In this document: in pieces, positions 1 through 64,000 of the stretch | Layout: each line of letters opens with the position of its first letter | How positions within the stretch are numbered: the stretch's first letter is position 1 | Virus record (IMG/VR): IMGVR_UViG_3300017783_005492 | Direction: 5' to 3' (one strand) | DNA: 64,000 nucleotides | Origin: an uncultured virus (IMG/VR IMGVR_UViG_3300017783_005492) | Taxonomy: Duplodnaviria; Heunggongvirae; Uroviricota; Caudoviricetes | Notes under the pieces: model-generated | What the model was told of the DNA's origin: nothing | The model's database searches: none | What the model saw: only the letters and a program-made list of their open reading frames with translations | Program-made: the position numbers and the translations under genes

Positions 1-582
1 TGGTTACAGCACAACCAAGATAATCCAGAAAATAGCACTGAGCATTACCATAGATTTTATGGTCCATATCATAACTATGGAGAGATGTTTGACGTTATGC
101 ATTTGATGGGACCAGACGCGGTGATGAATGAAATTGAAAGATCATATTCTAAGCCACAACCAGAACACAAAGTTAGATTTGTTAGGTGTCATTGGTTTGC
201 ATATCAATTAGATTGGATTAAAGAAAATTTACCTGAGGTAGACATCTTAATGATGATGAGAGAGCCTATTCAATCTTTGAACTGGTGGCTTGAATCTGGT
301 GGGTGGGATATTGAATATCCTAACTATAACTGGTATAGTAACTCTCAAAACCTGCGTAGGCAAATCATGATTGAAAACGCTTGCATGGAAAAGTTTATTA
401 GAGAAAACGATTTGAAAATGAATTATCCAGTAGCTGAAGCGCCTCAGTGGATTAAAGCAAATTGGCCAGAATTAGAAAAACATTTGCCTAATAATAATAC
501 ATATCATGAGTATTTAATAAAACCATCTGATCACACTCTATTTCCTGTACTGTATAAAGGAAAAGAATCTTGCAGTATCTAG
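1..582 (+). CDS. hypothetical protein, sulfotransferase/P-loop-like; 5'-truncated by window edge; paralogue of 2027..2671
   Basis: Frame is open from base 1 (WLQHNQD...). Shares FYGP..GE, VRCHWFA, R.P.QSL.WW and YP.YN blocks with ORF 2027..2671. Confidence 0.55.
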   Translation, partial: WLQHNQDNPENSTEHYHRFYGPYHNYGEMFDVMHLMGPDAVMNEIERSYSKPQPEHKVRFVRCHWFAYQLDWIKENLPEVDILMMMREPIQSLNWWLESGGWDIEYPNYNWYSNSQNLRRQIMIENACMEKFIRENDLKMNYPVAEAPQWIKANWPELEKHLPNNNTYHEYLIKPSDHTLFPVLYKGKESCSI

Positions 583-1124
583 TATCTACTAGAACTTTAG
601 AAAGCTCAGGTGGGTACTTACATGATTGTATTGAGAGAGGCTTTTATGATTGGCTTAAAGACCATGACATTACAGCCTTACTAAATAACAATAATCAAAA
701 TATTGAAAAGCTGGCTGAAGCAAATGATGCTCTTATTTTAACTGGAGGAGATGATAATCCAGAAAGATTAAGAGTAGAAATATACGCAGTAGGCTGCTTT
801 AAGGAACTAAACAAACCCGTTATAGGTATATGTCATGGAGCATTTTTATTGACTCACTTGTTTAACGGAAAGATGATTGATGTTACAGGTCATCGACGCA
901 CTAGACATTCTATAATGTATAAATATAGACATAGCAGAACAGTGAATTCTTTTCACGGGTCTGCGATTGTTGAACCTCCAGAGCATTCTGAGGTTCTTGT
1001 GACAGACGAAGATAATTATGTAGAATCTTGGATTTTAGATAATGTTGCAGCAGTTGTTTGGCATCCGGAACGAGAGAAAGATCACTGGATACCAGACGAG
1101 ATTAAAACACTTTTAGGAGCATAA
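570..1124 (+). CDS. class I glutamine amidotransferase / peptidase C26 (gamma-glutamyl hydrolase-like)
   Basis: LILTGGDD, nucleophile elbow GICHG, VNSFH, catalytic WHPE. Confidence 0.85.
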   Translation: MQYLVSTRTLESSGGYLHDCIERGFYDWLKDHDITALLNNNNQNIEKLAEANDALILTGGDDNPERLRVEIYAVGCFKELNKPVIGICHGAFLLTHLFNGKMIDVTGHRRTRHSIMYKYRHSRTVNSFHGSAIVEPPEHSEVLVTDEDNYVESWILDNVAAVVWHPEREKDHWIPDEIKTLLGA

Positions 1125-1125
1125 C

Positions 1126-1992
1126 ATGGCATTGACCGGTAAGGAATTTGTAAAAAAGGTTGCAGATTACATTGAGCCTCTGTTCAAGAGTTCTGAAGAA
1201 CAAACACAGGCTTACTTTCGTAATGATCCAGATTTGGATGAAGCAATCTTTAATTTTAAGAGACGTATGTTTAATGAACGTATGAACATTGTAGAAATTG
1301 GTAAGACACTTGTTGAAAAGCCAGCGTCAACTGATCCCAATCATCTTAAGCTTTTGTCAAAGCAAGTCTATGACGAAGCTAAGCACTATGATATGGTTCG
1401 TAACGTCATTGAATATCTCCGCGGAGAAAAATTTACTAACGAAGAGCTAGAGCAAGAATACGCTTGGCAAATGGATAAAGCAAACGTGAAGTCAAAAGGT
1501 GCTTCTTTGTTTGACGAAATTGGTGGCGATACTAATCCAGTAATGGCGGCTGTTTATCAGTACGTTGCTGAAGGTCGTGCATCAAGAGTATGGAACGCAA
1601 TGGCAACATCAATTGATGATGAAGTTGTTTCCACATCCTATGCTAAGATTGCAAAGGACGAGCATTTCCACTCAATGATTGGTGCTAAAACACTTATGAA
1701 AGAGTGCGATAAAAATCAAGAAGCGCAAGACGCAGTAATGGCTGTACTGCCAAAAATGATGGAACGTATGTTCTGGATTAATTGTCAAGGTACTGCTGCT
1801 GTTAAATCAGGCGCGGAAAGATGCTCAGAATTCTACGGCTTTGATGCATCAGACGAAAAAATGTCTGCGATGGGTAAAGCTTGGGTAGAATTAAAAGATG
1901 CTTCTGCTAACTGGAAACCAGTAGTAAGAGGTGCTTTTAAGAAGCATGACGCATCAGACGAAATGGCGATTGATAACTTTTCTTTTGCATAG
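1126..1992 (+). CDS. ferritin-like diiron-carboxylate protein
   Basis: Two DExxH motifs (DEAKH, DEHFH) with upstream Glu residues (NERMN, AEGRA); helical; GGAG RBS. Confidence 0.7.
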   Translation: MALTGKEFVKKVADYIEPLFKSSEEQTQAYFRNDPDLDEAIFNFKRRMFNERMNIVEIGKTLVEKPASTDPNHLKLLSKQVYDEAKHYDMVRNVIEYLRGEKFTNEELEQEYAWQMDKANVKSKGASLFDEIGGDTNPVMAAVYQYVAEGRASRVWNAMATSIDDEVVSTSYAKIAKDEHFHSMIGAKTLMKECDKNQEAQDAVMAVLPKMMERMFWINCQGTAAVKSGAERCSEFYGFDASDEKMSAMGKAWVELKDASANWKPVVRGAFKKHDASDEMAIDNFSFA

Positions 1993-1994
1993 GG

Positions 1995-2023
1995 TTTACA
2001 TCCTTTAATTATTATGGTATAAT
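1995..2023 (+). promoter_or_regulatory. sigma70-like early promoter
   Basis: TTTACA-17bp-TATAAT with TG extension. Confidence 0.7.
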
Positions 2024-2026
2024 ATA

Positions 2027-2671
2027 ATGGATATCTGGTTTTGTGGAATACCCGGATCTAAGTGGAGTGGCATTGATATTCACATGAGGCACTCGCTTCC
2101 TGTGAATAGATCAGACGAATCTGAAGAACGTTTACATTTTCATAAACACAATGAAAAAGGTTATACGTTCAACGGGCATAGAGGTAGTTATTGGGGTCCA
2201 GGGCAAGGCTGCGGCGAGTCCTGGACTGACCTCGCCAAAATTGGCAAAGATAACATACTTGAAGAAATATCTAAAGAATTTGCTGGTGAAGGTATTCGAG
2301 TAATAAAATCTCACGCGTTTGCAAGGTACGATAACCTGCAATTCATTTACGATAATTTCAAAAACGACTATATGGTATTACTTAAACGTAAGCCACTACA
2401 AAGCTTTCTATGGTGGAATGCAATCATGTCTTTTGATGATGATGTCTATCCGTCATATAATGAAATGTATGAAAACTCTACTACAATGAAAAAAAGATTG
2501 ATAGAAGAGGATGAATATATAAAACAGTTCGCAGAGAAAATGAAGTTTAAGTGGAGTTTATACGAACCTAAAACTTCATTCCTTGAGATACCTGGGTTTG
2601 ATCCTGAGGCTGCGGAAGAATTTACTAAGAATCATGATGATGTTTACATTACCGTGAATAAAATTACTTAA
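2027..2671 (+). CDS. hypothetical protein, sulfotransferase/P-loop-like
   Basis: N-terminal CGIPGSKWS loop, IKSH motif; paralogue of ORF 1..582. Confidence 0.55.
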   Translation: MDIWFCGIPGSKWSGIDIHMRHSLPVNRSDESEERLHFHKHNEKGYTFNGHRGSYWGPGQGCGESWTDLAKIGKDNILEEISKEFAGEGIRVIKSHAFARYDNLQFIYDNFKNDYMVLLKRKPLQSFLWWNAIMSFDDDVYPSYNEMYENSTTMKKRLIEEDEYIKQFAEKMKFKWSLYEPKTSFLEIPGFDPEAAEEFTKNHDDVYITVNKIT

Positions 2672-2684
2672 TGGAGTAGAATGA

Positions 2685-3737
2685 ATGAAAACCTTAATTA
2701 TCTCGCTGTTCACTGCAGCAGCATTTTCCTTTTCAGCATTTGCTGAAACTCTCGAGGTTCAGTATCCCTCACAGCCTGGCGCACAAGGTACAACCCTATG
2801 GGGCGACACCACAGTTAAAGAGCTGCAGAAATATACTGATCATACACTAGTACCAAGATTTGTTTCTGGTGCTCGTGGTAAAAAATCCTTAAAGGCCTAT
2901 TCAGGCACAGATAAATCTACGATTCTTATTACACATGGTGGTAATGGTGAAGCATTCCTTATCGAAGATGTAGGAGATTTTGATTACGCTGACTACACAC
3001 CAGTAGTAATTATGAATTCTTCTATGTGGATTTCAAAGGTAGCTAATCGTAAAGGTGTAATGACTTTTCCACTTGATGGTGGATCAGGCTTTGGTCCAGA
3101 TTGGCTTTCAGTTGGTATGCTAGAATGTGGTCCAGAACGTACCACTACGGTTGATGACTTTCTTACATGCGTAAATACTGAAATGCGTTTAGTCGGCGGA
3201 TTCAAAAAAGGTGGTATGCGTAGAAAGGCATTTAATGATCAGCTACTACAAGGTAGCCGTGATACAATGGCTTCTGCTTTAGCAGCATCCTCACGTCAAT
3301 ACGATGCCGGTACTCATGTAGTATGGTATTCACATGGTATTGTTGATGCAGTAAACGGCAAGTACGGAGATCCAAATAATCCAGCTGACCAAGGTACTTT
3401 TGAAGTTGTGTATGAAGCAACACATGGTGTAGCACCTTCAGGTCCAGTGTATGATGCTTATTTGCTTAACCAAGGTTACCGTGATGGATTGCAAAAGACG
3501 CTGTTTACTCATAAAGATAATCCATACTTAGATGATATTCGTGAGGCTGTTAATAAAATGATTAACAACCCTGAATCTCTAGCAAAATTGCAAGAGCGTT
3601 TAGGTAACTATCCATGGATTGACGGTGTAGATGCACAAGCTCACACTAGCTATATTACGTCTCTTAAAACACCTCAGGCAGAAGCGGATCTAAAAAGAAT
3701 TGCTAAAGTTTGGTTTAAGTACGACGTAAAAGACTAA
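2685..3737 (+). CDS. tripartite tricarboxylate transporter substrate-binding protein (TctC/Bug-like)
   Basis: Signal peptide ending AFA, P..PG..GT..W and SGARG motifs; adjacent to a TctA-like permease. Confidence 0.65.
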   Translation: MKTLIISLFTAAAFSFSAFAETLEVQYPSQPGAQGTTLWGDTTVKELQKYTDHTLVPRFVSGARGKKSLKAYSGTDKSTILITHGGNGEAFLIEDVGDFDYADYTPVVIMNSSMWISKVANRKGVMTFPLDGGSGFGPDWLSVGMLECGPERTTTVDDFLTCVNTEMRLVGGFKKGGMRRKAFNDQLLQGSRDTMASALAASSRQYDAGTHVVWYSHGIVDAVNGKYGDPNNPADQGTFEVVYEATHGVAPSGPVYDAYLLNQGYRDGLQKTLFTHKDNPYLDDIREAVNKMINNPESLAKLQERLGNYPWIDGVDAQAHTSYITSLKTPQAEADLKRIAKVWFKYDVKD

Positions 3738-3741
3738 TCTA

Positions 3742-5256
3742 ATGATCGAATCTCTAGTAACTCTCCCACTGTATATGCAGTGGGGGATTATCGTGACAAT
3801 AGGAGTACTGTATGGGTCTATAATTGGACTCATACCTTCAGCTGGTCCAGCCAAAGCATTAATTATGTTATTTGGTTTGGCTCAGCTGTTTGATACGCCT
3901 GGTGCAGAATATCTTTTTGTTCTGTTTGCTATGGCTGTACTAGTGTCATGCTCAATTGGAGATTCGTTTGCTTCAGTTCTTATTGGCATCCCTGGTGCTG
4001 ATGGAACTGCAGCTACAATGGTAGATGGATTTCCTTTAGCAAAACAAGGGAAAGCTAGCTATGCATTGTCAGCAGCAATCACTACTTCAACGCTAGGAGG
4101 ATTGTTGTTTGGTATTATAGGATTTGCCCTATTTCCAATGTACGAATTAATTAGTTCTTATGTTGGCATTCCAGAAATATTTGGAATGATTATATTATCA
4201 TTTTCACTAATTACTTTAATTACGACTAAGCATACATTGAGATGCTTAGTAGCTTTGGCCCTTGGAATATTCGTAGGACTTGTCGGATATGATATTTATT
4301 CTACCCCAAGGTGGACCGGCGGAATAGAATATCTAGTTGATGGTGTGTCAATTGTTATTGTAACCGCCGGTCTATTTGCTATACCAGAAATGATTTATGT
4401 TCTAACTAAAAAGAATGAATATGAACATATAAACAGTAAAGAACACGCTAAGCAAACATGGCAAGGCATAGTTGATACTGGTAAAAACTGGTACATTGCT
4501 TTGCAAGGTTCATTAATTGGGTTTATAGTTGGAGTCTTACCCGGAACTGGAGGAGGCATTGGAGACTGGTCTGCTTATACTGCAACTACAGCAATATGTA
4601 GAAAAGAAACAATTCCATTTGGTAAAGGTAATATCAAAGGTGTAATAGGAAGTGAAGGCGCAAACAATTCCGGCAAAGCTGGAGCTATACTTCCTGCGTT
4701 TTTATTTGGTATCCCAGGCAATCGCGGCGTTGCTATCATCATGGCATTGTTTTTATATGTAGGATTTGAAATGGGATCAATGCAGGTGATTGAGGATACA
4801 GAATTTACTCATCATTTGTATTGGGGATATATGCTTGGTACAGCTATTTCAGGCGTTGTACTTCTTATATTTGCTAGACAAGTTTCAAAAGTAGTTTACA
4901 TTAAGCCAATTTATTGGGTTCCTGTTATGGCAGCTTTAACTATTTGGTCTGTACTAGCAGCTAGATATTATTCTACAATGTACGAAGATCTGATTATGCT
5001 TACCATCTTTAGTATTTTAGGGTGGTATATGAGAAGATATGAATTTAGTAGACCGGCATTTTTGATTGCGTTTTTCTTAGCAGAAAGATTAGAAGCAGGT
5101 TTATATCAAATGCAAGCGCTATATTTTTGGGAAGGTAATTATATAATAAACCCAATATGGGGAATGCACCCAATCATGACTGCCTGCTTAATTCTCGCCG
5201 TAGGCCTAGTAGGTTATGGAACTATGCGAGATAAATCATTAACAACGTATAGCTAA
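3742..5256 (+). CDS. tctA: tripartite tricarboxylate transporter large permease TctA
   Basis: About 12 TM segments; IGLIP, IGIPG..GTAATMVDGFPLAKQGKA, GVIGSEGANNS, FGIPG, RPAFLIAF signatures. Confidence 0.85.
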   Translation: MIESLVTLPLYMQWGIIVTIGVLYGSIIGLIPSAGPAKALIMLFGLAQLFDTPGAEYLFVLFAMAVLVSCSIGDSFASVLIGIPGADGTAATMVDGFPLAKQGKASYALSAAITTSTLGGLLFGIIGFALFPMYELISSYVGIPEIFGMIILSFSLITLITTKHTLRCLVALALGIFVGLVGYDIYSTPRWTGGIEYLVDGVSIVIVTAGLFAIPEMIYVLTKKNEYEHINSKEHAKQTWQGIVDTGKNWYIALQGSLIGFIVGVLPGTGGGIGDWSAYTATTAICRKETIPFGKGNIKGVIGSEGANNSGKAGAILPAFLFGIPGNRGVAIIMALFLYVGFEMGSMQVIEDTEFTHHLYWGYMLGTAISGVVLLIFARQVSKVVYIKPIYWVPVMAALTIWSVLAARYYSTMYEDLIMLTIFSILGWYMRRYEFSRPAFLIAFFLAERLEAGLYQMQALYFWEGNYIINPIWGMHPIMTACLILAVGLVGYGTMRDKSLTTYS

Positions 5257-5265
5257 GAGGCAAAA

Positions 5266-6198
5266 ATGATTTATACAAGAAACGGAAAATTAAAATTTGA
5301 TCGTAGCTTACAAGAACTGTTAGCAGAGCGAGAAAATTTAACGATAACTCAACACGATCGCAAAACAGGCGATGGTAAATTAAAATTTAGAAATTGTGAT
5401 TTTAGATATCAAGATTTTAGAGGGTGGACTTTCGAAAAGCTCGTTTTAGACGAATGTGATTTTACAGGATCAGATTTAAGAGGTGCAACTTTTAAGCAAT
5501 GCGGTCTAAGATCTGTGCTTTTCGAAAGATGCCAATTGGATGCAGCAGAATTTATTAAATGTAATTTAAGAGAAGGTGCGGTAAGATATTCATTTGCACC
5601 TGAAATTACATTCTATTCTTGCAACATGGTTACTACTAATATTGAAAAGCTTGATGCACCTAGATCTAGGTGGGAATATAATGATATGCGTAAAGTAAAT
5701 GCAAGAGGTGCAGACTTTATGTATGGTGAATTTAAGTTAAATAAAATGCGCGGCATGAATACACGCAACGCAAATTTCTCATGGTCAAATGCTCCTAACT
5801 TTTTTCATGATGAAGCATTACAGTATGAGTACTTGGATGACGATGTTGAGGTTACTGGATACAAACTTACTGCTGCAGATGCGAGAGGAATTTATCACCC
5901 TAAGATTACCTATGAAGTAGGTAAAGAATTTGATGCAGAAGACCAAAATGGTGAACACGTACCTCTTGATCCAGCAACTAATACAGGAATGGCTGTAGCT
6001 AATATGGCTTGGGTTCTAAGGGAATGGGTTGCGTGTGGAGCTTACAGTGACTACAGGCTTTTTCAAGCAACATTCAAAGTAAAAGATATAATGGAAAATG
6101 AAGGCACTGGAAAATTTAATGTAAAGAAAATGAAAATCATTAAAGAAATTGATATGAAGCCTTTTTATGAGTTGATGACGGAAAACATATATGATTGA
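5266..6198 (+). CDS. pentapeptide repeat protein with a C-terminal phage domain
   Basis: Repeats such as CDFTG SDLRG ATFKQ and ADFMY; C-terminal GYKL...YEVGK domain. Confidence 0.75.
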   Translation: MIYTRNGKLKFDRSLQELLAERENLTITQHDRKTGDGKLKFRNCDFRYQDFRGWTFEKLVLDECDFTGSDLRGATFKQCGLRSVLFERCQLDAAEFIKCNLREGAVRYSFAPEITFYSCNMVTTNIEKLDAPRSRWEYNDMRKVNARGADFMYGEFKLNKMRGMNTRNANFSWSNAPNFFHDEALQYEYLDDDVEVTGYKLTAADARGIYHPKITYEVGKEFDAEDQNGEHVPLDPATNTGMAVANMAWVLREWVACGAYSDYRLFQATFKVKDIMENEGTGKFNVKKMKIIKEIDMKPFYELMTENIYD

Positions 6199-6868
6199 TA
6201 TTACTGGCCAGTTTGAACTTTCTGATTGGTGGAACAAATCTATAGAAGAAAGAGACTCTGATTGGAAGGCTACATATACCCGTAAAGAGTTAGGATACGA
6301 TGAGTACGTAGGAAAATTTACTTACGACACAAGAAAATTCACTGGTGAATTCCTACTTAAAGAAATTAAGAAGGATGGATCCGGTGTTTTTGTTTTAGAT
6401 GTTGGATGCGGAAACAACCCTTTCAAAAATAGATTAAAAAATGTCATTGGCGTTGAGCCAGGAACATGGGGAAGCCCTGACATAAACACTGACCTTCAAG
6501 GTGCTTATGATATATTCAAAGAAAATACTTTTGATTGGATATTGGCTATTGGTGTTTTACACCACCACAACACTGAAACTATACATACTATGATTGAGCA
6601 AATGAAGCACCTTGTAAAGTCTAATGGAAAAATTGCTTGTTTGTGTAAACCATTTAACGGATACAAAGCAGGAGCAGAACTATACCCTTGGTCGTTTGAA
6701 ACAACGCATGCATTTAGTAAAGCTCATAACCTAGAATACTATTTAGATCCAGTAATTGATTATACCTATGCTTCTAAAGTAGAGGAAAATGAAAGATTTT
6801 ACTTAAGAGATCCTGTCAAAAATGGTAAAACTCGTGAAAGGATTTTTTGGATATGGCAGAAGAAGTAA
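6191..6868 (+). CDS. class I SAM-dependent methyltransferase
   Basis: Motif I VLDVGCG, FDWILAIGVLHH. Confidence 0.8.
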   Translation: MIDITGQFELSDWWNKSIEERDSDWKATYTRKELGYDEYVGKFTYDTRKFTGEFLLKEIKKDGSGVFVLDVGCGNNPFKNRLKNVIGVEPGTWGSPDINTDLQGAYDIFKENTFDWILAIGVLHHHNTETIHTMIEQMKHLVKSNGKIACLCKPFNGYKAGAELYPWSFETTHAFSKAHNLEYYLDPVIDYTYASKVEENERFYLRDPVKNGKTRERIFWIWQKK

Positions 6869-7827
6869 CACGAGCCGGACCGATTTCAAAGCCGGTTGAG
6901 CTAACACAAAAGCAAAAAATAAGATACTCTAAAAGAGCTGATCAAATTGGTGATGGTGATAGATACGATCCTGAATATGTAGCTAACTCTACAAGAGAAT
7001 GGAGACTTGAAAAACTAAAGGATCACTTTAGCAATGATTGGTCTGAGGTTATTAGAGTAACAAGTCACGCTAAGACTGGATCAGGATTTGCTTGCGTAAG
7101 TGTTTTTAATGAAAAGAAATGTAATGTTGTATTAGACTTAGGTTGTGGAAATAACATTATGAAAGAGCATATCAATAATATGATAGGTATTGACTTGCTT
7201 CCTTGGTATAACAATGCAGACATTGTAATGGACGTTTTAGAATATTTACAATCTCTAAAAAGTGAAACAATCGATGGTATTAGATGTGTTGGTCCTTTTA
7301 ACTTTGGTACTGAAGATGAAATATTAGAGCTTATTTTTGAATGTGCTAGAGTTTTAAGACCTGATGGATTGATTTGTTGCCATGCCAGACCAGGACGTAT
7401 ATCAGATGAAAAACAGTTTAATAGAAGAGGTATGATTCATTACCCTTGGACCCGCGCAAAAATTAAAGAATTTGGAGACGCGGCTAATCTTGAATTATGT
7501 CCTTACAATCTTTCTGTACCTGAAATGAAACAGCCTATTATCACAGAATGGACAGATCTAAAGCAGCTAACATGGCCTATACTTAACTCATACATCGGAA
7601 GATACGACGAAAAAACTACTACCGTTGATGAGTGGAATCGTTGGATTAATAGGAATCATGACAAAGGTGACATGATTGATCCACAAGAACCAAGTGAACA
7701 ATTTCATGACATTCATATTAAATGTCTAAACGAAAAATTTAGAAGATTACAAAGCCCATTATACTCCACAGAACTTTCTGATGGAGTACGACCAAGGTTG
7801 AACTGGTGGTGGAAAAAGAACAAATAA
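6847..7827 (+). CDS. class I SAM-dependent methyltransferase
   Basis: VLDLGCG, GIDL, RVLRPDG. Confidence 0.8.
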   Translation: MDMAEEVTRAGPISKPVELTQKQKIRYSKRADQIGDGDRYDPEYVANSTREWRLEKLKDHFSNDWSEVIRVTSHAKTGSGFACVSVFNEKKCNVVLDLGCGNNIMKEHINNMIGIDLLPWYNNADIVMDVLEYLQSLKSETIDGIRCVGPFNFGTEDEILELIFECARVLRPDGLICCHARPGRISDEKQFNRRGMIHYPWTRAKIKEFGDAANLELCPYNLSVPEMKQPIITEWTDLKQLTWPILNSYIGRYDEKTTTVDEWNRWINRNHDKGDMIDPQEPSEQFHDIHIKCLNEKFRRLQSPLYSTELSDGVRPRLNWWWKKNK

Positions 7828-8408
7828 TTGCAAGGTACTCATCTTCTGATGAACTTGAAAAAAGAAACCTAGCACTCTACAGACAATTATCTGGATTAAA
7901 CTTAGCTAAAGAAATAGCTAATACAAAGCCTGATCTTGTAGTTGACTTAGGCTGTGGTGGAAATGTATTCAAAGAACACGTTCCAAATTTAATTGGTATT
8001 GATCTTGTATCTCATCCAAACGTAGACATCGTCGATGACCTTCACAACGCTGAATTTCTTTTAAGAAGAAAAGCTGACTGGATTCTAAACTTCGGTCCAC
8101 TTCAGTATACTGATCCTCAACCTCAAGTTGCAATGATGTCACGAATGCTAAACGATCATGGCACTATCGTAGCACACGCTGATCCAAAAAAGATTTCCTT
8201 TGATGAAGTTTGGGGATTAGGTGAAAGAAATGGTTTAAGAGTTTCACAGGTAGGTGACTCATATACAGACACCTCATTAATGACTCCAGAAGATAAAGCA
8301 ATCCAACTAAAGGTTTGTAAAAAACATAACATCCCCTTTGACAAATTTATTCAGCCACGATTAACTTGGCGCTGGCAAAAAAAATTTATTTTTGAACTTT
8401 TTTGCTAA
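7806..8408 (+). CDS. class I SAM-dependent methyltransferase
   Basis: VVDLGCG, GIDL, ADWIL. Confidence 0.75.
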   Translation: MVEKEQIIARYSSSDELEKRNLALYRQLSGLNLAKEIANTKPDLVVDLGCGGNVFKEHVPNLIGIDLVSHPNVDIVDDLHNAEFLLRRKADWILNFGPLQYTDPQPQVAMMSRMLNDHGTIVAHADPKKISFDEVWGLGERNGLRVSQVGDSYTDTSLMTPEDKAIQLKVCKKHNIPFDKFIQPRLTWRWQKKFIFELFC

Positions 8409-8456
8409 GCCATTGTTTTTGTTGAATATAAAAATGCACTTTTTTGCATTTTTTCC

Positions 8457-8513
8457 TTTACTTTTCAGAAGAAATGGTGTATAATAGTACTATAAAATGG
8501 AAAAGAAAGGAAA
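8457..8513 (+). promoter_or_regulatory. early promoter with conserved leader/RBS
   Basis: TTTACT(8457)-17bp-TATAAT(8480), then AGTACTATAAAATGGAAAAGAAAGG. Confidence 0.85.
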
Positions 8514-8517
8514 TTCT

Positions 8518-8790
8518 ATGATTAATAAAATAAAAAAAATAAATGTTTCAGAAACTTGCGGTTGGGTTGGAATGATTCTAATCCACGGTGCAACGGCTCC
8601 GACATCAATCGGATACATTATGGGATATTCTACTGATCTCCCGCCATTGAACTTCATACTTCTAATATGGCTTGGATTAGTACTCTTCTTGATAAGAGCG
8701 ATATATGCTAAAGATACTCTTTACATTGTATCTAATGCGATCGGATTCGCACTAAATAGTCTCTTATTAAGTTTAATCGCATTTAATTAA
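8518..8790 (+). CDS. small membrane protein (about 3 TM)
   Basis: Hydrophobic helices; ATG 8518 follows AAGGA. Confidence 0.7.
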   Translation: MINKIKKINVSETCGWVGMILIHGATAPTSIGYIMGYSTDLPPLNFILLIWLGLVLFLIRAIYAKDTLYIVSNAIGFALNSLLLSLIAFN

Positions 8791-8809
8791 AAAAAAATAC
8801 ACTTTTTCC

Positions 8810-8862
8810 TTTACAATTCAAAAGAAATAGTGTATAATAGATCTATAAAATGGAAAAGGAAG
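8810..8862 (+). promoter_or_regulatory. early promoter with conserved leader/RBS
   Basis: TTTACA(8810)-17bp-TATAAT(8833), then AGATCTATAAAATGGAAAAGGAA. Confidence 0.85.
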
Positions 8863-8879
8863 TAAATATTATGACATAG

Positions 8880-9055
8880 CGAAGGTAAAGATTGAGAGGC
8901 TGAATAAGGGAGATCACTAATAAGATCGACAGTCTCAGAGGTTTACAAGTCTGGTACGACTCAGGGAACCGTAATCTTAAATAGAATGTACCCTATCCTC
9001 CTCAAGGGGCGGACCAACCGGTCGAGGAGGATAGATGTCAGGCTAACCGCCCCAC
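8880..9055 (+). ncRNA. candidate structured RNA with pseudoknots
   Basis: No long ORF; GC-richer than flanks; complementary pairs GAGGCTG/CAGTCTC, AGTC/GACT, GGTAC/GTACC, CTATCCTCCTC/GAGGAGGATAG, GGGGCGG/CCGCCCC. Confidence 0.55.
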
Positions 9056-9080
9056 TTTATATTATGGAAAAGGAAATTTA

Positions 9081-9620
9081 ATGGAAATACAAGCAAACAT
9101 TGAGTACAAAATGTACGATGTTCCTCATAACTCAGGTCAACGAGCTATTGCGGATATCATAGAAAACGATGTGGTTAATCAACTTATTGAACAAGGTGGT
9201 GTTGCACCAAAAAGCGTGCGTACTATTGAAGATGTAACGTTCAAAGGTGTATTGGTTGACGTTAAAACCCGCGACATTGGTCGTGAATTTAGTATGCCTA
9301 ATCTTATTTCAGTAGATAGATTATCAAAAAATAGAAATACTGAAATAGCATACCTATTCATTGATTATGTAGTTAATCCTGTTGATGGTGAAACTGCTCA
9401 AATAGTCAATATTGAATATCGACCTATAGAGTCAATTGATTGGCATCATCTTTCTATTCAAAACCTTGGCTTAGGTCAACTTCAATTGGTAAAAACCGAT
9501 AAAGGTATTAATTACTTTGAAGGCACTAAAGATGATTGGTTCTTTGAGTTAAAGTTACAAATGGGTAATTTTTATGAAAGACAGATTAGAAAATTTGAAT
9601 CACTAAGAAAAAAATTGTAA
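9081..9620 (+). CDS. PD-(D/E)xK restriction-endonuclease-like protein
   Basis: ED...VDVKT catalytic-like motif; MPNLISVDRL and LGLGQLQ blocks resemble type II REase-like proteins; RBS GGAAAAGGA. Confidence 0.55.
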   Translation: MEIQANIEYKMYDVPHNSGQRAIADIIENDVVNQLIEQGGVAPKSVRTIEDVTFKGVLVDVKTRDIGREFSMPNLISVDRLSKNRNTEIAYLFIDYVVNPVDGETAQIVNIEYRPIESIDWHHLSIQNLGLGQLQLVKTDKGINYFEGTKDDWFFELKLQMGNFYERQIRKFESLRKKL

Positions 9621-9657
9621 AAAAATGAAAAAAAATGCATTTAATTGCATTTAATGG

Positions 9658-9710
9658 TGTACAATTGAAAAGAACTATGGTATAATAGATCTATAAAATG
9701 GAAAAGGAAA
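9658..9710 (+). promoter_or_regulatory. early promoter with conserved leader
   Basis: TGTACA(9658)-17bp-TATAAT(9681), AGATCTATAAAATGGAAAAGGAAA. Confidence 0.85.
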
Positions 9711-9712
9711 AG

Positions 9713-9796
9713 TTTACTGGAGAAAATTTACTGGAGCCGAAAGGTTAGGATTAAGAGTCACTGCAAAGTTTTTTAAGATTAAGAGTCACTGCAAAG
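9713..9796 (+). repeat. two pairs of direct repeats in the 5' leader of the DUF932 gene
   Basis: TTTACTGGAG at 9713 and 9727; GATTAAGAGTCACTGCAAAG at 9749 and 9777. Confidence 0.9.
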
Positions 9797-9830
9797 CTTT
9801 CCAAAACACAGTCTTAAGGAGACATATATT

Positions 9831-10778
9831 ATGGCACATCAAGTAGAAACAATGGCGTATGCCGGTCAGGTTCCGTGGCATGGACTAGGAGTTCCTGTAT
9901 CAAACGATCTTACTCCTCAGCAAATGCAAGAAAAAGCTGGACTAAATTGGAAAGTTCGCGAGCTTGACTCATTTATTGAGATTGATGGTGAAAAAACACT
10001 TACTGGTCTAAAGTCTCTTGTTAGAGAAGATAACAAGAAAATTTTGACTAATGTTGGCGAAAACTGGAATCCAGTTCAAAATGACGATGCATTTAATTTC
10101 TTCTCAGAATATTGCATGTCTGGTGATATGGAAATGCATACTGCTGGATCACTTAAAGGTGGTCAAATGGTATGGGCTTTGGCTAAAGTCAAAGAGTCTT
10201 TTGATTTGTTTGGTGATGATAAAGTTGATTCATATCTTCTTTTTTCTAATCCTCATCAATATGGCAAGTCAATTGACATTCGCTTTACTCCTATCCGTGT
10301 AGTATGTAACAACACACTTACTATGTCACTTGAGTCAAAGGCTGATCGTTCAGTTAAAGTTGGTCACCGCACAGCATTTGATGCTGAAAGTGTAAAACAA
10401 ACTCTAGGCCTTGCACATGAAAAGTTTGCAAAATACAAAGAAATGGCTCAGTTCTTAGCTTCGAAGAAAATGACAAGTGATAACTATATCGCTTTTCTTA
10501 ATGAAGTGTTTCCTCGTACTTCAGGTCAAGTTGACTCAATCAATGTTGACACAATCTCTCGCTCGGCTAAGCAAGCACTTTCTGTCTTAGAAACTCAGCC
10601 AGGTGCAGAGTATGGTGAAGGCACTTGGTGGCAGGCATTTAATTCAGTAACATTTATTACTGATCATGTCCAAGGACGAAATGCTGAAAATAGATTGCAC
10701 TCACAGTGGTTTGGTTTCAACCAACTACGTAAAGTTAAAGCTGCAGAAAAAGCAGTAGAATACGCAATGAGTGCATAA
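9831..10778 (+). CDS. DUF932/DUF945 family phage-plasmid protein
   Basis: MAH..ETMAY...PWHGLG, VQN..AF.FF, TPIRVVCNNTL, GTWWQAFN. Confidence 0.85.
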   Translation: MAHQVETMAYAGQVPWHGLGVPVSNDLTPQQMQEKAGLNWKVRELDSFIEIDGEKTLTGLKSLVREDNKKILTNVGENWNPVQNDDAFNFFSEYCMSGDMEMHTAGSLKGGQMVWALAKVKESFDLFGDDKVDSYLLFSNPHQYGKSIDIRFTPIRVVCNNTLTMSLESKADRSVKVGHRTAFDAESVKQTLGLAHEKFAKYKEMAQFLASKKMTSDNYIAFLNEVFPRTSGQVDSINVDTISRSAKQALSVLETQPGAEYGEGTWWQAFNSVTFITDHVQGRNAENRLHSQWFGFNQLRKVKAAEKAVEYAMSA

Positions 10779-10783
10779 ATTGG

Positions 10784-10835
10784 TTTACAATGAGGTAGAT
10801 CTATGGTATAATAGATCTACCAATTGAAAAAGGAG
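10784..10835 (+). promoter_or_regulatory. early promoter whose -10 lies inside an 11-bp inverted repeat
   Basis: TTTACA(10784)-17bp-TATAAT(10807); GGTAGATCTAT/ATAGATCTACC flank the -10. Confidence 0.8.
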
Positions 10836-10843
10836 TTATAGTA

Positions 10844-11164
10844 ATGGGAATTCAAGCCCCACGTTATCCAACAGATTCTTTTATAGGTACCTTTAGTCGT
10901 GATAGCGACGCTGATATGAAAGATCTAGAAATGGTGAGACATATGGTTTCTCGATTTAATGGTTGGTTGAAACAAAGCAAAAGTGACAAACGATATCGTG
11001 TTGTTATTCGTGGACGTAAACCATATAAAAAAATGAAAGCGGTTCATCCACATTACAGATTCTGTAACTCAAAAGGTGAAGTGTCATATGACTACTTTGG
11101 AAATATTGTCGGCGGCATTAAAAATGCTAGTGTCTTAAAGGCTTTTATATACGAAAGACGATAA
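10844..11164 (+). CDS. hypothetical early protein
   Basis: ORF with AAGGAG RBS directly behind the promoter. Confidence 0.75.
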   Translation: MGIQAPRYPTDSFIGTFSRDSDADMKDLEMVRHMVSRFNGWLKQSKSDKRYRVVIRGRKPYKKMKAVHPHYRFCNSKGEVSYDYFGNIVGGIKNASVLKAFIYERR

Positions 11165-11172
11165 TACAAATA

Positions 11173-11219
11173 TATAAGCAAGCGTTATTTTCCTTTCCTT
11201 TTCCAACGCGAGGCTTATA
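11173..11219 (+). ncRNA. candidate small RNA hairpin with a loop antisense to the early leader/RBS
   Basis: Stems TATAAGC/GCTTATA and GCGTT/AACGC enclose ATTTTCCTTTCCTTTTCC; followed by a terminator. Confidence 0.55.
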
Positions 11220-11225
11220 GGACAT

Positions 11226-11253
11226 AGGGGGGCACATGCTCCCCTTTGTTTTT
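11226..11253 (+). terminator. Rho-independent terminator
   Basis: AGGGGGGC-ACAT-GCTCCCCT followed by TTGTTTTT. Confidence 0.8.
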
Positions 11254-11254
11254 A

Positions 11255-11262
11255 TATAAATA
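11255..11262 (+). promoter_or_regulatory. T4-type late promoter
   Basis: TATAAATA immediately upstream of the late gene cluster. Confidence 0.75.
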
Positions 11263-11289
11263 GAACAAGGATAAAAAAAAGAGAGTGGC

Positions 11290-12261
11290 ATGATAAGCTT
11301 CAAACGTTTTTTAATGGAAAAGGTTATGCAACAATTTAACGTACTTAAGCACACTGATCTTACAAAAGACAGGTCGCGTGGTGAATTGTTTGTTATGAAA
11401 ATAAAAACAGGTGAAGACTTTGCATTAGCAAACGGTAAACAAACAAAGATTGATAAATCTGAATATGACGATGTAGCTGCTGGAATGAACACAAAAGGCT
11501 TTAGTAAAAAGCTTAAAGTTCAAAGCGGTGGATATGTTAACTATCCTAAAGACTTTCTTAAAACAGGAGAGTTTGGTGGTAAAGGTAAAGGATCTGGAGT
11601 AGCGGCAGAAAATGCTGCATTAAAGCTAGCAACAACCGCACTCAATAAAGTTTTAACAAAAGAAGCGCAGCCAACTATTATGTTGAAGGTCGGTAAACGT
11701 ACCGTAGAATGCGCTGGAATAATTAGTACTCCTAACCCAGGAGGTAGAGATCCAAAGTCAGATTTTGCTATTGTAAATCTAAAGGGCGATATGGTTGCTC
11801 ATATATCTCATAAAGCAGGTAGAACAGCAAAAGACTTTCAACAATACGGCGGTGTTACAGATCTTAAAGGAAGTAAAGAAATAGAAAGCTTTATGAAAGA
11901 CGTAATCGCAAAGCATCCTGGAGGCCTAGGCTCAGGAGATACGTATTATAGAAAAATTAAGTCAAACGATCTTATTCAAAAATCTGTTTATGGTATTAAA
12001 GCAGGATCAAAAAGCGTAGATGTAAATAACGTAGATGAATTTCACCAAGGAACAATGCAGTTTAAGAAAAAAGGTGGAGCATATATTATCACTTCAACTC
12101 ATAAAGGAATAGTAGGACAAACTCCTAAAGGACCTTATGAGGCAATTCTTGTTGCTCGATACAATAAGCGCAAGGGTACATATGGTTCATTAATTTTACA
12201 AAATTCTAGGATTGGTATTTTTCCAATGGCTAAAATTACGAGAAATACGAAAGAGATATAA
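11290..12261 (+). CDS. hypothetical virion/internal protein, possible PD-(D/E)xK-like domain
   Basis: Capsid-targeting-like N-terminus MISFKRFLME; PKSDF...ISHK...FQQYGG. Confidence 0.6.
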   Translation: MISFKRFLMEKVMQQFNVLKHTDLTKDRSRGELFVMKIKTGEDFALANGKQTKIDKSEYDDVAAGMNTKGFSKKLKVQSGGYVNYPKDFLKTGEFGGKGKGSGVAAENAALKLATTALNKVLTKEAQPTIMLKVGKRTVECAGIISTPNPGGRDPKSDFAIVNLKGDMVAHISHKAGRTAKDFQQYGGVTDLKGSKEIESFMKDVIAKHPGGLGSGDTYYRKIKSNDLIQKSVYGIKAGSKSVDVNNVDEFHQGTMQFKKKGGAYIITSTHKGIVGQTPKGPYEAILVARYNKRKGTYGSLILQNSRIGIFPMAKITRNTKEI

Positions 12262-13487
12262 TGGACACGTTTTCATCATATATTACAGAAAATAAAAATA
12301 CTCACATGACTCATATTGAGGACAAAGTAATCTATGGTGGTGTAAATGGTACTCGTCAAGCTATTCTTGCATTAAGATCTTTAAGAGATATGCTAGGAGG
12401 AGAACATGCTGGAAAAATCTCTACTAAGTGGGATGGCGCTCCTGCCATTTTTGCTGGTGTTGATCCACGAGATGGCAAATTCTTTGTCGCAAAAAAGGGT
12501 ATCTTCAACGTCAATCCTAAAGTCTATAAGACTGCTGCTGATGTTGATGCTGACACTTCAGGTGATTTGTCTGATAAGCTTAAAATTGCACTAAAGCTTT
12601 TACCTTCTTTAGGAATTAAAGGTGTAATACAAGGAGACTTTTTATATGGTCCAGGGGATGTTAAAACTAAAAAAATTAGCGGAAAATCATATGTCACTTT
12701 CCACCCTAATACGATTGTTTATGCAGTACCGGCTGGTACTCAAATGGCCAAGGAAGTCAAGTCAGCAAAAATTGGAATCGTATGGCACACCACATATAAA
12801 GGCAAAACATTTGAATCTATGAAAGCTTCTTATGGAGTAGATGTTTCAAAGTTAAAAACCAGTAAAGCTGTATGGTCACAGGATGCAATGCTTAGAGATT
12901 TAAGCAAAGCAACTATGTCAAAGTCAGATACTAAAGAAGTCAGTGCATACTTGTCACAGGCAGGAAAACTTTTCAATAAAATTTCAGGATCAACATTAAG
13001 ACAGCTTGAAAAAAATCAAGATCTTGCAAAAAATATTGAAACTCACGGAAATAGCTATGTTCGTAAAGGACAAATTCCACCTGATCCTAGGAAAAGAGTA
13101 GCAGCACTAATAAAATTTATTGAAGATAAGTATAAAAAAGAAGCAGATAAAAGAAAAACCGATAAAGGTAAAGCTGCTCAAAAGGCTGTAGCAGATTCTC
13201 TTCTTGTATTTTTCTCTTCTCAAAACAAAAAAAATTTAGAAATGATGTTTGAATTACAAAGAACCATCGTTCTTGCAAAACTAAAACTTATAAATATACT
13301 ACAAAGGGTCCACAATATTGATACATTTGTAAAGACTCGTAAAGGTTTCAAAGTCACTGGCGCTGAAGGATATGTGGCCATTGACAAACTTGGTGGTGAT
13401 GCGGTTAAGATTGTTGATAGAATGGAATTTTCTACCAACAACTTTTCGCCGGATATATTAAAAGGATGGGAAAAGCCGGGGCAATAG
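12261..13487 (+). CDS. conserved T4-like phage protein (DUF6267-like) with ligase-type nucleotidyltransferase motifs
   Basis: KNTHMTHIED N-terminus; KWDG, QGDF, EGYV, VKIVDR. Confidence 0.65.
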   Translation: MDTFSSYITENKNTHMTHIEDKVIYGGVNGTRQAILALRSLRDMLGGEHAGKISTKWDGAPAIFAGVDPRDGKFFVAKKGIFNVNPKVYKTAADVDADTSGDLSDKLKIALKLLPSLGIKGVIQGDFLYGPGDVKTKKISGKSYVTFHPNTIVYAVPAGTQMAKEVKSAKIGIVWHTTYKGKTFESMKASYGVDVSKLKTSKAVWSQDAMLRDLSKATMSKSDTKEVSAYLSQAGKLFNKISGSTLRQLEKNQDLAKNIETHGNSYVRKGQIPPDPRKRVAALIKFIEDKYKKEADKRKTDKGKAAQKAVADSLLVFFSSQNKKNLEMMFELQRTIVLAKLKLINILQRVHNIDTFVKTRKGFKVTGAEGYVAIDKLGGDAVKIVDRMEFSTNNFSPDILKGWEKPGQ

Positions 13488-13859
13488 ATGTTAACATTCG
13501 AAAGCTATATAGAAGCTATTGAGCTTACTGACGAAGAACTAATTGAAAAAGGCTTGTCTATTCAAGGCCGACGGTCATTAGCTCGTTCTATGAAGAAAAA
13601 TCGTTTTAAGCTAGCAAGATCTCGTAAAATACAATCTCGTAAAAGGGCTGACTCTGGTCGTATTAAGAACCGAGCTCGTAGACAAGCACGCTCAGACCTT
13701 TTTAAGAAACTTTCCGGCGGTAAAAGTAGAAGTTCCGTTTCAGTTGCTCGTAAAAAAGGCTTGGAAAGAAGAATGGGTAACAATACTATCCAGCGACGCA
13801 TAAGCACATCTGCAAGAAAAATGATGGCACCGAAGAGAAGAGCGGATCGCAGGACATGA
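13488..13859 (+). CDS. very basic hypothetical protein (probable internal head protein)
   Basis: MLTFESYIEA N-terminus; Arg/Lys rich. Confidence 0.7.
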   Translation: MLTFESYIEAIELTDEELIEKGLSIQGRRSLARSMKKNRFKLARSRKIQSRKRADSGRIKNRARRQARSDLFKKLSGGKSRSSVSVARKKGLERRMGNNTIQRRISTSARKMMAPKRRADRRT

Positions 13860-14914
13860 TTAATAGCTTTAGCCAATTTTTAGTTGAAGAAGAAAAGACT
13901 CTATATTTTGTATGGGGACGGATGAATCCGCCAACTGCAGGTCATGAGAAGCTTCTGGACTTCTTAAAAGCTAAGGCTGGAAATAATCCATACAGAGTTT
14001 ATCTTACTCAAACAGAAGATAAAGATAAAAACCCTATTCCATTTGCGCAAAAAGTAAAGCTTGCTCGTAAAGGATTTCCATCTCACGCTCGTCAAATCAT
14101 TCTAGATAAAAAGCTTAAGACATTATTTCAAGCAATGACTGCTTTTTACAATGAAGGTTTTCGTCGTGTAGTAATTGTTGCAGGTTCTGATCGTATTAGA
14201 GAGTATGATATTACTCTTAACAAATATAATGGAAAAAAAGGTAAACACGGTTTTTATAATTTTGAAAAAATTAGTGTACTAAACGCAGGTAAAAGAGATC
14301 CAGATTCTAAAGGTGTTGATGGCGTATCTGGTACAAAGCTTCGTGGATTTGCTGAAAAAGGTGACTTTACTAGCTTTGCTCAATATATGCCTAAGAAGCT
14401 TTCTAACTCAGATGCTAAGGCTGTATATAATGCTGTTCGTAAAGGTATTGGCCTTAAAGAGCAAAACGTATATGAAAATCATATACAGCTTGAAACAGTT
14501 TCTGAAACACGTGAAGCATATGTCAAAGGCCAACTTTTTGAAGTTGGTGATACTGTAGTTATAAAGAGTACTGATGAAGTAGCAGAAGTAAAGGTTCTAG
14601 GAACTAATTATGTTATTGTTGAAAGTGCAGGTAAAACAACACGTAAATGGCTAGATGCAATTGAGCTTCTTGAAAAAACCAGCTCACCTCAAGATCCAGA
14701 TATTAAAGACAAAGACGGCACACAGCCTAAAGCTTATTATAGTGGTATAAAAACAAAAGCTACGAAAAAGGCAAGAGATTCTCATTTTAAGAAAGGTGCT
14801 AAAAAAGATGATGATGATCCATCAGCATATAAGCCAGCACCTGGAGATGCGACAGCTAAAACTAAGCCAAGTAAACACACTAAAAGATTCAAAGCAATGT
14901 TCGGAGATGACTAA
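13856..14914 (+). CDS. cytidyltransferase-like (HxGH) nucleotidyltransferase
   Basis: WGRMNPPTAGHEKL, VAGSDR, SGTKLR motifs, typical of T4-like marine phages. Confidence 0.8.
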   Translation: MINSFSQFLVEEEKTLYFVWGRMNPPTAGHEKLLDFLKAKAGNNPYRVYLTQTEDKDKNPIPFAQKVKLARKGFPSHARQIILDKKLKTLFQAMTAFYNEGFRRVVIVAGSDRIREYDITLNKYNGKKGKHGFYNFEKISVLNAGKRDPDSKGVDGVSGTKLRGFAEKGDFTSFAQYMPKKLSNSDAKAVYNAVRKGIGLKEQNVYENHIQLETVSETREAYVKGQLFEVGDTVVIKSTDEVAEVKVLGTNYVIVESAGKTTRKWLDAIELLEKTSSPQDPDIKDKDGTQPKAYYSGIKTKATKKARDSHFKKGAKKDDDDPSAYKPAPGDATAKTKPSKHTKRFKAMFGDD

Positions 14915-15315
14915 TGCCAAAGTATAGAGTTGAAGTTGATGGCGAAGGTGTAGAGACAGTCGATGCTCGCACCGAAAAGGAAGCAAAGCTTAAAGCTTTC
15001 CGTAAGCTTGGTATTAAGTCTATGCTTAAAGTCAAAACGCTAACACCTAAAACTAAAGTAACAAAAGAATCAGTAACAGTCAAATTTAGAGATTATATTA
15101 CTGAATCAGAAGGACTAAAGAATAAGGCTGAAAAGTCTGGTATGCCTCTAGGAATTCTAAAAAAAGTTTATAATCGTGGAATGGCTGCTTGGAAAACAGG
15201 TCACCGTCCAGGAACAACACCTCAACAATGGGCCTTTGCTCGTGTCAACTCATTCATAACTAAATCTAAAGGCACGTGGGGTGGTGCTGACAAAGATCTA
15301 GCAGCAAAGGTATAA
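14914..15315 (+). CDS. conserved phage protein (DUF5824-like)
   Basis: LKNKAEKSG..ILKKVYNRGMAAWKTGHRPG..PQQWAFARVNSF. Confidence 0.65.
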   Translation: MPKYRVEVDGEGVETVDARTEKEAKLKAFRKLGIKSMLKVKTLTPKTKVTKESVTVKFRDYITESEGLKNKAEKSGMPLGILKKVYNRGMAAWKTGHRPGTTPQQWAFARVNSFITKSKGTWGGADKDLAAKV

Positions 15316-15319
15316 ACAA

Positions 15320-15751
15320 ATGAAAACATTTGATCAAATTAGAGAAGACATCGAAGAAGCTATGTCACCAAAAGAAAAGGCTGCTCACGATAAAGCCATT
15401 GCAGACTTTAAGAAAAAAGGTGGAAAGATTAAAAAGCTTAAGCCGGGTAAAGCTCAAGGCTATCACGGTAAAGATGATCCCGGCGATAATGTTGCTGGTA
15501 TGCTAGACAGAGGCGACTCTTCTAAGTTTAAGAGAGGCAAAAAAGTCCGGTCAATGAGAGCTCAAACTGAAGCAAGAGAAATTGACTCAAAGAAAATGTC
15601 AGCATATCAAAAATTTGTAAAAGCTAAAAAGGTAGATGATGACGGTGTTCGGATGGCTCATGATAATCCTAATCACCCTGAATCAAAGCGGATGATGAAG
15701 AATAAAGATTTTAGTAAAGCACTCAAAATGTATAAAGGCGCAGGAAAGTAA
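15320..15751 (+). CDS. basic hypothetical protein (probable internal head protein)
   Basis: MKTFDQIRE N-terminus, Lys rich. Confidence 0.7.
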   Translation: MKTFDQIREDIEEAMSPKEKAAHDKAIADFKKKGGKIKKLKPGKAQGYHGKDDPGDNVAGMLDRGDSSKFKRGKKVRSMRAQTEAREIDSKKMSAYQKFVKAKKVDDDGVRMAHDNPNHPESKRMMKNKDFSKALKMYKGAGK

Positions 15752-16101
15752 TGTTAAATTTCAAATCTTTTACTGAAAGCCTCTGGGCTAACATTCATAA
15801 AAAACGTAAAGAAGGTAGACCTATGAGGAAGCCTGGGTCAAAAGGCGCGCCTACTAAAGCTGCTTTTGCTAGCGCTCGAGGCGAAGACGTAGAAGAAAAA
15901 AAAAGCGAAACGTGGGAACAAGGTTACAAGCGTCGTGTAGTAAAAACAACTGATCCTGAGCATAAAGCAAAAGGTTTGAATTGGAGAATTAAAGGAAAAG
16001 AACGTCCTGAAATCTCTATTAAGTTATATAAAGAAAAGCCTTCACAGGCTCAATTTAACACTCAAATGAAGCGTGTCGCAGGGCATGAATTTGGCGGATA
16101 A
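15751..16101 (+). CDS. basic hypothetical protein
   Basis: MLNFKSFTES N-terminus; LWANIHKKR...MRKPGSKGAPT. Confidence 0.7.
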   Translation: MLNFKSFTESLWANIHKKRKEGRPMRKPGSKGAPTKAAFASARGEDVEEKKSETWEQGYKRRVVKTTDPEHKAKGLNWRIKGKERPEISIKLYKEKPSQAQFNTQMKRVAGHEFGG

Positions 16102-16102
16102 C

Positions 16103-16486
16103 ATGAAAAAATTTAAGAATTTCTTTGAACATACTAATTGCGGTACACCGGCCTGTTGTCAGCAGTGTGAAGGAGCTAGCGGCGAAGAAGAACTATATGA
16201 TCATATTATTGAAGCGGCTGAATACCAAGGGAAAAAAGTAAAGCTAAACGATCCTATTCGTACTAGTGAAAATCCTAATAAAAAATTCAAGGTGTATGTA
16301 AAAAACGCAAAAGGTAAAGTTGTAGTCGTAAGATTTGGTGATCCAAATATGAGCATTAATCGCGATGATGCAGGTGCAAGAGCAAGTTTTCGTGCTAGAC
16401 ATAATTGTGATCAGAAAAAAGATAAAACTACAGCAGGTTATTGGTCGTGCTATCAATGGCGAGCTGGTGCAGCAGTAGATAATTAA
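16103..16486 (+). CDS. conserved phage protein with Cys/His motifs
   Basis: MKKFKNFFE start; KKFKVYV...FGDPNM...SFRARHNC...AGYWSC. Confidence 0.7.
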   Translation: MKKFKNFFEHTNCGTPACCQQCEGASGEEELYDHIIEAAEYQGKKVKLNDPIRTSENPNKKFKVYVKNAKGKVVVVRFGDPNMSINRDDAGARASFRARHNCDQKKDKTTAGYWSCYQWRAGAAVDN

Positions 16487-16497
16487 TAGGATTTCTA

Positions 16498-16776
16498 ATG
16501 GCAGATACAAATACCTCGCGGCTTGATCGCATTGAAGAAAAGATTGATAAGCTAGCTGATGCTATGGTTTCTATGGCTCGTGCCGAAGAAAAAATAACGT
16601 CGCTGCAAGATGATCATGAAAAAATGTATGAAAGGATTAATCGCCTTTCTGCTAAATTGGATTCTATAGAGAAAAAGGTCGATGAAAATCATCGTACAGT
16701 TTCTCTTATAAATAAGATTGTATACGCTGCAGCTATTGCAGGAATTGGCACATATGTAGCCCATATGTGGATGTAA
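16498..16776 (+). CDS. coiled-coil protein with C-terminal TM helix
   Basis: RLDRIEEKIDKL heptads; hydrophobic tail. Confidence 0.7.
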   Translation: MADTNTSRLDRIEEKIDKLADAMVSMARAEEKITSLQDDHEKMYERINRLSAKLDSIEKKVDENHRTVSLINKIVYAAAIAGIGTYVAHMWM

Positions 16777-16791
16777 CTAAAGGAGAAGGTA

Positions 16792-17697
16792 ATGAACCTA
16801 GAAGAAATTAAACGTATGGGCTTGGCTTTACAGCAGGTCCGAGAAGCTGCCGCTAAAAAAGAAGATGCGTCAAACGACAAGTCTGATGATGGCGAAGGCA
16901 TGGATAAAGTTGACCCTAAAGCGGCTAAGAAAAAATTCAAAGATCGTAAAGATACAGATCTTGACAACGATGGAGATACTGATAGCACTGACAAGTACCT
17001 TCATAAAAAGCGTAAAGCTATTGGTAAATCAATCGACGGCGAAGATGATGATGATAAAGAAACATTAGATGATGACAAAGGCCAGTTTATTCATGCAGCC
17101 AAAATGGCTAAAAAAGATGGCAAAAAAGATTTTGTATTTGCAGGTAAAAAATATCCTGTGGATATGAAAGAAGCTGAAATGAATGAAATCCTTGGCACAA
17201 TTGCTAAAGGCGTTGGCAACCTTGCTAAAAAGACTGTAATCAATAAGCAAGGAAACTTTAGACTTGGTGCAGCCGGTAGAGCAGATGCTGCTCAAAACAA
17301 AGCAGCTAAAATGAAGAAAAAGGCTGCTGATATTAACCGTAAAAAGGATGCAGGTGCTGATCTGAAAAAAGCTAAAACAGATGTAGCAGCAGCTAAAGCT
17401 AGAAAAGAAGCGCTGTCATTTAGAGCATTTAAGGAAAAATTCTTAACTGACGATAAAGACCGAAAATCCAAAGCTACAGATCCAGAAGGCATGCTAGATA
17501 AGTCTAAATCGTCAAAAGGCGCAATGGACATGATGAAAGATGCAGAGTATGTAAAAAATAATGTAGATGACACTGAAGCAAAAGGTCATAATGATGCAGC
17601 TCAAGCTGGTAAAAAAGGTCCAAACGGAAAAGCACGTAAAGGTGATAACGGTGCTGGAGATAAATCAATTATTAATAAACCGACGGAGAAAAAATAA
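16792..17697 (+). CDS. highly charged low-complexity virion protein
   Basis: K/D/A rich; DLDNDGDTDSTDKYL motif; AAGGAG RBS. Confidence 0.7.
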   Translation: MNLEEIKRMGLALQQVREAAAKKEDASNDKSDDGEGMDKVDPKAAKKKFKDRKDTDLDNDGDTDSTDKYLHKKRKAIGKSIDGEDDDDKETLDDDKGQFIHAAKMAKKDGKKDFVFAGKKYPVDMKEAEMNEILGTIAKGVGNLAKKTVINKQGNFRLGAAGRADAAQNKAAKMKKKAADINRKKDAGADLKKAKTDVAAAKARKEALSFRAFKEKFLTDDKDRKSKATDPEGMLDKSKSSKGAMDMMKDAEYVKNNVDDTEAKGHNDAAQAGKKGPNGKARKGDNGAGDKSIINKPTEKK

Positions 17698-18026
17698 TGA
17701 AAGGTCCAAAAGGCGCAGTTCCAACTACCCGCGGTTGGGTAGACCCGAACTCAGGCGAGTTGCTTAAATCTCAAAAGATTTCGCAATCTCAAATCGATGT
17801 ATGGAATGGTGTGACAACAGCTCCTGTTGTAGAACAGGTTGTTAAGCCTGCTATGACAATGCTAAATGAAGCTCCAGTTGGCGATACAGCCCTTGAAGAT
17901 ATGACTAAGCTTCAGCTAGAAGCATTAGGTAGACAACATGGTGTTGAGCTTGACAGACGTAAAAGTAAGTCTGACTTAATTGATGAAATCGAAGAAATTC
18001 AAGAAGTAACGGACATGTACAAGTAA
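17697..18026 (+). CDS. hypothetical protein with Rho-N/HeH-like C-terminal motif
   Basis: LEDMTKLQLEALGRQHGVELDRRKSKSDLI. Confidence 0.65.
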   Translation: MKGPKGAVPTTRGWVDPNSGELLKSQKISQSQIDVWNGVTTAPVVEQVVKPAMTMLNEAPVGDTALEDMTKLQLEALGRQHGVELDRRKSKSDLIDEIEEIQEVTDMYK

Positions 18027-18060
18027 TATATAAGTTATAATCCACTTATAGAAGTACATC

Positions 18061-18423
18061 ATGATTTTTGAATTAACTGATAAAAACTTGTTGCTATTTG
18101 CAGCACAAAACTATTATAATAAAGTCGGTGCAACTACCGACGAATTTGAAGAAGACTTAAAACGTTTCAAATATATTAAACGATTAGTTAATCGTTATAT
18201 TGAAACTGGAGATCTAGCTGAAAGACTTATTATGAATCATATAGTCGTGGTTCATAATGTTTTTGGTATTGAAGCAGGTGTTAAAATATTAGGACTAAAA
18301 CTAGAAGGAAAACACTGGCCCGTAGTAAAACCTTTTTTAGTGTACCTAAAGTACATTACGTCAGAAGATCTTGCTGGAATTAATCTGGATCCATACGTGG
18401 TAGAGGTGTTGAGAAAGATATGA
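18061..18423 (+). CDS. conserved T4-like hypothetical protein
   Basis: EFEEDLKRFKYIKRL...ERLIMNH...NVFG. Confidence 0.7.
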   Translation: MIFELTDKNLLLFAAQNYYNKVGATTDEFEEDLKRFKYIKRLVNRYIETGDLAERLIMNHIVVVHNVFGIEAGVKILGLKLEGKHWPVVKPFLVYLKYITSEDLAGINLDPYVVEVLRKI

Positions 18424-18986
18424 GTTTACTTACAAGAGCCGGCGATCTAGTCTATACCTTTAGATTTTTGAAGCTTTTAGTTACACCGTTTGAAAAAACA
18501 AAAGCTTTTGAAATGGGCCTCATCGATAAAGATGGGAAAAAACTACGTAAGCCTACAGACGGGAAAGAAAAATCTGTCTATACATATTTTCATAGGCTTG
18601 TGTATAATATTAAGAAGCTAATTCCAGGCAATAGACTTGGTTCTTATGCTGCTATGTTATACTTAATAAAAGAGCATCTTCATATGTCAGAAGATCAGCT
18701 ACTTGAAGTTGTTAAAAAATCAGGTTTAGAACTCACTGATTTTTTAGCCGAAAGTAATATGTGGTTTGTATTAGAAGATAAGATGATGTCTCCTGGAGTG
18801 TACAAAGTTAAGGGTTCTAAAGTCTTAAATTCTACTGCTGAAGAAGTAGTAAGAAAAAACGATAAGATTACTGTTGCAGAAAATTCTTATCCTGTTGGTG
18901 ATGTTTTTGGTATTGACATATATGAAGTTACACATATAAACACAAATCAAGCAATATACGTTACTGCTGGAGAATTAATCAAATGA
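18420..18986 (+). CDS. conserved T4-like hypothetical protein
   Basis: DLVYTFRFLKLLVTPF...AF..GLID..G. Confidence 0.7.
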   Translation: MSLLTRAGDLVYTFRFLKLLVTPFEKTKAFEMGLIDKDGKKLRKPTDGKEKSVYTYFHRLVYNIKKLIPGNRLGSYAAMLYLIKEHLHMSEDQLLEVVKKSGLELTDFLAESNMWFVLEDKMMSPGVYKVKGSKVLNSTAEEVVRKNDKITVAENSYPVGDVFGIDIYEVTHINTNQAIYVTAGELIK

Positions 18987-19165
18987 TAAAATTCAAATCA
19001 TTTTTCGACCTATATAGAGAAGCATTACAAAAAGAAGATGCTCCAGCAAATTCTGTTGCTCAAGGCGGTGTTTCTCTGCCACCTACAATGAAACCTAAAA
19101 AAATGGATAGGCGTTCTAAGTATCATGTTGAGAAAATGTACAAGAGAGCGCTAGGGAAAAAATAA
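18983..19165 (+). CDS. small hypothetical protein
   Basis: MIKFKSFF start; EDAPANS motif; coupled to neighbours. Confidence 0.6.
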   Translation: MIKFKSFFDLYREALQKEDAPANSVAQGGVSLPPTMKPKKMDRRSKYHVEKMYKRALGKK

Positions 19166-19626
19166 TGTTATCACTATTAGGATCACTACTAGGCTTTGCG
19201 GGTTCTGCCGCGCCAGCAGTTATGGATCATTTTAAGTCAAAGCAGAACAATAAATTAGAATTAGATAAGATGCGTCTTCATGCAGAGCTTCGTAAAGAAG
19301 GCTATGATTATGACATGAAGATGTTTGATAAGCAGGCTGCTGATAATGAGCATCAGCGACTTATTGCACATGACACAGCAATTATGCAATCAACCGGTTG
19401 GACATCTGTACTACAAAAATCAGTTAGACCAGTGATTACTTATGCATTTTTTGCATTGTTTGCTACTATTGAAATTACATTATTAATGAATGCTTTGGAA
19501 ATGGGTACTCCATTTGACCAAGCCATACAGCTTTTGTGGGATGAAGACACAAAGGCAATATTTGCTGCTATTATTTCCTTTTGGTTTGGTAGCCGCGCAG
19601 TTGAGAAAGCGAGAAGTAAAAAATGA
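19165..19626 (+). CDS. membrane protein, 3TM-holin-like
   Basis: SVRPVITY and IISFWFGSR motifs with TM helices. Confidence 0.6.
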   Translation: MLSLLGSLLGFAGSAAPAVMDHFKSKQNNKLELDKMRLHAELRKEGYDYDMKMFDKQAADNEHQRLIAHDTAIMQSTGWTSVLQKSVRPVITYAFFALFATIEITLLMNALEMGTPFDQAIQLLWDEDTKAIFAAIISFWFGSRAVEKARSKK

Positions 19627-19829
19627 AAATAGACGAACAAATTATCAACGCCGCCATGACATCAGCCCAAGGCGATATTGAAATCCATAAGACAAATATT
19701 ATGATATATCTAACAAATCCTGCTGGTATTGGAGAACACTCTGATGTAGTAGAAGCTGTTAATGCAGAGCTATGTAAACTAGCCGAAGCAGACGACAGAT
19801 TGGAAATGATTAGCAAATATTTCAAATAA
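19623..19829 (+). CDS. small hypothetical protein
   Basis: NI.IYLTNPAGIGEHSD motif common in marine phages. Confidence 0.65.
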   Translation: MKIDEQIINAAMTSAQGDIEIHKTNIMIYLTNPAGIGEHSDVVEAVNAELCKLAEADDRLEMISKYFK

Positions 19830-19834
19830 TAGCT

Positions 19835-19867
19835 AAAAATAGTGGCTAAAAGTGCCACTATTTTTTT
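19835..19867 (+). terminator. Rho-independent (bidirectional-looking) terminator
   Basis: AAAAATAGTGGC-TAAAAGT-GCCACTATTTTTTT. Confidence 0.75.
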
Positions 19868-19900
19868 GTCTAAAATGCTGATATACCGTTAAATTAATGG

Positions 19901-19929
19901 TGTACAAATACAGCGTTTTGATATATAAT
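19901..19929 (+). promoter_or_regulatory. early/middle promoter for nrdAB
   Basis: TGTACA-17bp-TATAAT, followed by AGTACT. Confidence 0.75.
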
Positions 19930-20000
19930 AGTACTATCAAATTAAAAAATCAAAGGCAACCGGACAGAATTCTCTAGTCCGTATAAAGGCTATTACTTTT

Positions 20001-21986
20001 ATGAAAATTAAAATAGATAAAAAGCGTGATTCGCTATTAGCAGGTTACGCTGTAGGAATGCTTAAAGACTTTTACATGCGCGACAGTGAAAAATCGCCGC
20101 AAGAAGCATATGCTCGAGCAGCAGAAGCTTGGTCAACTTTTCACGGTAAGCTAGATGAAGATTTAGCAGATCGTCTATATCATTATGTAAGTAATAAGTG
20201 GTTTATGTTTGCATCACCTGTTTTATCTAATGCCCCTAATGGAACAAAAAAAGATAAAGGTTTGCCTATCTCTTGTTTTTTAACATATGTACCAGACACA
20301 CTTGAAGGGCTAATTAGCCACAGTTCTGAGCTACGTTGGTTATCAGTATTTGGTGGTGGTGTAGGTGGTCATTGGTCTGACATACGTGCTGTATCTGATA
20401 AGGCACCAGGACCTATTCCGTTTTTGCATACCGTTGATGCTGATATGATTGCATATCGCCAAGGTAAGACACGTAAAGGTTCTTATGCTGCTTATATGGA
20501 TGTGTCTCATCCAGACATTGTTGAGTTCTTAAATTTACGTATCCCTACAGGCGATGTACAACGTAAAGCATTAAACTTACATAACGCCATTAATATTACA
20601 GATGAGTTTATGGCAGCTGTAAGTCAAGGTAAAATGTTTGACTTACGTGATCCTGCTACAGGTGAAGCTACTGACGAAGTAAACGCGCGGAAGCTATGGG
20701 AAAGAATCCTTGAAGTGCGGTTTCGTACTGGAGAGCCATATCTAAATTTTATTGATACGGCTAACTCATATCTACCACAAAGTCTAAAAGACTTAGGGTT
20801 AAAAATTCATGGATCTAATCTTTGTAACGAAATTCATTTACCTACATCTGCAGATCGCACCGCTGTCTGCTGTTTGTCGTCTCTTAACTTGGAGTATTTC
20901 GATGAGTGGAAAGGTACCACTATTGTCGAAGATATTATCACTATGCTTGACAACGTGCTCGAATACTTTATTGAATTTGCACCAGACTCTATATCAAGAG
21001 CAAAGTATAGTGCCGAACGAGAAAGGTCAATTGGGCTCGGAGCAATGGGGTTCCACTCACTATTACACAGACACGGAGTTTCTTGGGAATCAGAAAAAGC
21101 ACAAGAAATAAACGATGTAGTCTTTAGTACAATTAAAGAAAGAGCAGTTACACAAAGTAAAAGACTTGCGGAACAAAGAGGAGAATACCCAGATGGCACA
21201 TCTACCGGTTTACGGCACTCACACCTTATGGCTATCGCACCTAACGCAAGTAGTGGAATTATTTTGTCAACATCACCAAGTATCGAACCACTTAAAGCAA
21301 ATGCATACACACACAGAACAAGAGCAGGAAGCTTCCTTGTCAAAAACAAATACTTAGAAGAAGTACTCGAAAGGTATGGTATCAACAATGAAAGTACATG
21401 GACTTCAATCATTACGAAAAAAGGTTCTGTTCAGCATTTACCGGAGCTTACCGAAGGAGAAAAGGCAATCTTTAAGACAGCTGACGAGCTCGATCAAAAC
21501 TGGGTCGTGCAACATGCAGCAGACAGACAGAAGTACATTTGTCAAGGACAAAGTGTCAACCTGTTTTTCCCAGCTGGGGCAGAAAAATCATATGTCAATA
21601 GAGTCCACCTTAAAGCGTGGAAAGAAGGACTTAAAGGACTTTATTATCTTCGGACAGAAGCTAAACAAAGAGCTGAGACGGTCTCTGATAAAGTAGAACG
21701 TGTAGCTCTACAAGAAGATGATAGAACAATCGTATATGGAAAAGATGATTGTCCATATTGCGCAAAAGCAAAAGAAGAATTGGAATTAAGAGGAATTCCT
21801 TTTGATTATATTAATCTTATGGAATTAGGTAAAACTGCTGCTGAAGTTACAGGCAGAAAAGTAAAAACAGTTCCACAAATATATGTAACAGGAAATTATG
21901 TAGGTGGATATGATGAGCTTATGGCTTTTCTTAATCAGCCTATGTCAATAGAAACCGGCGATGAATGCCGAGCATGCGAGGGTTAA
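20001..21986 (+). CDS. nrdA: class I ribonucleotide reductase alpha subunit with fused glutaredoxin domain
   Basis: ISCFL, GGGVG, SNLCNE, APNASS, GQSVNL, LYYLRT; CPYC...TVPQI Grx domain; C-terminal CRAC. Confidence 0.95.
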   Translation: MKIKIDKKRDSLLAGYAVGMLKDFYMRDSEKSPQEAYARAAEAWSTFHGKLDEDLADRLYHYVSNKWFMFASPVLSNAPNGTKKDKGLPISCFLTYVPDTLEGLISHSSELRWLSVFGGGVGGHWSDIRAVSDKAPGPIPFLHTVDADMIAYRQGKTRKGSYAAYMDVSHPDIVEFLNLRIPTGDVQRKALNLHNAINITDEFMAAVSQGKMFDLRDPATGEATDEVNARKLWERILEVRFRTGEPYLNFIDTANSYLPQSLKDLGLKIHGSNLCNEIHLPTSADRTAVCCLSSLNLEYFDEWKGTTIVEDIITMLDNVLEYFIEFAPDSISRAKYSAERERSIGLGAMGFHSLLHRHGVSWESEKAQEINDVVFSTIKERAVTQSKRLAEQRGEYPDGTSTGLRHSHLMAIAPNASSGIILSTSPSIEPLKANAYTHRTRAGSFLVKNKYLEEVLERYGINNESTWTSIITKKGSVQHLPELTEGEKAIFKTADELDQNWVVQHAADRQKYICQGQSVNLFFPAGAEKSYVNRVHLKAWKEGLKGLYYLRTEAKQRAETVSDKVERVALQEDDRTIVYGKDDCPYCAKAKEELELRGIPFDYINLMELGKTAAEVTGRKVKTVPQIYVTGNYVGGYDELMAFLNQPMSIETGDECRACEG

Positions 21987-22952
21987 ATGTCACTACTAGA
22001 ACAATCAAAAACATACAGACCATTTCTCTATCCATGGGCAGTGGAACTTACAAAGAAACATGAAGAAATCCATTGGGTGGAAGATGAGGCTGAATTATCA
22101 GAAGACGTCCAAGATTGGAAAACAAAATTAACAACTGAAGAAAAAGATTTTATTACTCAAGTCCTTCGGTTGTTTACACAGTCTGACGTTCAGGTTGGTG
22201 AAAACTACCATGAAATGATGATTCCAAGATTTAAGAATAACGAAATACGTAATATGCTATCATCATTTGCTAATCGTGAAGGTGTACACCAAAGAGCATA
22301 TGCTTTGTTGAATGATACACTTGGCTTGCCAGATGAAGAGTTTCATTCTTTCTTAGAATATTCTGAGATGGCTGATAAACTAGATTTTATGTCTCAAGGT
22401 AATATTAATACGCAAACTGGCCTTGCACTAGTTTTAGCCCAATCTGTATTTAATGAAGGTATGTCACTGTTTGCATCTTTTGTTATGCTTCTCAACTTCC
22501 AACGGTTCGGTAAGATGAAGGGTATGGGCACTATTGTAGAATGGTCTATACGCGATGAAACAATGCACGTACAAGGCAATGCTAAGTTATTCCGCGAGTT
22601 TTGTGAAGAGCATCCTAGAGTTGTGAATGATGAACTTAAATCTAAAATTTATGAAATGTCAAAAAATGCTGTAAGACTTGAAGATAACTTTATTGATTTA
22701 GCATTCAACGGTTCAGCTGAAATTCAAGGCTTAACTAAGCAAGAAGTAAAAGACTATATTCGTCATATTGCAGACCGTAGATTACTACAGCTTGGTATGA
22801 AGCCAGTATTTAAGCAAAAAGACAATCCACTTCCTTGGTTAGATTGGGTACTTAATGGTGCTTCTCACGATAACTTCTTTGAAAAGCGTGTCACCGAATA
22901 TTCTGTAAATGGAATGGAAGGCGATTGGGGCTGGGAAGATGAAGCTGCATGA
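21987..22952 (+). CDS. nrdB: ribonucleotide reductase beta subunit
   Basis: REGVHQRAY, EGMSLF, RDETMH, NFFEKRVTEY. Confidence 0.95.
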   Translation: MSLLEQSKTYRPFLYPWAVELTKKHEEIHWVEDEAELSEDVQDWKTKLTTEEKDFITQVLRLFTQSDVQVGENYHEMMIPRFKNNEIRNMLSSFANREGVHQRAYALLNDTLGLPDEEFHSFLEYSEMADKLDFMSQGNINTQTGLALVLAQSVFNEGMSLFASFVMLLNFQRFGKMKGMGTIVEWSIRDETMHVQGNAKLFREFCEEHPRVVNDELKSKIYEMSKNAVRLEDNFIDLAFNGSAEIQGLTKQEVKDYIRHIADRRLLQLGMKPVFKQKDNPLPWLDWVLNGASHDNFFEKRVTEYSVNGMEGDWGWEDEAA

Positions 22953-23101
22953 TAAAAGAATGGCGTATTGAGTGCGATGAATGTGAAGAAGAGTCTAGTG
23001 TACAGGCTGATGTAGACGTATCGTTTTGTCCGTGTTGTGGAAGACGAGCGATTGCTACACTATTAGAAGAAAAGCTAGAATTTGAGGAAGAGGAATACTA
23101 G
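22949..23101 (+). CDS. small zinc-ribbon protein (50 aa; not in ORF track)
   Basis: MIKEWRIECDEC...FCPCCG; ATGA overlap with nrdB stop. Confidence 0.7.
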   Translation: MIKEWRIECDECEEESSVQADVDVSFCPCCGRRAIATLLEEKLEFEEEEY

Positions 23102-23213
23102 TTGTGCTTAAAAAGATCCGAGAGTATTTCAAAAAATTAATTGAAAAAATGGAGTCAAAGAATAAGCCTCCTAAATACCTCGGTGGCCACAAAGACTAGT
23201 AATATATAATTGT

Positions 23214-23618
23214 ATGACATGGTTATACAATGAACAAATATTTGACGAAACCCCAGAAGAATATCAGGGTTTCGTTTACTTAATTACAGAAATAGACACT
23301 GGTAAAAAATACATTGGCAAAAAGAATTTCTGGAAGCCCAAGACTTTGCCTATCACGAAAACCCGTAAAAGGCGAGTCAAAACTCGTGTTGAGTCTGATT
23401 GGAGAACCTACTACGGATCCTCCGTTACAGTTCAAAACCTCATCGAAGAAAAAGGTAATAACAATTTCTCCAAAGAAATTTTAAGACTATGTAAGACTAA
23501 AGGTGAAATGTCTTATTTTGAAGCGAAAGAGCAATTCGACAGAAATGTATTATTTTCTGAAGAATATTATAATGAATTTATAGGATGTAAAATACATGCC
23601 AAACATGTCAAGCTTTAA
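23214..23618 (+). CDS. GIY-YIG endonuclease (T4 endonuclease II-like)
   Basis: GFVYLIT...KKYIGKK, ESDWRTYYGSS, YYN. Confidence 0.8.
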   Translation: MTWLYNEQIFDETPEEYQGFVYLITEIDTGKKYIGKKNFWKPKTLPITKTRKRRVKTRVESDWRTYYGSSVTVQNLIEEKGNNNFSKEILRLCKTKGEMSYFEAKEQFDRNVLFSEEYYNEFIGCKIHAKHVKL

Positions 23619-24282
23619 GTATGTAACTAGAAATACAGTTAACACAGCTCTTAAAATAAATGAAAATATAGAACTTGAAGAACATGTTGTTCAAGATCAA
23701 ACGTATTTCAAAATTAAAAATATATTTGTAGATCCTGAAGCTGCAATAGAATATTTACAAAATTGGCCTGTACTTGCTCCACCTGATTATACATACACTC
23801 CAGGAGGCAGGCAAAACTTTACACCTATTGATGTGGCACCTTTAGTTAAAGCATACGCCAAAATTGCTGATGCTATTAATTCTGTTGAAGAGCCACATAG
23901 CCCTACATCGTTTATTACTGCATCAAACGTAGTATCACCTAACACTAAGTGTTGGGATGGAAGCTGGCATCCTCATGCTGATCATGATATGGTGTTTAAT
24001 TTATGGCTCTGTAATTGGACAGAAGGCACAGGCCTATACACATATAAAGGTGTATATGACTCTAGATATATTAAAGCCGATCAAAAAACAGATAGAAACA
24101 AAATAGTTAATTGGCAAAACTTTTGGTCAGGTGATGACTACGAGCACTACCATACGCTTGAATGTGAGTATAATTCGCTATATGTTTACAACGGAAAGCT
24201 ATTTCATGGCACCATTATGGGAGAAGGTGAAGGATTAAGATACTCACTTATTTCATTTTACCGGCCAAAAGAATCATTTTAA
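23596..24282 (+). CDS. 2OG-Fe(II) oxygenase-like protein
   Basis: PHAD...YN...Y.G.LFHG...R facial-triad pattern. Confidence 0.65.
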   Translation: MPNMSSFKYVTRNTVNTALKINENIELEEHVVQDQTYFKIKNIFVDPEAAIEYLQNWPVLAPPDYTYTPGGRQNFTPIDVAPLVKAYAKIADAINSVEEPHSPTSFITASNVVSPNTKCWDGSWHPHADHDMVFNLWLCNWTEGTGLYTYKGVYDSRYIKADQKTDRNKIVNWQNFWSGDDYEHYHTLECEYNSLYVYNGKLFHGTIMGEGEGLRYSLISFYRPKESF

Positions 24283-24315
24283 TTGAAATTAAATGCAATT
24301 AAATGCATTTTTTCC

Positions 24316-24368
24316 TTTACTTTTTATAAAAACTATGGTATAATAGATCTATAAAATGGAAAAGGAAC
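24316..24368 (+). promoter_or_regulatory. early promoter with conserved leader
   Basis: TTTACT(24316)-17bp-TATAAT(24339), AGATCTATAAAATGGAAAAGGAA. Confidence 0.85.
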
Positions 24369-24374
24369 TAAATT

Positions 24375-24551
24375 ATGCAAAAGTTTGAAGCTAGAAATAT
24401 CCCCCTTCCTATCTGGAAAGAAATCGTTGAATTTTGTGAACAGGATTACCTGAAATATTGGTCACCTAAGTCTATTCAAATGTCTGTAGCCCAAGAGCTT
24501 GGCTATGAAATTGAAGAAATAGATGCAGCATTAGCATCTATACGCTTCTAA
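24375..24551 (+). CDS. small early protein (58 aa; not in ORF track)
   Basis: ATG after the conserved RBS; MQKFEARNIPLPIWKE...; TAATG coupling to next gene. Confidence 0.7.
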   Translation: MQKFEARNIPLPIWKEIVEFCEQDYLKYWSPKSIQMSVAQELGYEIEEIDAALASIRF

Positions 24552-24793
24552 TGAAGAACCCAATAGCCAAATATCTCATGTGTGCATATGCTTACTATGT
24601 AGAAGATGATGCTCTTATTACAGATGCTGAATTTGATGAACTTGGTAAGTGGCTGCTTAAGAATTATGATAGTGTCGAGCATATGCATAAACACTTAGTT
24701 ACAAAAGACGATCTTAATGCAGGCACATATCTTGGTAAGTATCCTTCAATGGTAAAGGGAGCTGTTAAATCATGGCGCATCAGTCAGAAGTAA
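24551..24793 (+). CDS. stand-alone NAD-dependent DNA ligase domain Ia-like protein
   Basis: AYYVEDDALITDAEFDEL matches the LigA YY..D.P.ISD.EYD motif. Confidence 0.7.
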   Translation: MKNPIAKYLMCAYAYYVEDDALITDAEFDELGKWLLKNYDSVEHMHKHLVTKDDLNAGTYLGKYPSMVKGAVKSWRISQK

Positions 24794-24969
24794 TTGAAAC
24801 TAAAGGTCATCCATTTGTTGGTGTTCGCTGGCCTATAATAGGAAGTAAGGGAGATACATATCATGTCGAAATGGTCAACTACGGATTTGAGTGTAATTGC
24901 ATTGCATATTCAAAGTGCAAGCATATCAAAGAGGTCGAGAAAAAAATCTCTAATCAACGCACTTTTTAG
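24772..24969 (+). CDS. SWIM zinc-finger protein
   Basis: GSKG..Y.V...CNC.....CKH. Confidence 0.7.
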   Translation: MAHQSEVIETKGHPFVGVRWPIIGSKGDTYHVEMVNYGFECNCIAYSKCKHIKEVEKKISNQRTF

Positions 24970-25022
24970 TTTACTTTTCAATAAAACTGTGGTATAATAT
25001 TACTATAAAATGGAAAAGGAAA
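24970..25022 (+). promoter_or_regulatory. early promoter with conserved leader
   Basis: TTTACT(24970)-17bp-TATAAT(24993), ATAAAATGGAAAAGGAAA. Confidence 0.85.
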
Positions 25023-25025
25023 CAA

Positions 25026-25247
25026 ATGTATAAAATCGAAACTGACATCAATTACAATTCAACTAAACCGGAAATCAAACTTTTCGCAACAACCCACGGA
25101 TGCGTTTTATCAAAATTCAAAACAAACGGACCGGGCGGTGGAAACCACCTCTGCGAATTCGCATCACATAACAAACATTTCATTATGGAATTATGTGACC
25201 AACTTGATATTTCACACTCAAAAATAACCTACAAACGAGTTATATAA
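25026..25247 (+). CDS. small early hypothetical protein
   Basis: Follows the conserved RBS; NGPGGGN motif. Confidence 0.7.
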   Translation: MYKIETDINYNSTKPEIKLFATTHGCVLSKFKTNGPGGGNHLCEFASHNKHFIMELCDQLDISHSKITYKRVI

Positions 25248-26104
25248 TGATTTTAATTGATTACAATGCTATTGCTATTGGCAACATCATCACTCAAAGA
25301 TTGGACATTGATGAAAATCTAATTCGTCATATGATCCTTAACTCTATCCGTATGTACCGTAAAAGGTTCAAAAAAGAATACGGAGAAGTAGTAATTGTAG
25401 CTGATGGTTGGCAAAACTGGCGTAAAGAAGTATATCCTCAGTATAAGGCTAGCCGTCGTAAAAACCGCGATGCTTCTAGTCTTGATTGGAATGAAATCTT
25501 TCGTATTATCAATGATGTCCGCGAAGACATTAAAGAAAACTTTCCTTATAAGGTAGTACATGTTGGTGAATGCGAAGCTGATGATGCTATCGCTCACATT
25601 GCCTACAATACTCAAGAGTTTGGCCAGTATGAGCCTGTTATGATTATATCAGCAGATAAAGATTTTGCTCAGCTTCAAACAATGTCTAATGTCAAGCAGT
25701 ATTCTCCTATGACTAAAAAGTTTATTGTAGAAGAAAATCCTAGGCTACAGCTTATGAATTTGATCTTATCTGGCGATGGTTCTGATGGTGTACCTAATGT
25801 ACTATCAGACGATGATTGCTTTGTTGAAGGTCGTAGACAAACACCTTTAACTAAGAAAAAGAAAGAAGCTATTATGGTTGACCTTGAAGATGGTGAGCTA
25901 TTATATGCTGCTTCATGGTATCGTAACTATTGCCGTAATAAGCAACTTATCGACCTTAAGGAAACACCTAAGCCTGTAGTAGAAAAAATTATAAATACAT
26001 TTAAGGAACAGGACCCTTGTGATAATAAAGGTAAAGTCTTTCCTTACTTTGTAGACAAACGAATGAAAAATCTACTAGAATCTATAGAGGAGTTTATTTC
26101 ATAA
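25247..26104 (+). CDS. rnh: T4-like RNase H (5'-3' exonuclease)
   Basis: MILIDY, WRK..YPQYKASR, EADD, SADKDF, GD.SDGVPN. Confidence 0.9.
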   Translation: MILIDYNAIAIGNIITQRLDIDENLIRHMILNSIRMYRKRFKKEYGEVVIVADGWQNWRKEVYPQYKASRRKNRDASSLDWNEIFRIINDVREDIKENFPYKVVHVGECEADDAIAHIAYNTQEFGQYEPVMIISADKDFAQLQTMSNVKQYSPMTKKFIVEENPRLQLMNLILSGDGSDGVPNVLSDDDCFVEGRRQTPLTKKKKEAIMVDLEDGELLYAASWYRNYCRNKQLIDLKETPKPVVEKIINTFKEQDPCDNKGKVFPYFVDKRMKNLLESIEEFIS

Positions 26105-26517
26105 TGGCTATGCTGATATATGAGATTATTGAATCTGCTTCTAAAAAAAGAACTAAAGCAGAAAAAATACAAGTTCTCAAAGAGAACAACACCCCGGCTC
26201 TTAGGGATGTCCTAAGAGGAACATACGACCAAAAGATTAAATGGAATCTTCCAAGTGGAAGCCCACCATATACCCCTGCACCTGCCCACGCAGCACCTGC
26301 AAATCTCCAACGAGAAAATAAAAAGTTCAGGTATTTTGTTGTAGGCGGTCCAGATATGTTAAAGGCCAAACGAGAAAGAATGTTCATTGAAGTCTTAGAA
26401 GGTTGTGATCCAAGCGACGCGGAGCTAGTCATAAGCATGATTAACAAAACACCAATTAATGGTATCAGTCGAGCAGTTGTAGATGAGGCATTTCCAGGAT
26501 TATGTACACCTGAATAG
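26104..26517 (+). CDS. conserved T4-like hypothetical protein
   Basis: W.LP.G.PPY, KRE.MFI..LEG; usual neighbour of rnh. Confidence 0.7.
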   Translation: MAMLIYEIIESASKKRTKAEKIQVLKENNTPALRDVLRGTYDQKIKWNLPSGSPPYTPAPAHAAPANLQRENKKFRYFVVGGPDMLKAKRERMFIEVLEGCDPSDAELVISMINKTPINGISRAVVDEAFPGLCTPE

Positions 26518-26550
26518 ATTAGTAGCGTGTCAAACCTAAACCATTATCGA

Positions 26551-26585
26551 AGCACCCACCTTCAACAGGAGGCAGGTGCTTTTTT
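26551..26585 (+). terminator. probable terminator/attenuator hairpin
   Basis: AAGCACC...GGTGCTT followed by a T tract. Confidence 0.55.
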
Positions 26586-26601
26586 ACTTTAAGGAGTTAA
26601 T

Positions 26602-26760
26602 ATGCCAGTTATTCAGTTCGAACGTTTAAGAACAGATATTGAAAATCTAGAGACATACGAACAAAAACTCAAAAAGAAAGGAAAAACCGATCTTCTTAAA
26701 AAAATTCATGAGAAGAAAGAATACCTTAAAACCTATCTTGAAGGAGCGATGGCATGCTAA
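26602..26760 (+). CDS. small hypothetical protein (52 aa; not in ORF track)
   Basis: AAGGAG RBS; MPVIQFERLRTDIENLE... Confidence 0.65.
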   Translation: MPVIQFERLRTDIENLETYEQKLKKKGKTDLLKKIHEKKEYLKTYLEGAMAC

Positions 26761-26769
26761 AATTAAAGG

Positions 26770-26798
26770 TTTACAAATAAGCCTAACTGTGGTATAAT
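26770..26798 (+). promoter_or_regulatory. early promoter
   Basis: TTTACA-17bp-TATAAT with TGG extension. Confidence 0.8.
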
Positions 26799-26826
26799 TA
26801 ACTATAATTGAAATTGGAGCTATATT

Positions 26827-27402
26827 ATGAATTTGTTTATTTTATCCACTTGTCCTATTGAGGCTGCACAGCAACAATGCGACAAACACGTACCTAAAAT
26901 GATCGTGGAAAGTGGTCAAATGCTTTCCACGACTCATCGAATGCTTGATGGTACTATGGAAAAACGTCCATCTAAGTCTGGTAAGACTATGGTCAAATAC
27001 TGGCGTATGGAAAATAAGCATTACGAAACCACACTCTATAATGCAGTACATACTGCTCATCCTTGTACCGTATGGTCTATGGAATCTTCCGAAAACTATA
27101 AATGGCACTACGAACACTTTCTTGCACTATGCGACGAGTATACGTATCGCTATGGTAAAACTCATAAAACCGATAGAGTTCTACGTGACATCCTTAGTAT
27201 TATGCCAGTGAATATGCCACAGAAAAACAAGTTGACAGAATTCAAACTTGCAATGAAATCAAATCCTGAATGTATTGCTCTTGGCGATCCAGTCAAAGCA
27301 TATCAAGCATTTTATCAAACCAAGCAGGATCGCTTCAAAATGGTATGGACTAAGCGTGATGTTCCATCTTGGTTTAAGTATAATGTAAATGCATATATAT
27401 AA
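26827..27402 (+). CDS. pyrimidine-dimer DNA glycosylase / endonuclease V-like protein
   Basis: MNLF.L...A...CDKHV.KM..ES.QML, H..HPCT.W, EYT.RYGK.H. Confidence 0.75.
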   Translation: MNLFILSTCPIEAAQQQCDKHVPKMIVESGQMLSTTHRMLDGTMEKRPSKSGKTMVKYWRMENKHYETTLYNAVHTAHPCTVWSMESSENYKWHYEHFLALCDEYTYRYGKTHKTDRVLRDILSIMPVNMPQKNKLTEFKLAMKSNPECIALGDPVKAYQAFYQTKQDRFKMVWTKRDVPSWFKYNVNAYI

Positions 27403-27428
27403 TATTATAGATTTTGGAGATAAGATGT

Positions 27429-27668
27429 ATGCCTAATTATGATTTCCTCAACACTGTTACAGGTGGCACTGAAACTCATACGATAAAAATGGCTGAATAC
27501 GATGCCTTTGTAAAAGACAATCCTAGCTTACAGCGTAAGCTAACTACGGTTGGTATGGTATCTCAGGCTAAAGAAACTTTAGCCAAAACCAGTGAAGACT
27601 GGCGACAGCATTTGAAAAATATTAAAAATAATAACGGTGCTGGCACCGACAATATTAAAACGTATTGA
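27429..27668 (+). CDS. small FmdB-like hypothetical protein
   Basis: MPNYDF N-terminus; typical neighbour of phoH. Confidence 0.55.
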   Translation: MPNYDFLNTVTGGTETHTIKMAEYDAFVKDNPSLQRKLTTVGMVSQAKETLAKTSEDWRQHLKNIKNNNGAGTDNIKTY

Positions 27669-27675
27669 GGAAAAT

Positions 27676-28371
27676 ATGAAGGCACGCGATGGCAGAGGCT
27701 CTAATGGAGGAGCTAACGTAAAGATCACTGATTTATATGACTTTGACCCAATCACTGCAAATCAAGAAATAGCATTTGCTTCTTGGGATGAAGGTGATAA
27801 TTTAGTGTTATCTGGTAGCGCTGGTACAGGTAAAACGTTTATTGCTTGTTACCTAGGCCTTGAGGCTGTACTTGAAAAAGAATACCAAAGGCTAGTAATT
27901 GTTAGATCTGTAGTACCTGTAAGAGAAATGGGATTCTTGCCTGGTTCTGCAGATGAAAAAAAGGACGTATTTTCGGCGCCATACAAAGCTATTTTTTCTG
28001 AATTAGTTGGCGACGTTGCAGCCTATAACAAGCTTATAAATAGTAAGCTTGTTGAGTTTGAGTCAACATCATTTATTCGTGGTATCACATATGATAACTC
28101 AATAATCATTGTTGATGAAATGCAAAATATGAACTTCCACGAGCTTGATTCGATCATCACTCGTGTAGGTAATAACTGTAGAATAATATTCTCTGGTGAT
28201 TACCGTCAAACAGATTTTAAGTATAAGGATGAAAAGGATGGGATCCTTCAATTCCTCAATATTGTAGAAAGACTGAATAACTTTAGTGTCATTAACTTTG
28301 GGTGGGATGACATTGTGAGATCCGATTTTGTTCGTGACTATATTATGACAAAAGAAATGTTAGGCTATTAG
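27676..28371 (+). CDS. phoH: PhoH-like ATPase
   Basis: GSAGTGKT Walker A, RSVV...GFLPG, FIRG, DEMQN, TRVG, GD..Q.D. Confidence 0.92.
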   Translation: MKARDGRGSNGGANVKITDLYDFDPITANQEIAFASWDEGDNLVLSGSAGTGKTFIACYLGLEAVLEKEYQRLVIVRSVVPVREMGFLPGSADEKKDVFSAPYKAIFSELVGDVAAYNKLINSKLVEFESTSFIRGITYDNSIIIVDEMQNMNFHELDSIITRVGNNCRIIFSGDYRQTDFKYKDEKDGILQFLNIVERLNNFSVINFGWDDIVRSDFVRDYIMTKEMLGY

Positions 28372-28381
28372 GAGGAAATCA

Positions 28382-28939
28382 ATGGCAGCAGAAAATTTCG
28401 ATCTATCACTCGAAAGAATGTTAAGATCAGAAGGTGGATTTGTAGATCATCCTAAAGATCCAGGTGGTGTTACAAATTTAGGAGTTACAAAACGAGTATG
28501 GGAAGATTTTACCGGTACAAAAGTAACGGTAGATGAAATGCGTGCATTAACTGTGGCAGATGTCACAGAGCTATATCGTACAAACTATTGGAATCTTGTC
28601 AGAGGAAACGATTTGCCTCACGGTCTTGATTATGCAGTGTTTGATTATGCTGTAAATAGTGGCGGTGGTAGAGCTGGTAGACATATTCAAGAAGTAGTTG
28701 GTACAACAGTCGATGGTGGTATTGGTCCAAATACGATCCAAGCTATTAACGATTTTTGTGAAGAACATGGCACACTGGAATGTGTAGACAGACTTCTTAG
28801 TAAAAGAATTGAATTCCTAAAAGGTTTAGACCACTGGGAAACGTTTGGAAAAGGTTGGACAAACCGCGTTAATCATGTATGGCGTGATTGTGAAGTTATG
28901 ATTAATCCAGACGATCAAAAAAAAACTGGGCATCAATAA
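28382..28939 (+). CDS. endolysin, glycoside hydrolase family 108 with PG-binding domain
   Basis: EGGFVDHPKDPGGVTNLGVT, FD.AVNSG, DG.IGP.T, FGKGW.NR. Confidence 0.9.
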   Translation: MAAENFDLSLERMLRSEGGFVDHPKDPGGVTNLGVTKRVWEDFTGTKVTVDEMRALTVADVTELYRTNYWNLVRGNDLPHGLDYAVFDYAVNSGGGRAGRHIQEVVGTTVDGGIGPNTIQAINDFCEEHGTLECVDRLLSKRIEFLKGLDHWETFGKGWTNRVNHVWRDCEVMINPDDQKKTGHQ

Positions 28940-29073
28940 GACAGCTTGAAAAGTTGCAGCCACGCTGGAGAAAAGGCCCAACAGCTAGAAAGCCTAATAA
29001 GCCTCCTAAAATGACTGAAGAACAACACGCATATTACATGTATCAAAAATACACATAAAACCTGAGATTTATT

Positions 29074-29742
29074 ATGAAATTTGACTATCAGCCAGTTGAT
29101 TTAGGCTATGAAGATTTATCAGCAAATACTACCAAAAAGGGGCGGACCTATACTGCTCCTGATGGAGCTAAATATCCTTCTATTACGACGGTACTTTCGA
29201 TCCTTAGTGAGGATGCTATTAGGGCATGGCGAAAACGAGTGGGAGAAGAGGAGGCCAATCGCATTGGTTTTAGAGCTTCTAATCGCGGTACTGCTGTACA
29301 TAGTATTGTTGAACGATATTTAAGGAATGAAGATACTACCGACTTTTTACCACATATTCAGCATAGTCTTAATAACCTTAAGCCAATTTTAGACGACAGA
29401 TTGTCTACTATATACGGACTAGAAGTTCCATTGTATAGTAGACATCTTGGCGTTGCTGGTCGAGTTGATTGTGTAGCCATGTTTGATGGTGTACCTTCAA
29501 TTATTGATTTTAAGACATCTAAAAGAATTAAGCAAAAGAAAAACATATCTAATTACTTTGCACAGATGGCAGGATACGCTGTCATGTGGGAAGAACGTAC
29601 AGGTATGCCTATTACAAATACTGTTGTTATAATGGATGTTGATTATGAAAGGCCTTTAATATTCAAAGAACACCGCGATAATCACATTAAATTGCTAGAA
29701 GATACGATTAAAGAGTACCAAACAAGAAAATTATTTGGATAA
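29074..29742 (+). CDS. PD-(D/E)xK exonuclease (Cas4/RecB-like)
   Basis: YPSITTVL, RGT.VH, AGRVDC...IIDFKTS, Q...YA. Confidence 0.85.
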   Translation: MKFDYQPVDLGYEDLSANTTKKGRTYTAPDGAKYPSITTVLSILSEDAIRAWRKRVGEEEANRIGFRASNRGTAVHSIVERYLRNEDTTDFLPHIQHSLNNLKPILDDRLSTIYGLEVPLYSRHLGVAGRVDCVAMFDGVPSIIDFKTSKRIKQKKNISNYFAQMAGYAVMWEERTGMPITNTVVIMDVDYERPLIFKEHRDNHIKLLEDTIKEYQTRKLFG

Positions 29743-29799
29743 AAATCATAAGCCATTGATTTTGTTAGAAACCTTTTTCAATTAAAATGCATTTAATGG

Positions 29800-29852
29800 T
29801 GTACAAACCATTAAAACTGTGGTATAATAGTACTATAAAATGGAAAAGGAAA
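29800..29852 (+). promoter_or_regulatory. early promoter with conserved leader
   Basis: TGTACA(29800)-17bp-TATAAT(29823), AGTACTATAAAATGGAAAAGGAAA. Confidence 0.85.
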
Positions 29853-29858
29853 AGAAAA

Positions 29859-30110
29859 ATGTTTTATTATAAAGAAAAATTCACAAACGACTCAGAATAT
29901 CTAAGATATGATGGTGAAATTGTGGCTCGATTTAAGTACTCAAAAGGTCCATTTACTAAAGCCAAGTTCAAGAAATTCTTGATCAACAATAAGCTTACTG
30001 TAAATTACTATAAAGAGTTACGTCAGCAAGGTCTTGCTCCTCTTGATGTATGGGAAAAGCTTTCACCATCATCTTATAGATCAACAATTGAAGCTTGGAG
30101 GAACAAATAA
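29859..30110 (+). CDS. early hypothetical protein
   Basis: ATG after the conserved RBS; VARFKY motif. Confidence 0.7.
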   Translation: MFYYKEKFTNDSEYLRYDGEIVARFKYSKGPFTKAKFKKFLINNKLTVNYYKELRQQGLAPLDVWEKLSPSSYRSTIEAWRNK

Positions 30111-30664
30111 TGGCTAACATATATTTAGACATGGACGGCGTTATTGCAGACTTCTTCGGTCTCTGGGCTGATAGCTGCGGTGCCGTTCACTGGAAGTCTA
30201 TTAAAGAAAAAGAAAAATCTTTAATGGATTTACATAACACTGACTTCTTTAATAAGTTACCAGTGTTTTGGGATGAAAATGGTTATAATATTTCAAAGGC
30301 TATTATCAGAGAAACTCAATTTATGGCTCAACAGGCTGGTATGGGTTGGGGTATCTGTTCATCTCCTCTTCGTAACGATACAATGAACTCAGCTTATTGG
30401 AAGCGAGTTTGGCTACAAGATCATGGTTGGATGCCACAAGATATGGAAAATCTTATCTTTACCAGTAACAAACATAAGTATGCTAGGTGTAAACTTAAAG
30501 GTACACCAAACATTCTTATCGACGATAAGCCTGACAACATTAAAAAATGGATTGATCATGGCGGTATTGGTATCCGGTTCCAAACAGATAAAGATGACTA
30601 TAATGAATATCTCTTAGATCAAGAACTACCTAAAGCTATAGAGATATATAAAAATACCTTATAG
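30110..30664 (+). CDS. HAD-family 5'(3')-deoxyribonucleotidase-like protein
   Basis: YLDMDGVIADF motif I, ILIDD motif IV; GGAGG RBS. Confidence 0.85.
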   Translation: MANIYLDMDGVIADFFGLWADSCGAVHWKSIKEKEKSLMDLHNTDFFNKLPVFWDENGYNISKAIIRETQFMAQQAGMGWGICSSPLRNDTMNSAYWKRVWLQDHGWMPQDMENLIFTSNKHKYARCKLKGTPNILIDDKPDNIKKWIDHGGIGIRFQTDKDDYNEYLLDQELPKAIEIYKNTL

Positions 30665-30674
30665 GAGATAAGAT

Positions 30675-30926
30675 ATGAAATGGCTGATCGTCGTAGCGAT
30701 GCTGAATACGTCACCATCGCAACACACAGATATGTATGCATTTGTAGGTTACCCTTTTCCAAACCCTACAACATGCAAAGCATTTGTTGAAGTGAATGAG
30801 TTCCTTATTGTAAATATTGCTAGATCTCATTACGACGGTCAGCCAGTGGATCAAATTTATTGTGCACCGGCAGAATCTGTTTTTGAACAGATGGAAAAAC
30901 TGCGGCAGAAAGGTGTTGAAGCTTGA
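30675..30926 (+). CDS. hypothetical protein, possibly secreted
   Basis: AGGAG RBS; MKWLIVV N-terminus; two Cys. Confidence 0.65.
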   Translation: MKWLIVVAMLNTSPSQHTDMYAFVGYPFPNPTTCKAFVEVNEFLIVNIARSHYDGQPVDQIYCAPAESVFEQMEKLRQKGVEA

Positions 30927-31699
30927 AACAGCTTATATTTCAGGTTTACGTAGGTAAAAAATCTGCGCTATATGACCACTGCACAAATTCAGTAGCGGCA
31001 TACTGTAAAGAGCATGATATAGATCATGTTATACTTACTAAGCCTAAACTAATGGTAAGACCTGATCCGTTTAATACTGGTCGTAGTAAAGAGGCTGTTG
31101 ATAGACTAGGCTATCTTCCAATTTTTGAAAAGGAAGTGGCCTTTGAATACTTTGATGATTATGATCAAGTAGCTATCATAGACTCCGACATATGGATTAG
31201 ACCAGGCTCTCCAAACATTTTTAATGAGCTACCACCTGAATTTGATTTTGGTGGTGTTGCTGAACGCGATATGCCAATTACAGAGCAATACGCAAGAAAA
31301 ATTATAAACTATTCGCAAATGCAATATGGTAAGCTTCATGGTAAAGTAGATTTTATGCCAAACAGATTTGGCTACGAATTCTTTAACATGGGTATGATGG
31401 TAATGAATAAAGGCTTTCAAAAGCATCTTAAAGGTATGTCACCGAAAGACTGGATTACTCAACCGCAATTTAAGGATTTTGTTGATGGTGTTGGTCCGTG
31501 GAAATGGTCAACAGATCAAACGCTTTTGAATTACTTTATGAAATCATCACGTGTAAAAGTAAAAAATATGGACTGGAAATGGAACGGTCTGTTTACAGCC
31601 AACACTAATATCACGCAATGCCACTTTGTACATTTCTTTTTGAAAGATAAGCTACCTCAAAAAGGCGAGAACGTAGAGGAACTAATGAAACATGTCTAA
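30923..31699 (+). CDS. glycosyltransferase (GT-A fold, GT8-like)
   Basis: IDSD DxD motif, FFNMG, DQTLLN, HF. Confidence 0.75.
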   Translation: MKQLIFQVYVGKKSALYDHCTNSVAAYCKEHDIDHVILTKPKLMVRPDPFNTGRSKEAVDRLGYLPIFEKEVAFEYFDDYDQVAIIDSDIWIRPGSPNIFNELPPEFDFGGVAERDMPITEQYARKIINYSQMQYGKLHGKVDFMPNRFGYEFFNMGMMVMNKGFQKHLKGMSPKDWITQPQFKDFVDGVGPWKWSTDQTLLNYFMKSSRVKVKNMDWKWNGLFTANTNITQCHFVHFFLKDKLPQKGENVEELMKHV

Positions 31700-32375
31700 A
31701 ACTATCTTCGTACATATCCCTAAAAATGCTGGTATGACTATTCGGCATAGCACACAATTAAGAGATAAAATATTAGTTAATTCTCCTGACCGTCATAAGT
31801 CAAAGGCATATACAAAAGGCCTACATGAACAAATGGCAAAAACTGGTGATCATCACGGTAACGAGCATGCTCGATGGCGAGATCTTAATGAAGATTACCG
31901 TGAGTCAAATCCAGCATTTGCTGTAATTCGTAACCCCTGGGATCGTGTAGTTTCAAGGTATTTCTTTGCTAAAAAGGTCATTGAGGTAGAGCAAAAAGAG
32001 TCTAGTCGATATGCTAATACATCTTCATTCGAAGCATTTTTGGATGAAAGGTTTAAGTGGGGTGAAGAAGAATATATGTGGCATCGTGCTGTTAGAGGCT
32101 GGTATCCTGCTATGGATCACATTACCGATGAGCAAGGTAATGTACGCTGCGATTGCTTACGACTTGAAAACTTAAGTAACGATCTTATTGATTATTTTGA
32201 TTTGCAAAATATGTCAAGAGCTAGAAATGTAACTGCACTAAATAAAGGTAGTTACAAAGATATGTACACGCCTCAAACTATTCAGATTATAGGTGATTGG
32301 TACAAAGCTGACGTTGACTATTTTGGATTTGACTTTGATACTTCTGCACAAAAAAACTTCTGGGAAAGGTCTTAA
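31692..32375 (+). CDS. sulfotransferase family 2 protein
   Basis: FVHIPKNAG 5'-PSB loop, RNPWDRVVS 3'-PB motif. Confidence 0.85.
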   Translation: MSKTIFVHIPKNAGMTIRHSTQLRDKILVNSPDRHKSKAYTKGLHEQMAKTGDHHGNEHARWRDLNEDYRESNPAFAVIRNPWDRVVSRYFFAKKVIEVEQKESSRYANTSSFEAFLDERFKWGEEEYMWHRAVRGWYPAMDHITDEQGNVRCDCLRLENLSNDLIDYFDLQNMSRARNVTALNKGSYKDMYTPQTIQIIGDWYKADVDYFGFDFDTSAQKNFWERS

Positions 32376-32376
32376 A

Positions 32377-32778
32377 ATGAAACATTTACTTACTGCCGCT
32401 TGCATGATAGGAATATCTGGTTGCACTCCTGCAATAGCCGAAGCGATTACTGATCACTACAAAAGTGTAATTGTTCAAAAACCGTACACTGTTGAGGTGT
32501 GTACACAAGGAGGCGGCAACAATAAATCTGAAGTTCAGAACTTTCTTGAAGGCGCTATTGTAGGTGGAGCTATTGGCAACAATATTCCTGGAGAAAATAA
32601 TGGCGGTGCTCTTGGTGCTTTTCTTGGCGGTGTATATAATACTGAAAGAAATAAAAATCAAGGCCCACAGTGTAGAACTGAAACACGATACGAAGAAGAA
32701 CGACGTGAAGTATATAGCCACAGCACTATCGTCTTTACATATGAAGGCCGACAACATTCAGTAAATTTTAAGAAATGA
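32377..32778 (+). CDS. glycine-zipper lipoprotein
   Basis: Lipobox-like ISGC; GAIVGGAIG...GALGAFLGG. Confidence 0.7.
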   Translation: MKHLLTAACMIGISGCTPAIAEAITDHYKSVIVQKPYTVEVCTQGGGNNKSEVQNFLEGAIVGGAIGNNIPGENNGGALGAFLGGVYNTERNKNQGPQCRTETRYEEERREVYSHSTIVFTYEGRQHSVNFKK

Positions 32779-32793
32779 TAGGAAGACTATATA

Positions 32794-33411
32794 ATGCTAG
32801 GTAAGCTATTTGACAAATATAAATGCGATAAAACCGCAAAGCACATGTATGATACGGTGTATGAGCCACTGTTTGAGAAACATAAAGATGATGAAATTAA
32901 CATTCTCGAAATTGGTGTATTCAAAGGAGCCTCAACTATGGCGCTGCTTGAATATTTTCCTAATGCTCAAGTCCACGGCATAGATGTGTTTAAGAGAGTA
33001 GCTATTCCTGATACAGTATGCTATGGACAAGAAAGAGTACACCTTATGAGGGGTGATTCTCAAAACATGGCGATTGGTCCACGTGTACGATCAACATGGG
33101 GAGCCATTAAGTTTGATATTATTATTGATGATGCAATGCATACACCTGCTGCAAATATGAAAACTTTACATGCATGTCTACCTCTTCTTAACGATGGAGG
33201 TACATACTTTATTGAAGATGTATGGCCACTCGAAAGTATGACTACAAAGCAGCTAGCACATCCGTGGTTAAAAAGAAATGCTCATGCTTACAATGCATTG
33301 GATAACGAAATGTTTCTTAAATCATTGGCTAATAGTAATAAAAAGATTACTAGGCACGATTTAAGAGATAAGACAGGTCAACCAGATTCTTATATTATTG
33401 AGTTAAGTTAA
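32794..33411 (+). CDS. class I SAM-dependent methyltransferase (sugar O-methyltransferase-like)
   Basis: DK...H.Y...YE, ILEIGV..GAS, FDIIIDD..H, GG.Y.IED. Confidence 0.8.
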   Translation: MLGKLFDKYKCDKTAKHMYDTVYEPLFEKHKDDEINILEIGVFKGASTMALLEYFPNAQVHGIDVFKRVAIPDTVCYGQERVHLMRGDSQNMAIGPRVRSTWGAIKFDIIIDDAMHTPAANMKTLHACLPLLNDGGTYFIEDVWPLESMTTKQLAHPWLKRNAHAYNALDNEMFLKSLANSNKKITRHDLRDKTGQPDSYIIELS

Positions 33412-34106
33412 TGAAAGCAAAAATTATTACCCTTAAAGGGCATAGTGGTAGTGAGCTAAACGCAGCTACATGTATTAAAAGCAGCAAAAAGTTACACAAT
33501 ACATTTGATATTGAAACCTTTGATGCTATTACACCTGAGCAAGTACCTCATATTATGAACTCAAATATGATCCAATGGACATATCCTCTTGAAGGTGTAA
33601 GAAATGATTTTGGTACAGGGCTAAAGCTTACAGCATATCCTACAGAAGTACCAGAAAAGCGTATTGCATGCTTTTTGTCACATTGGACACTATGGAAAGA
33701 AGTGATTGAAACCAATGAGCCAATGCTGATTCTTGAGCATGATGCTAAATTTGTACGCCATCTTGATCCTCAATATATTATTGATAGTAAGTTTTCCATT
33801 GTAGGAATTAATGATCCAATCGGTGCAACTCGTAAGGCTCGTACATATAAAGATATGATTCAGAGGGAAACCGATAGCATCATTTCAGTACCTCGAATCG
33901 ATGAGTTTAATATTCCTCAAGGATTGGCTGGAAATAGTGCATACATACTTAAACCAAACGGTGCAAAACAGCTAATTGAAACAATGAAAGACACGGGCAT
34001 TTGGCCAAACGATGCATTAATGTGTTATCAACTAATTAAACTTCTAGGTGTAACTACTCAATTTTATACCACAATACAACCAATGGAGTCTACAACAACA
34101 AGATGA
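33411..34106 (+). CDS. glycosyltransferase family 25-like
   Basis: FDAI, ACFLSH..LW, ILEHDA, AY...P.GA..L. Confidence 0.8.
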   Translation: MKAKIITLKGHSGSELNAATCIKSSKKLHNTFDIETFDAITPEQVPHIMNSNMIQWTYPLEGVRNDFGTGLKLTAYPTEVPEKRIACFLSHWTLWKEVIETNEPMLILEHDAKFVRHLDPQYIIDSKFSIVGINDPIGATRKARTYKDMIQRETDSIISVPRIDEFNIPQGLAGNSAYILKPNGAKQLIETMKDTGIWPNDALMCYQLIKLLGVTTQFYTTIQPMESTTTR

Positions 34107-34768
34107 CCTCAGCATATGTAATTTGTATAAAAGATAATGTTCAATCCATGCAGGCTGCTGAAAGATGTAAGCAGTCAGGCAATAAGTATGGATTTCCTAT
34201 TAGTGAATATCATGCTTGGACACCAGCAGATAATCCAATCGAAGTGTTAAATCAACAAAAAGGAGTGTCTACAGTTAACTTGGATGAGGTTTACTCTCGA
34301 ACAGAAAACTGTGCTGCAGCATTCTTAAGCCATTTTAGTCTATGGGAAAAGTGCCTTGAGTCCAATAAGCCTGTTGCAGTATTTGAACACGATGCTGTAC
34401 TTATGGGACCTGTTGATGATAGACTTACTCAAGGATTTGCATATAAGCAAATGATTAACATTGGTAAGCCATCATATGGCCAGTTTAGAACACCTGCTTT
34501 TATTGGCAGTGGACCATTAACATCTAAGAATTACTTTCCAGGTGCTCATGCATATATGATTAAACCAGCAGCAGCTCGTAGTCTTATTAGTTTTGCTAGA
34601 ACAAATGGTGCAAATCCTACTGATGTATTTCTTGATAAGAGAAGATTTCCGTTTTTGGAAGAGTGGTATCCATGGGTAGCCGTGGCTAAAGATTCATTCA
34701 GCACAATTCAGGTTGAAAGAGGCTGTTTGGCTAAACACAATTATAATGAGGATTATAAAATTGTCTGA
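34103..34768 (+). CDS. glycosyltransferase family 25-like (paralogue)
   Basis: FLSH..LW, VFEHDA, GAHAY...P.AA..L. Confidence 0.8.
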   Translation: MTSAYVICIKDNVQSMQAAERCKQSGNKYGFPISEYHAWTPADNPIEVLNQQKGVSTVNLDEVYSRTENCAAAFLSHFSLWEKCLESNKPVAVFEHDAVLMGPVDDRLTQGFAYKQMINIGKPSYGQFRTPAFIGSGPLTSKNYFPGAHAYMIKPAAARSLISFARTNGANPTDVFLDKRRFPFLEEWYPWVAVAKDSFSTIQVERGCLAKHNYNEDYKIV

Positions 34769-35420
34769 ATTTGATAGAGCCTTCTTAACAGGATGTGATA
34801 AGAATACAGAATGGATGTTGCCTTGGTTTATGGAAGGCTTTAAGAAGCATAACCCTGATGCTAAAATATCACTTGCTGATTTTGGTATGAGTGATGAAAT
34901 GATGGAATGGGCAGTAGCATCAAAGATGTTTCATTCTATTGGCCAAATGGATAAATCAACAAATACTCAAGGCTGGTTTTTTAAGCCAAGTGCAATGCTT
35001 GGTACACCTTATAAAGAGGTATGTTGGATTGACACGGACTTTCAAGTAATAGGTGACATGACTGAAATCTTTAACTACATTGAACCACAAAGGTTGGCTA
35101 TGGTTGAAGATACTCCTTGGAGTAAGAGGACTGGCCAACACTGGCATAATAGTGGTATTGTAGCTTTTAGAGAAAAGCCACCTATCTTACATGAGTGGGC
35201 TCAAAGAGTACAAGAAAAACCTGAAAGAGGTGACCAAGAAACACTGCATGCTATGATGGACCCTTTGAGGAAAGCAATATATATTACAGATTTACATCAA
35301 AAGTTTAATTTTATGCGATTGATGATTATAGACAAAATGCCTAAACCAAAAGATCTAAGAGCAATTCATTGGACTGGTGGTAAAGGAAAAGACGAGATCA
35401 GGGATCAAATGAAAAAATGA
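34761..35420 (+). CDS. glycosyltransferase (GT-A fold)
   Basis: WIDTD, NSG, GDQE, HWTG; probable TTG start after GAGG. Confidence 0.7.
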   Translation: MSEFDRAFLTGCDKNTEWMLPWFMEGFKKHNPDAKISLADFGMSDEMMEWAVASKMFHSIGQMDKSTNTQGWFFKPSAMLGTPYKEVCWIDTDFQVIGDMTEIFNYIEPQRLAMVEDTPWSKRTGQHWHNSGIVAFREKPPILHEWAQRVQEKPERGDQETLHAMMDPLRKAIYITDLHQKFNFMRLMIIDKMPKPKDLRAIHWTGGKGKDEIRDQMKK

Positions 35421-36010
35421 AAGTCCATATTATAGGCAACGGTGATTCACATAACTTTTACATTCCTCAAAAAGGATTAAAGCTTACATGTAATCTACCA
35501 CCGCGTGAAATTCCATTTGTATATGCCACATGTATTGTAGACTTTAAGATGTGTAGAGCTATCCATAAAGGAGAGATTGATCTTTCTGGTTACGACTGGG
35601 TATGCGGTGCTAGGCCTAAAAAATATACTGAAATGCATTCGGACTTTTATATAAAATCGGCTAAAAATATTAAAGAATTTTATTTGAACTTACCAAGATA
35701 TGCGTCAAACTATACAGACTTCAACTGTGGCCACATGGCTACTCACTACGCAGGAAATAAGCTGCAGGCTGAGGAGATTCACTTATATGGATTCGACAGT
35801 ATTTTCGACTTTAATCTTATATCTACAACAGACTTTGTATTACCTTCAAATAGAGATGCAGAAAATACATACAGATTGGCTAACAATTGGAGGCCAATAT
35901 CAGAAGGTATTTTCAAAGAATTCAAATCAACACAATTCTTTGTGTATCACAAACACGACAAGCCTAAAATTACATTACCAGAAAATGTTGAAATCATTAC
36001 CCCTAAGTAG
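35417..36010 (+). CDS. hypothetical protein, GT29/MptE-like Rossmann fold
   Basis: HIIGNG.S, G..A, IHLYGFD. Confidence 0.5.
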   Translation: MKVHIIGNGDSHNFYIPQKGLKLTCNLPPREIPFVYATCIVDFKMCRAIHKGEIDLSGYDWVCGARPKKYTEMHSDFYIKSAKNIKEFYLNLPRYASNYTDFNCGHMATHYAGNKLQAEEIHLYGFDSIFDFNLISTTDFVLPSNRDAENTYRLANNWRPISEGIFKEFKSTQFFVYHKHDKPKITLPENVEIITPK

Positions 36011-36039
36011 TTTACAATCTAGTCATAGTATGGTATAAT
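36011..36039 (+). promoter_or_regulatory. early promoter, probably yielding a leaderless mRNA
   Basis: TTTACA-17bp-TATAAT-AGTACT-ATG(36046). Confidence 0.8.
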
Positions 36040-36045
36040 AGTACT

Positions 36046-36531
36046 ATGATTTGGTTGGATATTACAGGTGGTAAAAAGTCAGAGCGCTCCAAAGTAGAGG
36101 ATGCGTTCTGGTTTGCTTTGTCTAAACTTATGCCTCGTAAACAAAATTTAGATGTTACTATTAATTTGACATCCTTAAAAGATGCAGACGGATACTGTCA
36201 TGGCATACCGGGAGGCGAGTATGAGATTGAAGTTAAAAAAGGACAAAGCTATCCAGACTTGATTACAACTGTATTTCATGAAATGGTTCATGTTAGACAG
36301 TATGAGAGAAGGGTAGAGATGGATGACACTTTACCCTATTTAGACCGGCCTTATGAACAAGAAGCGTATAAACTTCAGGAGGAATTATGGGAACTCTACA
36401 ATCAGAAAAAAGAGAAAGTTATTACGACTATATGCTACGAAAGTCTCAGGAAGAAGACAAAAGACTCGGTATCGACCATAGATCTGACCGAACTCTTATC
36501 CACGAGCTCTCTGACAAAATTAAACGCCTAG
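36046..36531 (+). CDS. zincin-like metallopeptidase
   Basis: HEMVH..Q, PYEQEA. Confidence 0.7.
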   Translation: MIWLDITGGKKSERSKVEDAFWFALSKLMPRKQNLDVTINLTSLKDADGYCHGIPGGEYEIEVKKGQSYPDLITTVFHEMVHVRQYERRVEMDDTLPYLDRPYEQEAYKLQEELWELYNQKKEKVITTICYESLRKKTKDSVSTIDLTELLSTSSLTKLNA

Positions 36532-36569
36532 AAATTGATATGGCACACTTGTTGAGAGCAGATGATTAA
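36387..36569 (+). CDS. small hypothetical protein overlapping the peptidase 3' end
   Basis: Strong RBS AGGAGG before ATG; coiled-coil C-terminus. Confidence 0.55.
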
Positions 36570-45747: not shown

Positions 45748-45783
45748 AATACAGTTAATATTTCAGCAAATACGAGGTAACAT

Positions 45784-46671
45784 ATGTCTTTTGACAATCT
45801 AAAACGCAACCGCGACCAAATTTCCAAACTAATCCAAGCAGCAGAAAGCGCAGGTGGATCTTCCGAAAAGAAGAGCTATGTGGATGAACGCCAATGGAAG
45901 CCTACAGTAGATAAGAGTGGTAATGGCTATGCCGTTATTCGTTTTCTACCTGCAGCCGAAGGTACTGAACTTCCTTGGGTAAGATATTGGGATCATGGTT
46001 TCAAAGGCCCAACTGGTCTGTGGTATATCGAACGATCTTTAACTTCCATCGGTGAGAATGATCCTGTTGGCGAATTGAATAGTCGCCTATGGAATTCTGG
46101 ACATGATGCAGATAAAGAAAAAGCTCGTGACCAAAAGCGCAGACTTCACTATGTATCAAACATTTACGTAGTATCCGATCCTTCGAACCCTCACAATGAG
46201 GGTAAAGTATTTCTTTATCAGTTTGGTAAAAAAATCTTTGACAAAATCATGGATGTTATGCAACCAGATTTTGCAGACGAAGAACCAGTTAACCCATATG
46301 ATATGTGGGAAGGTGCTGACTTCAAACTTAAAATTCGTAATGTAGAAGGTTATCGTAACTATGATAAATCTGAGTTTTCATCTACTAGCCAACTGGCTGA
46401 AGATGATAAGCTTGAAGCGATTTATAATCAAATGCACGATCTAAGTGACTTCACTGATCCTAAGAATTACAAGTCTTATGGTGATTTGAAAGCTAAGCTA
46501 ATGCGTGTTCTTGGAGAAGAAGCAGATCAAGGTGCAGCTACCATGAAGCAGGAAATTCAAATGAATGATCCGGCTCCTATGGCAGAACCAGTAACTGCCG
46601 AACAAATGAGTGCGTCGACCGGAGATGACGATACGTTGTCATACTTCGCTAAGCTCGCTAATGAGGAATAG
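45784..46671 (+). CDS. gp32: single-stranded DNA binding protein gp32
   Basis: D.R.WKP..DK.GNG.AVIRFLP, GKKIFDKI, GA.FKLK, NYDKSEF, acidic tail. Confidence 0.95.
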   Translation: MSFDNLKRNRDQISKLIQAAESAGGSSEKKSYVDERQWKPTVDKSGNGYAVIRFLPAAEGTELPWVRYWDHGFKGPTGLWYIERSLTSIGENDPVGELNSRLWNSGHDADKEKARDQKRRLHYVSNIYVVSDPSNPHNEGKVFLYQFGKKIFDKIMDVMQPDFADEEPVNPYDMWEGADFKLKIRNVEGYRNYDKSEFSSTSQLAEDDKLEAIYNQMHDLSDFTDPKNYKSYGDLKAKLMRVLGEEADQGAATMKQEIQMNDPAPMAEPVTAEQMSASTGDDDTLSYFAKLANEE

Positions 46672-46676
46672 GTATA

Positions 46677-46770
46677 CCAACCCCACGTGGGCCTAGTCGC
46701 TGAATTAGATTCGGACAAAAGTTGGCAACAACAAAGGAGAACGGCATTCCGGCTTAGGCTAGAATGTTCG
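46677..46770 (+). ncRNA. candidate structured RNA downstream of gp32
   Basis: CCAAC/GTTGG closing stem with inner CCCACGTGGG and GTC..GAC hairpins; second hairpin CATTC/GAATG. Confidence 0.45.
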
Positions 46771-46776
46771 GGGATC

Positions 46777-46802
46777 AGGGAGCTTCGGCTCCCTTTTCTT
46801 TT
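46777..46802 (+). terminator. Rho-independent terminator with UUCG tetraloop
   Basis: AGGGAGC-TTCG-GCTCCCT-TTTCTTTT between convergent genes. Confidence 0.9.
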
Positions 46803-48630
46803 ATCTTGTTAATTTTTTCCTAGCATCTTGAACAGCACTAGCATTAGGTGCAATCATTGTAGTATTACTACCGCCACCTGAATAATAATTGTTTGTGATA
46901 TTATTAATAATAGGAGGTGCTGCAGTAGCTTGAGCGTCGTTTGAATATGCTGTAGCATTTGCAGTCTGCTCTGCTTTTAATGCAGCTTGAATTAATTTAA
47001 TATTTGTTGCAGCTTTTTCGAAGTCAATATCAGGAGAAGCAAGGCCTTTGATTTTTGTTCCTGAAGAAACCCAACCTTCACCAACAGTACCACCCATTAA
47101 AGCTGTTTCAATTGCAGGTACTGACTTAAGCATATCCTCTGCAAAAGCATTAAGACTCATATAATCGCCATCTAGCTTTAGGCTAGATATTCTTTCTAAT
47201 CCGTCAGCTAACTGATCTAATGCCATGCCAGCTAGAAATAATTCTTCTTGTTTTTCACCGAGCTTCAAAAGCTGATCCATTGGTCCTTGTGATCCTCCAC
47301 CAAAGAATCCCATAATATTATCTTTTAGTGAAGACCATGAAGCATCTGCTTGACTTTTTGCAAAGCCAGATAATGCATCTCCCATATAACCCATTGCATC
47401 TCTAAAGCTTGCTGCAGCAGCCTTTGGGTTTTCTCCAAGAGCATCTTGAATACTTAATAGTTTTAGAACACTGTCTTTAACCTTTTGACTGTTGTCTCCA
47501 GTAAAGAAACCAATAACAGCAGAAAACGCTTGGCCAGCAGAGAATGCTACAAGACCAAGTCCTAATCCAGTCATTGCTAATAGGAAACCAGCAGACTCTC
47601 CTATAAAGCTACCACCCTTGGCTTCAATTTCAGTACCAATAGAAAGTAGAGTGAATACACTTTGTTTTATACTTTCAGCAAATCCTTGGCCTGTCATAGC
47701 TGCAACACCATCATCCAAACCAGTAGCCAAAGCAGCTAGTGCAGATCCACCTCCAAAGACAGCTAGGCCTAAAGCAATACCAGTCATTGCTAATAAGAAC
47801 TTAGCACTTTCTCCTACAAAGCTGGCTCCATCTTTAGCAATAGCAGGACCAATAGACAATAAAGTTAAAACATTATTTTTAATGCTTGTTGCAAAATCGC
47901 CGTTGAATTTATCTAACAATTTGTCGGACATGCCTGCAATAGCAGAGCCAACACCGAATACAGCAAGACCTAAACCTAAGCCTGTCATTGCTAATAGGAA
48001 CTTAGCACTTCCACCAATAAAGGAACCACCGCCAGCTTCAACCTCAGGACCAATAGACAATAGTTGTATAACATTGTTTTTAATGCTATCAACATCCATA
48101 CCTATAAACTTATCAGATGCACCAGCAACAGCACTACCTACACCAAAGACCATGAGGCCAGCACCAAGGCCTGCCATAATCAAGAAAAACTTGCCACCCT
48201 TTTCAAAAGCATCACCCATGCCATCGGCAAGATCGCCAATAGTAAATAACTTCTTAACATTACCTATGATAGAATCAACATCAAGTGTCATAAACGCCAT
48301 GATACCAGCTACGATTGCTGCAAGACCTGCAGCAGCTGCAATCATCATGCCACCACCTAAAAGTTTTCCTAATAGTCCACCGGATTTTTCTTTGACAGTT
48401 CCACCCATTTCAGCACCAGCACCTGCAAGTCCTGCACCACTAACACTTTCTTTAGTGTTTTCACGCATAGCTTCAAGCTGATCAAGTTTAGCTTGTTTTT
48501 CCACGTCCATCATTTTCTCAAAGGTTGTTCTTAATTGAACTATCTCTTGAGTACCAGCTGTATGATGTTCATTCGCTGTTACGAGTTCTTCTCGTATTTT
48601 TTGGAATACGCCTGCGTTTGGATTTGGCAT
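46801..48630 (-). CDS. tape-measure-like / baseplate hub tail-length protein (gp29-like)
   Basis: Long Gly/Ala-rich helical protein with four hydrophobic repeats; lies downstream of gp26. Confidence 0.6.
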   Translation of the reverse strand: MPNPNAGVFQKIREELVTANEHHTAGTQEIVQLRTTFEKMMDVEKQAKLDQLEAMRENTKESVSGAGLAGAGAEMGGTVKEKSGGLLGKLLGGGMMIAAAAGLAAIVAGIMAFMTLDVDSIIGNVKKLFTIGDLADGMGDAFEKGGKFFLIMAGLGAGLMVFGVGSAVAGASDKFIGMDVDSIKNNVIQLLSIGPEVEAGGGSFIGGSAKFLLAMTGLGLGLAVFGVGSAIAGMSDKLLDKFNGDFATSIKNNVLTLLSIGPAIAKDGASFVGESAKFLLAMTGIALGLAVFGGGSALAALATGLDDGVAAMTGQGFAESIKQSVFTLLSIGTEIEAKGGSFIGESAGFLLAMTGLGLGLVAFSAGQAFSAVIGFFTGDNSQKVKDSVLKLLSIQDALGENPKAAAASFRDAMGYMGDALSGFAKSQADASWSSLKDNIMGFFGGGSQGPMDQLLKLGEKQEELFLAGMALDQLADGLERISSLKLDGDYMSLNAFAEDMLKSVPAIETALMGGTVGEGWVSSGTKIKGLASPDIDFEKAATNIKLIQAALKAEQTANATAYSNDAQATAAPPIINNITNNYYSGGGSNTTMIAPNASAVQDARKKLTR

Positions 48631-48828
48631 TTATCTGCCCCTCATTTTAGCCTGCTCATATCGAGCCTTTTCTTCCTTAAGATGTTCTTGTAGCATAGTA
48701 ACGTATAACTCCCTTTCCCACGGTATCATTGATTCCAGATCTCCAAGACTATAGTTATGATGCTGCATCAGATGAAAATTCGTTTTATAATGATTTACTA
48801 ACGAATCATGAGAAAGGGCTATTAGAAA
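48631..48828 (-). CDS. gp51-like short ORF, probably reached by -1 frameshift from gp26
   Basis: Open -1 frame FLIALSHDSLVNHYKTNFHLMQHHNYSL...MIPWERELY; stop abuts the tape-measure ATG. Confidence 0.65.
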   Translation of the reverse strand, partial: FLIALSHDSLVNHYKTNFHLMQHHNYSLGDLESMIPWERELYVTMLQEHLKEEKARYEQAKMRGR

Positions 48829-49535
48829 AAATTTGCTATGCCGCTTATCTCTTGATTGTTTTCAATACCACAATGTTCACACTTAAACTCAACATTTGTT
48901 TTAAGTTGTGGAATAGCCTCAACAAACTTTCTTACATTACTGAACTGCTCACTATTTAATGATTCAAGAAATTCTTGCAGTTCTTCTTCTGTTTCGTCTT
49001 GAGCAGGATGAAATTCATCATCTGTCATGACACCATCAATACACCTTGTTAGAATCTTAAATATAGTATCAACTTCATTCATTTTTTCAGGATCAATACC
49101 TGCACCTAATAGATCGTGGAATGAAGGGTATTTCATTTTAACAGAAATATTATCAGTTAACTTTACTACTTCATCTACCGTATTATCTTTTTTAACTTCA
49201 ATAGTGTCCAGTTGAATTTTTACTGGAGTCGTCTCTTTACAACTAGAGCATGGTAGTGCAACAGTGCTTGTTTCACCTACGCTTTTAGATCTAAGTTGTA
49301 AGAACATGTACTCAACATCATAAGCTGCTAATTTTTTTTCGTCAACTTCTCCGCTGATACATGATTTTAATGTTTCTAAGATTGCGTTAAGAGTACCAGC
49401 TTGATCACCGGTCTCCATAGCCATCATAAGAATTTTTTCTTCTTTAACCAAAAATGGTCTGAATCCAACTTCCTTACCAGTGGAAGGTATTGTCATCGTA
49501 TATTTCGGTGCCGAATTAATTTTTGGCAGTGCCAT
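48822..49535 (-). CDS. gp26: baseplate hub assembly protein gp26
   Basis: MALPKI..P.Y...IPSTG....RPFLVKEEK.L, D.EY.FL.LRSKSVGE, CxxC pairs. Confidence 0.85.
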   Translation of the reverse strand: MALPKINSAPKYTMTIPSTGKEVGFRPFLVKEEKILMMAMETGDQAGTLNAILETLKSCISGEVDEKKLAAYDVEYMFLQLRSKSVGETSTVALPCSSCKETTPVKIQLDTIEVKKDNTVDEVVKLTDNISVKMKYPSFHDLLGAGIDPEKMNEVDTIFKILTRCIDGVMTDDEFHPAQDETEEELQEFLESLNSEQFSNVRKFVEAIPQLKTNVEFKCEHCGIENNQEISGIANFF

Positions 49536-49548
49536 AATTTACTCCAAT

Positions 49549-50160
49549 TTATCGTATGAGATTAGCCAAGAATCCAAGTGGACCACCTGACCGAGATTTC
49601 CAATTTGAGTATGATAGTTGCACACTCAGTTCGCTTTGCCCACCTTGATCGTTCGTAAATTCTTGAGCGTTCATGGAGGTTGGGAATGCGTCTTCTAAAA
49701 CGCACGTATAAGATATTTGATCTGGTGTTATGATATCACCACTAATATTAATTGGTCCAAAGCTAAAGCTAAAGCCAAGATCTAATATCGCATCTTTTCT
49801 TAGTTGTTGTATAACTACATCAAAACAATATTCTTTTTTGTATGATGTTTCTTGATTCTCTTGATTAATAGCCATTGCTGCCCAGTTATCAAAATAGTTT
49901 TTTACTCCGTAATCATTTAATAGATGAAACGATAATGATACGTCATCAACAGCATATCCATAAGCAACCTTTTGCATTTTCATGCCATACTGACGATCGG
50001 CCGTTAGTATTTGTCTCCCGGGCATGTTTGCGGTTTTGCATAGTAGATTAAGTTGTCTTCCACTTGACCCTGGAAGAGAGGGTAGTAATACACGCCAAAC
50101 ATTGCTCATTGCAATGCCTTGGCGAAGTTCTGACTTAAATGTATCTACTGAGTACGCCAT
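49549..50160 (-). CDS. tail tube-like protein (gp19/gp54 family)
   Basis: LC....MPG, F..W, I.QL, L.DAFP, V..SY..W. Confidence 0.7.
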   Translation of the reverse strand: MAYSVDTFKSELRQGIAMSNVWRVLLPSLPGSSGRQLNLLCKTANMPGRQILTADRQYGMKMQKVAYGYAVDDVSLSFHLLNDYGVKNYFDNWAAMAINQENQETSYKKEYCFDVVIQQLRKDAILDLGFSFSFGPINISGDIITPDQISYTCVLEDAFPTSMNAQEFTNDQGGQSELSVQLSYSNWKSRSGGPLGFLANLIR

Positions 50161-50745
50161 TTAGTACTTCCTTTTAGAATCTTTATAAACCGTGCCTGAA
50201 CTTGCACCTGACCAATCAGCCATAGGAAGGAATGTAGCAATCTCCCATTCATACGCTGGAACATGAGCAAATCGTGATTGTACATTTGATAACAGGTAGT
50301 GCTTTATAGCAGGCCGGAAGTATTTGTATTTAGCTGCACCTTGAAGCATATTATATGATAGTCTAAATCTTGTTGCTTCATCAAATCTTTTGTTATTAGT
50401 ATTATCCAATAGTGCATCTAAAAACTTAGCACGGTGAATAGGAGAAAGATAATGCAAATTTAATCCTAGGAATCCTCCCTTTGCTTTATCAATCATAATC
50501 ACTAAAGGGAACTTATCGTAATAAGGAAGAGTTGCTTTATACTTTGCATCGTAAAAAAACATAAACATTTGGCCAGGCCTATATGTACTCTTTAGATCAA
50601 TAGGTTCTTCCTTCATTAAAGCACGTCTATTAACTCTTCTAATGCGATGTGCTCTTTGACGAAACCACGTCATTGATTCTCGTGTACGAGGTGTAATACC
50701 TTTACGAAAAGCTTCTAACTCTAATGTTTGAAATAAGTTACTCAT
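50161..50745 (-). CDS. gp2: DNA end protector gp2
   Basis: YDAK.K.TLPYYD.FPL, GF.GLNLHYL, K.YL...V.S. Confidence 0.85.
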   Translation of the reverse strand: MSNLFQTLELEAFRKGITPRTRESMTWFRQRAHRIRRVNRRALMKEEPIDLKSTYRPGQMFMFFYDAKYKATLPYYDKFPLVIMIDKAKGGFLGLNLHYLSPIHRAKFLDALLDNTNNKRFDEATRFRLSYNMLQGAAKYKYFRPAIKHYLLSNVQSRFAHVPAYEWEIATFLPMADWSGASSGTVYKDSKRKY

Positions 50746-50750
50746 AACAC

Positions 50751-50758
50751 TATTTATA
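50751..50758 (-). promoter_or_regulatory. T4-type late promoter for gp2
   Basis: TATAAATA on the minus strand just upstream of the gp2 ATG. Confidence 0.7.
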
Positions 50759-51236
50759 ACTTTTTAAGAGGCTTTATGCGTTTCTTGCCAAGAGTCTTTT
50801 TTCTCATAATACCCATTTCATGTAACGTGTCTTCAGTCCATATTTGAAATTGCCAGTTCCTATCTTTTGCATAATTATCTGCAGCTTCCCACTTATTCAT
50901 ATTTTTTACATACGCCATTGCCTCGCTAATAAACCTTTTAGTTTTTCGCGATCCTTGCTTAGGAGGCTCGGTTTGCCCCTTAGGTTTTATTTCAACCAGA
51001 ATTATTTTGCCATCTTTATACTTAATTTTGAGGTCAACAAAATACCTGTGATATTTTTTATCAACGTCATAATAGTAAGGAACAACGGTTTCTTCGGATT
51101 GCCAATATAAGATGCTGGGATTATGGTCGCACCAGTTAAATACTGCTTTCTCCCATAGCGATCTATATACCACATTGCTGTGATCTCCTTTATACTTGGA
51201 TTTGTTTTTGATAGTGTATTTTCCGGTATAAGCCAT
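50754..51236 (-). CDS. gp4: head completion nuclease gp4
   Basis: MAY.GKY...N..KYKGD, YRS.WE, W.SEE, HRYF.D, EIKP, N..KW.AA. Confidence 0.9.
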   Translation of the reverse strand: MAYTGKYTIKNKSKYKGDHSNVVYRSLWEKAVFNWCDHNPSILYWQSEETVVPYYYDVDKKYHRYFVDLKIKYKDGKIILVEIKPKGQTEPPKQGSRKTKRFISEAMAYVKNMNKWEAADNYAKDRNWQFQIWTEDTLHEMGIMRKKTLGKKRIKPLKKL

Positions 51237-51243
51237 ATAAATA
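51236..51243 (+). promoter_or_regulatory. T4-type late promoter for the baseplate operon
   Basis: TATAAATA about 40 nt upstream of gp48. Confidence 0.75.
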
Positions 51244-51282
51244 ACAAAAGATAGTTTCGACTTATTATTTATTGGAAAATTT

Positions 51283-52332
51283 ATGGCAGATCTCAATCTT
51301 TCGAATATTGGTGATAGAATTGCTGGAAACGTTCAAGACTTTGTTAATGACAAAGCAGGTGGATTAACCGCTGGTATTGAACAGTTTCTAGGTACTGGCC
51401 TCATAGCCAACAAATCAAATCTTTATTTCGATAATAAACAAAAATTAGTATTTCCTCTTGACAACCAAGATGATTATAAAGCAAAAATTAGATTCACTGT
51501 TGTTAGAGTCGATCCACCAGCGATTGAGGCTGACATTGAAGATGCAACCAAAAAGGCTACTCAGGCTCTTGATCAAACAGTTGGCAATGATAGACCGGGT
51601 GGAGCTACAGACGTAGGTGTAGCTGAAGATAAATCTATTACACAAAAAACTGTTGGCACTACAGCAGAACTTTATCTTCCAGCTGCATTGAATATTAGTG
51701 ACGGTGTTGATTTTGAAAATATAGATCTTGGTAGAGCAGGCGCCGCTGGAGTAGCAGCGCTTCAAGCCGGGTCAGGTGTTACTGAGGCTGTAGGTAAAGC
51801 GGCAATGGAAGGTTTATCTGGATTCAAAGATTTATTTACAGGTTCTCTTAATTCTGATGTTGCTCGACTTGGCGCAATTGGCGCAGCTGGTGTAGGAAGC
51901 GATACTGCTAGTGGTGCAGCAAGATCTGCATTTCAAGTAACAACTAATCCAAATACTCGATCTTTATTTAAGTCTGTTCAACTTAGAAATTTTTCATTTA
52001 CTTTTAGTATGATTCCAACTTCAGTGCAAGAACAAGACGCAATGAAAAACATTATTAAATTTTTTAGACATGAACTTTATCCTGAAACTATTTCTGTAAA
52101 AGGAATTCCTATTGGATACAAATTTCCTAATCAGTTCGATATTCAAGTTCGATATAGAAGTAAAACAATTGCTACTAAATTTTTACCGTGTTATTTAACA
52201 AGCTTTGCTGCAACATACAATCCTTCAAACATGTCATTTATGAGAGATGGTGGATTCAACCAAATTGATATTACAATGTCATTTACTGAAGCAGAAACTC
52301 TTGATAAAGCAAAAATTGCAGAGGGATACTAA
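51283..52332 (+). CDS. gp48: baseplate tail-tube cap gp48
   Basis: LYLP, NP....LF....LR.F.F.F...P.S..E...II.FF, P..F.I, C.L......Y.P. Confidence 0.8.
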   Translation: MADLNLSNIGDRIAGNVQDFVNDKAGGLTAGIEQFLGTGLIANKSNLYFDNKQKLVFPLDNQDDYKAKIRFTVVRVDPPAIEADIEDATKKATQALDQTVGNDRPGGATDVGVAEDKSITQKTVGTTAELYLPAALNISDGVDFENIDLGRAGAAGVAALQAGSGVTEAVGKAAMEGLSGFKDLFTGSLNSDVARLGAIGAAGVGSDTASGAARSAFQVTTNPNTRSLFKSVQLRNFSFTFSMIPTSVQEQDAMKNIIKFFRHELYPETISVKGIPIGYKFPNQFDIQVRYRSKTIATKFLPCYLTSFAATYNPSNMSFMRDGGFNQIDITMSFTEAETLDKAKIAEGY

Positions 52333-53063
52333 TGGCTTACTTTTATAACTATCCTCTCATAAATTATCAATTTGGAAGCGAGACATATCCTGTTACGTTT
52401 CAAGATATTTCTGCGTACGTAGATATCATTGATAATATTAAAGATGACATATCATTTTATATCAAGTACACAATTTTAGAAGGTGATAGAGCAGACATCG
52501 TATCTAAAAAAATATATGGATCTCCTGACTTTTATTTTACCTTTTATATGATGAACGATAATATAAGAGAAAGAGGCTGGCCTCTTAGTTCTAGAGATTT
52601 AGAAGATAGGATATTATTGAATCATCCTAATTTTGTTGTAACGACTAAAGATAATATTTCAGATAAACTTTTAGTAGGAACACAGATTGCTGGAAATAGT
52701 TCAGGCGCGGTTGGTACTATTATCAAACGTAATTTAGACTTAGGTCAACTAATTATAAAGCTAAACGCTGGTAGTGTAAATTTTGTTAAAGACGAAGTTA
52801 TTACTCATGACACAGGAAGCGGATTAGAAACAGCTACTACATCTTCAGCAACTAAAGAATTTCTTTCTACACATCATTACGTAGATGGTGATTTGCGTTG
52901 GAGAGATGTTGATCCTTTTCAAGATCCTCCTGCAATTTATACGCCTGTTACAGTTGAGGATCATTATGGCGACCAAAATAATGAGCTAAAAGAAATAAGA
53001 ATTATTAAACCAGATTCAATGCAAACAGTTTATAGAGCGTTTCAAGAAGCCTTAGCATCATGA
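52332..53063 (+). CDS. gp53: baseplate wedge subunit gp53
   Basis: MAYF..YP.I.Y, Y.I.EGDRAD..S..IYG, WPL, HHY, N...K.I.IIKP. Confidence 0.85.
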   Translation: MAYFYNYPLINYQFGSETYPVTFQDISAYVDIIDNIKDDISFYIKYTILEGDRADIVSKKIYGSPDFYFTFYMMNDNIRERGWPLSSRDLEDRILLNHPNFVVTTKDNISDKLLVGTQIAGNSSGAVGTIIKRNLDLGQLIIKLNAGSVNFVKDEVITHDTGSGLETATTSSATKEFLSTHHYVDGDLRWRDVDPFQDPPAIYTPVTVEDHYGDQNNELKEIRIIKPDSMQTVYRAFQEALAS

Positions 53064-54439
53064 GTGAACTTAGATCAAACACTCCGTTTGATATTGATCT
53101 TAGGTCTGCACTAATATCAACTAATAGATTAGGTGATCAGACATTTGAAATAAGAAGATCAATAGTCGAATTAAATATTTATGAAAATATTGAAACCCTC
53201 GGCATTAGCGGAGATTTAATACTCGTTGATGATGCAGGATTATTTCAGGCTATTGACTGGCAAGGTTCAGAATATCTTGATCTTACTATCGGATTTATAG
53301 ATCCAGGTCTTCCTCCTATAAAAAGAAGATTTGTTGTTACGTCTTTGCAAGAAAGTGCTAAAGGTAATGATGCATCAGAAACTTTTAGTATGTCTATTGA
53401 AGATGAAATGTCTTATTTAGACAATCTTAAAAATGTTAATAAAGTTTATAATGGAACTCCTAAAGAAATTATAAGTAAAATATTAAAAGATAATTTTACT
53501 GGTAGAGATCTTATAGCACCTGGTGAAACTTATCAAAGAAGCATGAGAGTTATTATTCCAAACTGGAGGCCTCACAAAGCTATTCATTGGCTAGCTTCAA
53601 GATCAACGTGTAGATTTGGCACACCATACTTTGCGTTTTCTTGCTTCAAAGATACCAATGTTAGATTTTTTGATATGGCAGCTATGATTGGAAATAGCCC
53701 TCTTAATATATCTACAAAACCATATAGGTATTCAACATCATATTCTCAAGAAGCAAGTAACTATACAATCAATGATCAATCTTATATGATTTCAGGGTTT
53801 AGTCAAAAGGATAATGAAAACATATATGATATTATTGATAGAGGTGGTATTAGTGGAAGATTCGATTTTTTAGATACTCAAAACTTTTATAATAATAGAT
53901 TTGAGTATAAAGTAACTGACACCTTTGAAAAGCTAAAGAAAACTTCTGGGTTGTATGTAGGAAAGAAAACTCCTAACTTTGATAAAACATTTGAAATAGA
54001 TAATAAAAATTTACAAGACTTTTCTAGTGTTAGAATTACAAATGTATCTACGTCAAAAATTTATAATGATATTAGTGGATATCATGAATCATTAAATCCA
54101 GCTGGGCATTCAACAAAGGCTACTCATTTAGCACTAAAAGAATTTATGTCTAAATCTAAAATAGATATAGTAGTTGCTGGTAGAAATTTCTTATCACCTG
54201 GTTCTACTAAGTATCCTAACTTTACTATTGGTAATAGCATTAAAGTAGAATTTCAAGAATCAAAAGCTTTTGATGCAGGAACTAATGCAGCTAAGGTTAT
54301 GCCAGACGCTAAAAGAACTGGCACATATTTAATTCAAGCATGTCGTCATATGATTAGGCAAAACAAAGGTAAGTTTAGACACGACTGTGTATTAGAGCTT
54401 GTCAAAATAGCTAATGATGAAGGAACAACTGTAGTATGA
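53060..54439 (+). CDS. baseplate hub protein (gp27/GpD-like)
   Basis: Between gp53 and gp5; L.IYE, IIPNW.P..AI.WL, G.YLI...RH. Confidence 0.6.
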   Translation: MSELRSNTPFDIDLRSALISTNRLGDQTFEIRRSIVELNIYENIETLGISGDLILVDDAGLFQAIDWQGSEYLDLTIGFIDPGLPPIKRRFVVTSLQESAKGNDASETFSMSIEDEMSYLDNLKNVNKVYNGTPKEIISKILKDNFTGRDLIAPGETYQRSMRVIIPNWRPHKAIHWLASRSTCRFGTPYFAFSCFKDTNVRFFDMAAMIGNSPLNISTKPYRYSTSYSQEASNYTINDQSYMISGFSQKDNENIYDIIDRGGISGRFDFLDTQNFYNNRFEYKVTDTFEKLKKTSGLYVGKKTPNFDKTFEIDNKNLQDFSSVRITNVSTSKIYNDISGYHESLNPAGHSTKATHLALKEFMSKSKIDIVVAGRNFLSPGSTKYPNFTIGNSIKVEFQESKAFDAGTNAAKVMPDAKRTGTYLIQACRHMIRQNKGKFRHDCVLELVKIANDEGTTVV

Positions 54440-55257
54440 AAAATATTGAAAGTTTCTATTATGGCGATAATAATAGATGGTTTCTTGGTATTGCAATTAA
54501 TTCCAATGACCCTTTGCAACTTGGTCGCGTGCAAGTTAGAATTTATGGAATCCATCCAGACGCTATCACAAACCTTCCTTCTGAATCTTTGCCTTGGGCT
54601 CAATGTCTTCTTCCCACTACAGAAGGAGGAATTTCAGGAATTGGTAGGATGCCGCAAATAGTTGAAGGTGCAAAAGTTTTTGGAATATTCCTTGATGGTG
54701 AGTCATCTCAAATTCCTTTTATTATGGGAACCGTTCCTAACACTGAAGATCCAAATAAGCAGCAACTTCTTGCTTTAACAGGAAATGAAAATGCTCTTAC
54801 TCAATCAAGTGACGAAGGATCTTATATTGTAGGAAACTCTCCTGGAGAAAAGGCATACAACTTTTTCTTAGCATTTAATTTTTCAGCAGTGCAAGCAGCA
54901 GCAATAATAGGATGTCTTTCTGTGTTTTCAAGTAAAAAGCTAGATCCTGCCTCTAGTAGAAATTTAAGATTTGGTTTAGCTGGTTGGAATAGTGATGAGG
55001 TTGTTGGTAGTAGATACGAAAGGTTAAAGTTTTTTGCTGGCCAAAGAGCGTTAGACTTTAAGTTGTTTGATACACAATTACAATTCATTGTCTATGAATT
55101 GAGATCTCACAGTAACCTTGGCTTAGGTCAATTACTTAAAATGAATACTGTAGTTTCCGCTGTTAATATTTTTAGAGAAAAATATATGAAAGAAGATAGA
55201 GTTCAAGATGATCTTAGAATTAAAACTGCTGAAGGTATTATGGAGAGATTTGGATGA
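54436..55257 (+). CDS. gp5 N-terminal OB-fold fused to a phage tail lysozyme-like domain
   Basis: DPL.LGRV.VRI.G.H...LPWA, V.G.F.DG..Q.P...G; C-terminal QAA.I.G...FGLA.W...TQL.F..YEL. Confidence 0.75.
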   Translation: MKNIESFYYGDNNRWFLGIAINSNDPLQLGRVQVRIYGIHPDAITNLPSESLPWAQCLLPTTEGGISGIGRMPQIVEGAKVFGIFLDGESSQIPFIMGTVPNTEDPNKQQLLALTGNENALTQSSDEGSYIVGNSPGEKAYNFFLAFNFSAVQAAAIIGCLSVFSSKKLDPASSRNLRFGLAGWNSDEVVGSRYERLKFFAGQRALDFKLFDTQLQFIVYELRSHSNLGLGQLLKMNTVVSAVNIFREKYMKEDRVQDDLRIKTAEGIMERFG

Positions 55258-56996
55258 GTATTACAAAAGAAAAATTAAATTCATCTATAGAAACTTTAAG
55301 AACCAGAGCTAGATCACAGTCTGCAGAAGTGGACGCTGCAGCTCAGGCTGCAATCAATAGATTTAACGCAGTGAACCAAACCAAACTAGGTCAAGACTTA
55401 GATGAGCTTAACGGATTTGTTCCTATAACACAATCTGCTGACCATAGCTATGACTTAGTTCCAGGTGATGCCGTTTGTTTTATGTCAGAAAATGTTCCAG
55501 GATTAGCAGCTGATTTAGTTGAAACAGTTGATAATAAAGTTTCTTTGGACGCAATTGTTGGTGCAAGTGAAGGACCATCTGACGGTGAAATTGGAGATGG
55601 ATTCTTAAAGGAGTTTGCTCAAGCCTGTAATCCTAAAGCAATTAAAGAAAGCTTAGTTGAAGCTACAGGAAAAACAGAAGATCAACTTACAGACGCTATT
55701 GACGATCTTACTTCACCTGAATTAAGAGCAACTTTAACTGACACTATTAAAAAGGGTCTTGATACTGCAGCTGCTATTGCATCTGAATTCAAAAGCGATG
55801 TTGTAAAATTAGAACAAAGACTAGCGGCTACACAAGGTACAGGTGCACCTAATATTTTAGAAGCAGTCGTTTTGGAAATAGACAAAACAATAACCACAAC
55901 ATTAAAACAACTTGTTGGTGGCGCTGGAATTAGTCCTGTAAATTTAGATAGTATCACTAAAAACATTTCTCTTGAACTTCCTACAGAAATTGAAAAGGCT
56001 GTTAATCTTTTGAAGAAAATAGCTCCTGATATTCCTGTAGATAATTTTGAAGAAGGACTTTCAGGTTTATCTACGTCTGTAAGCAATGCGGTTGTCCTTG
56101 ATCCTTTAGATGCAGATCTTGGAACTTCAACAGTACCAGCAGAAATTATTGGAGCAGGATCTGCTGCATGGGATGATGCAAATACTCCTATCGCTAATGC
56201 TGCTACTGTAAGAGCTAGTCCTGAAATTGTAGCTCAACGCTCAGAAACTTTATCTGTAACTGACACTGATACTGAAAACATTGTTATAAAAAATGAAAAG
56301 ACTGGATCTACTACAAAAATTACAACTGAAAAAACCTCAGTAGAAACAAGCATTGTCACTGGCGGAGGCACTACAACATATAGAAGACAAAAACCTTTAT
56401 ATGGTTTTACGTATGTTTCAAGTATGGAAGAACTTGAAGCAGAGCTAAGATCTGTTACTAGAGATATAACTGAAGTTGTAGTTCATTGGTCAGCAACATT
56501 TTTAGATCAAGATATTGGTGCTGAAGAAATCCATGAATGGCATACTCAAAGAGGATTTTCTGGATGTGGATATCATTACGTTATTCGTAAAGATGGAAGA
56601 ATACAAAGAGGTCGTCCTATTAGTAAACGAGGAAGTCACGCTAAAGATAATAGACACAACCTATTTAGCGTAGGTATTTGTTTTGTAGGTGGGTATAATT
56701 GTTTAAGTGGTACTCCAAACAGAGATAGGTACGTAGGATCTGAATCTATAAATGAAGAACAAATGAAAACCTTTGATCAGTTTATGAAATCTTTTTATGA
56801 TGTATTCCCAGGATCTCAAGCTTGGGGCCATGTTGATACAGACAATAAAGGAAAACAAGATCCAGGTTTTGATGTCCCACAATACGTATTTAATAAATTT
56901 GGAAAAGTGAATGTTTCTGCTACCGGTAAAACCCGGCCATTGTCACCTAGACAATTAGCTAAAGCATCAATAGAAATTAATACAGGAATTGCATAA
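55254..56996 (+). CDS. virion protein with C-terminal N-acetylmuramoyl-L-alanine amidase (Amidase_2)
   Basis: VVHWSAT, I..WH..RGF...GYHYVIR.DG....GRP, GICFVGG, WGH......DPGF. Confidence 0.85.
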   Translation: MSITKEKLNSSIETLRTRARSQSAEVDAAAQAAINRFNAVNQTKLGQDLDELNGFVPITQSADHSYDLVPGDAVCFMSENVPGLAADLVETVDNKVSLDAIVGASEGPSDGEIGDGFLKEFAQACNPKAIKESLVEATGKTEDQLTDAIDDLTSPELRATLTDTIKKGLDTAAAIASEFKSDVVKLEQRLAATQGTGAPNILEAVVLEIDKTITTTLKQLVGGAGISPVNLDSITKNISLELPTEIEKAVNLLKKIAPDIPVDNFEEGLSGLSTSVSNAVVLDPLDADLGTSTVPAEIIGAGSAAWDDANTPIANAATVRASPEIVAQRSETLSVTDTDTENIVIKNEKTGSTTKITTEKTSVETSIVTGGGTTTYRRQKPLYGFTYVSSMEELEAELRSVTRDITEVVVHWSATFLDQDIGAEEIHEWHTQRGFSGCGYHYVIRKDGRIQRGRPISKRGSHAKDNRHNLFSVGICFVGGYNCLSGTPNRDRYVGSESINEEQMKTFDQFMKSFYDVFPGSQAWGHVDTDNKGKQDPGFDVPQYVFNKFGKVNVSATGKTRPLSPRQLAKASIEINTGIA

Positions 56997-59059
56997 TGAG
57001 CACAGAAAACGATGAACTAAAAGATCGCGAAAATACTCTTGGCCAAGGCCGAGAAAACTCGTTAGGCGTTTATAAAACAGGATTCCATGATGTCACAGGT
57101 AAATATCCAAGAGCCAATTACTTTTTTGGTCCAAGCATTAACACAGCTGCTAGAGGAATTACTAGGAATGATTTATATGTTGGTGGCGGTAATTTAGATT
57201 TAAGCTTAGATTTAGATAAGCCTCCAGTTTCTCAATATCCTTTTAATCAGGTTAATGAATCTAGAAGCGGGCATGTAATTGAAATAGATGACACTCCTTC
57301 AGGAGAACGTATTCTTATCCGGCATAAAACTGGTGCTGGAGTTGAAATGCGTGCTGATGGAACTATTCTTATTGCAACTAAAAATAATCACGTCACTGTT
57401 GTGCAAGGGGATAGTAAAGTGATTATTGAAGGTGATGCTGATCTCCAATACAACGGCAACTTAAACTTAGATGTTGCAGGAGATTATAACTTAAAAATTG
57501 GAGGCAACTATAATATTAATGTTGCTGGCGATGAAGTAAAAGAAATTGATGGAAATTATAGAGAGCGAGTCCATGGAAATCATAATACTATTATTGATGG
57601 CAATAAAGGCTCAACTACAACAGGAACTTCAAGCGAAACATCACTTAAAGGTTATAACAACGTAGTCCAAGGTAATTATAGAACAAGTGTTGAAGGAAAG
57701 GTTTCTATTTCTGCATCAGACCAAATAAAAGCAACTTCTGAAAAGCAGGTTGTTGTATCAGCTCCTGACATAAATATTGCAGCTCAAGTAATGTCAGTGT
57801 TTGGTGATACCGGAACTATAGGTGGACAGAACATCGTGATGTACAACTATAACATGTACACAGGACATTCTATTACAGCAACAGATACTATTACAACAAA
57901 CACTGCATATACTCAACGAGTGAATGCGACATCTATGCATGCCACAACATTCCATGGTTCTCTTGTAGGTAAAGCATCATTTGCGGCACAGGCAGATGAG
58001 GCTGGATCAGCTCCGTTAGGTGCTGGTTCAGGTGGTGGAACCCTGACTGAAACTACACATACCGCAGAACCAGTAGATCCTAAAGCCACAGCTTTACCAA
58101 CTGAAACTCTTTTGACAGATTATCTAAATAAATCTGCATACGGAGTAGCAAAAGTAAAAATTGATAATAATAAAGATCTTTTCAATGCAATTAATTACGA
58201 AGAAAAAACAGGTGGGGTTTCAAAAAAACCTTTAACAACAAGAGAAGTAAGAAGTAAATTGAGGGATCCAGATGTCCAAAACAACGAGAAATTCATTGGC
58301 ACTGCGATTGGTTCTTCGGTTCTTTCTAGCACATACGCTAATACCACTCCTCCGAAAATTGGTAGGATTGAAAGTAAAAAACCGACGAAAATCTTAGGGA
58401 TAGATAAGATTGGTCAAAGGAATCCTTCAGAAAATTCTAAAAGAGTTGTACCTAAACCTAGAGCTATAGCTATTATTCCTGATCCAGTTTTTAATCCAAA
58501 CAACGCAGGAATAATTACTTCTAAAACAAAACTAAATAGAGGTATATCTCTTGCTAAATTCTTAGGAGGTAGAGGTGACCAAGTAACCCTTGATCATATT
58601 TCGAAAGAAAGTGATAAGCTTGATTTAGCAAGACAATTATATTTGCACGGAGAAGTTCTTAAAAAGATTTCTAATGACGAAGGAAGATTTAGAGATTTTA
58701 GATTAGTGGTAGTTGAAGGTGTGTATAGAGCAGGGCCTGGCGAAACTTTGCAAACTGATACTCCTAATTGGCTTGCGTCTAAAGGAAGACGTGTAGTATA
58801 TGAACTTATAGATGAAACTGGAAGCCAGGCTAGCGAAAAAACTTTTGATTTGGCAGTGTACCTAAAAGACTTTTTATTTTACGATAAGTTAACCCTTGAT
58901 TACGACACCTTTGATCCTAGTGGATTAATTAATGCACAAATTATTATTGACATGCCTAAAGTAGGTGAAGACTATGACTGTGTATATGGTATGAATTTAG
59001 AAACAGTGTTTAATAATAAGGTACAAACAAACAAAGAACTCATTGAAATTATAGTATAA
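56996..59059 (+). CDS. gp5 C-terminal part (beta-helix spike) with extra C-terminal domain
   Basis: YP.N.V.ESRSGH..E.DDTP..ERI...H.TG, then VxGD/GN beta-helix repeats. Confidence 0.8.
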   Translation: MSTENDELKDRENTLGQGRENSLGVYKTGFHDVTGKYPRANYFFGPSINTAARGITRNDLYVGGGNLDLSLDLDKPPVSQYPFNQVNESRSGHVIEIDDTPSGERILIRHKTGAGVEMRADGTILIATKNNHVTVVQGDSKVIIEGDADLQYNGNLNLDVAGDYNLKIGGNYNINVAGDEVKEIDGNYRERVHGNHNTIIDGNKGSTTTGTSSETSLKGYNNVVQGNYRTSVEGKVSISASDQIKATSEKQVVVSAPDINIAAQVMSVFGDTGTIGGQNIVMYNYNMYTGHSITATDTITTNTAYTQRVNATSMHATTFHGSLVGKASFAAQADEAGSAPLGAGSGGGTLTETTHTAEPVDPKATALPTETLLTDYLNKSAYGVAKVKIDNNKDLFNAINYEEKTGGVSKKPLTTREVRSKLRDPDVQNNEKFIGTAIGSSVLSSTYANTTPPKIGRIESKKPTKILGIDKIGQRNPSENSKRVVPKPRAIAIIPDPVFNPNNAGIITSKTKLNRGISLAKFLGGRGDQVTLDHISKESDKLDLARQLYLHGEVLKKISNDEGRFRDFRLVVVEGVYRAGPGETLQTDTPNWLASKGRRVVYELIDETGSQASEKTFDLAVYLKDFLFYDKLTLDYDTFDPSGLINAQIIIDMPKVGEDYDCVYGMNLETVFNNKVQTNKELIEIIV

Positions 59060-59062
59060 ATA
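59055..59062 (+). promoter_or_regulatory. T4-type late promoter
   Basis: TATAAATA upstream of gp25. Confidence 0.75.
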
Positions 59063-59084
59063 GTACAAAATCAGAGAGTTCAAT

Positions 59085-59528
59085 ATGGCAACTAAAATAT
59101 TATCAAGAGAAGATGGAAACTTATCAGGTAGTACGCTGATAGGATCTAGATCTCAAGAATATGGTGACATTGACTTAACGTTTAATAATAAGCCAAGCGG
59201 TGACATTTTCAAAAAGTCTGCGGCCGGGGCAGTTAAACAAGCTGTTAAAAATTTACTTTTAACAAACTTTAATGAAAAACCTTTTAGGCCTAACTTTGGT
59301 GGAGATCTAAATAATCTTTTATTTGAATTGGCTGATGAAGATATTGATTACGATGTTGAAGAACAAATTATAAGAGCAGTAGAAAACTTTGAGCCACGTG
59401 CTAAAATTCTAAAGGTAGAATCTAATACACAGCTTGATAGAAATGAATTAAAAGTAAAGGTTACTTTTCTTGTAAAAAACCTCAACGAGGTCGTAGAATT
59501 TGAAACCGCATTGTCGAGGTTGAGATAA
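59085..59528 (+). CDS. gp25: baseplate wedge subunit gp25
   Basis: DIDL.F, AVKQ.V.NL.LT...EKPF.P.FG, FEPR. Confidence 0.9.
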   Translation: MATKILSREDGNLSGSTLIGSRSQEYGDIDLTFNNKPSGDIFKKSAAGAVKQAVKNLLLTNFNEKPFRPNFGGDLNNLLFELADEDIDYDVEEQIIRAVENFEPRAKILKVESNTQLDRNELKVKVTFLVKNLNEVVEFETALSRLR

Positions 59529-61367
59529 ATGGCAGTAACTAACATTGAATCTACCCAGCTAGATTTTCAACAAATTAAGCAAAGATTAAAAACATATCTT
59601 GCTTCCGATAACGAGTTTCAAGATTATAATTTTGAAGCTTCAGGCCTAAGCAATATTCTTGATGTTCTTGCATACAACACACACTTTAATGGTCTTATTG
59701 CAAACTTTGCTTTGAATGAAGCATTCCTTAATACTGCTCAACTTAGATCTTCAATTGTTTCTCATGCTCAAGGATTAGGTTACTCACCTAGATCCAAAAC
59801 ATCTTCTCAAACAAATGTAAATCTTACTCTTAATCTTGCTGGTGTTTCTAATAGAAACACTACATATATTCTTCCAGCCTTTACGCTATTTACCACATCT
59901 ATTAATGACATAACTTATACGTTTCAAACAACTGAATCTTTAACTGCTACAGATAATGGCTCAGGTCTATATGAATTTTCTGACGTTAATGGAAATAAAA
60001 ATGTCATTCTATTTGAAGGTACTAAAAGAACTAAAAAGTTTTATGTTGGTAAAGTTGGTGAAAGACAAATTTATGTTATACCAGATTCAACAATGGACAC
60101 TGCTACCACAATTGTAAAGGTTTTTGCTAATCCTTCAACTACAGAGTTTGAAGCGTACACACCAATTAGTAAAGCTATTAGAGTAGATCAAAATTCTAAA
60201 TTTTATCAAATCACAGAAGCTCCTAATGGATTTTATGAATTAAACTTTGGTGATGGTATATCATTTGGTCAAGCACCAGAAACAGGTACTGTAGTTCAAG
60301 TAGAATATCTTTCTACTGTAGGAGCAGATGCTAATGGTGGACAAGTGTTTTCTCCAAGTTCACAGTATACTGTTAACGGACAAGGCTATGACTTATCTGT
60401 AACTACAGTTTCTAATTCTACATCTGGATCAGATAGACAAACAGTTGAAAGTATTAGATCAAACGCTCCATTGGCATTTGCTGCACAACAAAGACTTGTT
60501 ACAGCAGAAGATTATAAAGCTATTATTCTTGCTAACTATTCTAACATCGTTGATGCAATTGCTTGGGGAGGTGAAGATAACATTCCAGCAAATTACGGAA
60601 ACGTTTATGTTGGATTAAAATTTCAAGATGGTATTACTGAAGCAGAAAAAACTTCAACAAAAGATTCTATTACAAGTAATATTACAGATTTTCTTTCAGT
60701 GTTATCTATTGGTACGATATATGTTGATCCAATTGAAACATTTATTGAGGCAGTTGTTGAATTTAACTTCGATCCAAACTTAACAAGTGTGACATTACAA
60801 TCTACGGAATCTGTTGTTTATAGTAAGGTCAGACAATTTTTCGAAAGTAACTTAGGACTTTTTGGTAGTATATTTAGAAGATCTAATTTGTTAACGACCG
60901 TAGACCAATTAGAAGAGTCTGTTATTAACTCATCAGTTGCTATTAAAGTTCAACAGAGATTTGAGCCAATATTAAATCAATCTCTTTCATATGAAATTAA
61001 TTTTCCAGTTACACTTCAAGCACCAGACGATATAATTGAAACTGTAACTTCATCTACATTTAGATTTAACAATAAAGTTTGTTTAATCAAAAATAAACTT
61101 AACTCAAAAAAGCTTGTTATAACAGATACTCTTGGAAACGTTGAAGTTGATAATCTTGGACAATACGATCCTGATAGAGGTAAGGTAGAACTAAATGGGT
61201 TTATTCCAGAAAGTATTACTTCTGGCCAAACCTACATAAAACTTTCTGTTACTCCGAGAGATCAATCAGTAATTAAACCCTTAAGAAATTATATCCTTTT
61301 ATTGGATACTGATGCATCGTTTGCTTCAGGTAAAGTTGATAGACAAACGGTTGATGTGACACTGTAA
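59529..61367 (+). CDS. gp6: baseplate wedge subunit gp6
   Basis: LDF..IK..L..YL....F.DY.FE.SGL..ILDVLAYNTH, NE.FL..AQLR.S, Q.R.VT..DY, WGGE. Confidence 0.92.
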   Translation: MAVTNIESTQLDFQQIKQRLKTYLASDNEFQDYNFEASGLSNILDVLAYNTHFNGLIANFALNEAFLNTAQLRSSIVSHAQGLGYSPRSKTSSQTNVNLTLNLAGVSNRNTTYILPAFTLFTTSINDITYTFQTTESLTATDNGSGLYEFSDVNGNKNVILFEGTKRTKKFYVGKVGERQIYVIPDSTMDTATTIVKVFANPSTTEFEAYTPISKAIRVDQNSKFYQITEAPNGFYELNFGDGISFGQAPETGTVVQVEYLSTVGADANGGQVFSPSSQYTVNGQGYDLSVTTVSNSTSGSDRQTVESIRSNAPLAFAAQQRLVTAEDYKAIILANYSNIVDAIAWGGEDNIPANYGNVYVGLKFQDGITEAEKTSTKDSITSNITDFLSVLSIGTIYVDPIETFIEAVVEFNFDPNLTSVTLQSTESVVYSKVRQFFESNLGLFGSIFRRSNLLTTVDQLEESVINSSVAIKVQQRFEPILNQSLSYEINFPVTLQAPDDIIETVTSSTFRFNNKVCLIKNKLNSKKLVITDTLGNVEVDNLGQYDPDRGKVELNGFIPESITSGQTYIKLSVTPRDQSVIKPLRNYILLLDTDASFASGKVDRQTVDVTL

Positions 61368-62335
61368 TGACAACACAAACAGAAGAAGTATTTTTTAATA
61401 GACGTAATCTTGTTTTCCATACAGACGTGGTTGAACAAGTATTGCCAGAATATTTTCAAAGAGATTATCCTAATCTTATAAAATTCATGAATGCTTATTA
61501 CTCATTTATGGATTCAGATGAGCTTACAGATTCTCTTAAAGACTTATACGCGATTAGAGATATCGAATCTTCTTCTGCTAAACAGTTAGATCAAATATTT
61601 GCAGAAATTGCTCAAGGCGCATCAGCTTCATACTTTGCAGATTCGCGAGAAGCATTAAGAAACTTTGCTAACTTTTTTAGAGTTAAAGGTAGCTTATATT
61701 CTGCTGAAGGTTTTTTTAGAGCATTTTTTAATGAAACAGTAGAAATTCAATTTCCAAAAGAACAAATGTTTAGAATAGATGATTCTTTAATTGGTGCTGA
61801 ATCTCTTAAATATATACAAAACGCAGGATTATATCAAATTTTTTCTGTGTTAATTAAATCTTCTGTTCCAATTATTAGATGGAAAGAATTATATAGAAGG
61901 TTTGTACACCCTGCAGGATTTTTTCTTGGAGGTGAAGTTTCACTTGAAATACAGGCGCAATCCATATTTGATGTTAATGGAACACAACCAACAGTTGTGC
62001 TTATTGATTCTGCCTCATTGGCAAGAACAAGCGAAGCGTTTGCAACATTGGATGCTCCACAAGCATTCCATGAAGTAGTCGGTGAATTTGAAGATGGTAT
62101 TGACGGAGATAGCGATGTGACTAGAGCAAGGTTTGTACAGATTAATAGATATTCAAATATGTCTATTCAAGAGCTTATAAATTCTTATGGAAACTTTGCA
62201 CCTGGAACTGACGGTATTTTGGACGTTAACTCTCCAACATTAGATGAAGATACAGGAAGAACTCCTGGATTACTTAAAATATCCAATGCGATTGAAACAA
62301 TGGATCTAGATCGCTTCGAACTGTATGATAGTTGA
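61367..62335 (+). CDS. baseplate wedge subunit, gp7-like
   Basis: LPEY...YP....F..AYY, KGS..S...FFR.FF, YQ.FS..I, VHPAG. Confidence 0.7.
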   Translation: MTTQTEEVFFNRRNLVFHTDVVEQVLPEYFQRDYPNLIKFMNAYYSFMDSDELTDSLKDLYAIRDIESSSAKQLDQIFAEIAQGASASYFADSREALRNFANFFRVKGSLYSAEGFFRAFFNETVEIQFPKEQMFRIDDSLIGAESLKYIQNAGLYQIFSVLIKSSVPIIRWKELYRRFVHPAGFFLGGEVSLEIQAQSIFDVNGTQPTVVLIDSASLARTSEAFATLDAPQAFHEVVGEFEDGIDGDSDVTRARFVQINRYSNMSIQELINSYGNFAPGTDGILDVNSPTLDEDTGRTPGLLKISNAIETMDLDRFELYDS

Positions 62336-62343
62336 TATAAATA
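62336..62343 (+). promoter_or_regulatory. T4-type late promoter
   Basis: TATAAATA upstream of ORF 62372. Confidence 0.75.
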
Positions 62344-62371
62344 ACAATAAGAATTTTCAATAGGTGATTGA

Positions 62372-63358
62372 ATGGCACGGCAAAACTTAGGCACTGGCAG
62401 TACCGCAAATGACGGTACAGGAGATACACTCCGAGCAGCTGCCACTAAAATTAACTCAAACTTTGTAGAACTTTACCAAAAGCTTGGTGGAGATTCTGAT
62501 TTATTGTCAGGTGAGTTATCTGTTACAGCAAACGGTATTCAGTTTGAAGGCACTACTGATGATAACTTTGAAACTACACTAAAAGCAGTTGATCCGGATT
62601 CTGATAGAACAATTAGGTTACCTAATGCAGATGGTGAAATTATTACTGATTCTGCAACTCAAACAATAATTAATAAAACTCTTATTTCTCCAGTTCTTGG
62701 TGCACCTCAAATTCATGATTTAGATTCCTCTCATCAATATATTCTTAAAGCAGGTTCACTAACATCAGATCATAATGTTAACATCCCTTCACTTACTGAT
62801 AGTGATACATTTACATTTTTGAAGTCTACACAAACTTTAGAAAATAAAACTTTAGATTCTGCAACAATTAACAACCCAGCTATTACTGGAAAAATAAATG
62901 ATGTTAACGGTGCTGAGCTATTAAAGATAACGGCTACAGCATCAGCAGTAAATGAAGTCACACTAACTAATGCTGCAACTGCAGGAAAACCTGAACTAGC
63001 GGCGTCAGGAAGCGATACAGATATTAACTTAAAGCTTTCACCTAAAGGCTTAGGATCAGTTGAAGTACAAAAGATTGCTACAACTGTTACTGAAATGACT
63101 TCTGCTGGTACTGCACCAAGTGCAACTTCTTATGTAATTATTAATATAGGAACTGCTTCAGCAATTGGTCTAGCAGATGGAACCACTATTGGAGAACAAA
63201 AGATTTTTACAAACAAAGGTGCTGGTATAGCAACTATCACACCTACCTCATTCGGTCCAGGCGCTGATATTGTATTGGACCAAACCGATGGTTGCATTTT
63301 AATTTGGGATAATACCAATTGGCAGATTATTGGCCAATACGGTGCTACGGTAGTATAG
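62372..63358 (+). CDS. baseplate/fibre protein with gp9/gp10-like N-terminal domain
   Basis: MARQ...G..ANDGTGD.LR....KIN.NF.ELY; TQTL.NKTL repeats. Confidence 0.75.
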   Translation: MARQNLGTGSTANDGTGDTLRAAATKINSNFVELYQKLGGDSDLLSGELSVTANGIQFEGTTDDNFETTLKAVDPDSDRTIRLPNADGEIITDSATQTIINKTLISPVLGAPQIHDLDSSHQYILKAGSLTSDHNVNIPSLTDSDTFTFLKSTQTLENKTLDSATINNPAITGKINDVNGAELLKITATASAVNEVTLTNAATAGKPELAASGSDTDINLKLSPKGLGSVEVQKIATTVTEMTSAGTAPSATSYVIINIGTASAIGLADGTTIGEQKIFTNKGAGIATITPTSFGPGADIVLDQTDGCILIWDNTNWQIIGQYGATVV

Positions 63359-63366
63359 GATAAAAC

Positions 63367-64000
63367 ATGGCTGCGATTATTACAGATAGACTTAAAAGAC
63401 AATTCATTAATCATTTATTTGATGATGTGTTAGACTCTAGTAACAACTACTATGTTGGGATTGGAAGATCTGAACCTTGGGATTCCAACGATGCTGCACC
63501 TACACCAATTAAGTCTCAAAGAGATGAAAGAAATGCACGCTTAGGAATGCAAGCAGTAAAGACTGCTGAAACAGTTTCCTTTGTTGTTCCTCGACATAAC
63601 TGGTCGTCTGGTACTATTTACAGCGCATTTGATGATGCGTATGCTGCATATCCAACCAATCCATATTATGTTCTTACAGATGAAAACTCTGTGTATATGT
63701 GTATTCAACCAGGTCTAAACGCGGCTGGATCATCAGTGACATCAACGGTTAAACCAACCGGTACAAATTCTAGACCAATTTCGACTGCAGATGGTTACAT
63801 TTGGAAATACTTATACACTATCGGTGCGCTTGATGGTACTAAATTTACTTCAGCAAATTTCATTCCTGTAACTAAAGTTAATGATTCAGCAGGAACTCCA
63901 GGATTATCTGCTTTGCAGGTTAACCAAAGGCTTGTGCAAGAAGCAGCAACTCAAGGAGAAATTATTTCTATACAGTTAATAAATGCTGGCAGTGGATACA
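63367..64000 (+). CDS. gp8: baseplate wedge subunit gp8 (runs off window end)
   Basis: MAAIITD, YY.GIGR...W, VPR.NW..GT.Y, YYV.T....VY.C, KPT, DGY.WKYLY. Confidence 0.85.
   Translation, partial: MAAIITDRLKRQFINHLFDDVLDSSNNYYVGIGRSEPWDSNDAAPTPIKSQRDERNARLGMQAVKTAETVSFVVPRHNWSSGTIYSAFDDAYAAYPTNPYYVLTDENSVYMCIQPGLNAAGSSVTSTVKPTGTNSRPISTADGYIWKYLYTIGALDGTKFTSANFIPVTKVNDSAGTPGLSALQVNQRLVQEAATQGEIISIQLINAGSGY

Follow-up and report, generated by a model that had tools for sequence, protein, structure and literature searches.

A structured RNA family behind a minigene and an unlinked nuclease family associated with loss of TTTAAA in uncultured phages

The window, a 64,000-nucleotide stretch of DNA from an uncultured virus, an ocean phage (IMG/VR record IMGVR_UViG_3300017783_005492), carries two unrelated things side by side. 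The first is a conserved family of structured RNA at the head of an early transcript, where it follows a minigene in which the Shine-Dalgarno sequence (SD), the AUG and the in-frame stop are kept. The second is a restriction-type nuclease whose phage carriers either lack TTTAAA or often encode a DNA methylase. An earlier reading, made from the sequence alone, had joined both in a single unit; the promoter, SD, minigene, stems and ORF that it listed all lie where it placed them (Table 1), but the RNA and the nuclease are unlinked.

Table 1. Features of the RNA and nuclease locus in the window
Feature	Position	Strand	Remarks
sigma70-type early promoter, TTTACA-17-TATAAT	8810..8838	+	11/12 consensus
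12-nt direct repeat ATGGAAAAGGAA, copy 1	8850..8861	+	contains the minigene SD (8856-8860)
Structured RNA with minigene	8871-9053	+	family without Rfam match
Minigene AUG ACA UAG (fMet-Thr-stop)	8871..8879	+	family feature, 1-3 sense codons
Mini-hairpin (2 bp: G.U, C-G) and conserved GNAA spacer	8879..8888	+	97% paired, no two-sided change
P1, closes the three-way junction	8889-8893/8973-8977	+	two-sided change in 3/3 tested pairs
P2, GAGGCTG/CAGTCTC	8896-8902/8930-8936	+	variable arm, purine-rich internal loop
Conserved core	8940..8970		P3, P4 and invariant internal loop, UACA opposite CARGG
P3, GGTT/AACC	8940-8943/8967-8970	+	100% paired, two pairs with two-sided change
P4, AGTC/GACT	8948-8951/8958-8961	+	98.7% paired, two pairs with two-sided change
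PK1 pseudoknot, GGTAC/GTACC	8953-8957/8988-8992	+	99.5% paired, two-sided change in 4/5 pairs
Invariant U-A-R-A	8982-8985		in the PK1 linker
3' H-type pseudoknot (P5 and PK2)	8993..9053	+	exchangeable module
P5, 11-bp stem	8993-9003/9024-9034		97% paired with own partner vs 54% cross
PK2, GGGGCGG/CCGCCCC	9006-9012/9047-9053		6.8 bp own vs 4.5 bp cross
12-nt repeat, copy 2	9064..9075	+	RBS of the nuclease gene
Nuclease ORF, 179-aa SwaI/HincII-fold PD-(D/E)xK endonuclease	9081-9620	+	E28, D51, D60, K62
Next promoter-RBS repeat	9658..9709	+	downstream boundary of the nuclease cassette

A structured RNA family and its minigene

The RNA belongs to an uncatalogued and well-covarying family, of which 84 distinct copies, the window included, were found in T4-like and jumbo phages, all marine and uncultured. 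Core-only patterns, which are blind to the 5' end, retrieved every one of the 83 copies outside the window. The count excludes 18 truncated pattern matches, as well as core-pattern matches in which P3, P4 or PK1 is broken and to which the covariance model gives no score (L422, L438, L449, L458 and L468). Among 58 pattern matches in cellular genomes four were true (L420, L445, L446 and L464); all four lie on MAG contigs and have a phage-type promoter, and they are probably mis-binned phage DNA. A comparison with Rfam had been proposed along with the earlier reading, and no family was matched either by the window in Rfam 15 (ribozymes, riboswitches and marine motifs; best E 1.3) or by 19 loci, 18 of them true homologues. 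Blastn of three RNA variants against cultured phages gave no match; with the covariance model there was no match in C48C1, and the one in Melnitz, of 19 bits, is at chance level. A pattern based on the 3' domain as first described (GGGGCGG...GCTAACCGCCCC) gave six viral matches and no homologue. The searched parts of a supplement of viral RNA candidates from a 10,000-candidate paper (PMC10690425) held no sequence match to the RNA. Neither the RNA family nor the nuclease and TTTAAA finding is described in the literature searched, which took in a minority of the subscription journals.

Taken alone, the fold in the window is modestly above chance (z -2.24, with 4 of 200 shuffles equally good), and it is accepted as real because homologues covary. 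In an alignment of 39 sequences 96.8% of cells pair, against 79.6 +/- 1.0 after shuffling (0/500). Two-sided change was seen in 11 of the 18 pairs tested, and the covariation score was 0.445, compared with 0.157 when shuffled and at most 0.066 with partners slid; the aligned relatives are not independent and amount to a weighted N of about 20. These figures point to a three-way junction with two pseudoknots that is backed by compensatory changes, in a covarying fold 120-220 nt in length, and the structured, doubly pseudoknotted RNA seen in the sequence-only reading is upheld. That reading had named lack of covariation or alignment to a decayed gene as grounds for giving it up; homologues covary, and a decayed protein gene was rejected, since six copies were checked and have stops in all frames, and since the distance from AUG to core falls in each of the three frames (32/29/23).

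The stem first described as AAGATT/AATCTT (8888-8893/8973-8978) contains P1, for which helices form 4.6 bp with their own partner and 2.6 bp with cross-partners (n=44). The spacer ahead of it is GTAA in 73 copies, GCAA in 8 and GAAA in 3. P2 falls into clade types (GAUGGA in 51 of the 84, AAUAAGGGA in 24, others in 9) and is missing in L363. PK1 occurs as GGTAC, GGTAG, GGTTG, GGAAC, GGATC and GCTAG. The same 3' domain was found with two P2 types, and loop 3 of its pseudoknot has a conserved AU(U)G start. The inner hairpin of the GACC/GGTC type that had been described within this domain is not family-wide, being present in 37 copies and missing in 47.

The minigene, a conserved and frame-keeping part of the family, had been missed as such. 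An SD, an AUG, one to three codons and a stop lie 5-10 nt ahead of the fold in 84/84 copies, compared with 107/1005 controls (10.6%), and the SD is located 6-12 nt before the AUG in every copy. The codons before a UAG stop are ACA (72), TTA (2), TTG (1), AAC (1), AAAGAACCA (2) and GATTACGGA (2); those before UAA are CGGCGA (3) and AGGCGA (1). The frame is preserved across eight variants of the minigene ORF, including two different 6-nt extensions and a switch from UAG to UAA. Because SD, AUG and stop are kept even where the codons are altered, ribosome loading at the minigene is, as judged from conservation, under selection. A second minigene in loop 3 (AUG..UGA) was considered and rejected, its spacing not being conserved in frame. 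Read-through of the stop, or IRES-like entry into the next gene, was likewise rejected; by eye, the frame is conserved neither past the stop nor past PK2.

A promoter-like motif lies upstream of the RNA in 77/84 copies (pattern match only). The RNA is present once per contig in four of four long RNA-bearing contigs and in the window. The 79 genes called downstream of it fall into 16 unrelated families, and are mostly small and without a recognised family.

Possible roles of the RNA

The reading that we tentatively favour, although it is far from assured, is that the RNA acts as a ribosome-gated protector of the 5' end of its own early mRNA. A ribosome would load at the SD, read one to three codons and stop, at which point its mRNA entry channel would face the fold; because the stop lies 9-10 nt before the fold in 80/84 copies, the fold would stay un-unwound by this terminating ribosome. 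The short leader would then be lost and the knotted junction would block 5'-end-dependent decay, mechanically as flaviviral xrRNAs do, leaving a stable early mRNA that begins just past the stop codon whichever genes follow. This reading is suggested by the anatomy and covariation of the fold, by the selected translation and by the first position behind the promoter. It is also suggested by the 16 unrelated downstream families and by the lack of a terminator-like hairpin 3' of the RNA in all 84 copies, as seen in a crude test. A weak hint comes from one of four RNA sequencing runs, available as contigs only: in run X1 a contig opens with adapter joined directly to 8880, the base that follows the stop, with 8568-8879 uncovered and about 20x cover on through the nuclease gene. 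In the other three runs contigs start at 8873 or pass through 8880, which argues against a protector. In run X14 one contig joins 8849 to 9064 across the 12-nt repeat; it does not count as evidence of splicing, since an RNA-free strain cannot be told from reverse-transcriptase template switching at the repeat.

The strand order of the RNA, P1-P2-P3 (loop pseudoknot to the strand 3' of P1)-hairpin, matches the one described for flaviviral xrRNAs (PMC5760640), and as in class 1 xrRNAs the RNA has both a three-way junction and a loop-to-downstream pseudoknot, with covariation in P1, P2, P3/P4 and PK1. In xrRNAs a 5'-3' exoribonuclease is blocked 5-6 nt before P1, and flaviviral xrRNAs also block the bacterial RNase J1 (PMC5760640). 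The protected 5' end proposed here would likewise lie a few bases before P1, the X1 contig starting 9 nt before it. The RNA differs in that there is no support for a 5' end that pairs into the junction, GUAA being replaced by GCAA or GAAA in 11/84 copies while UUAC is unchanged, and candidate positions for the ring and base triples are invariant or vary on one side only. It has no sequence or Rfam match to xrRNAs, has, beyond the xrRNA-type parts, an invariant internal loop, another pseudoknot and a minigene that is always present, and comes from a DNA phage rather than an RNA virus. Other points tell against a protector. An xrRNA needs no minigene; a stabiliser acting in cis might be expected at several of the early promoter-RBS repeats, and the RNA is present as a single copy per contig; and the invariant unpaired UACA, CARGG and U-A-R-A argue against a purely mechanical block and suggest a catalytic or binding pocket.

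Such a pocket would suit a new class of self-cleaving ribozyme gated by translation, an unlikely reading although the second in rank. Here the junction and PK1 would cut at or just past the minigene stop, and the minigene ribosome would block or time the cut that releases a 5'-OH early mRNA. The X1 contig start is in keeping with this, and so is a compact core in which two pseudoknots surround many bases that are invariant yet unpaired. A weak pairing of 2-5 bp between the stop-codon bases and the AU that follows P5 (2 bp or more in 82/84) would place the stop codon within the core. Small ribozymes are known from phage genomes (PMC10879173). However, no catalytic residue can be named, no Rfam ribozyme family is matched and the 8880 end is absent from three of the four runs. 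The putative long-range helix TGACAT/ATGTCA reaches only 2-3 bp in 50/84 copies, and the pairing breaks down in most minigene variants.

It is less likely again that the RNA is a translation-coupled cis regulator of the early operon (an attenuator, antiterminator or translational-coupling device), in which occupancy of the minigene by a ribosome would set formation of the fold and then transcription or initiation at the next gene. Its place is right for this: it always comes first after an early promoter, and the gene that follows has its own SD. A precedent exists in the LEE1 leader of EHEC, where the next gene is fully expressed only if a two-codon minigene is translated (PMC3262186). Both leaders contain an AUG-codon-UAG minigene, and an SD, an AUG and an in-frame stop that appear to be under selection are present in the phage RNA; in LEE1 translation and the position of the stop matter for the next gene. 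No conserved pseudoknotted fold was seen in the sections of that report consulted on LEE1, whereas the phage minigene is fused to the covarying fold and its downstream gene is interchangeable. Against a cis regulator, there is no conservation of an alternative fold, of a terminator or of a helix that would sequester the SD; the downstream genes are unrelated and freely exchanged, and constraint on the core goes far beyond what a simple attenuator requires.

More doubtful still is a trans-acting early RNA gene, a trap or decoy for ribosomes or release factors that would aid takeover of host translation, for example by holding terminating ribosomes or by baiting A-site mRNA nucleases, with the genes that follow being simply the next cassette. 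The single copy per genome, strong promoter and interchangeable neighbours are consistent with this, and the fixed distance from stop to fold puts the fold at the entry channel of the terminating ribosome. Yet a discrete RNA would require a terminator and none is conserved, and X1 cover of the RNA part is not much deeper than that of the next gene, although contig depth cannot rank genes. Depending on which reading holds, the family could prove to be a ribozyme class not seen before, the first xrRNA-like element from a phage or a novel use of the terminating ribosome.

Two short conserved words of the RNA resemble loop motifs of the twister and twister-sister ribozymes; however, Rfam gave no match even with E allowed up to 1-10, their strand order is another one, and the predicted GUAA-UUAC pairing is the one broken in 11/84 copies. 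A riboswitch, also offered by the sequence-only reading, is disfavoured by the 16 unrelated downstream families, and no terminator or SD-hiding helix was found. The strand order of HDV is nested, P1/P2/P3/P1.1/P4. The proposal that the 3' domain forms an HDV-like ribozyme is very improbable: the domain is a plain H-type pseudoknot whose would-be P3, the inner hairpin, is missing in 47/84 copies, and no Rfam HDV family is matched. The GCTAA that precedes the last pairing strand in the window, and that would hold the catalytic C, recurs in only 2/84, and the linker that follows the long stem has A (83/84) or U, never C, as its first base. No rescue is known for the catalytic C at the first J4/2 position (PMC10879173). 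HDV-like and theta ribozymes share with the RNA nested pseudoknots and presence in phage genomes (PMC10879173); the RNA differs in lacking a conserved catalytic C, in strand order and in having no tie to tRNA 3' ends.

The nuclease family and the loss of TTTAAA

The claim that the ORF encodes a restriction-type PD-(D/E)xK nuclease was confirmed by its fold and intact catalytic residues, and structure comparison placed it with SwaI and HincII. The four residues given in Table 1 are invariant in 61 sequences. Foldseek gave E 8e-8 for HincII and 5e-7 for SwaI, and a profile search 2.5e-6 and 0.004 respectively, with PDB 5tgq (R.SwaI) and 1kc6 (R.HincII) as reference structures; family members match Pfam SwaI-like and HincII. 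Searches of NCBIfam, PHROGs and plasmids gave no name for the protein, and blastn against cultured phages no match. A homodimer is predicted (model score 0.59 against 0.00 for the best control, with runs agreeing in at least 91% of contacts and pLDDT at least 83). The mark is attained by 20/30 solved homodimers and 1/23 monomers, and the score may mirror likeness to the solved HincII and SwaI. The nuclease thus shares with R.SwaI and R.HincII the fold, the D...D-x-K centre and the predicted homodimeric state; it differs in being only 13-23% identical, shorter, phage-encoded and usually without a methylase.

The earlier reading also missed that this nuclease family tracks the loss of TTTAAA, the site of DraI (PMC5567051). 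The window contains no TTTAAA against 48 expected. The site is absent from 73/80 nuclease loci and, after dereplication, from 36 of 42, in phages that span 31-51% GC. Eighteen of 24 nuclease contigs are nearly free of it, compared with none of 16 related phages without a nuclease match. The loss is exact, all 18 one-mismatch variants occurring near or above expectation. An N6/N4 methylase was found in 4 of 6 unpurged and 3 of 18 purged nuclease contigs (p 0.04, although nuclease contigs are phylogenetically related and p-values overstate their independence). No N6/N4 methylase was seen among the 67 longer ORFs scanned in the window, nor any DPPY-type motif, and no cognate methyltransferase of a Type II restriction-modification system was found there. 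In the two other unpurged contigs no methylase lies in the 13-20 kb examined; one of these, L048, has a diverged nuclease gene that lacks an ATG start.

The nuclease is very probably an orphan enzyme, dimeric and type IIP-like, with TTTAAA as its target. It would attack the DNA of the host (or of a competitor) soon after infection begins, and the phage would escape its own nuclease by having lost every TTTAAA. R.HincII is a type IIP PD-(D/E)xK enzyme with the site GTYRAC, and R.SwaI cuts ATTTAAAT, which contains TTTAAA (PMC5415892); the site inferred for the nuclease is the 6-bp core of the latter. In this case the sites missing from genomes would reveal the target of a nuclease; the prediction is a compact enzyme like DraI, and absence of TTTAAA offers a simple marker for finding carriers. 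Phages commonly avoid host restriction sites. Such avoidance, together with the two unpurged contigs that show no methylase, could mean that a TTTAAA restriction system of the hosts drove the loss and that the phage nuclease has some other target, as a non-specific DNase or homing enzyme. This is improbable: the loss follows the nuclease gene across phages of 31-51% GC while related phages without a nuclease match keep TTTAAA, unpurged carriers often have an N6/N4 methylase, and the closest fold, SwaI, recognises a site that includes TTTAAA (PMC5415892).

Protection of this kind would represent a self/non-self strategy by site erasure instead of DNA modification: large phages would use an orphan restriction enzyme with a 6-bp site to destroy host DNA that is AT-rich, having erased every such site from genomes of up to 260 kb. 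T4 EndoII and EndoIV with hydroxymethylcytosine, and the restriction-modification systems of chloroviruses, are viral nucleases with self-protection by modification. The likeness lies in a viral nuclease directed against host DNA while viral DNA is spared; the difference is that the phages here are protected mostly because a 6-bp site has gone from the whole genome, and a minority of carriers have a methylase. A methylase stands beside 3/80 nuclease homologues; among the unpurged carriers it adjoins the nuclease in L056 and lies within about 1.6 kb of it in L073.

Independence of the RNA and the nuclease

The sequence-only reading had asked whether the RNA co-occurs with the nuclease family as its antitoxin or guide. 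The two rarely co-occur, unlike an RNA-guided nuclease with its RNA or a type III toxin-antitoxin pair: the RNA was found in 1/79 nuclease contigs, there 30 kb from the nuclease gene, and adjoins the nuclease in 0/80 nuclease loci. Conversely, the nuclease directly follows 2/84 RNA copies, those of the window and of L317, which are near-identical genomes. Complete genomes show the same separation: one of 328 kb carries the RNA but no nuclease, another of 266 kb the nuclease but no RNA. Adjacency and co-transcription in the window and L317 are therefore hardly a sign of partnership, which is highly improbable; the RNA also has no guide-like variable segment, and loss of TTTAAA already accounts for self-protection. 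The phage seems to need no antitoxin because the likely target site is missing from it.

A combined account, in which the RNA is of a new kind, ribosome-gated and catalytic or ribosome-trapping, and the nuclease independently serves a widespread strategy of site erasure, is rather unlikely as a whole. The phage would park a terminating ribosome on the two-codon minigene, and the double-pseudoknot core, lying at the entry channel, would cut the transcript at the stop codon or hold the ribosome; if true, phage RNA processing would be coupled directly to the state of host translation.

The RNA and the nuclease would be two independent early-gene cassettes, made neighbours by shuffling at the promoter-RBS repeats of the phage. 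These repeats resemble the PeSL promoter cassettes of T4-type phages, which are repeated strong sigma70 promoter units where genes shuffle (PMC2839356). The repeat in the window differs in comprising promoter and RBS with no terminator stem-loop detected, and the RNA itself is single-copy. The promoter-RBS repeat is present in seven copies in the window, one of them being the promoter ahead of the RNA.

The RNA family and its minigene

The RNA of the window represents an uncatalogued, minigene-coupled double-pseudoknot family. Core patterns, together with two patterns taking in the 5' end, were run on IMG/VR, the JGI metagenomes and GTDB and gave at least 264 core matches, of which 246 had full flanks and 89 were distinct. 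Removal of five distinct cellular-genome matches, in which P3, P4 or PK1 was broken and which the covariance model left unscored, leaves at least 84 distinct copies. These measure 121-218 nt from the AUG to the last strand and occur once per contig, on contigs from phages estimated at ~170-200 kb and from jumbo phages, one of which is a complete 328-kb genome (G087) carrying a T4 gp23 capsid gene. An Rfam search of the window and 18 homologues returned no family matching the RNA, and the cultured phages searched contained no match to either the RNA or the nuclease. Neither this RNA nor a phage nuclease's erasure of TTTAAA is described in the literature searched, which included part of the supplement to PMC10690425; other RNAs have been described from a related phage group (PMC9004378). 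One locus (L181) carries a glutamine riboswitch (1593-1641, minus strand, 56.6 bits) ~500 nt upstream of its RNA copy.

Folded as a single sequence, the window RNA gives a z of -2.24. A MAFFT alignment of 39 copies, which are akin and amount to a weighted N of ~20 rather than 39 independent events, has 96.8% of cells paired against 79.6 +/- 1.0 after shuffling (0/500), and despite this kinship each helix shows several recurring distinct pair types. Changes on both sides were seen at 11 of the 18 pairs, and covariation scored 0.445, compared with 0.157 in shuffles and no more than 0.066 once partners were slid. Of the five highest mutual-information pairs that were checked, four belong to the model, in P2, P3, P4 and PK1, and PK1 itself is 99.5% paired with both sides changed in four of its five pairs. 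For the remaining helices, pairing with the own partner was compared with cross-partner pairing in 44 representatives, giving 4.6 against 2.6 bp for P1, 97% against 54% paired for P5 and 6.8 against 4.5 bp for PK2. The 3' pseudoknot is swapped as a module, both P2 types occurring with identical P5 domains. A contig of marine run X12 follows the window sequence (8709-8993) as far as PK1 and beyond it carries a 3' pseudoknot of the type found in another locus (L090), a natural domain swap.

In all 84 copies an SD lies 6-12 nt before an AUG that is followed by one to three sense codons and a stop; such a short frame follows 107 of 1005 other SD-AUG sites of the same loci (10.6%). All 83 copies outside the window were also recovered by patterns that ignore the 5' end. 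The frame is kept across two unrelated 6-nt extensions, AAAGAACCA and GATTACGGA, with three other second codons and in a UAA-using lineage, which indicates that the AUG is more than a structural word. The minigene is part of the RNA family and is under selection. P1 begins 9 nt past the stop in 57 copies, 10 nt in 23 and 5 nt in four and, given the size of the ribosome footprint, a ribosome holding the stop in its A site would have the fold at its entry channel.

Features of the RNA, the nuclease and their surroundings (window coordinates unless a locus is named)
Feature	Position	Remark
RNA	8871-9053	
Minigene AUG ACA UAG	8871-8879	
RNA model, 5' part		minigene, then 2-bp hairpin and GNAA, then P1
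RNA model, junction		P1 closes three-way junction of variable arm P2 and core P3-internal loop-P4
RNA model, PK1		P4 loop paired with strand 3' of P1
RNA model, 3' part		H-type pseudoknot (P5, PK2) immediately after PK1 strand
12-nt direct repeat	8850-8861, 9064-9075	minigene SD; nuclease RBS
Nuclease ORF	9081-9620	179 aa
29-nt promoter-RBS unit	8480, 8833, 9681, 24339, 24993, 29823, 42414	PeSL-like shuffling points
Candidate TTTAAA methylase (N6/N4)	L056 3480-4370	directly behind nuclease homologue
Candidate TTTAAA methylase (N6/N4)	L064 3528-4403	directly behind nuclease homologue
Candidate TTTAAA methylase (N6/N4)	L073 425-1312	~1.6 kb upstream of nuclease homologue

Expression and possible modes of action

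Part of the region is contained in 24 marine sequencing runs, 15 of them recorded as RNA, and four runs were compared with the window, all as contigs. In RNA run X1 a contig starts with adapter exactly at 8880, the first base past the stop; 8568-8879 is without cover and from 8880 the cover is ~20x through the nuclease gene. Contigs of the three remaining runs begin at 8873 or span 8880. The X1 start is a weak hint of an RNA end, which contigs cannot prove. In RNA run X14 one contig skips the RNA and joins 8849 to 9064, promoter-RBS to nuclease gene, across the 12-nt repeat; this joint comes either from a strain that lacks the RNA or from template switching.

The RNA heads early transcripts, and may tentatively be regarded as a protector of their 5' ends: a ribosome would terminate on the minigene with its leading edge against the fold, and the 5' end of the early transcript would be protected. 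This reading is favoured by a strand order like that of xrRNAs, by the ability of xrRNAs to stop RNase J1 (PMC5760640) and by the end in X1. The chief facts that fit it poorly are the single copy and the invariance of bases in the loops. That the RNA is instead a new ribozyme gated by translation seems unlikely, and it is rather unlikely to be a translation-coupled regulator, for which the LEE1 minigene is the comparison (PMC3262186). A ribosome trap acting in trans is improbable.

An HDV-like ribozyme, suggested in the sequence-only reading from the strand topology, is rejected, since the GCTAA occurs in two of 84 copies, the first base of the linker is A or U and the inner hairpin is present in 37 of 84. 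HDV-like ribozymes have their catalytic C at the start of J4/2, and no rescue for it is known (PMC10879173).

Separation of the RNA from the nuclease

Every element named in the sequence-only reading is present in its place, but the proposal that they form one unit does not hold, and what is new here is two separate items, an uncatalogued RNA and a nuclease that is probably an orphan restriction enzyme for TTTAAA. A role for the RNA as antitoxin or guide of the nuclease fails for want of linkage in loci, contigs or complete genomes. In the best 80 of 89 nuclease loci the RNA core does not occur, and the 77% and 67% relatives lie directly behind other ORFs. On whole contigs, most of which are fragments, the covariance model found the RNA in one of 79 nuclease carriers and the nuclease profile found a true homologue in one of 50 RNA carriers (a 16-bit partial hit within a 923-aa frame was left out), both being the same contig with the two 30 kb apart. 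Complete G087 has the RNA and no nuclease, complete G064 the nuclease and no RNA. Genes downstream of the RNA are freely exchanged: the first, callable in 79 of 84 copies, comes from 16 families in all, and only the window and the near-identical locus L317 have the nuclease there.

With gp32, baseplate gp5/gp6/gp25, T4 RNase H and ribonucleotide reductase among its genes, the window belongs to a T4-like phage genome. The 29-nt promoter-RBS unit occurs seven times, with none expected from 100 shuffles, and the interval of RNA and nuclease sits between two such units; PeSL cassettes provide a precedent for the shuffling that placed them side by side (PMC2839356). Unusual accessory genes at 3742-8408 and 31692-37746 include a TctA transporter, a pentapeptide-repeat protein, SAM-methyltransferase-like ORFs, a sulfotransferase, two family-25 glycosyltransferases and an aminotransferase. 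Between the next promoter-RBS and a DUF932 gene, the 9713-9796 leader has two tandem repeat pairs (10 nt x2, ~20 nt x2), with an extra repeat copy in one contig, and the peak contig depth of run X1 (185-284, compared with 20-50 alongside); it folds no better than shuffles (z +1.3).

The nuclease and the loss of TTTAAA

The nuclease has 87 close relatives and 578 by profile, and none of the 120 relatives listed bears an informative name. Profile and fold searches lead to HincII and SwaI, the relatives match Pfam SwaI-like and HincII, and E28, D51, D60 and K62 are invariant across 61 sequences; SwaI cuts ATTTAAAT by means of D76, D93 and K95 (PMC5415892). A homodimer model scored 0.59 and the best of three controls 0.00, the mark being one that 20 of 30 solved homodimers and one of 23 monomers attain; contacts agree at >=91% and pLDDT is >=83. 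The score possibly stems from likeness to solved enzymes.

A search of the 64-kb window for avoided palindromes found no TTTAAA where 48 would be expected (z -6.9; the next lowest palindrome has -2.6). There are 58 copies of AAATTT, and each of the 18 one-mismatch variants of TTTAAA is near or above expectation. Of 80 nuclease loci, 73 lack the site (44 sites against 242 expected), or 36 of 42 after dereplication; the 83 RNA loci keep it (195 against 221 expected). Among 24 of the 79 nuclease carriers counted as whole contigs, namely the long ones and deliberately those with sites in their local loci, 18 were purged and six unpurged. The purged contigs hold seven TTTAAA against 1913 AAATTT, including none in 259 kb and none in 226 kb. 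None of 16 controls (two cultured genomes and 14 contigs that bear the RNA but gave no nuclease hit) was purged, with 1403 TTTAAA against 1205 AAATTT (Fisher p 1.5e-6, inflated by kinship). An N6/N4 DNA methylase was present in four of the six unpurged carriers compared with three of the 18 purged (p 0.04).

TTTAAA is the DraI site (PMC5567051). Judged from these sequence comparisons the nuclease is probably an orphan TTTAAA endonuclease that would cleave at this site, and on the simplest reading its carrier would escape cutting through the loss of sites or, in fewer cases, through methylation. G064 has a methylase yet is nearly purged (5 TTTAAA against 325 AAATTT). The nearest virus record (G001, 29 kb) has no TTTAAA against 33 AAATTT and no nuclease in the fragment; its site loss predicts a nuclease gene elsewhere in its genome. 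A diverged homologue (L048 2531-3139) lacks an ATG start, carries D at the otherwise invariant E28 position and lies on a contig that keeps TTTAAA; it is possibly inactive or of different specificity. CATG is mildly scarce in the whole window (210 against 272 expected, z -3.7).

What the first reader, a model, noticed from the sequence alone, without database searches (positions are those of the whole stretch)
11165..11253. Terminator-ended hairpin RNA displaying a loop exactly antisense to the shared early-gene leader: candidate global early shut-off sRNA
Seen: the non-coding gap after ORF 10844 folds as TATAAGC(11173-79)/GCTTATA(11213-19) and GCGTT(11182-86)/AACGC(11205-09) around the 18-nt loop ATTTTCCTTTCCTTTTCC, followed by an intrinsic terminator. 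Bases 11194-11205 (TTTCCTTTTCCA) are the perfect reverse complement of TGGAAAAGGAAA. That 12-mer is the leader/RBS at 9065, 9699, 25011, 29841 and 42432, with 11/12 matches at 8851 and 24357 and near matches at 8498 and 37806. On the minus strand the purine copy has no -10 box and no start codon, so it is not simply another leader. A late-promoter-like TACAAATA (11165) lies just upstream, and the element sits at the early/late boundary. Inference: one phage sRNA could pair with the SD region of many early mRNAs and switch them off. That would also explain why early leaders are conserved well beyond the SD core.
Basis: partly seen in the sequence, partly recalled or inferred. Interest (0 to 1): 0.85.

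Follow-up and report, generated by a model that had tools for sequence, protein, structure and literature searches.

The report
Anti-leader hairpin ending a phage early operon
A conserved RNA hairpin at the tail of an early operon in a marine T4-like phage displays a loop that can base-pair with the shared ribosome-binding leader of many early genes, so it may dampen their translation, but no experiment shows this yet.

Summary
Window 11173-11219 (+) folds as described, with an 18-19 nt pyrimidine loop, followed by an intrinsic terminator at 11226-11253. Loop bases 11194-11205 are the exact reverse complement of the 12-mer that follows the early promoters.

The phage is T4-like, and the shared leader belongs to PeSL-type promoter cassettes, a published explanation for its conservation. 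The hairpin is not a free-standing late sRNA. TACAAATA at 11165 is not the late consensus and is not conserved. The exact TATAAATA lies after the terminator, at 11255. The element is the 3' UTR of an early operon (DUF932 gene plus a 106-aa gene).

Four distinct phages carry it at the same place. Their stems differ but stay paired: 12 of 25 pairs show compensatory changes. In the three phages whose leaders are known, each loop keeps an 11-13 nt perfect complement to that phage's own leader variant, and 0 of 300 composition-matched shuffles do as well.

Against this, more distant relatives keep a pyrimidine tract with no leader complementarity. Many phages with this leader lack the hairpin at this locus. 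No discrete RNA has been shown.

Best reading, confidence 0.4: a 3'-UTR anti-leader RNA that represses early mRNAs by pairing.

The parts
9658..9686 (+). Early sigma-70-type promoter (PeSL cassette) at the head of the DUF932 operon
   Evidence: 10 of 12 matches, TG-extended -10. Cassette alignment.
9699..9710 (+). Canonical leader 12-mer at the 5' end of the operon mRNA. Here it is about 120 nt upstream of the DUF932 start, which has its own SD.
9831..10778 (+). DUF932-family gene (315 aa), first gene of the operon
   Evidence: Pfam PF06067, E 4.5e-41. phrog_1221.
10784..10812 (+). Second early-type promoter, inserted before the 106-aa gene. Its leader deviates from the consensus and contains GGAG. 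An 11-bp inverted repeat (10794-10804 / 10811-10821) brackets the -10.
   Evidence: In relatives L043 and L002 this promoter is absent and the two genes overlap at TAATG.
10844..11164 (+). 106-aa conserved hypothetical gene, whose 3' UTR holds the element
   Evidence: 74 homologous clusters, none named. No Pfam or PHROG hit. AlphaFold pLDDT 93.9 with no PDB fold match.
11173..11219 (+). Hairpin: outer stem 11173-79 / 11213-19, inner stem 11182-86 / 11205-09
   Evidence: Covariation: helix 1 has 5 of 7 pairs and helix 2 has 3 of 5 pairs with changes on both sides.
11187..11205 (+). Unpaired pyrimidine-rich loop. 11194-11205 is the exact anti-leader 12-mer.
11226..11253 (+). Intrinsic terminator (G+C-rich stem, T-run) ending the early operon
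   Evidence: In one search, helix 3 is 100% paired and includes G.U pairs.
11255..11262 (+). T4-type late promoter octamer TATAAATA for the downstream gene. It is conserved directly after the terminator in all four phages.
   Evidence: A gp33-like late coactivator is in the window (PF16805).
11290..12261 (+). Downstream 323-aa gene (phrog_13937, function unknown), served by the late promoter
8851..8862 (+). Early leader copy (1 mismatch), proposed target
9065..9076 (+). Early leader copy (exact), proposed target. It sits 4 nt before the start of gene 9081.
24357..24368 (+). Early leader copy (1 mismatch), proposed target
25011..25022 (+). Early leader copy (exact), proposed target
29841..29852 (+). 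Early leader copy (exact). Complementarity to the loop extends to 17 of 18 nt.
42432..42443 (+). Early leader copy (exact), proposed target
8498..8513 (+). Early leader variant (indel), proposed target
37806..37823 (+). Early leader variant (indel), proposed target

Best explanation
The element is the 3' untranslated end of an early operon (DUF932 gene, 106-aa gene) of a marine T4-like phage. It consists of a stem-loop that holds a leader-complementary sequence unpaired, followed directly by the operon's intrinsic terminator.

Proposed mechanism:
1. The 3' end, either as part of the mRNA or as a nuclease-resistant 3' fragment left after mRNA decay, pairs through its loop with the purine-rich leader carried by the PeSL-driven early mRNAs. 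That leader includes the Shine-Dalgarno sequence and ends 3-8 nt before the start codon.
2. The 11-13 bp duplex would block 30S binding and might create a double-strand nuclease site. Early-protein synthesis would fall as the 3' fragment accumulates.

Shown: the structure, its conservation with compensatory changes, its position, and the complementarity with its partial co-variation with leader type.
Inferred: that pairing happens in the cell, that it acts in trans, that a stable fragment forms, and that the outcome is repression.
For: Fold and terminator..

Same site in four phages. A covariance-model search of 100 sources (734,067 bases) and then of 77 further viral records found full-length matches only in the window, L002, L042/L043 (one phage, G002) and G043. 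In each, the element lies between the stop of the 106-aa gene and a TATAAATA late promoter.

Structure counts on the four sequences. 97.8% of cells are paired. 12 of 25 pairs change on both sides. 0 of 500 shuffles reach any of the five measures. Slid controls pair only 43-66%. G.U pairs fit only the + strand.

Longest perfect complement between each loop and its own phage's leaders.
- Window: 12 nt in 5 of 9 leaders.
- G043: 13 nt in 3 of 4 leaders.
- G002: 11-13 nt in 5 of 8 leaders, but only 6-9 nt on the window's or G043's leaders.
The G002 loop therefore fits the G002-specific leader variant. The G043 loop is not pyrimidine-rich outside its anti-leader core.

Mean duplex energy, loop against own leaders, compared with composition-matched loop shuffles.
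- Window: -16.75 against -8.75 (sd 1.94), 0 of 300 shuffles as good.
- G002: -17.14 against -9.83 (sd 1.99), 0 of 300.
- G043: -16.17 against -6.78 (sd 1.92), 0 of 300.

Other points.
- Co-folding still gains -5 to -12 kcal/mol after paying to open the hairpin. The gain is only -2.9 for the deviant leader of the 106-aa gene itself.
- In G002 the operon's own leader has only a 7-nt complement, while leaders of other operons have 11-13. This favours action in trans.
- The closest protein relative without the hairpin (L214, 81% identity) also has a different leader.
Against: - The RNA is made from early promoters at the same time as its targets. A switch needs an unproven accumulation or processing step.
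- Many phages that carry this leader and the 106-aa gene have no hairpin there; the gene runs straight into the next one. Among 50 records searched for the leader 11-mer, 47 hold it, and only G043 has a copy on the opposite strand. Most of these records are 5-35% fragments.
- More distant relatives (L018 type, L021 type) keep a pyrimidine tract at the same place, but unpaired and outside a hairpin. It shows no complementarity to their few known leaders: 192 of 300 and 120 of 300 shuffles do as well, with 1 and 4 leaders respectively.
- Purine-rich coding sites give similar duplex energies. Only 5 of the top 10 sites in the window and 4 of the top 10 in G002 are leaders.
- The four phages are related, so they are not independent trials.
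- An 18-nt loop cannot form 12 bp without strain or stem opening.
- The leader at 9699 is not used as an SD.
Confidence: 0.4

Rival explanations
1. A purely structural 3'-end module. A second hairpin ahead of the terminator protects the operon mRNA from 3' exonucleases or assists termination. The loop's likeness to the anti-leader is a leftover, for example a captured fragment of a cassette leader, with no pairing role.
For: The element is always next to an intrinsic terminator at an operon end. Distant relatives have a tract with no complementarity. Many leader-bearing phages do without it. Contigs from RNA libraries of two studies stop at 11208 and 11214, while one spans the site. This is compatible with a structured 3' end but equally with assembly breaks at an inverted repeat.
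Against: The stems have turned over almost completely, with 8 of the 12 hairpin pairs changed on both sides. Yet 11-13 nt of loop stay perfectly complementary to the local leader variant in three phages. A neutral leftover should have decayed. Similarity to the cassette does not extend into the promoter part.
Confidence: 0.25
2. Pairing in cis only. The 3' loop pairs with the canonical leader at the 5' end of its own operon mRNA, closing the molecule. This would adjust its stability or the translation of its first cistron, with no effect on other early genes.
For: In the window and in G043 the operon starts with a canonical leader that has a 12-13 nt complement. At 9699 that leader is not used as an SD, so it is free for such a role. 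Intramolecular pairing is kinetically favoured.
Against: In G002 the operon's own leader has only a 7-nt complement, while leaders of other operons have 11-13. In the window, transcripts from the internal promoter at 10784 carry a poorly matching leader (-2.9 kcal/mol).
Confidence: 0.12
3. A protein-binding site. An exposed pyrimidine-rich, CC-repeat tract next to a terminator is bound by a host or phage RNA-binding protein. Candidates are ribosomal protein S1, Hfq, Rho, or the basic 106-aa protein itself as an autoregulator.
For: A pyrimidine tract follows the homologous gene in five lineages, including those with no leader complementarity. The link is to this gene rather than to the leader. 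The 106-aa protein is basic, conserved and of unknown fold.
Against: The G043 loop is pyrimidine-rich only in its anti-leader core. The G002 loop type tracks the G002 leader type, which a generic composition-reading protein would not require. No RNA-binding domain was detected in the 106-aa protein.
Confidence: 0.13
4. One reading: an independent small RNA transcribed late from TACAAATA at 11165, ending at the terminator, which switches early genes off at the early-to-late transition.
For: TACAAATA matches the T4-type late octamer at 7 of 8 positions and sits 8 nt before the stem. The phage has T4-type late machinery (PF16805 coactivator).
Against: Exact TATAAATA octamers precede the structural genes and the downstream gene here, whereas this site has a C at the third position. 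In L002, G002 and G043 the corresponding bases are coding sequence, with no such octamer, and the stem starts inside the gene. No sigma-70-like promoter was found on + inside the gene.
Confidence: 0.05

Closest known systems
3'-UTR-derived base-pairing sRNAs of bacteria that share the mRNA's terminator (CpxQ, SroC, DapZ type; recalled, not from a call)
   Same: It lies at the 3' end of a protein-coding transcript. It ends in that transcript's intrinsic terminator with a U tail. It has a short conserved unpaired seed complementary to ribosome-binding regions of other mRNAs.
   Different: It is encoded by a lytic T4-like phage. The proposed targets are the phage's own early mRNAs, through one shared cassette leader. 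No processed species, Hfq dependence or regulation has been shown.
c4 antisense RNA of phages P1/P7 (recalled; Rfam search gave no match)
   Same: A phage RNA whose loops pair with ribosome-binding regions and block translation. It is made from the same transcription unit as a target.
   Different: No sequence or structure match to any Rfam family. c4 has one operon as target and sits upstream of it. Here the element sits at the 3' end, and the leader recurs at 9 or more genes in 64 kb.
RegB endoribonuclease of T4 (review PMC3014915, passages read)
   Same: Same proposed outcome: functional inactivation of many early mRNAs through their Shine-Dalgarno region shortly after infection.
   Different: RegB is a protein that cuts GGAG/U. 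Here the agent would be an RNA acting by pairing. The canonical leader lacks GGAG. No RegB or RegA family hit was found among the window's ORFs scanned, though the window is only part of the genome.
PeSL promoter-terminator cassettes of T4-like phages (PMC4122927, passages read; PMC2839356, search listing only)
   Same: The target leaders belong to cassettes with the published anatomy: a stem-loop, an AT-rich stretch, a sigma-70-like promoter (here TTTACA-17-TATAAT), the SD and the start codon. They are repeated through plastic regions.
   Different: PeSLs are described as recombination and expression modules. In the passages read, no complementary RNA partner is described. The hairpin itself is not an inverted PeSL.
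Antisense transcripts in temporal control of Pseudomonas phages PAK_P3/PAK_P4 (PMC5563952, passages read)
   Same: RNA-level temporal control of phage gene classes has been proposed.
   Different: Those are cis-encoded antisense RNAs, mostly within structural genes and made early. This would be a trans-acting short seed against early leaders.

Membership tests
Intrinsic (Rho-independent) terminator | G+C-rich stem-loop directly followed by a U-run on the transcribed strand | tested here: met
   11226-11253. The helix is 100% paired in four phages, with G.U pairs.
3'-UTR-derived, terminator-sharing base-pairing sRNA | Lies downstream of a stop codon and shares the mRNA's terminator | tested here: met
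   Stop at 11162-11164, hairpin at 11173-11219, terminator to 11253. Same layout in L002, L043 and G043.
3'-UTR-derived, terminator-sharing base-pairing sRNA | Conserved unpaired seed complementary to target translation-initiation regions, with complementarity kept across relatives | tested here: met
   11-13 nt perfect complements in three phages, and 0 of 300 shuffles as good in each. Not kept in the distant L018 and L021 types.
3'-UTR-derived, terminator-sharing base-pairing sRNA | A discrete stable RNA species accumulates | tested here: inconclusive
   Only contigs from RNA libraries were available. They stop at 11178, 11208 and 11214 in three runs and span the site in one. Contigs cannot show ends or levels.
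3'-UTR-derived, terminator-sharing base-pairing sRNA | Pairing-dependent regulation of targets; chaperone (Hfq or ProQ) dependence | not testable with these tools
   The host is unknown and there are no experimental data.
   11165-11172 reads TACAAATA. It is absent in L002, G002 and G043, where the region is coding. Exact octamers lie elsewhere.
PeSL cassette (for the leaders) | Stem-loop, AT-rich stretch, sigma-70-like promoter, SD and start codon, repeated in the genome | tested here: met
   Cassette alignment. Definition from PMC4122927 passages. The leader 19-mer occurs in 99 stretches of viral contigs.
PeSL cassette (for the hairpin, as an inverted copy) | Similarity extending through the promoter and stem-loop parts | tested here: not met
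   Local alignments to six reverse-complemented cassettes cover only 12-18 nt of the leader.
Any Rfam family (including phage antisense RNAs) | Covariance-model match at or near the gathering score | tested here: not met
   Only two tRNAs reach gathering score in the window. Best hit in 11050-11350 is 21.5 bits against a gathering score of 47.5, with E 0.79.

The most novel reading that the evidence does not exclude
A group of marine T4-like phages carries, in the 3' UTR of one early operon, an RNA loop that co-evolves with the leader of their mobile early-promoter cassettes. It acts in trans as a single brake on all cassette-driven early genes. This would be an RNA counterpart of T4's RegB. 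It would give the cassettes' uniform leader a regulatory purpose besides recombination.
Probability: 0.28. Interest if true: 0.8.

Novelty: new variant of a known kind. Interest (0 to 1): 0.6.

Why it matters
How T4-like phages turn off early-gene expression is only partly understood. The T4 review read here calls the shut-down of early promoters 'not completely understood' (PMC3014915). PeSL cassettes are so far seen as shuffling modules.

If the loop really pairs with the cassette leader, one short RNA would control a whole regulon defined by a mobile promoter cassette. Any gene acquired with a cassette would come under that control automatically. This would also be an example of a 3'-UTR regulatory RNA in a virulent phage.

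The idea is directly testable with a leader-reporter and compensatory mutations in a laboratory strain. If it fails, the element remains a well-supported conserved 3'-end structure of unknown role.

Tried and rejected
Relatives and identity
- Megablast of 10700-12300 and tblastn of the 106-aa protein against GenBank phages found no match. The 323-aa protein has only distant hits.
- The window's own assembly is not held. The nearest record, G001, lacks the locus.

Pattern scans of viral contigs
- The terminator-tail-plus-late-promoter 17-mer gave 120 or more loci, of which only L132 and L157 (the G002 phage) carry the element.
- The anti-leader-plus-GAGG pattern gave 117 or more loci. None of the 80 fetched matched model R2.

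Further homolog searches
- An alignment of four homologs found 16 loci and no new hairpin.
- The metagenome scan found 31 loci, with the hairpin only in the window's own contig copy (L213) and the G002 copy (L220).

Ideas rejected
- Inverted-cassette origin.
- Sequestering the downstream gene's RBS in read-through transcripts. Judged by eye, with only weak complementarity; not computed.

Analyses that gave nothing usable
- The automatic choice of the pyrimidine tract in G003-G005 picked coding stretches, so those rows are not used. The L021 tract coordinates include part of the terminator stem.
- RNA-library contigs give no usable ends or levels.
- Function of the 106-aa protein: Pfam, PHROGs, ESM Atlas, Foldseek PDB (best E 2.5) and VIA-align wide (best Z 3.7) all gave nothing.
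- No earlier notes exist for this genome.
- Literature searches listed no T4-like anti-leader RNA. Only the listings and the passages named in this report were read.

Full report
OBSERVATION

The + strand folds into a two-step hairpin, with stems 11173-79/11213-19 and 11182-86/11205-09 around the loop 11187-11205, followed by a terminator hairpin and a T-run. MFE is -31.2 kcal/mol and z is -4.6, with 0 of 200 shuffles as good. The terminator scan finds 11226-11245 plus its tail. The minus strand folds less well (-25.3, z -2.6) and has no T-run.

The 12-mer TGGAAAAGGAAA, at up to one mismatch, occurs 9 times against 1.0 expected. Five exact copies are on +. The only exact copy on - is 11194-11205. 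One-mismatch copies lie at 8851, 24357 and 35378, and the last of these is not a leader. The 17-nt pyrimidine run in the loop is the longest on the + strand of the window.

CONTEXT

The window is from a T4-like myovirus known only from marine metagenomes.
- It carries baseplate and tail genes, a gp32-type SSB and ribonucleotide reductase.
- It carries a gp33-like late coactivator.
- Exact TATAAATA octamers sit in front of structural genes.
- No close relative is in GenBank phages.

The 12-mer is the 3' part of a conserved cassette of about 80 nt. The cassette holds a small A/T-rich stem-loop, TTTACA-17-(TG)TATAAT, a palindromic 10-mer, the leader, and then ATG 3-8 nt later. This is the anatomy published for PeSL cassettes of T4-like phages, which include the Shine-Dalgarno sequence and start codon (PMC4122927, passages read). 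So the leader's conservation beyond the SD already has an explanation. The 19-mer spanning the leader occurs in 99 stretches of viral contigs.

WHAT THE ELEMENT BELONGS TO

Upstream lie a DUF932 gene (9831-10778) and a 106-aa conserved hypothetical gene (10844-11164). The unit is driven by a cassette promoter at 9658 and a second early-type promoter at 10784. In relatives L043 (phage G002) and L002 the two genes overlap at TAATG and there is no internal promoter. The hairpin and terminator therefore close an early operon. Directly after the T-run comes TATAAATA (11255-62), which serves the next gene.

It also has no counterpart in relatives, where the 5' arm of the stem lies in the last codons of the 106-aa gene. 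A free-standing late sRNA is therefore not supported.

RELATIVES

A covariance model built from the window (R1) was searched over 100 sources, 734,067 bases in all. At E below 0.001 it found the element only in the window, L002, and L042/L043/L206, which are one phage. A rebuilt model (R2) was run over 50 records that carry the cassette leader. It found one more full-length copy, in G043 (44.6 bits). The seven other hits are terminators only. Another 27 records gave nothing.

All four copies sit between the 106-aa gene and a TATAAATA promoter. On their alignment:
- 97.8% of cells pair.
- 12 of 25 pairs have changes on both sides: 5 of 7 in the outer hairpin stem, 3 of 5 in the inner stem and 4 of 13 in the terminator stem.
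- 0 of 500 shuffles reach the observed values.
- Slid controls pair at 43-66%.
The alignment was fitted to the model and has only four rows, so these counts lean towards the structure. Even so, the stems of the window, of G043 and of L002/G002 are plainly different sequences that all pair. G.U pairs place the function on the + strand RNA.

LOOP AGAINST LEADER

The leaders of G002 and G043 were read from their contigs.
- G043 uses the window-type leader. Its loop has a 13-nt perfect complement in 3 of 4 leaders, and the rest of that loop is not pyrimidine-rich.
- G002 mostly uses a variant leader with an extra GGAA unit. Its loop, and the similar L002 loop, is a (UUCC)n type with 11-13 nt perfect complements in 5 of 8 G002 leaders, but only 6-9 nt on window or G043 leaders.
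- The window loop has 12 nt in 5 of 9 of its own leaders, and it would also fit G002's leaders (11-12 nt).

Mean duplex energies against each phage's own leaders, compared with composition-matched shuffles:

| Phage | Observed | Shuffles, mean (sd) | Shuffles as good |
|---|---|---|---|
| Window | -16.75 | -8.75 (1.94) | 0 of 300 |
| G002 | -17.14 | -9.83 (1.99) | 0 of 300 |
| G043 | -16.17 | -6.78 (1.92) | 0 of 300 |

Co-folding gains -5 to -12 kcal/mol even after opening the hairpin. The gain is only -2.9 for the deviant leader of the 106-aa gene itself. In G002 the operon's own leader is a poor partner (7 nt), which points to action in trans. The similarity to reverse-complemented cassettes ends at 12-18 nt, so the loop is not an inverted cassette.

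RESULTS AGAINST THE PAIRING MODEL

- Deeper relatives with the same gene order (L018 type and L021 type, where the 323-aa homolog is about 42% identical) keep a pyrimidine tract after the homologous gene. There it is unpaired, lying between a small hairpin and the terminator. It is no better matched to their few known early leaders than shuffles are: 192 of 300 with one leader and 120 of 300 with four.
- In most homolog loci the 106-aa gene runs straight into the next gene, with no such element. This includes several phages that carry the canonical leader.
- Of 50 records searched for the leader 11-mer, 47 hold it, and only G043 has a copy on the opposite strand. These records are 5-35% fragments.
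- Purine-rich coding sites score as well as leaders in a duplex scan. Only 5 of the top 10 sites in the window and 4 of the top 10 in G002 are leaders.
- The element is transcribed early, together with its supposed targets.

EXPRESSION

Six RNA-library runs hold the stretch, and four were laid on it. They are contigs only.
- Contigs from three studies stop at 11178, 11208 and 11214.
- One contig from a variant strain runs from 9746 to 11639. It has 37 differences, of which one (11212) falls in the hairpin, in an unpaired bulge.
This shows presence in RNA libraries. It shows neither ends nor levels, and DNA carry-over is possible.

COMPARISON WITH KNOWN SYSTEMS

No Rfam family matches. In design the element resembles bacterial 3'-UTR-derived sRNAs and the P1 c4 RNA (both recalled, not from a call). 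In proposed effect it resembles T4 RegB, which inactivates early mRNAs at GGAG in their SD (PMC3014915, passages read). No RegB or RegA family was found among the window's ORFs scanned, but the window is only part of the genome. The phage antisense RNAs described for PAK_P3/PAK_P4 are cis-encoded (PMC5563952, passages read). Three literature searches listed no anti-leader RNA in T4-like phages.

VERDICT

The structure is real and conserved. Its loop's complementarity to the cassette leader is specific and partly co-varies with the leader type. Its identity as a late sRNA is not supported.

- Most likely (0.4): a 3'-UTR anti-leader that represses cassette-driven early mRNAs by pairing.
- Structural-only 3'-end module: 0.25.
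- Protein-binding site: 0.13.
- Cis-only pairing: 0.12.

I class it as a new variant of a known kind, with interest 0.6.

Noticed in passing
window 9711-9830: The long 5' UTR of the DUF932 operon holds two sets of tandem direct repeats: a unit of about 14 nt twice, and a unit of about 30 nt twice. A variant strain in RNA run X16 carries one extra 14-nt unit after 9712. The stretch does not fold better than shuffles (z +1.4).
   Followed up: partly
window, directly after each -10 box (e.g. 9687-9696, 8486-8495, 29829-29838): The 10 bases after the -10 of the early cassettes form a perfect DNA palindrome in 7 of 8 cassettes. It occurs in two versions that differ by a self-complementary central swap (AGATCT or AGTACT). 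This looks like an operator for a dimeric protein at the transcription start, and so a possible transcriptional route to early shut-off.
   Followed up: no
window 10794-10821: The promoter in front of the 106-aa gene has 11-bp inverted repeats bracketing its -10 box. Its leader contains GGAG instead of the canonical 12-mer. It is the leader least able to pair with the loop (-2.9 kcal/mol).
   Followed up: partly
window 9063-9083 and other leaders: The canonical leader contains an AUG (the base before the 12-mer plus its first two bases) only about 5-6 nt from the predicted RNA start. At 9063 it opens a 5-codon mini-ORF whose TAA overlaps the ATG of gene 9081.
   Followed up: no
window 10844-11164: The 106-aa protein has 74 homologous clusters and no family name. 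Its predicted alpha/beta fold is confident (pLDDT 93.9), yet the best PDB matches are only Foldseek E 2.5 and VIA-align Z 3.7. It has a basic RGRKP..KKM motif and a conserved YIYRR C-terminus.
   Followed up: partly
window 11210-11213; L002 1340-1343; L043 3323-3326; L343 about 1535: A GAGG motif is kept between the hairpin loop and the terminator in all four elements. In the window it lies in the bulge between the two stems. Its role is unknown.
   Followed up: no
L018 1790-1870, L024 2885-2960: In the distant relatives a tRNA gene follows the equivalent terminator within a few bases, ahead of the late promoter of the 323-aa gene.
   Followed up: no
window 3742-5256, 36562-37749, 33411-34768, 43619-43873: Unusual cargo for a phage: a TctA-family tricarboxylate transporter subunit (E 2.6e-83), a class I/II aminotransferase, two family-25 glycosyltransferases and a WYL_2 Sm-like protein.
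   Followed up: no
window 12261-14914: DUF6267 (phrog_455) and a cytidyltransferase-like gene follow the 323-aa gene. PHROG profiles join the two as one longer protein in other phages.
   Followed up: no
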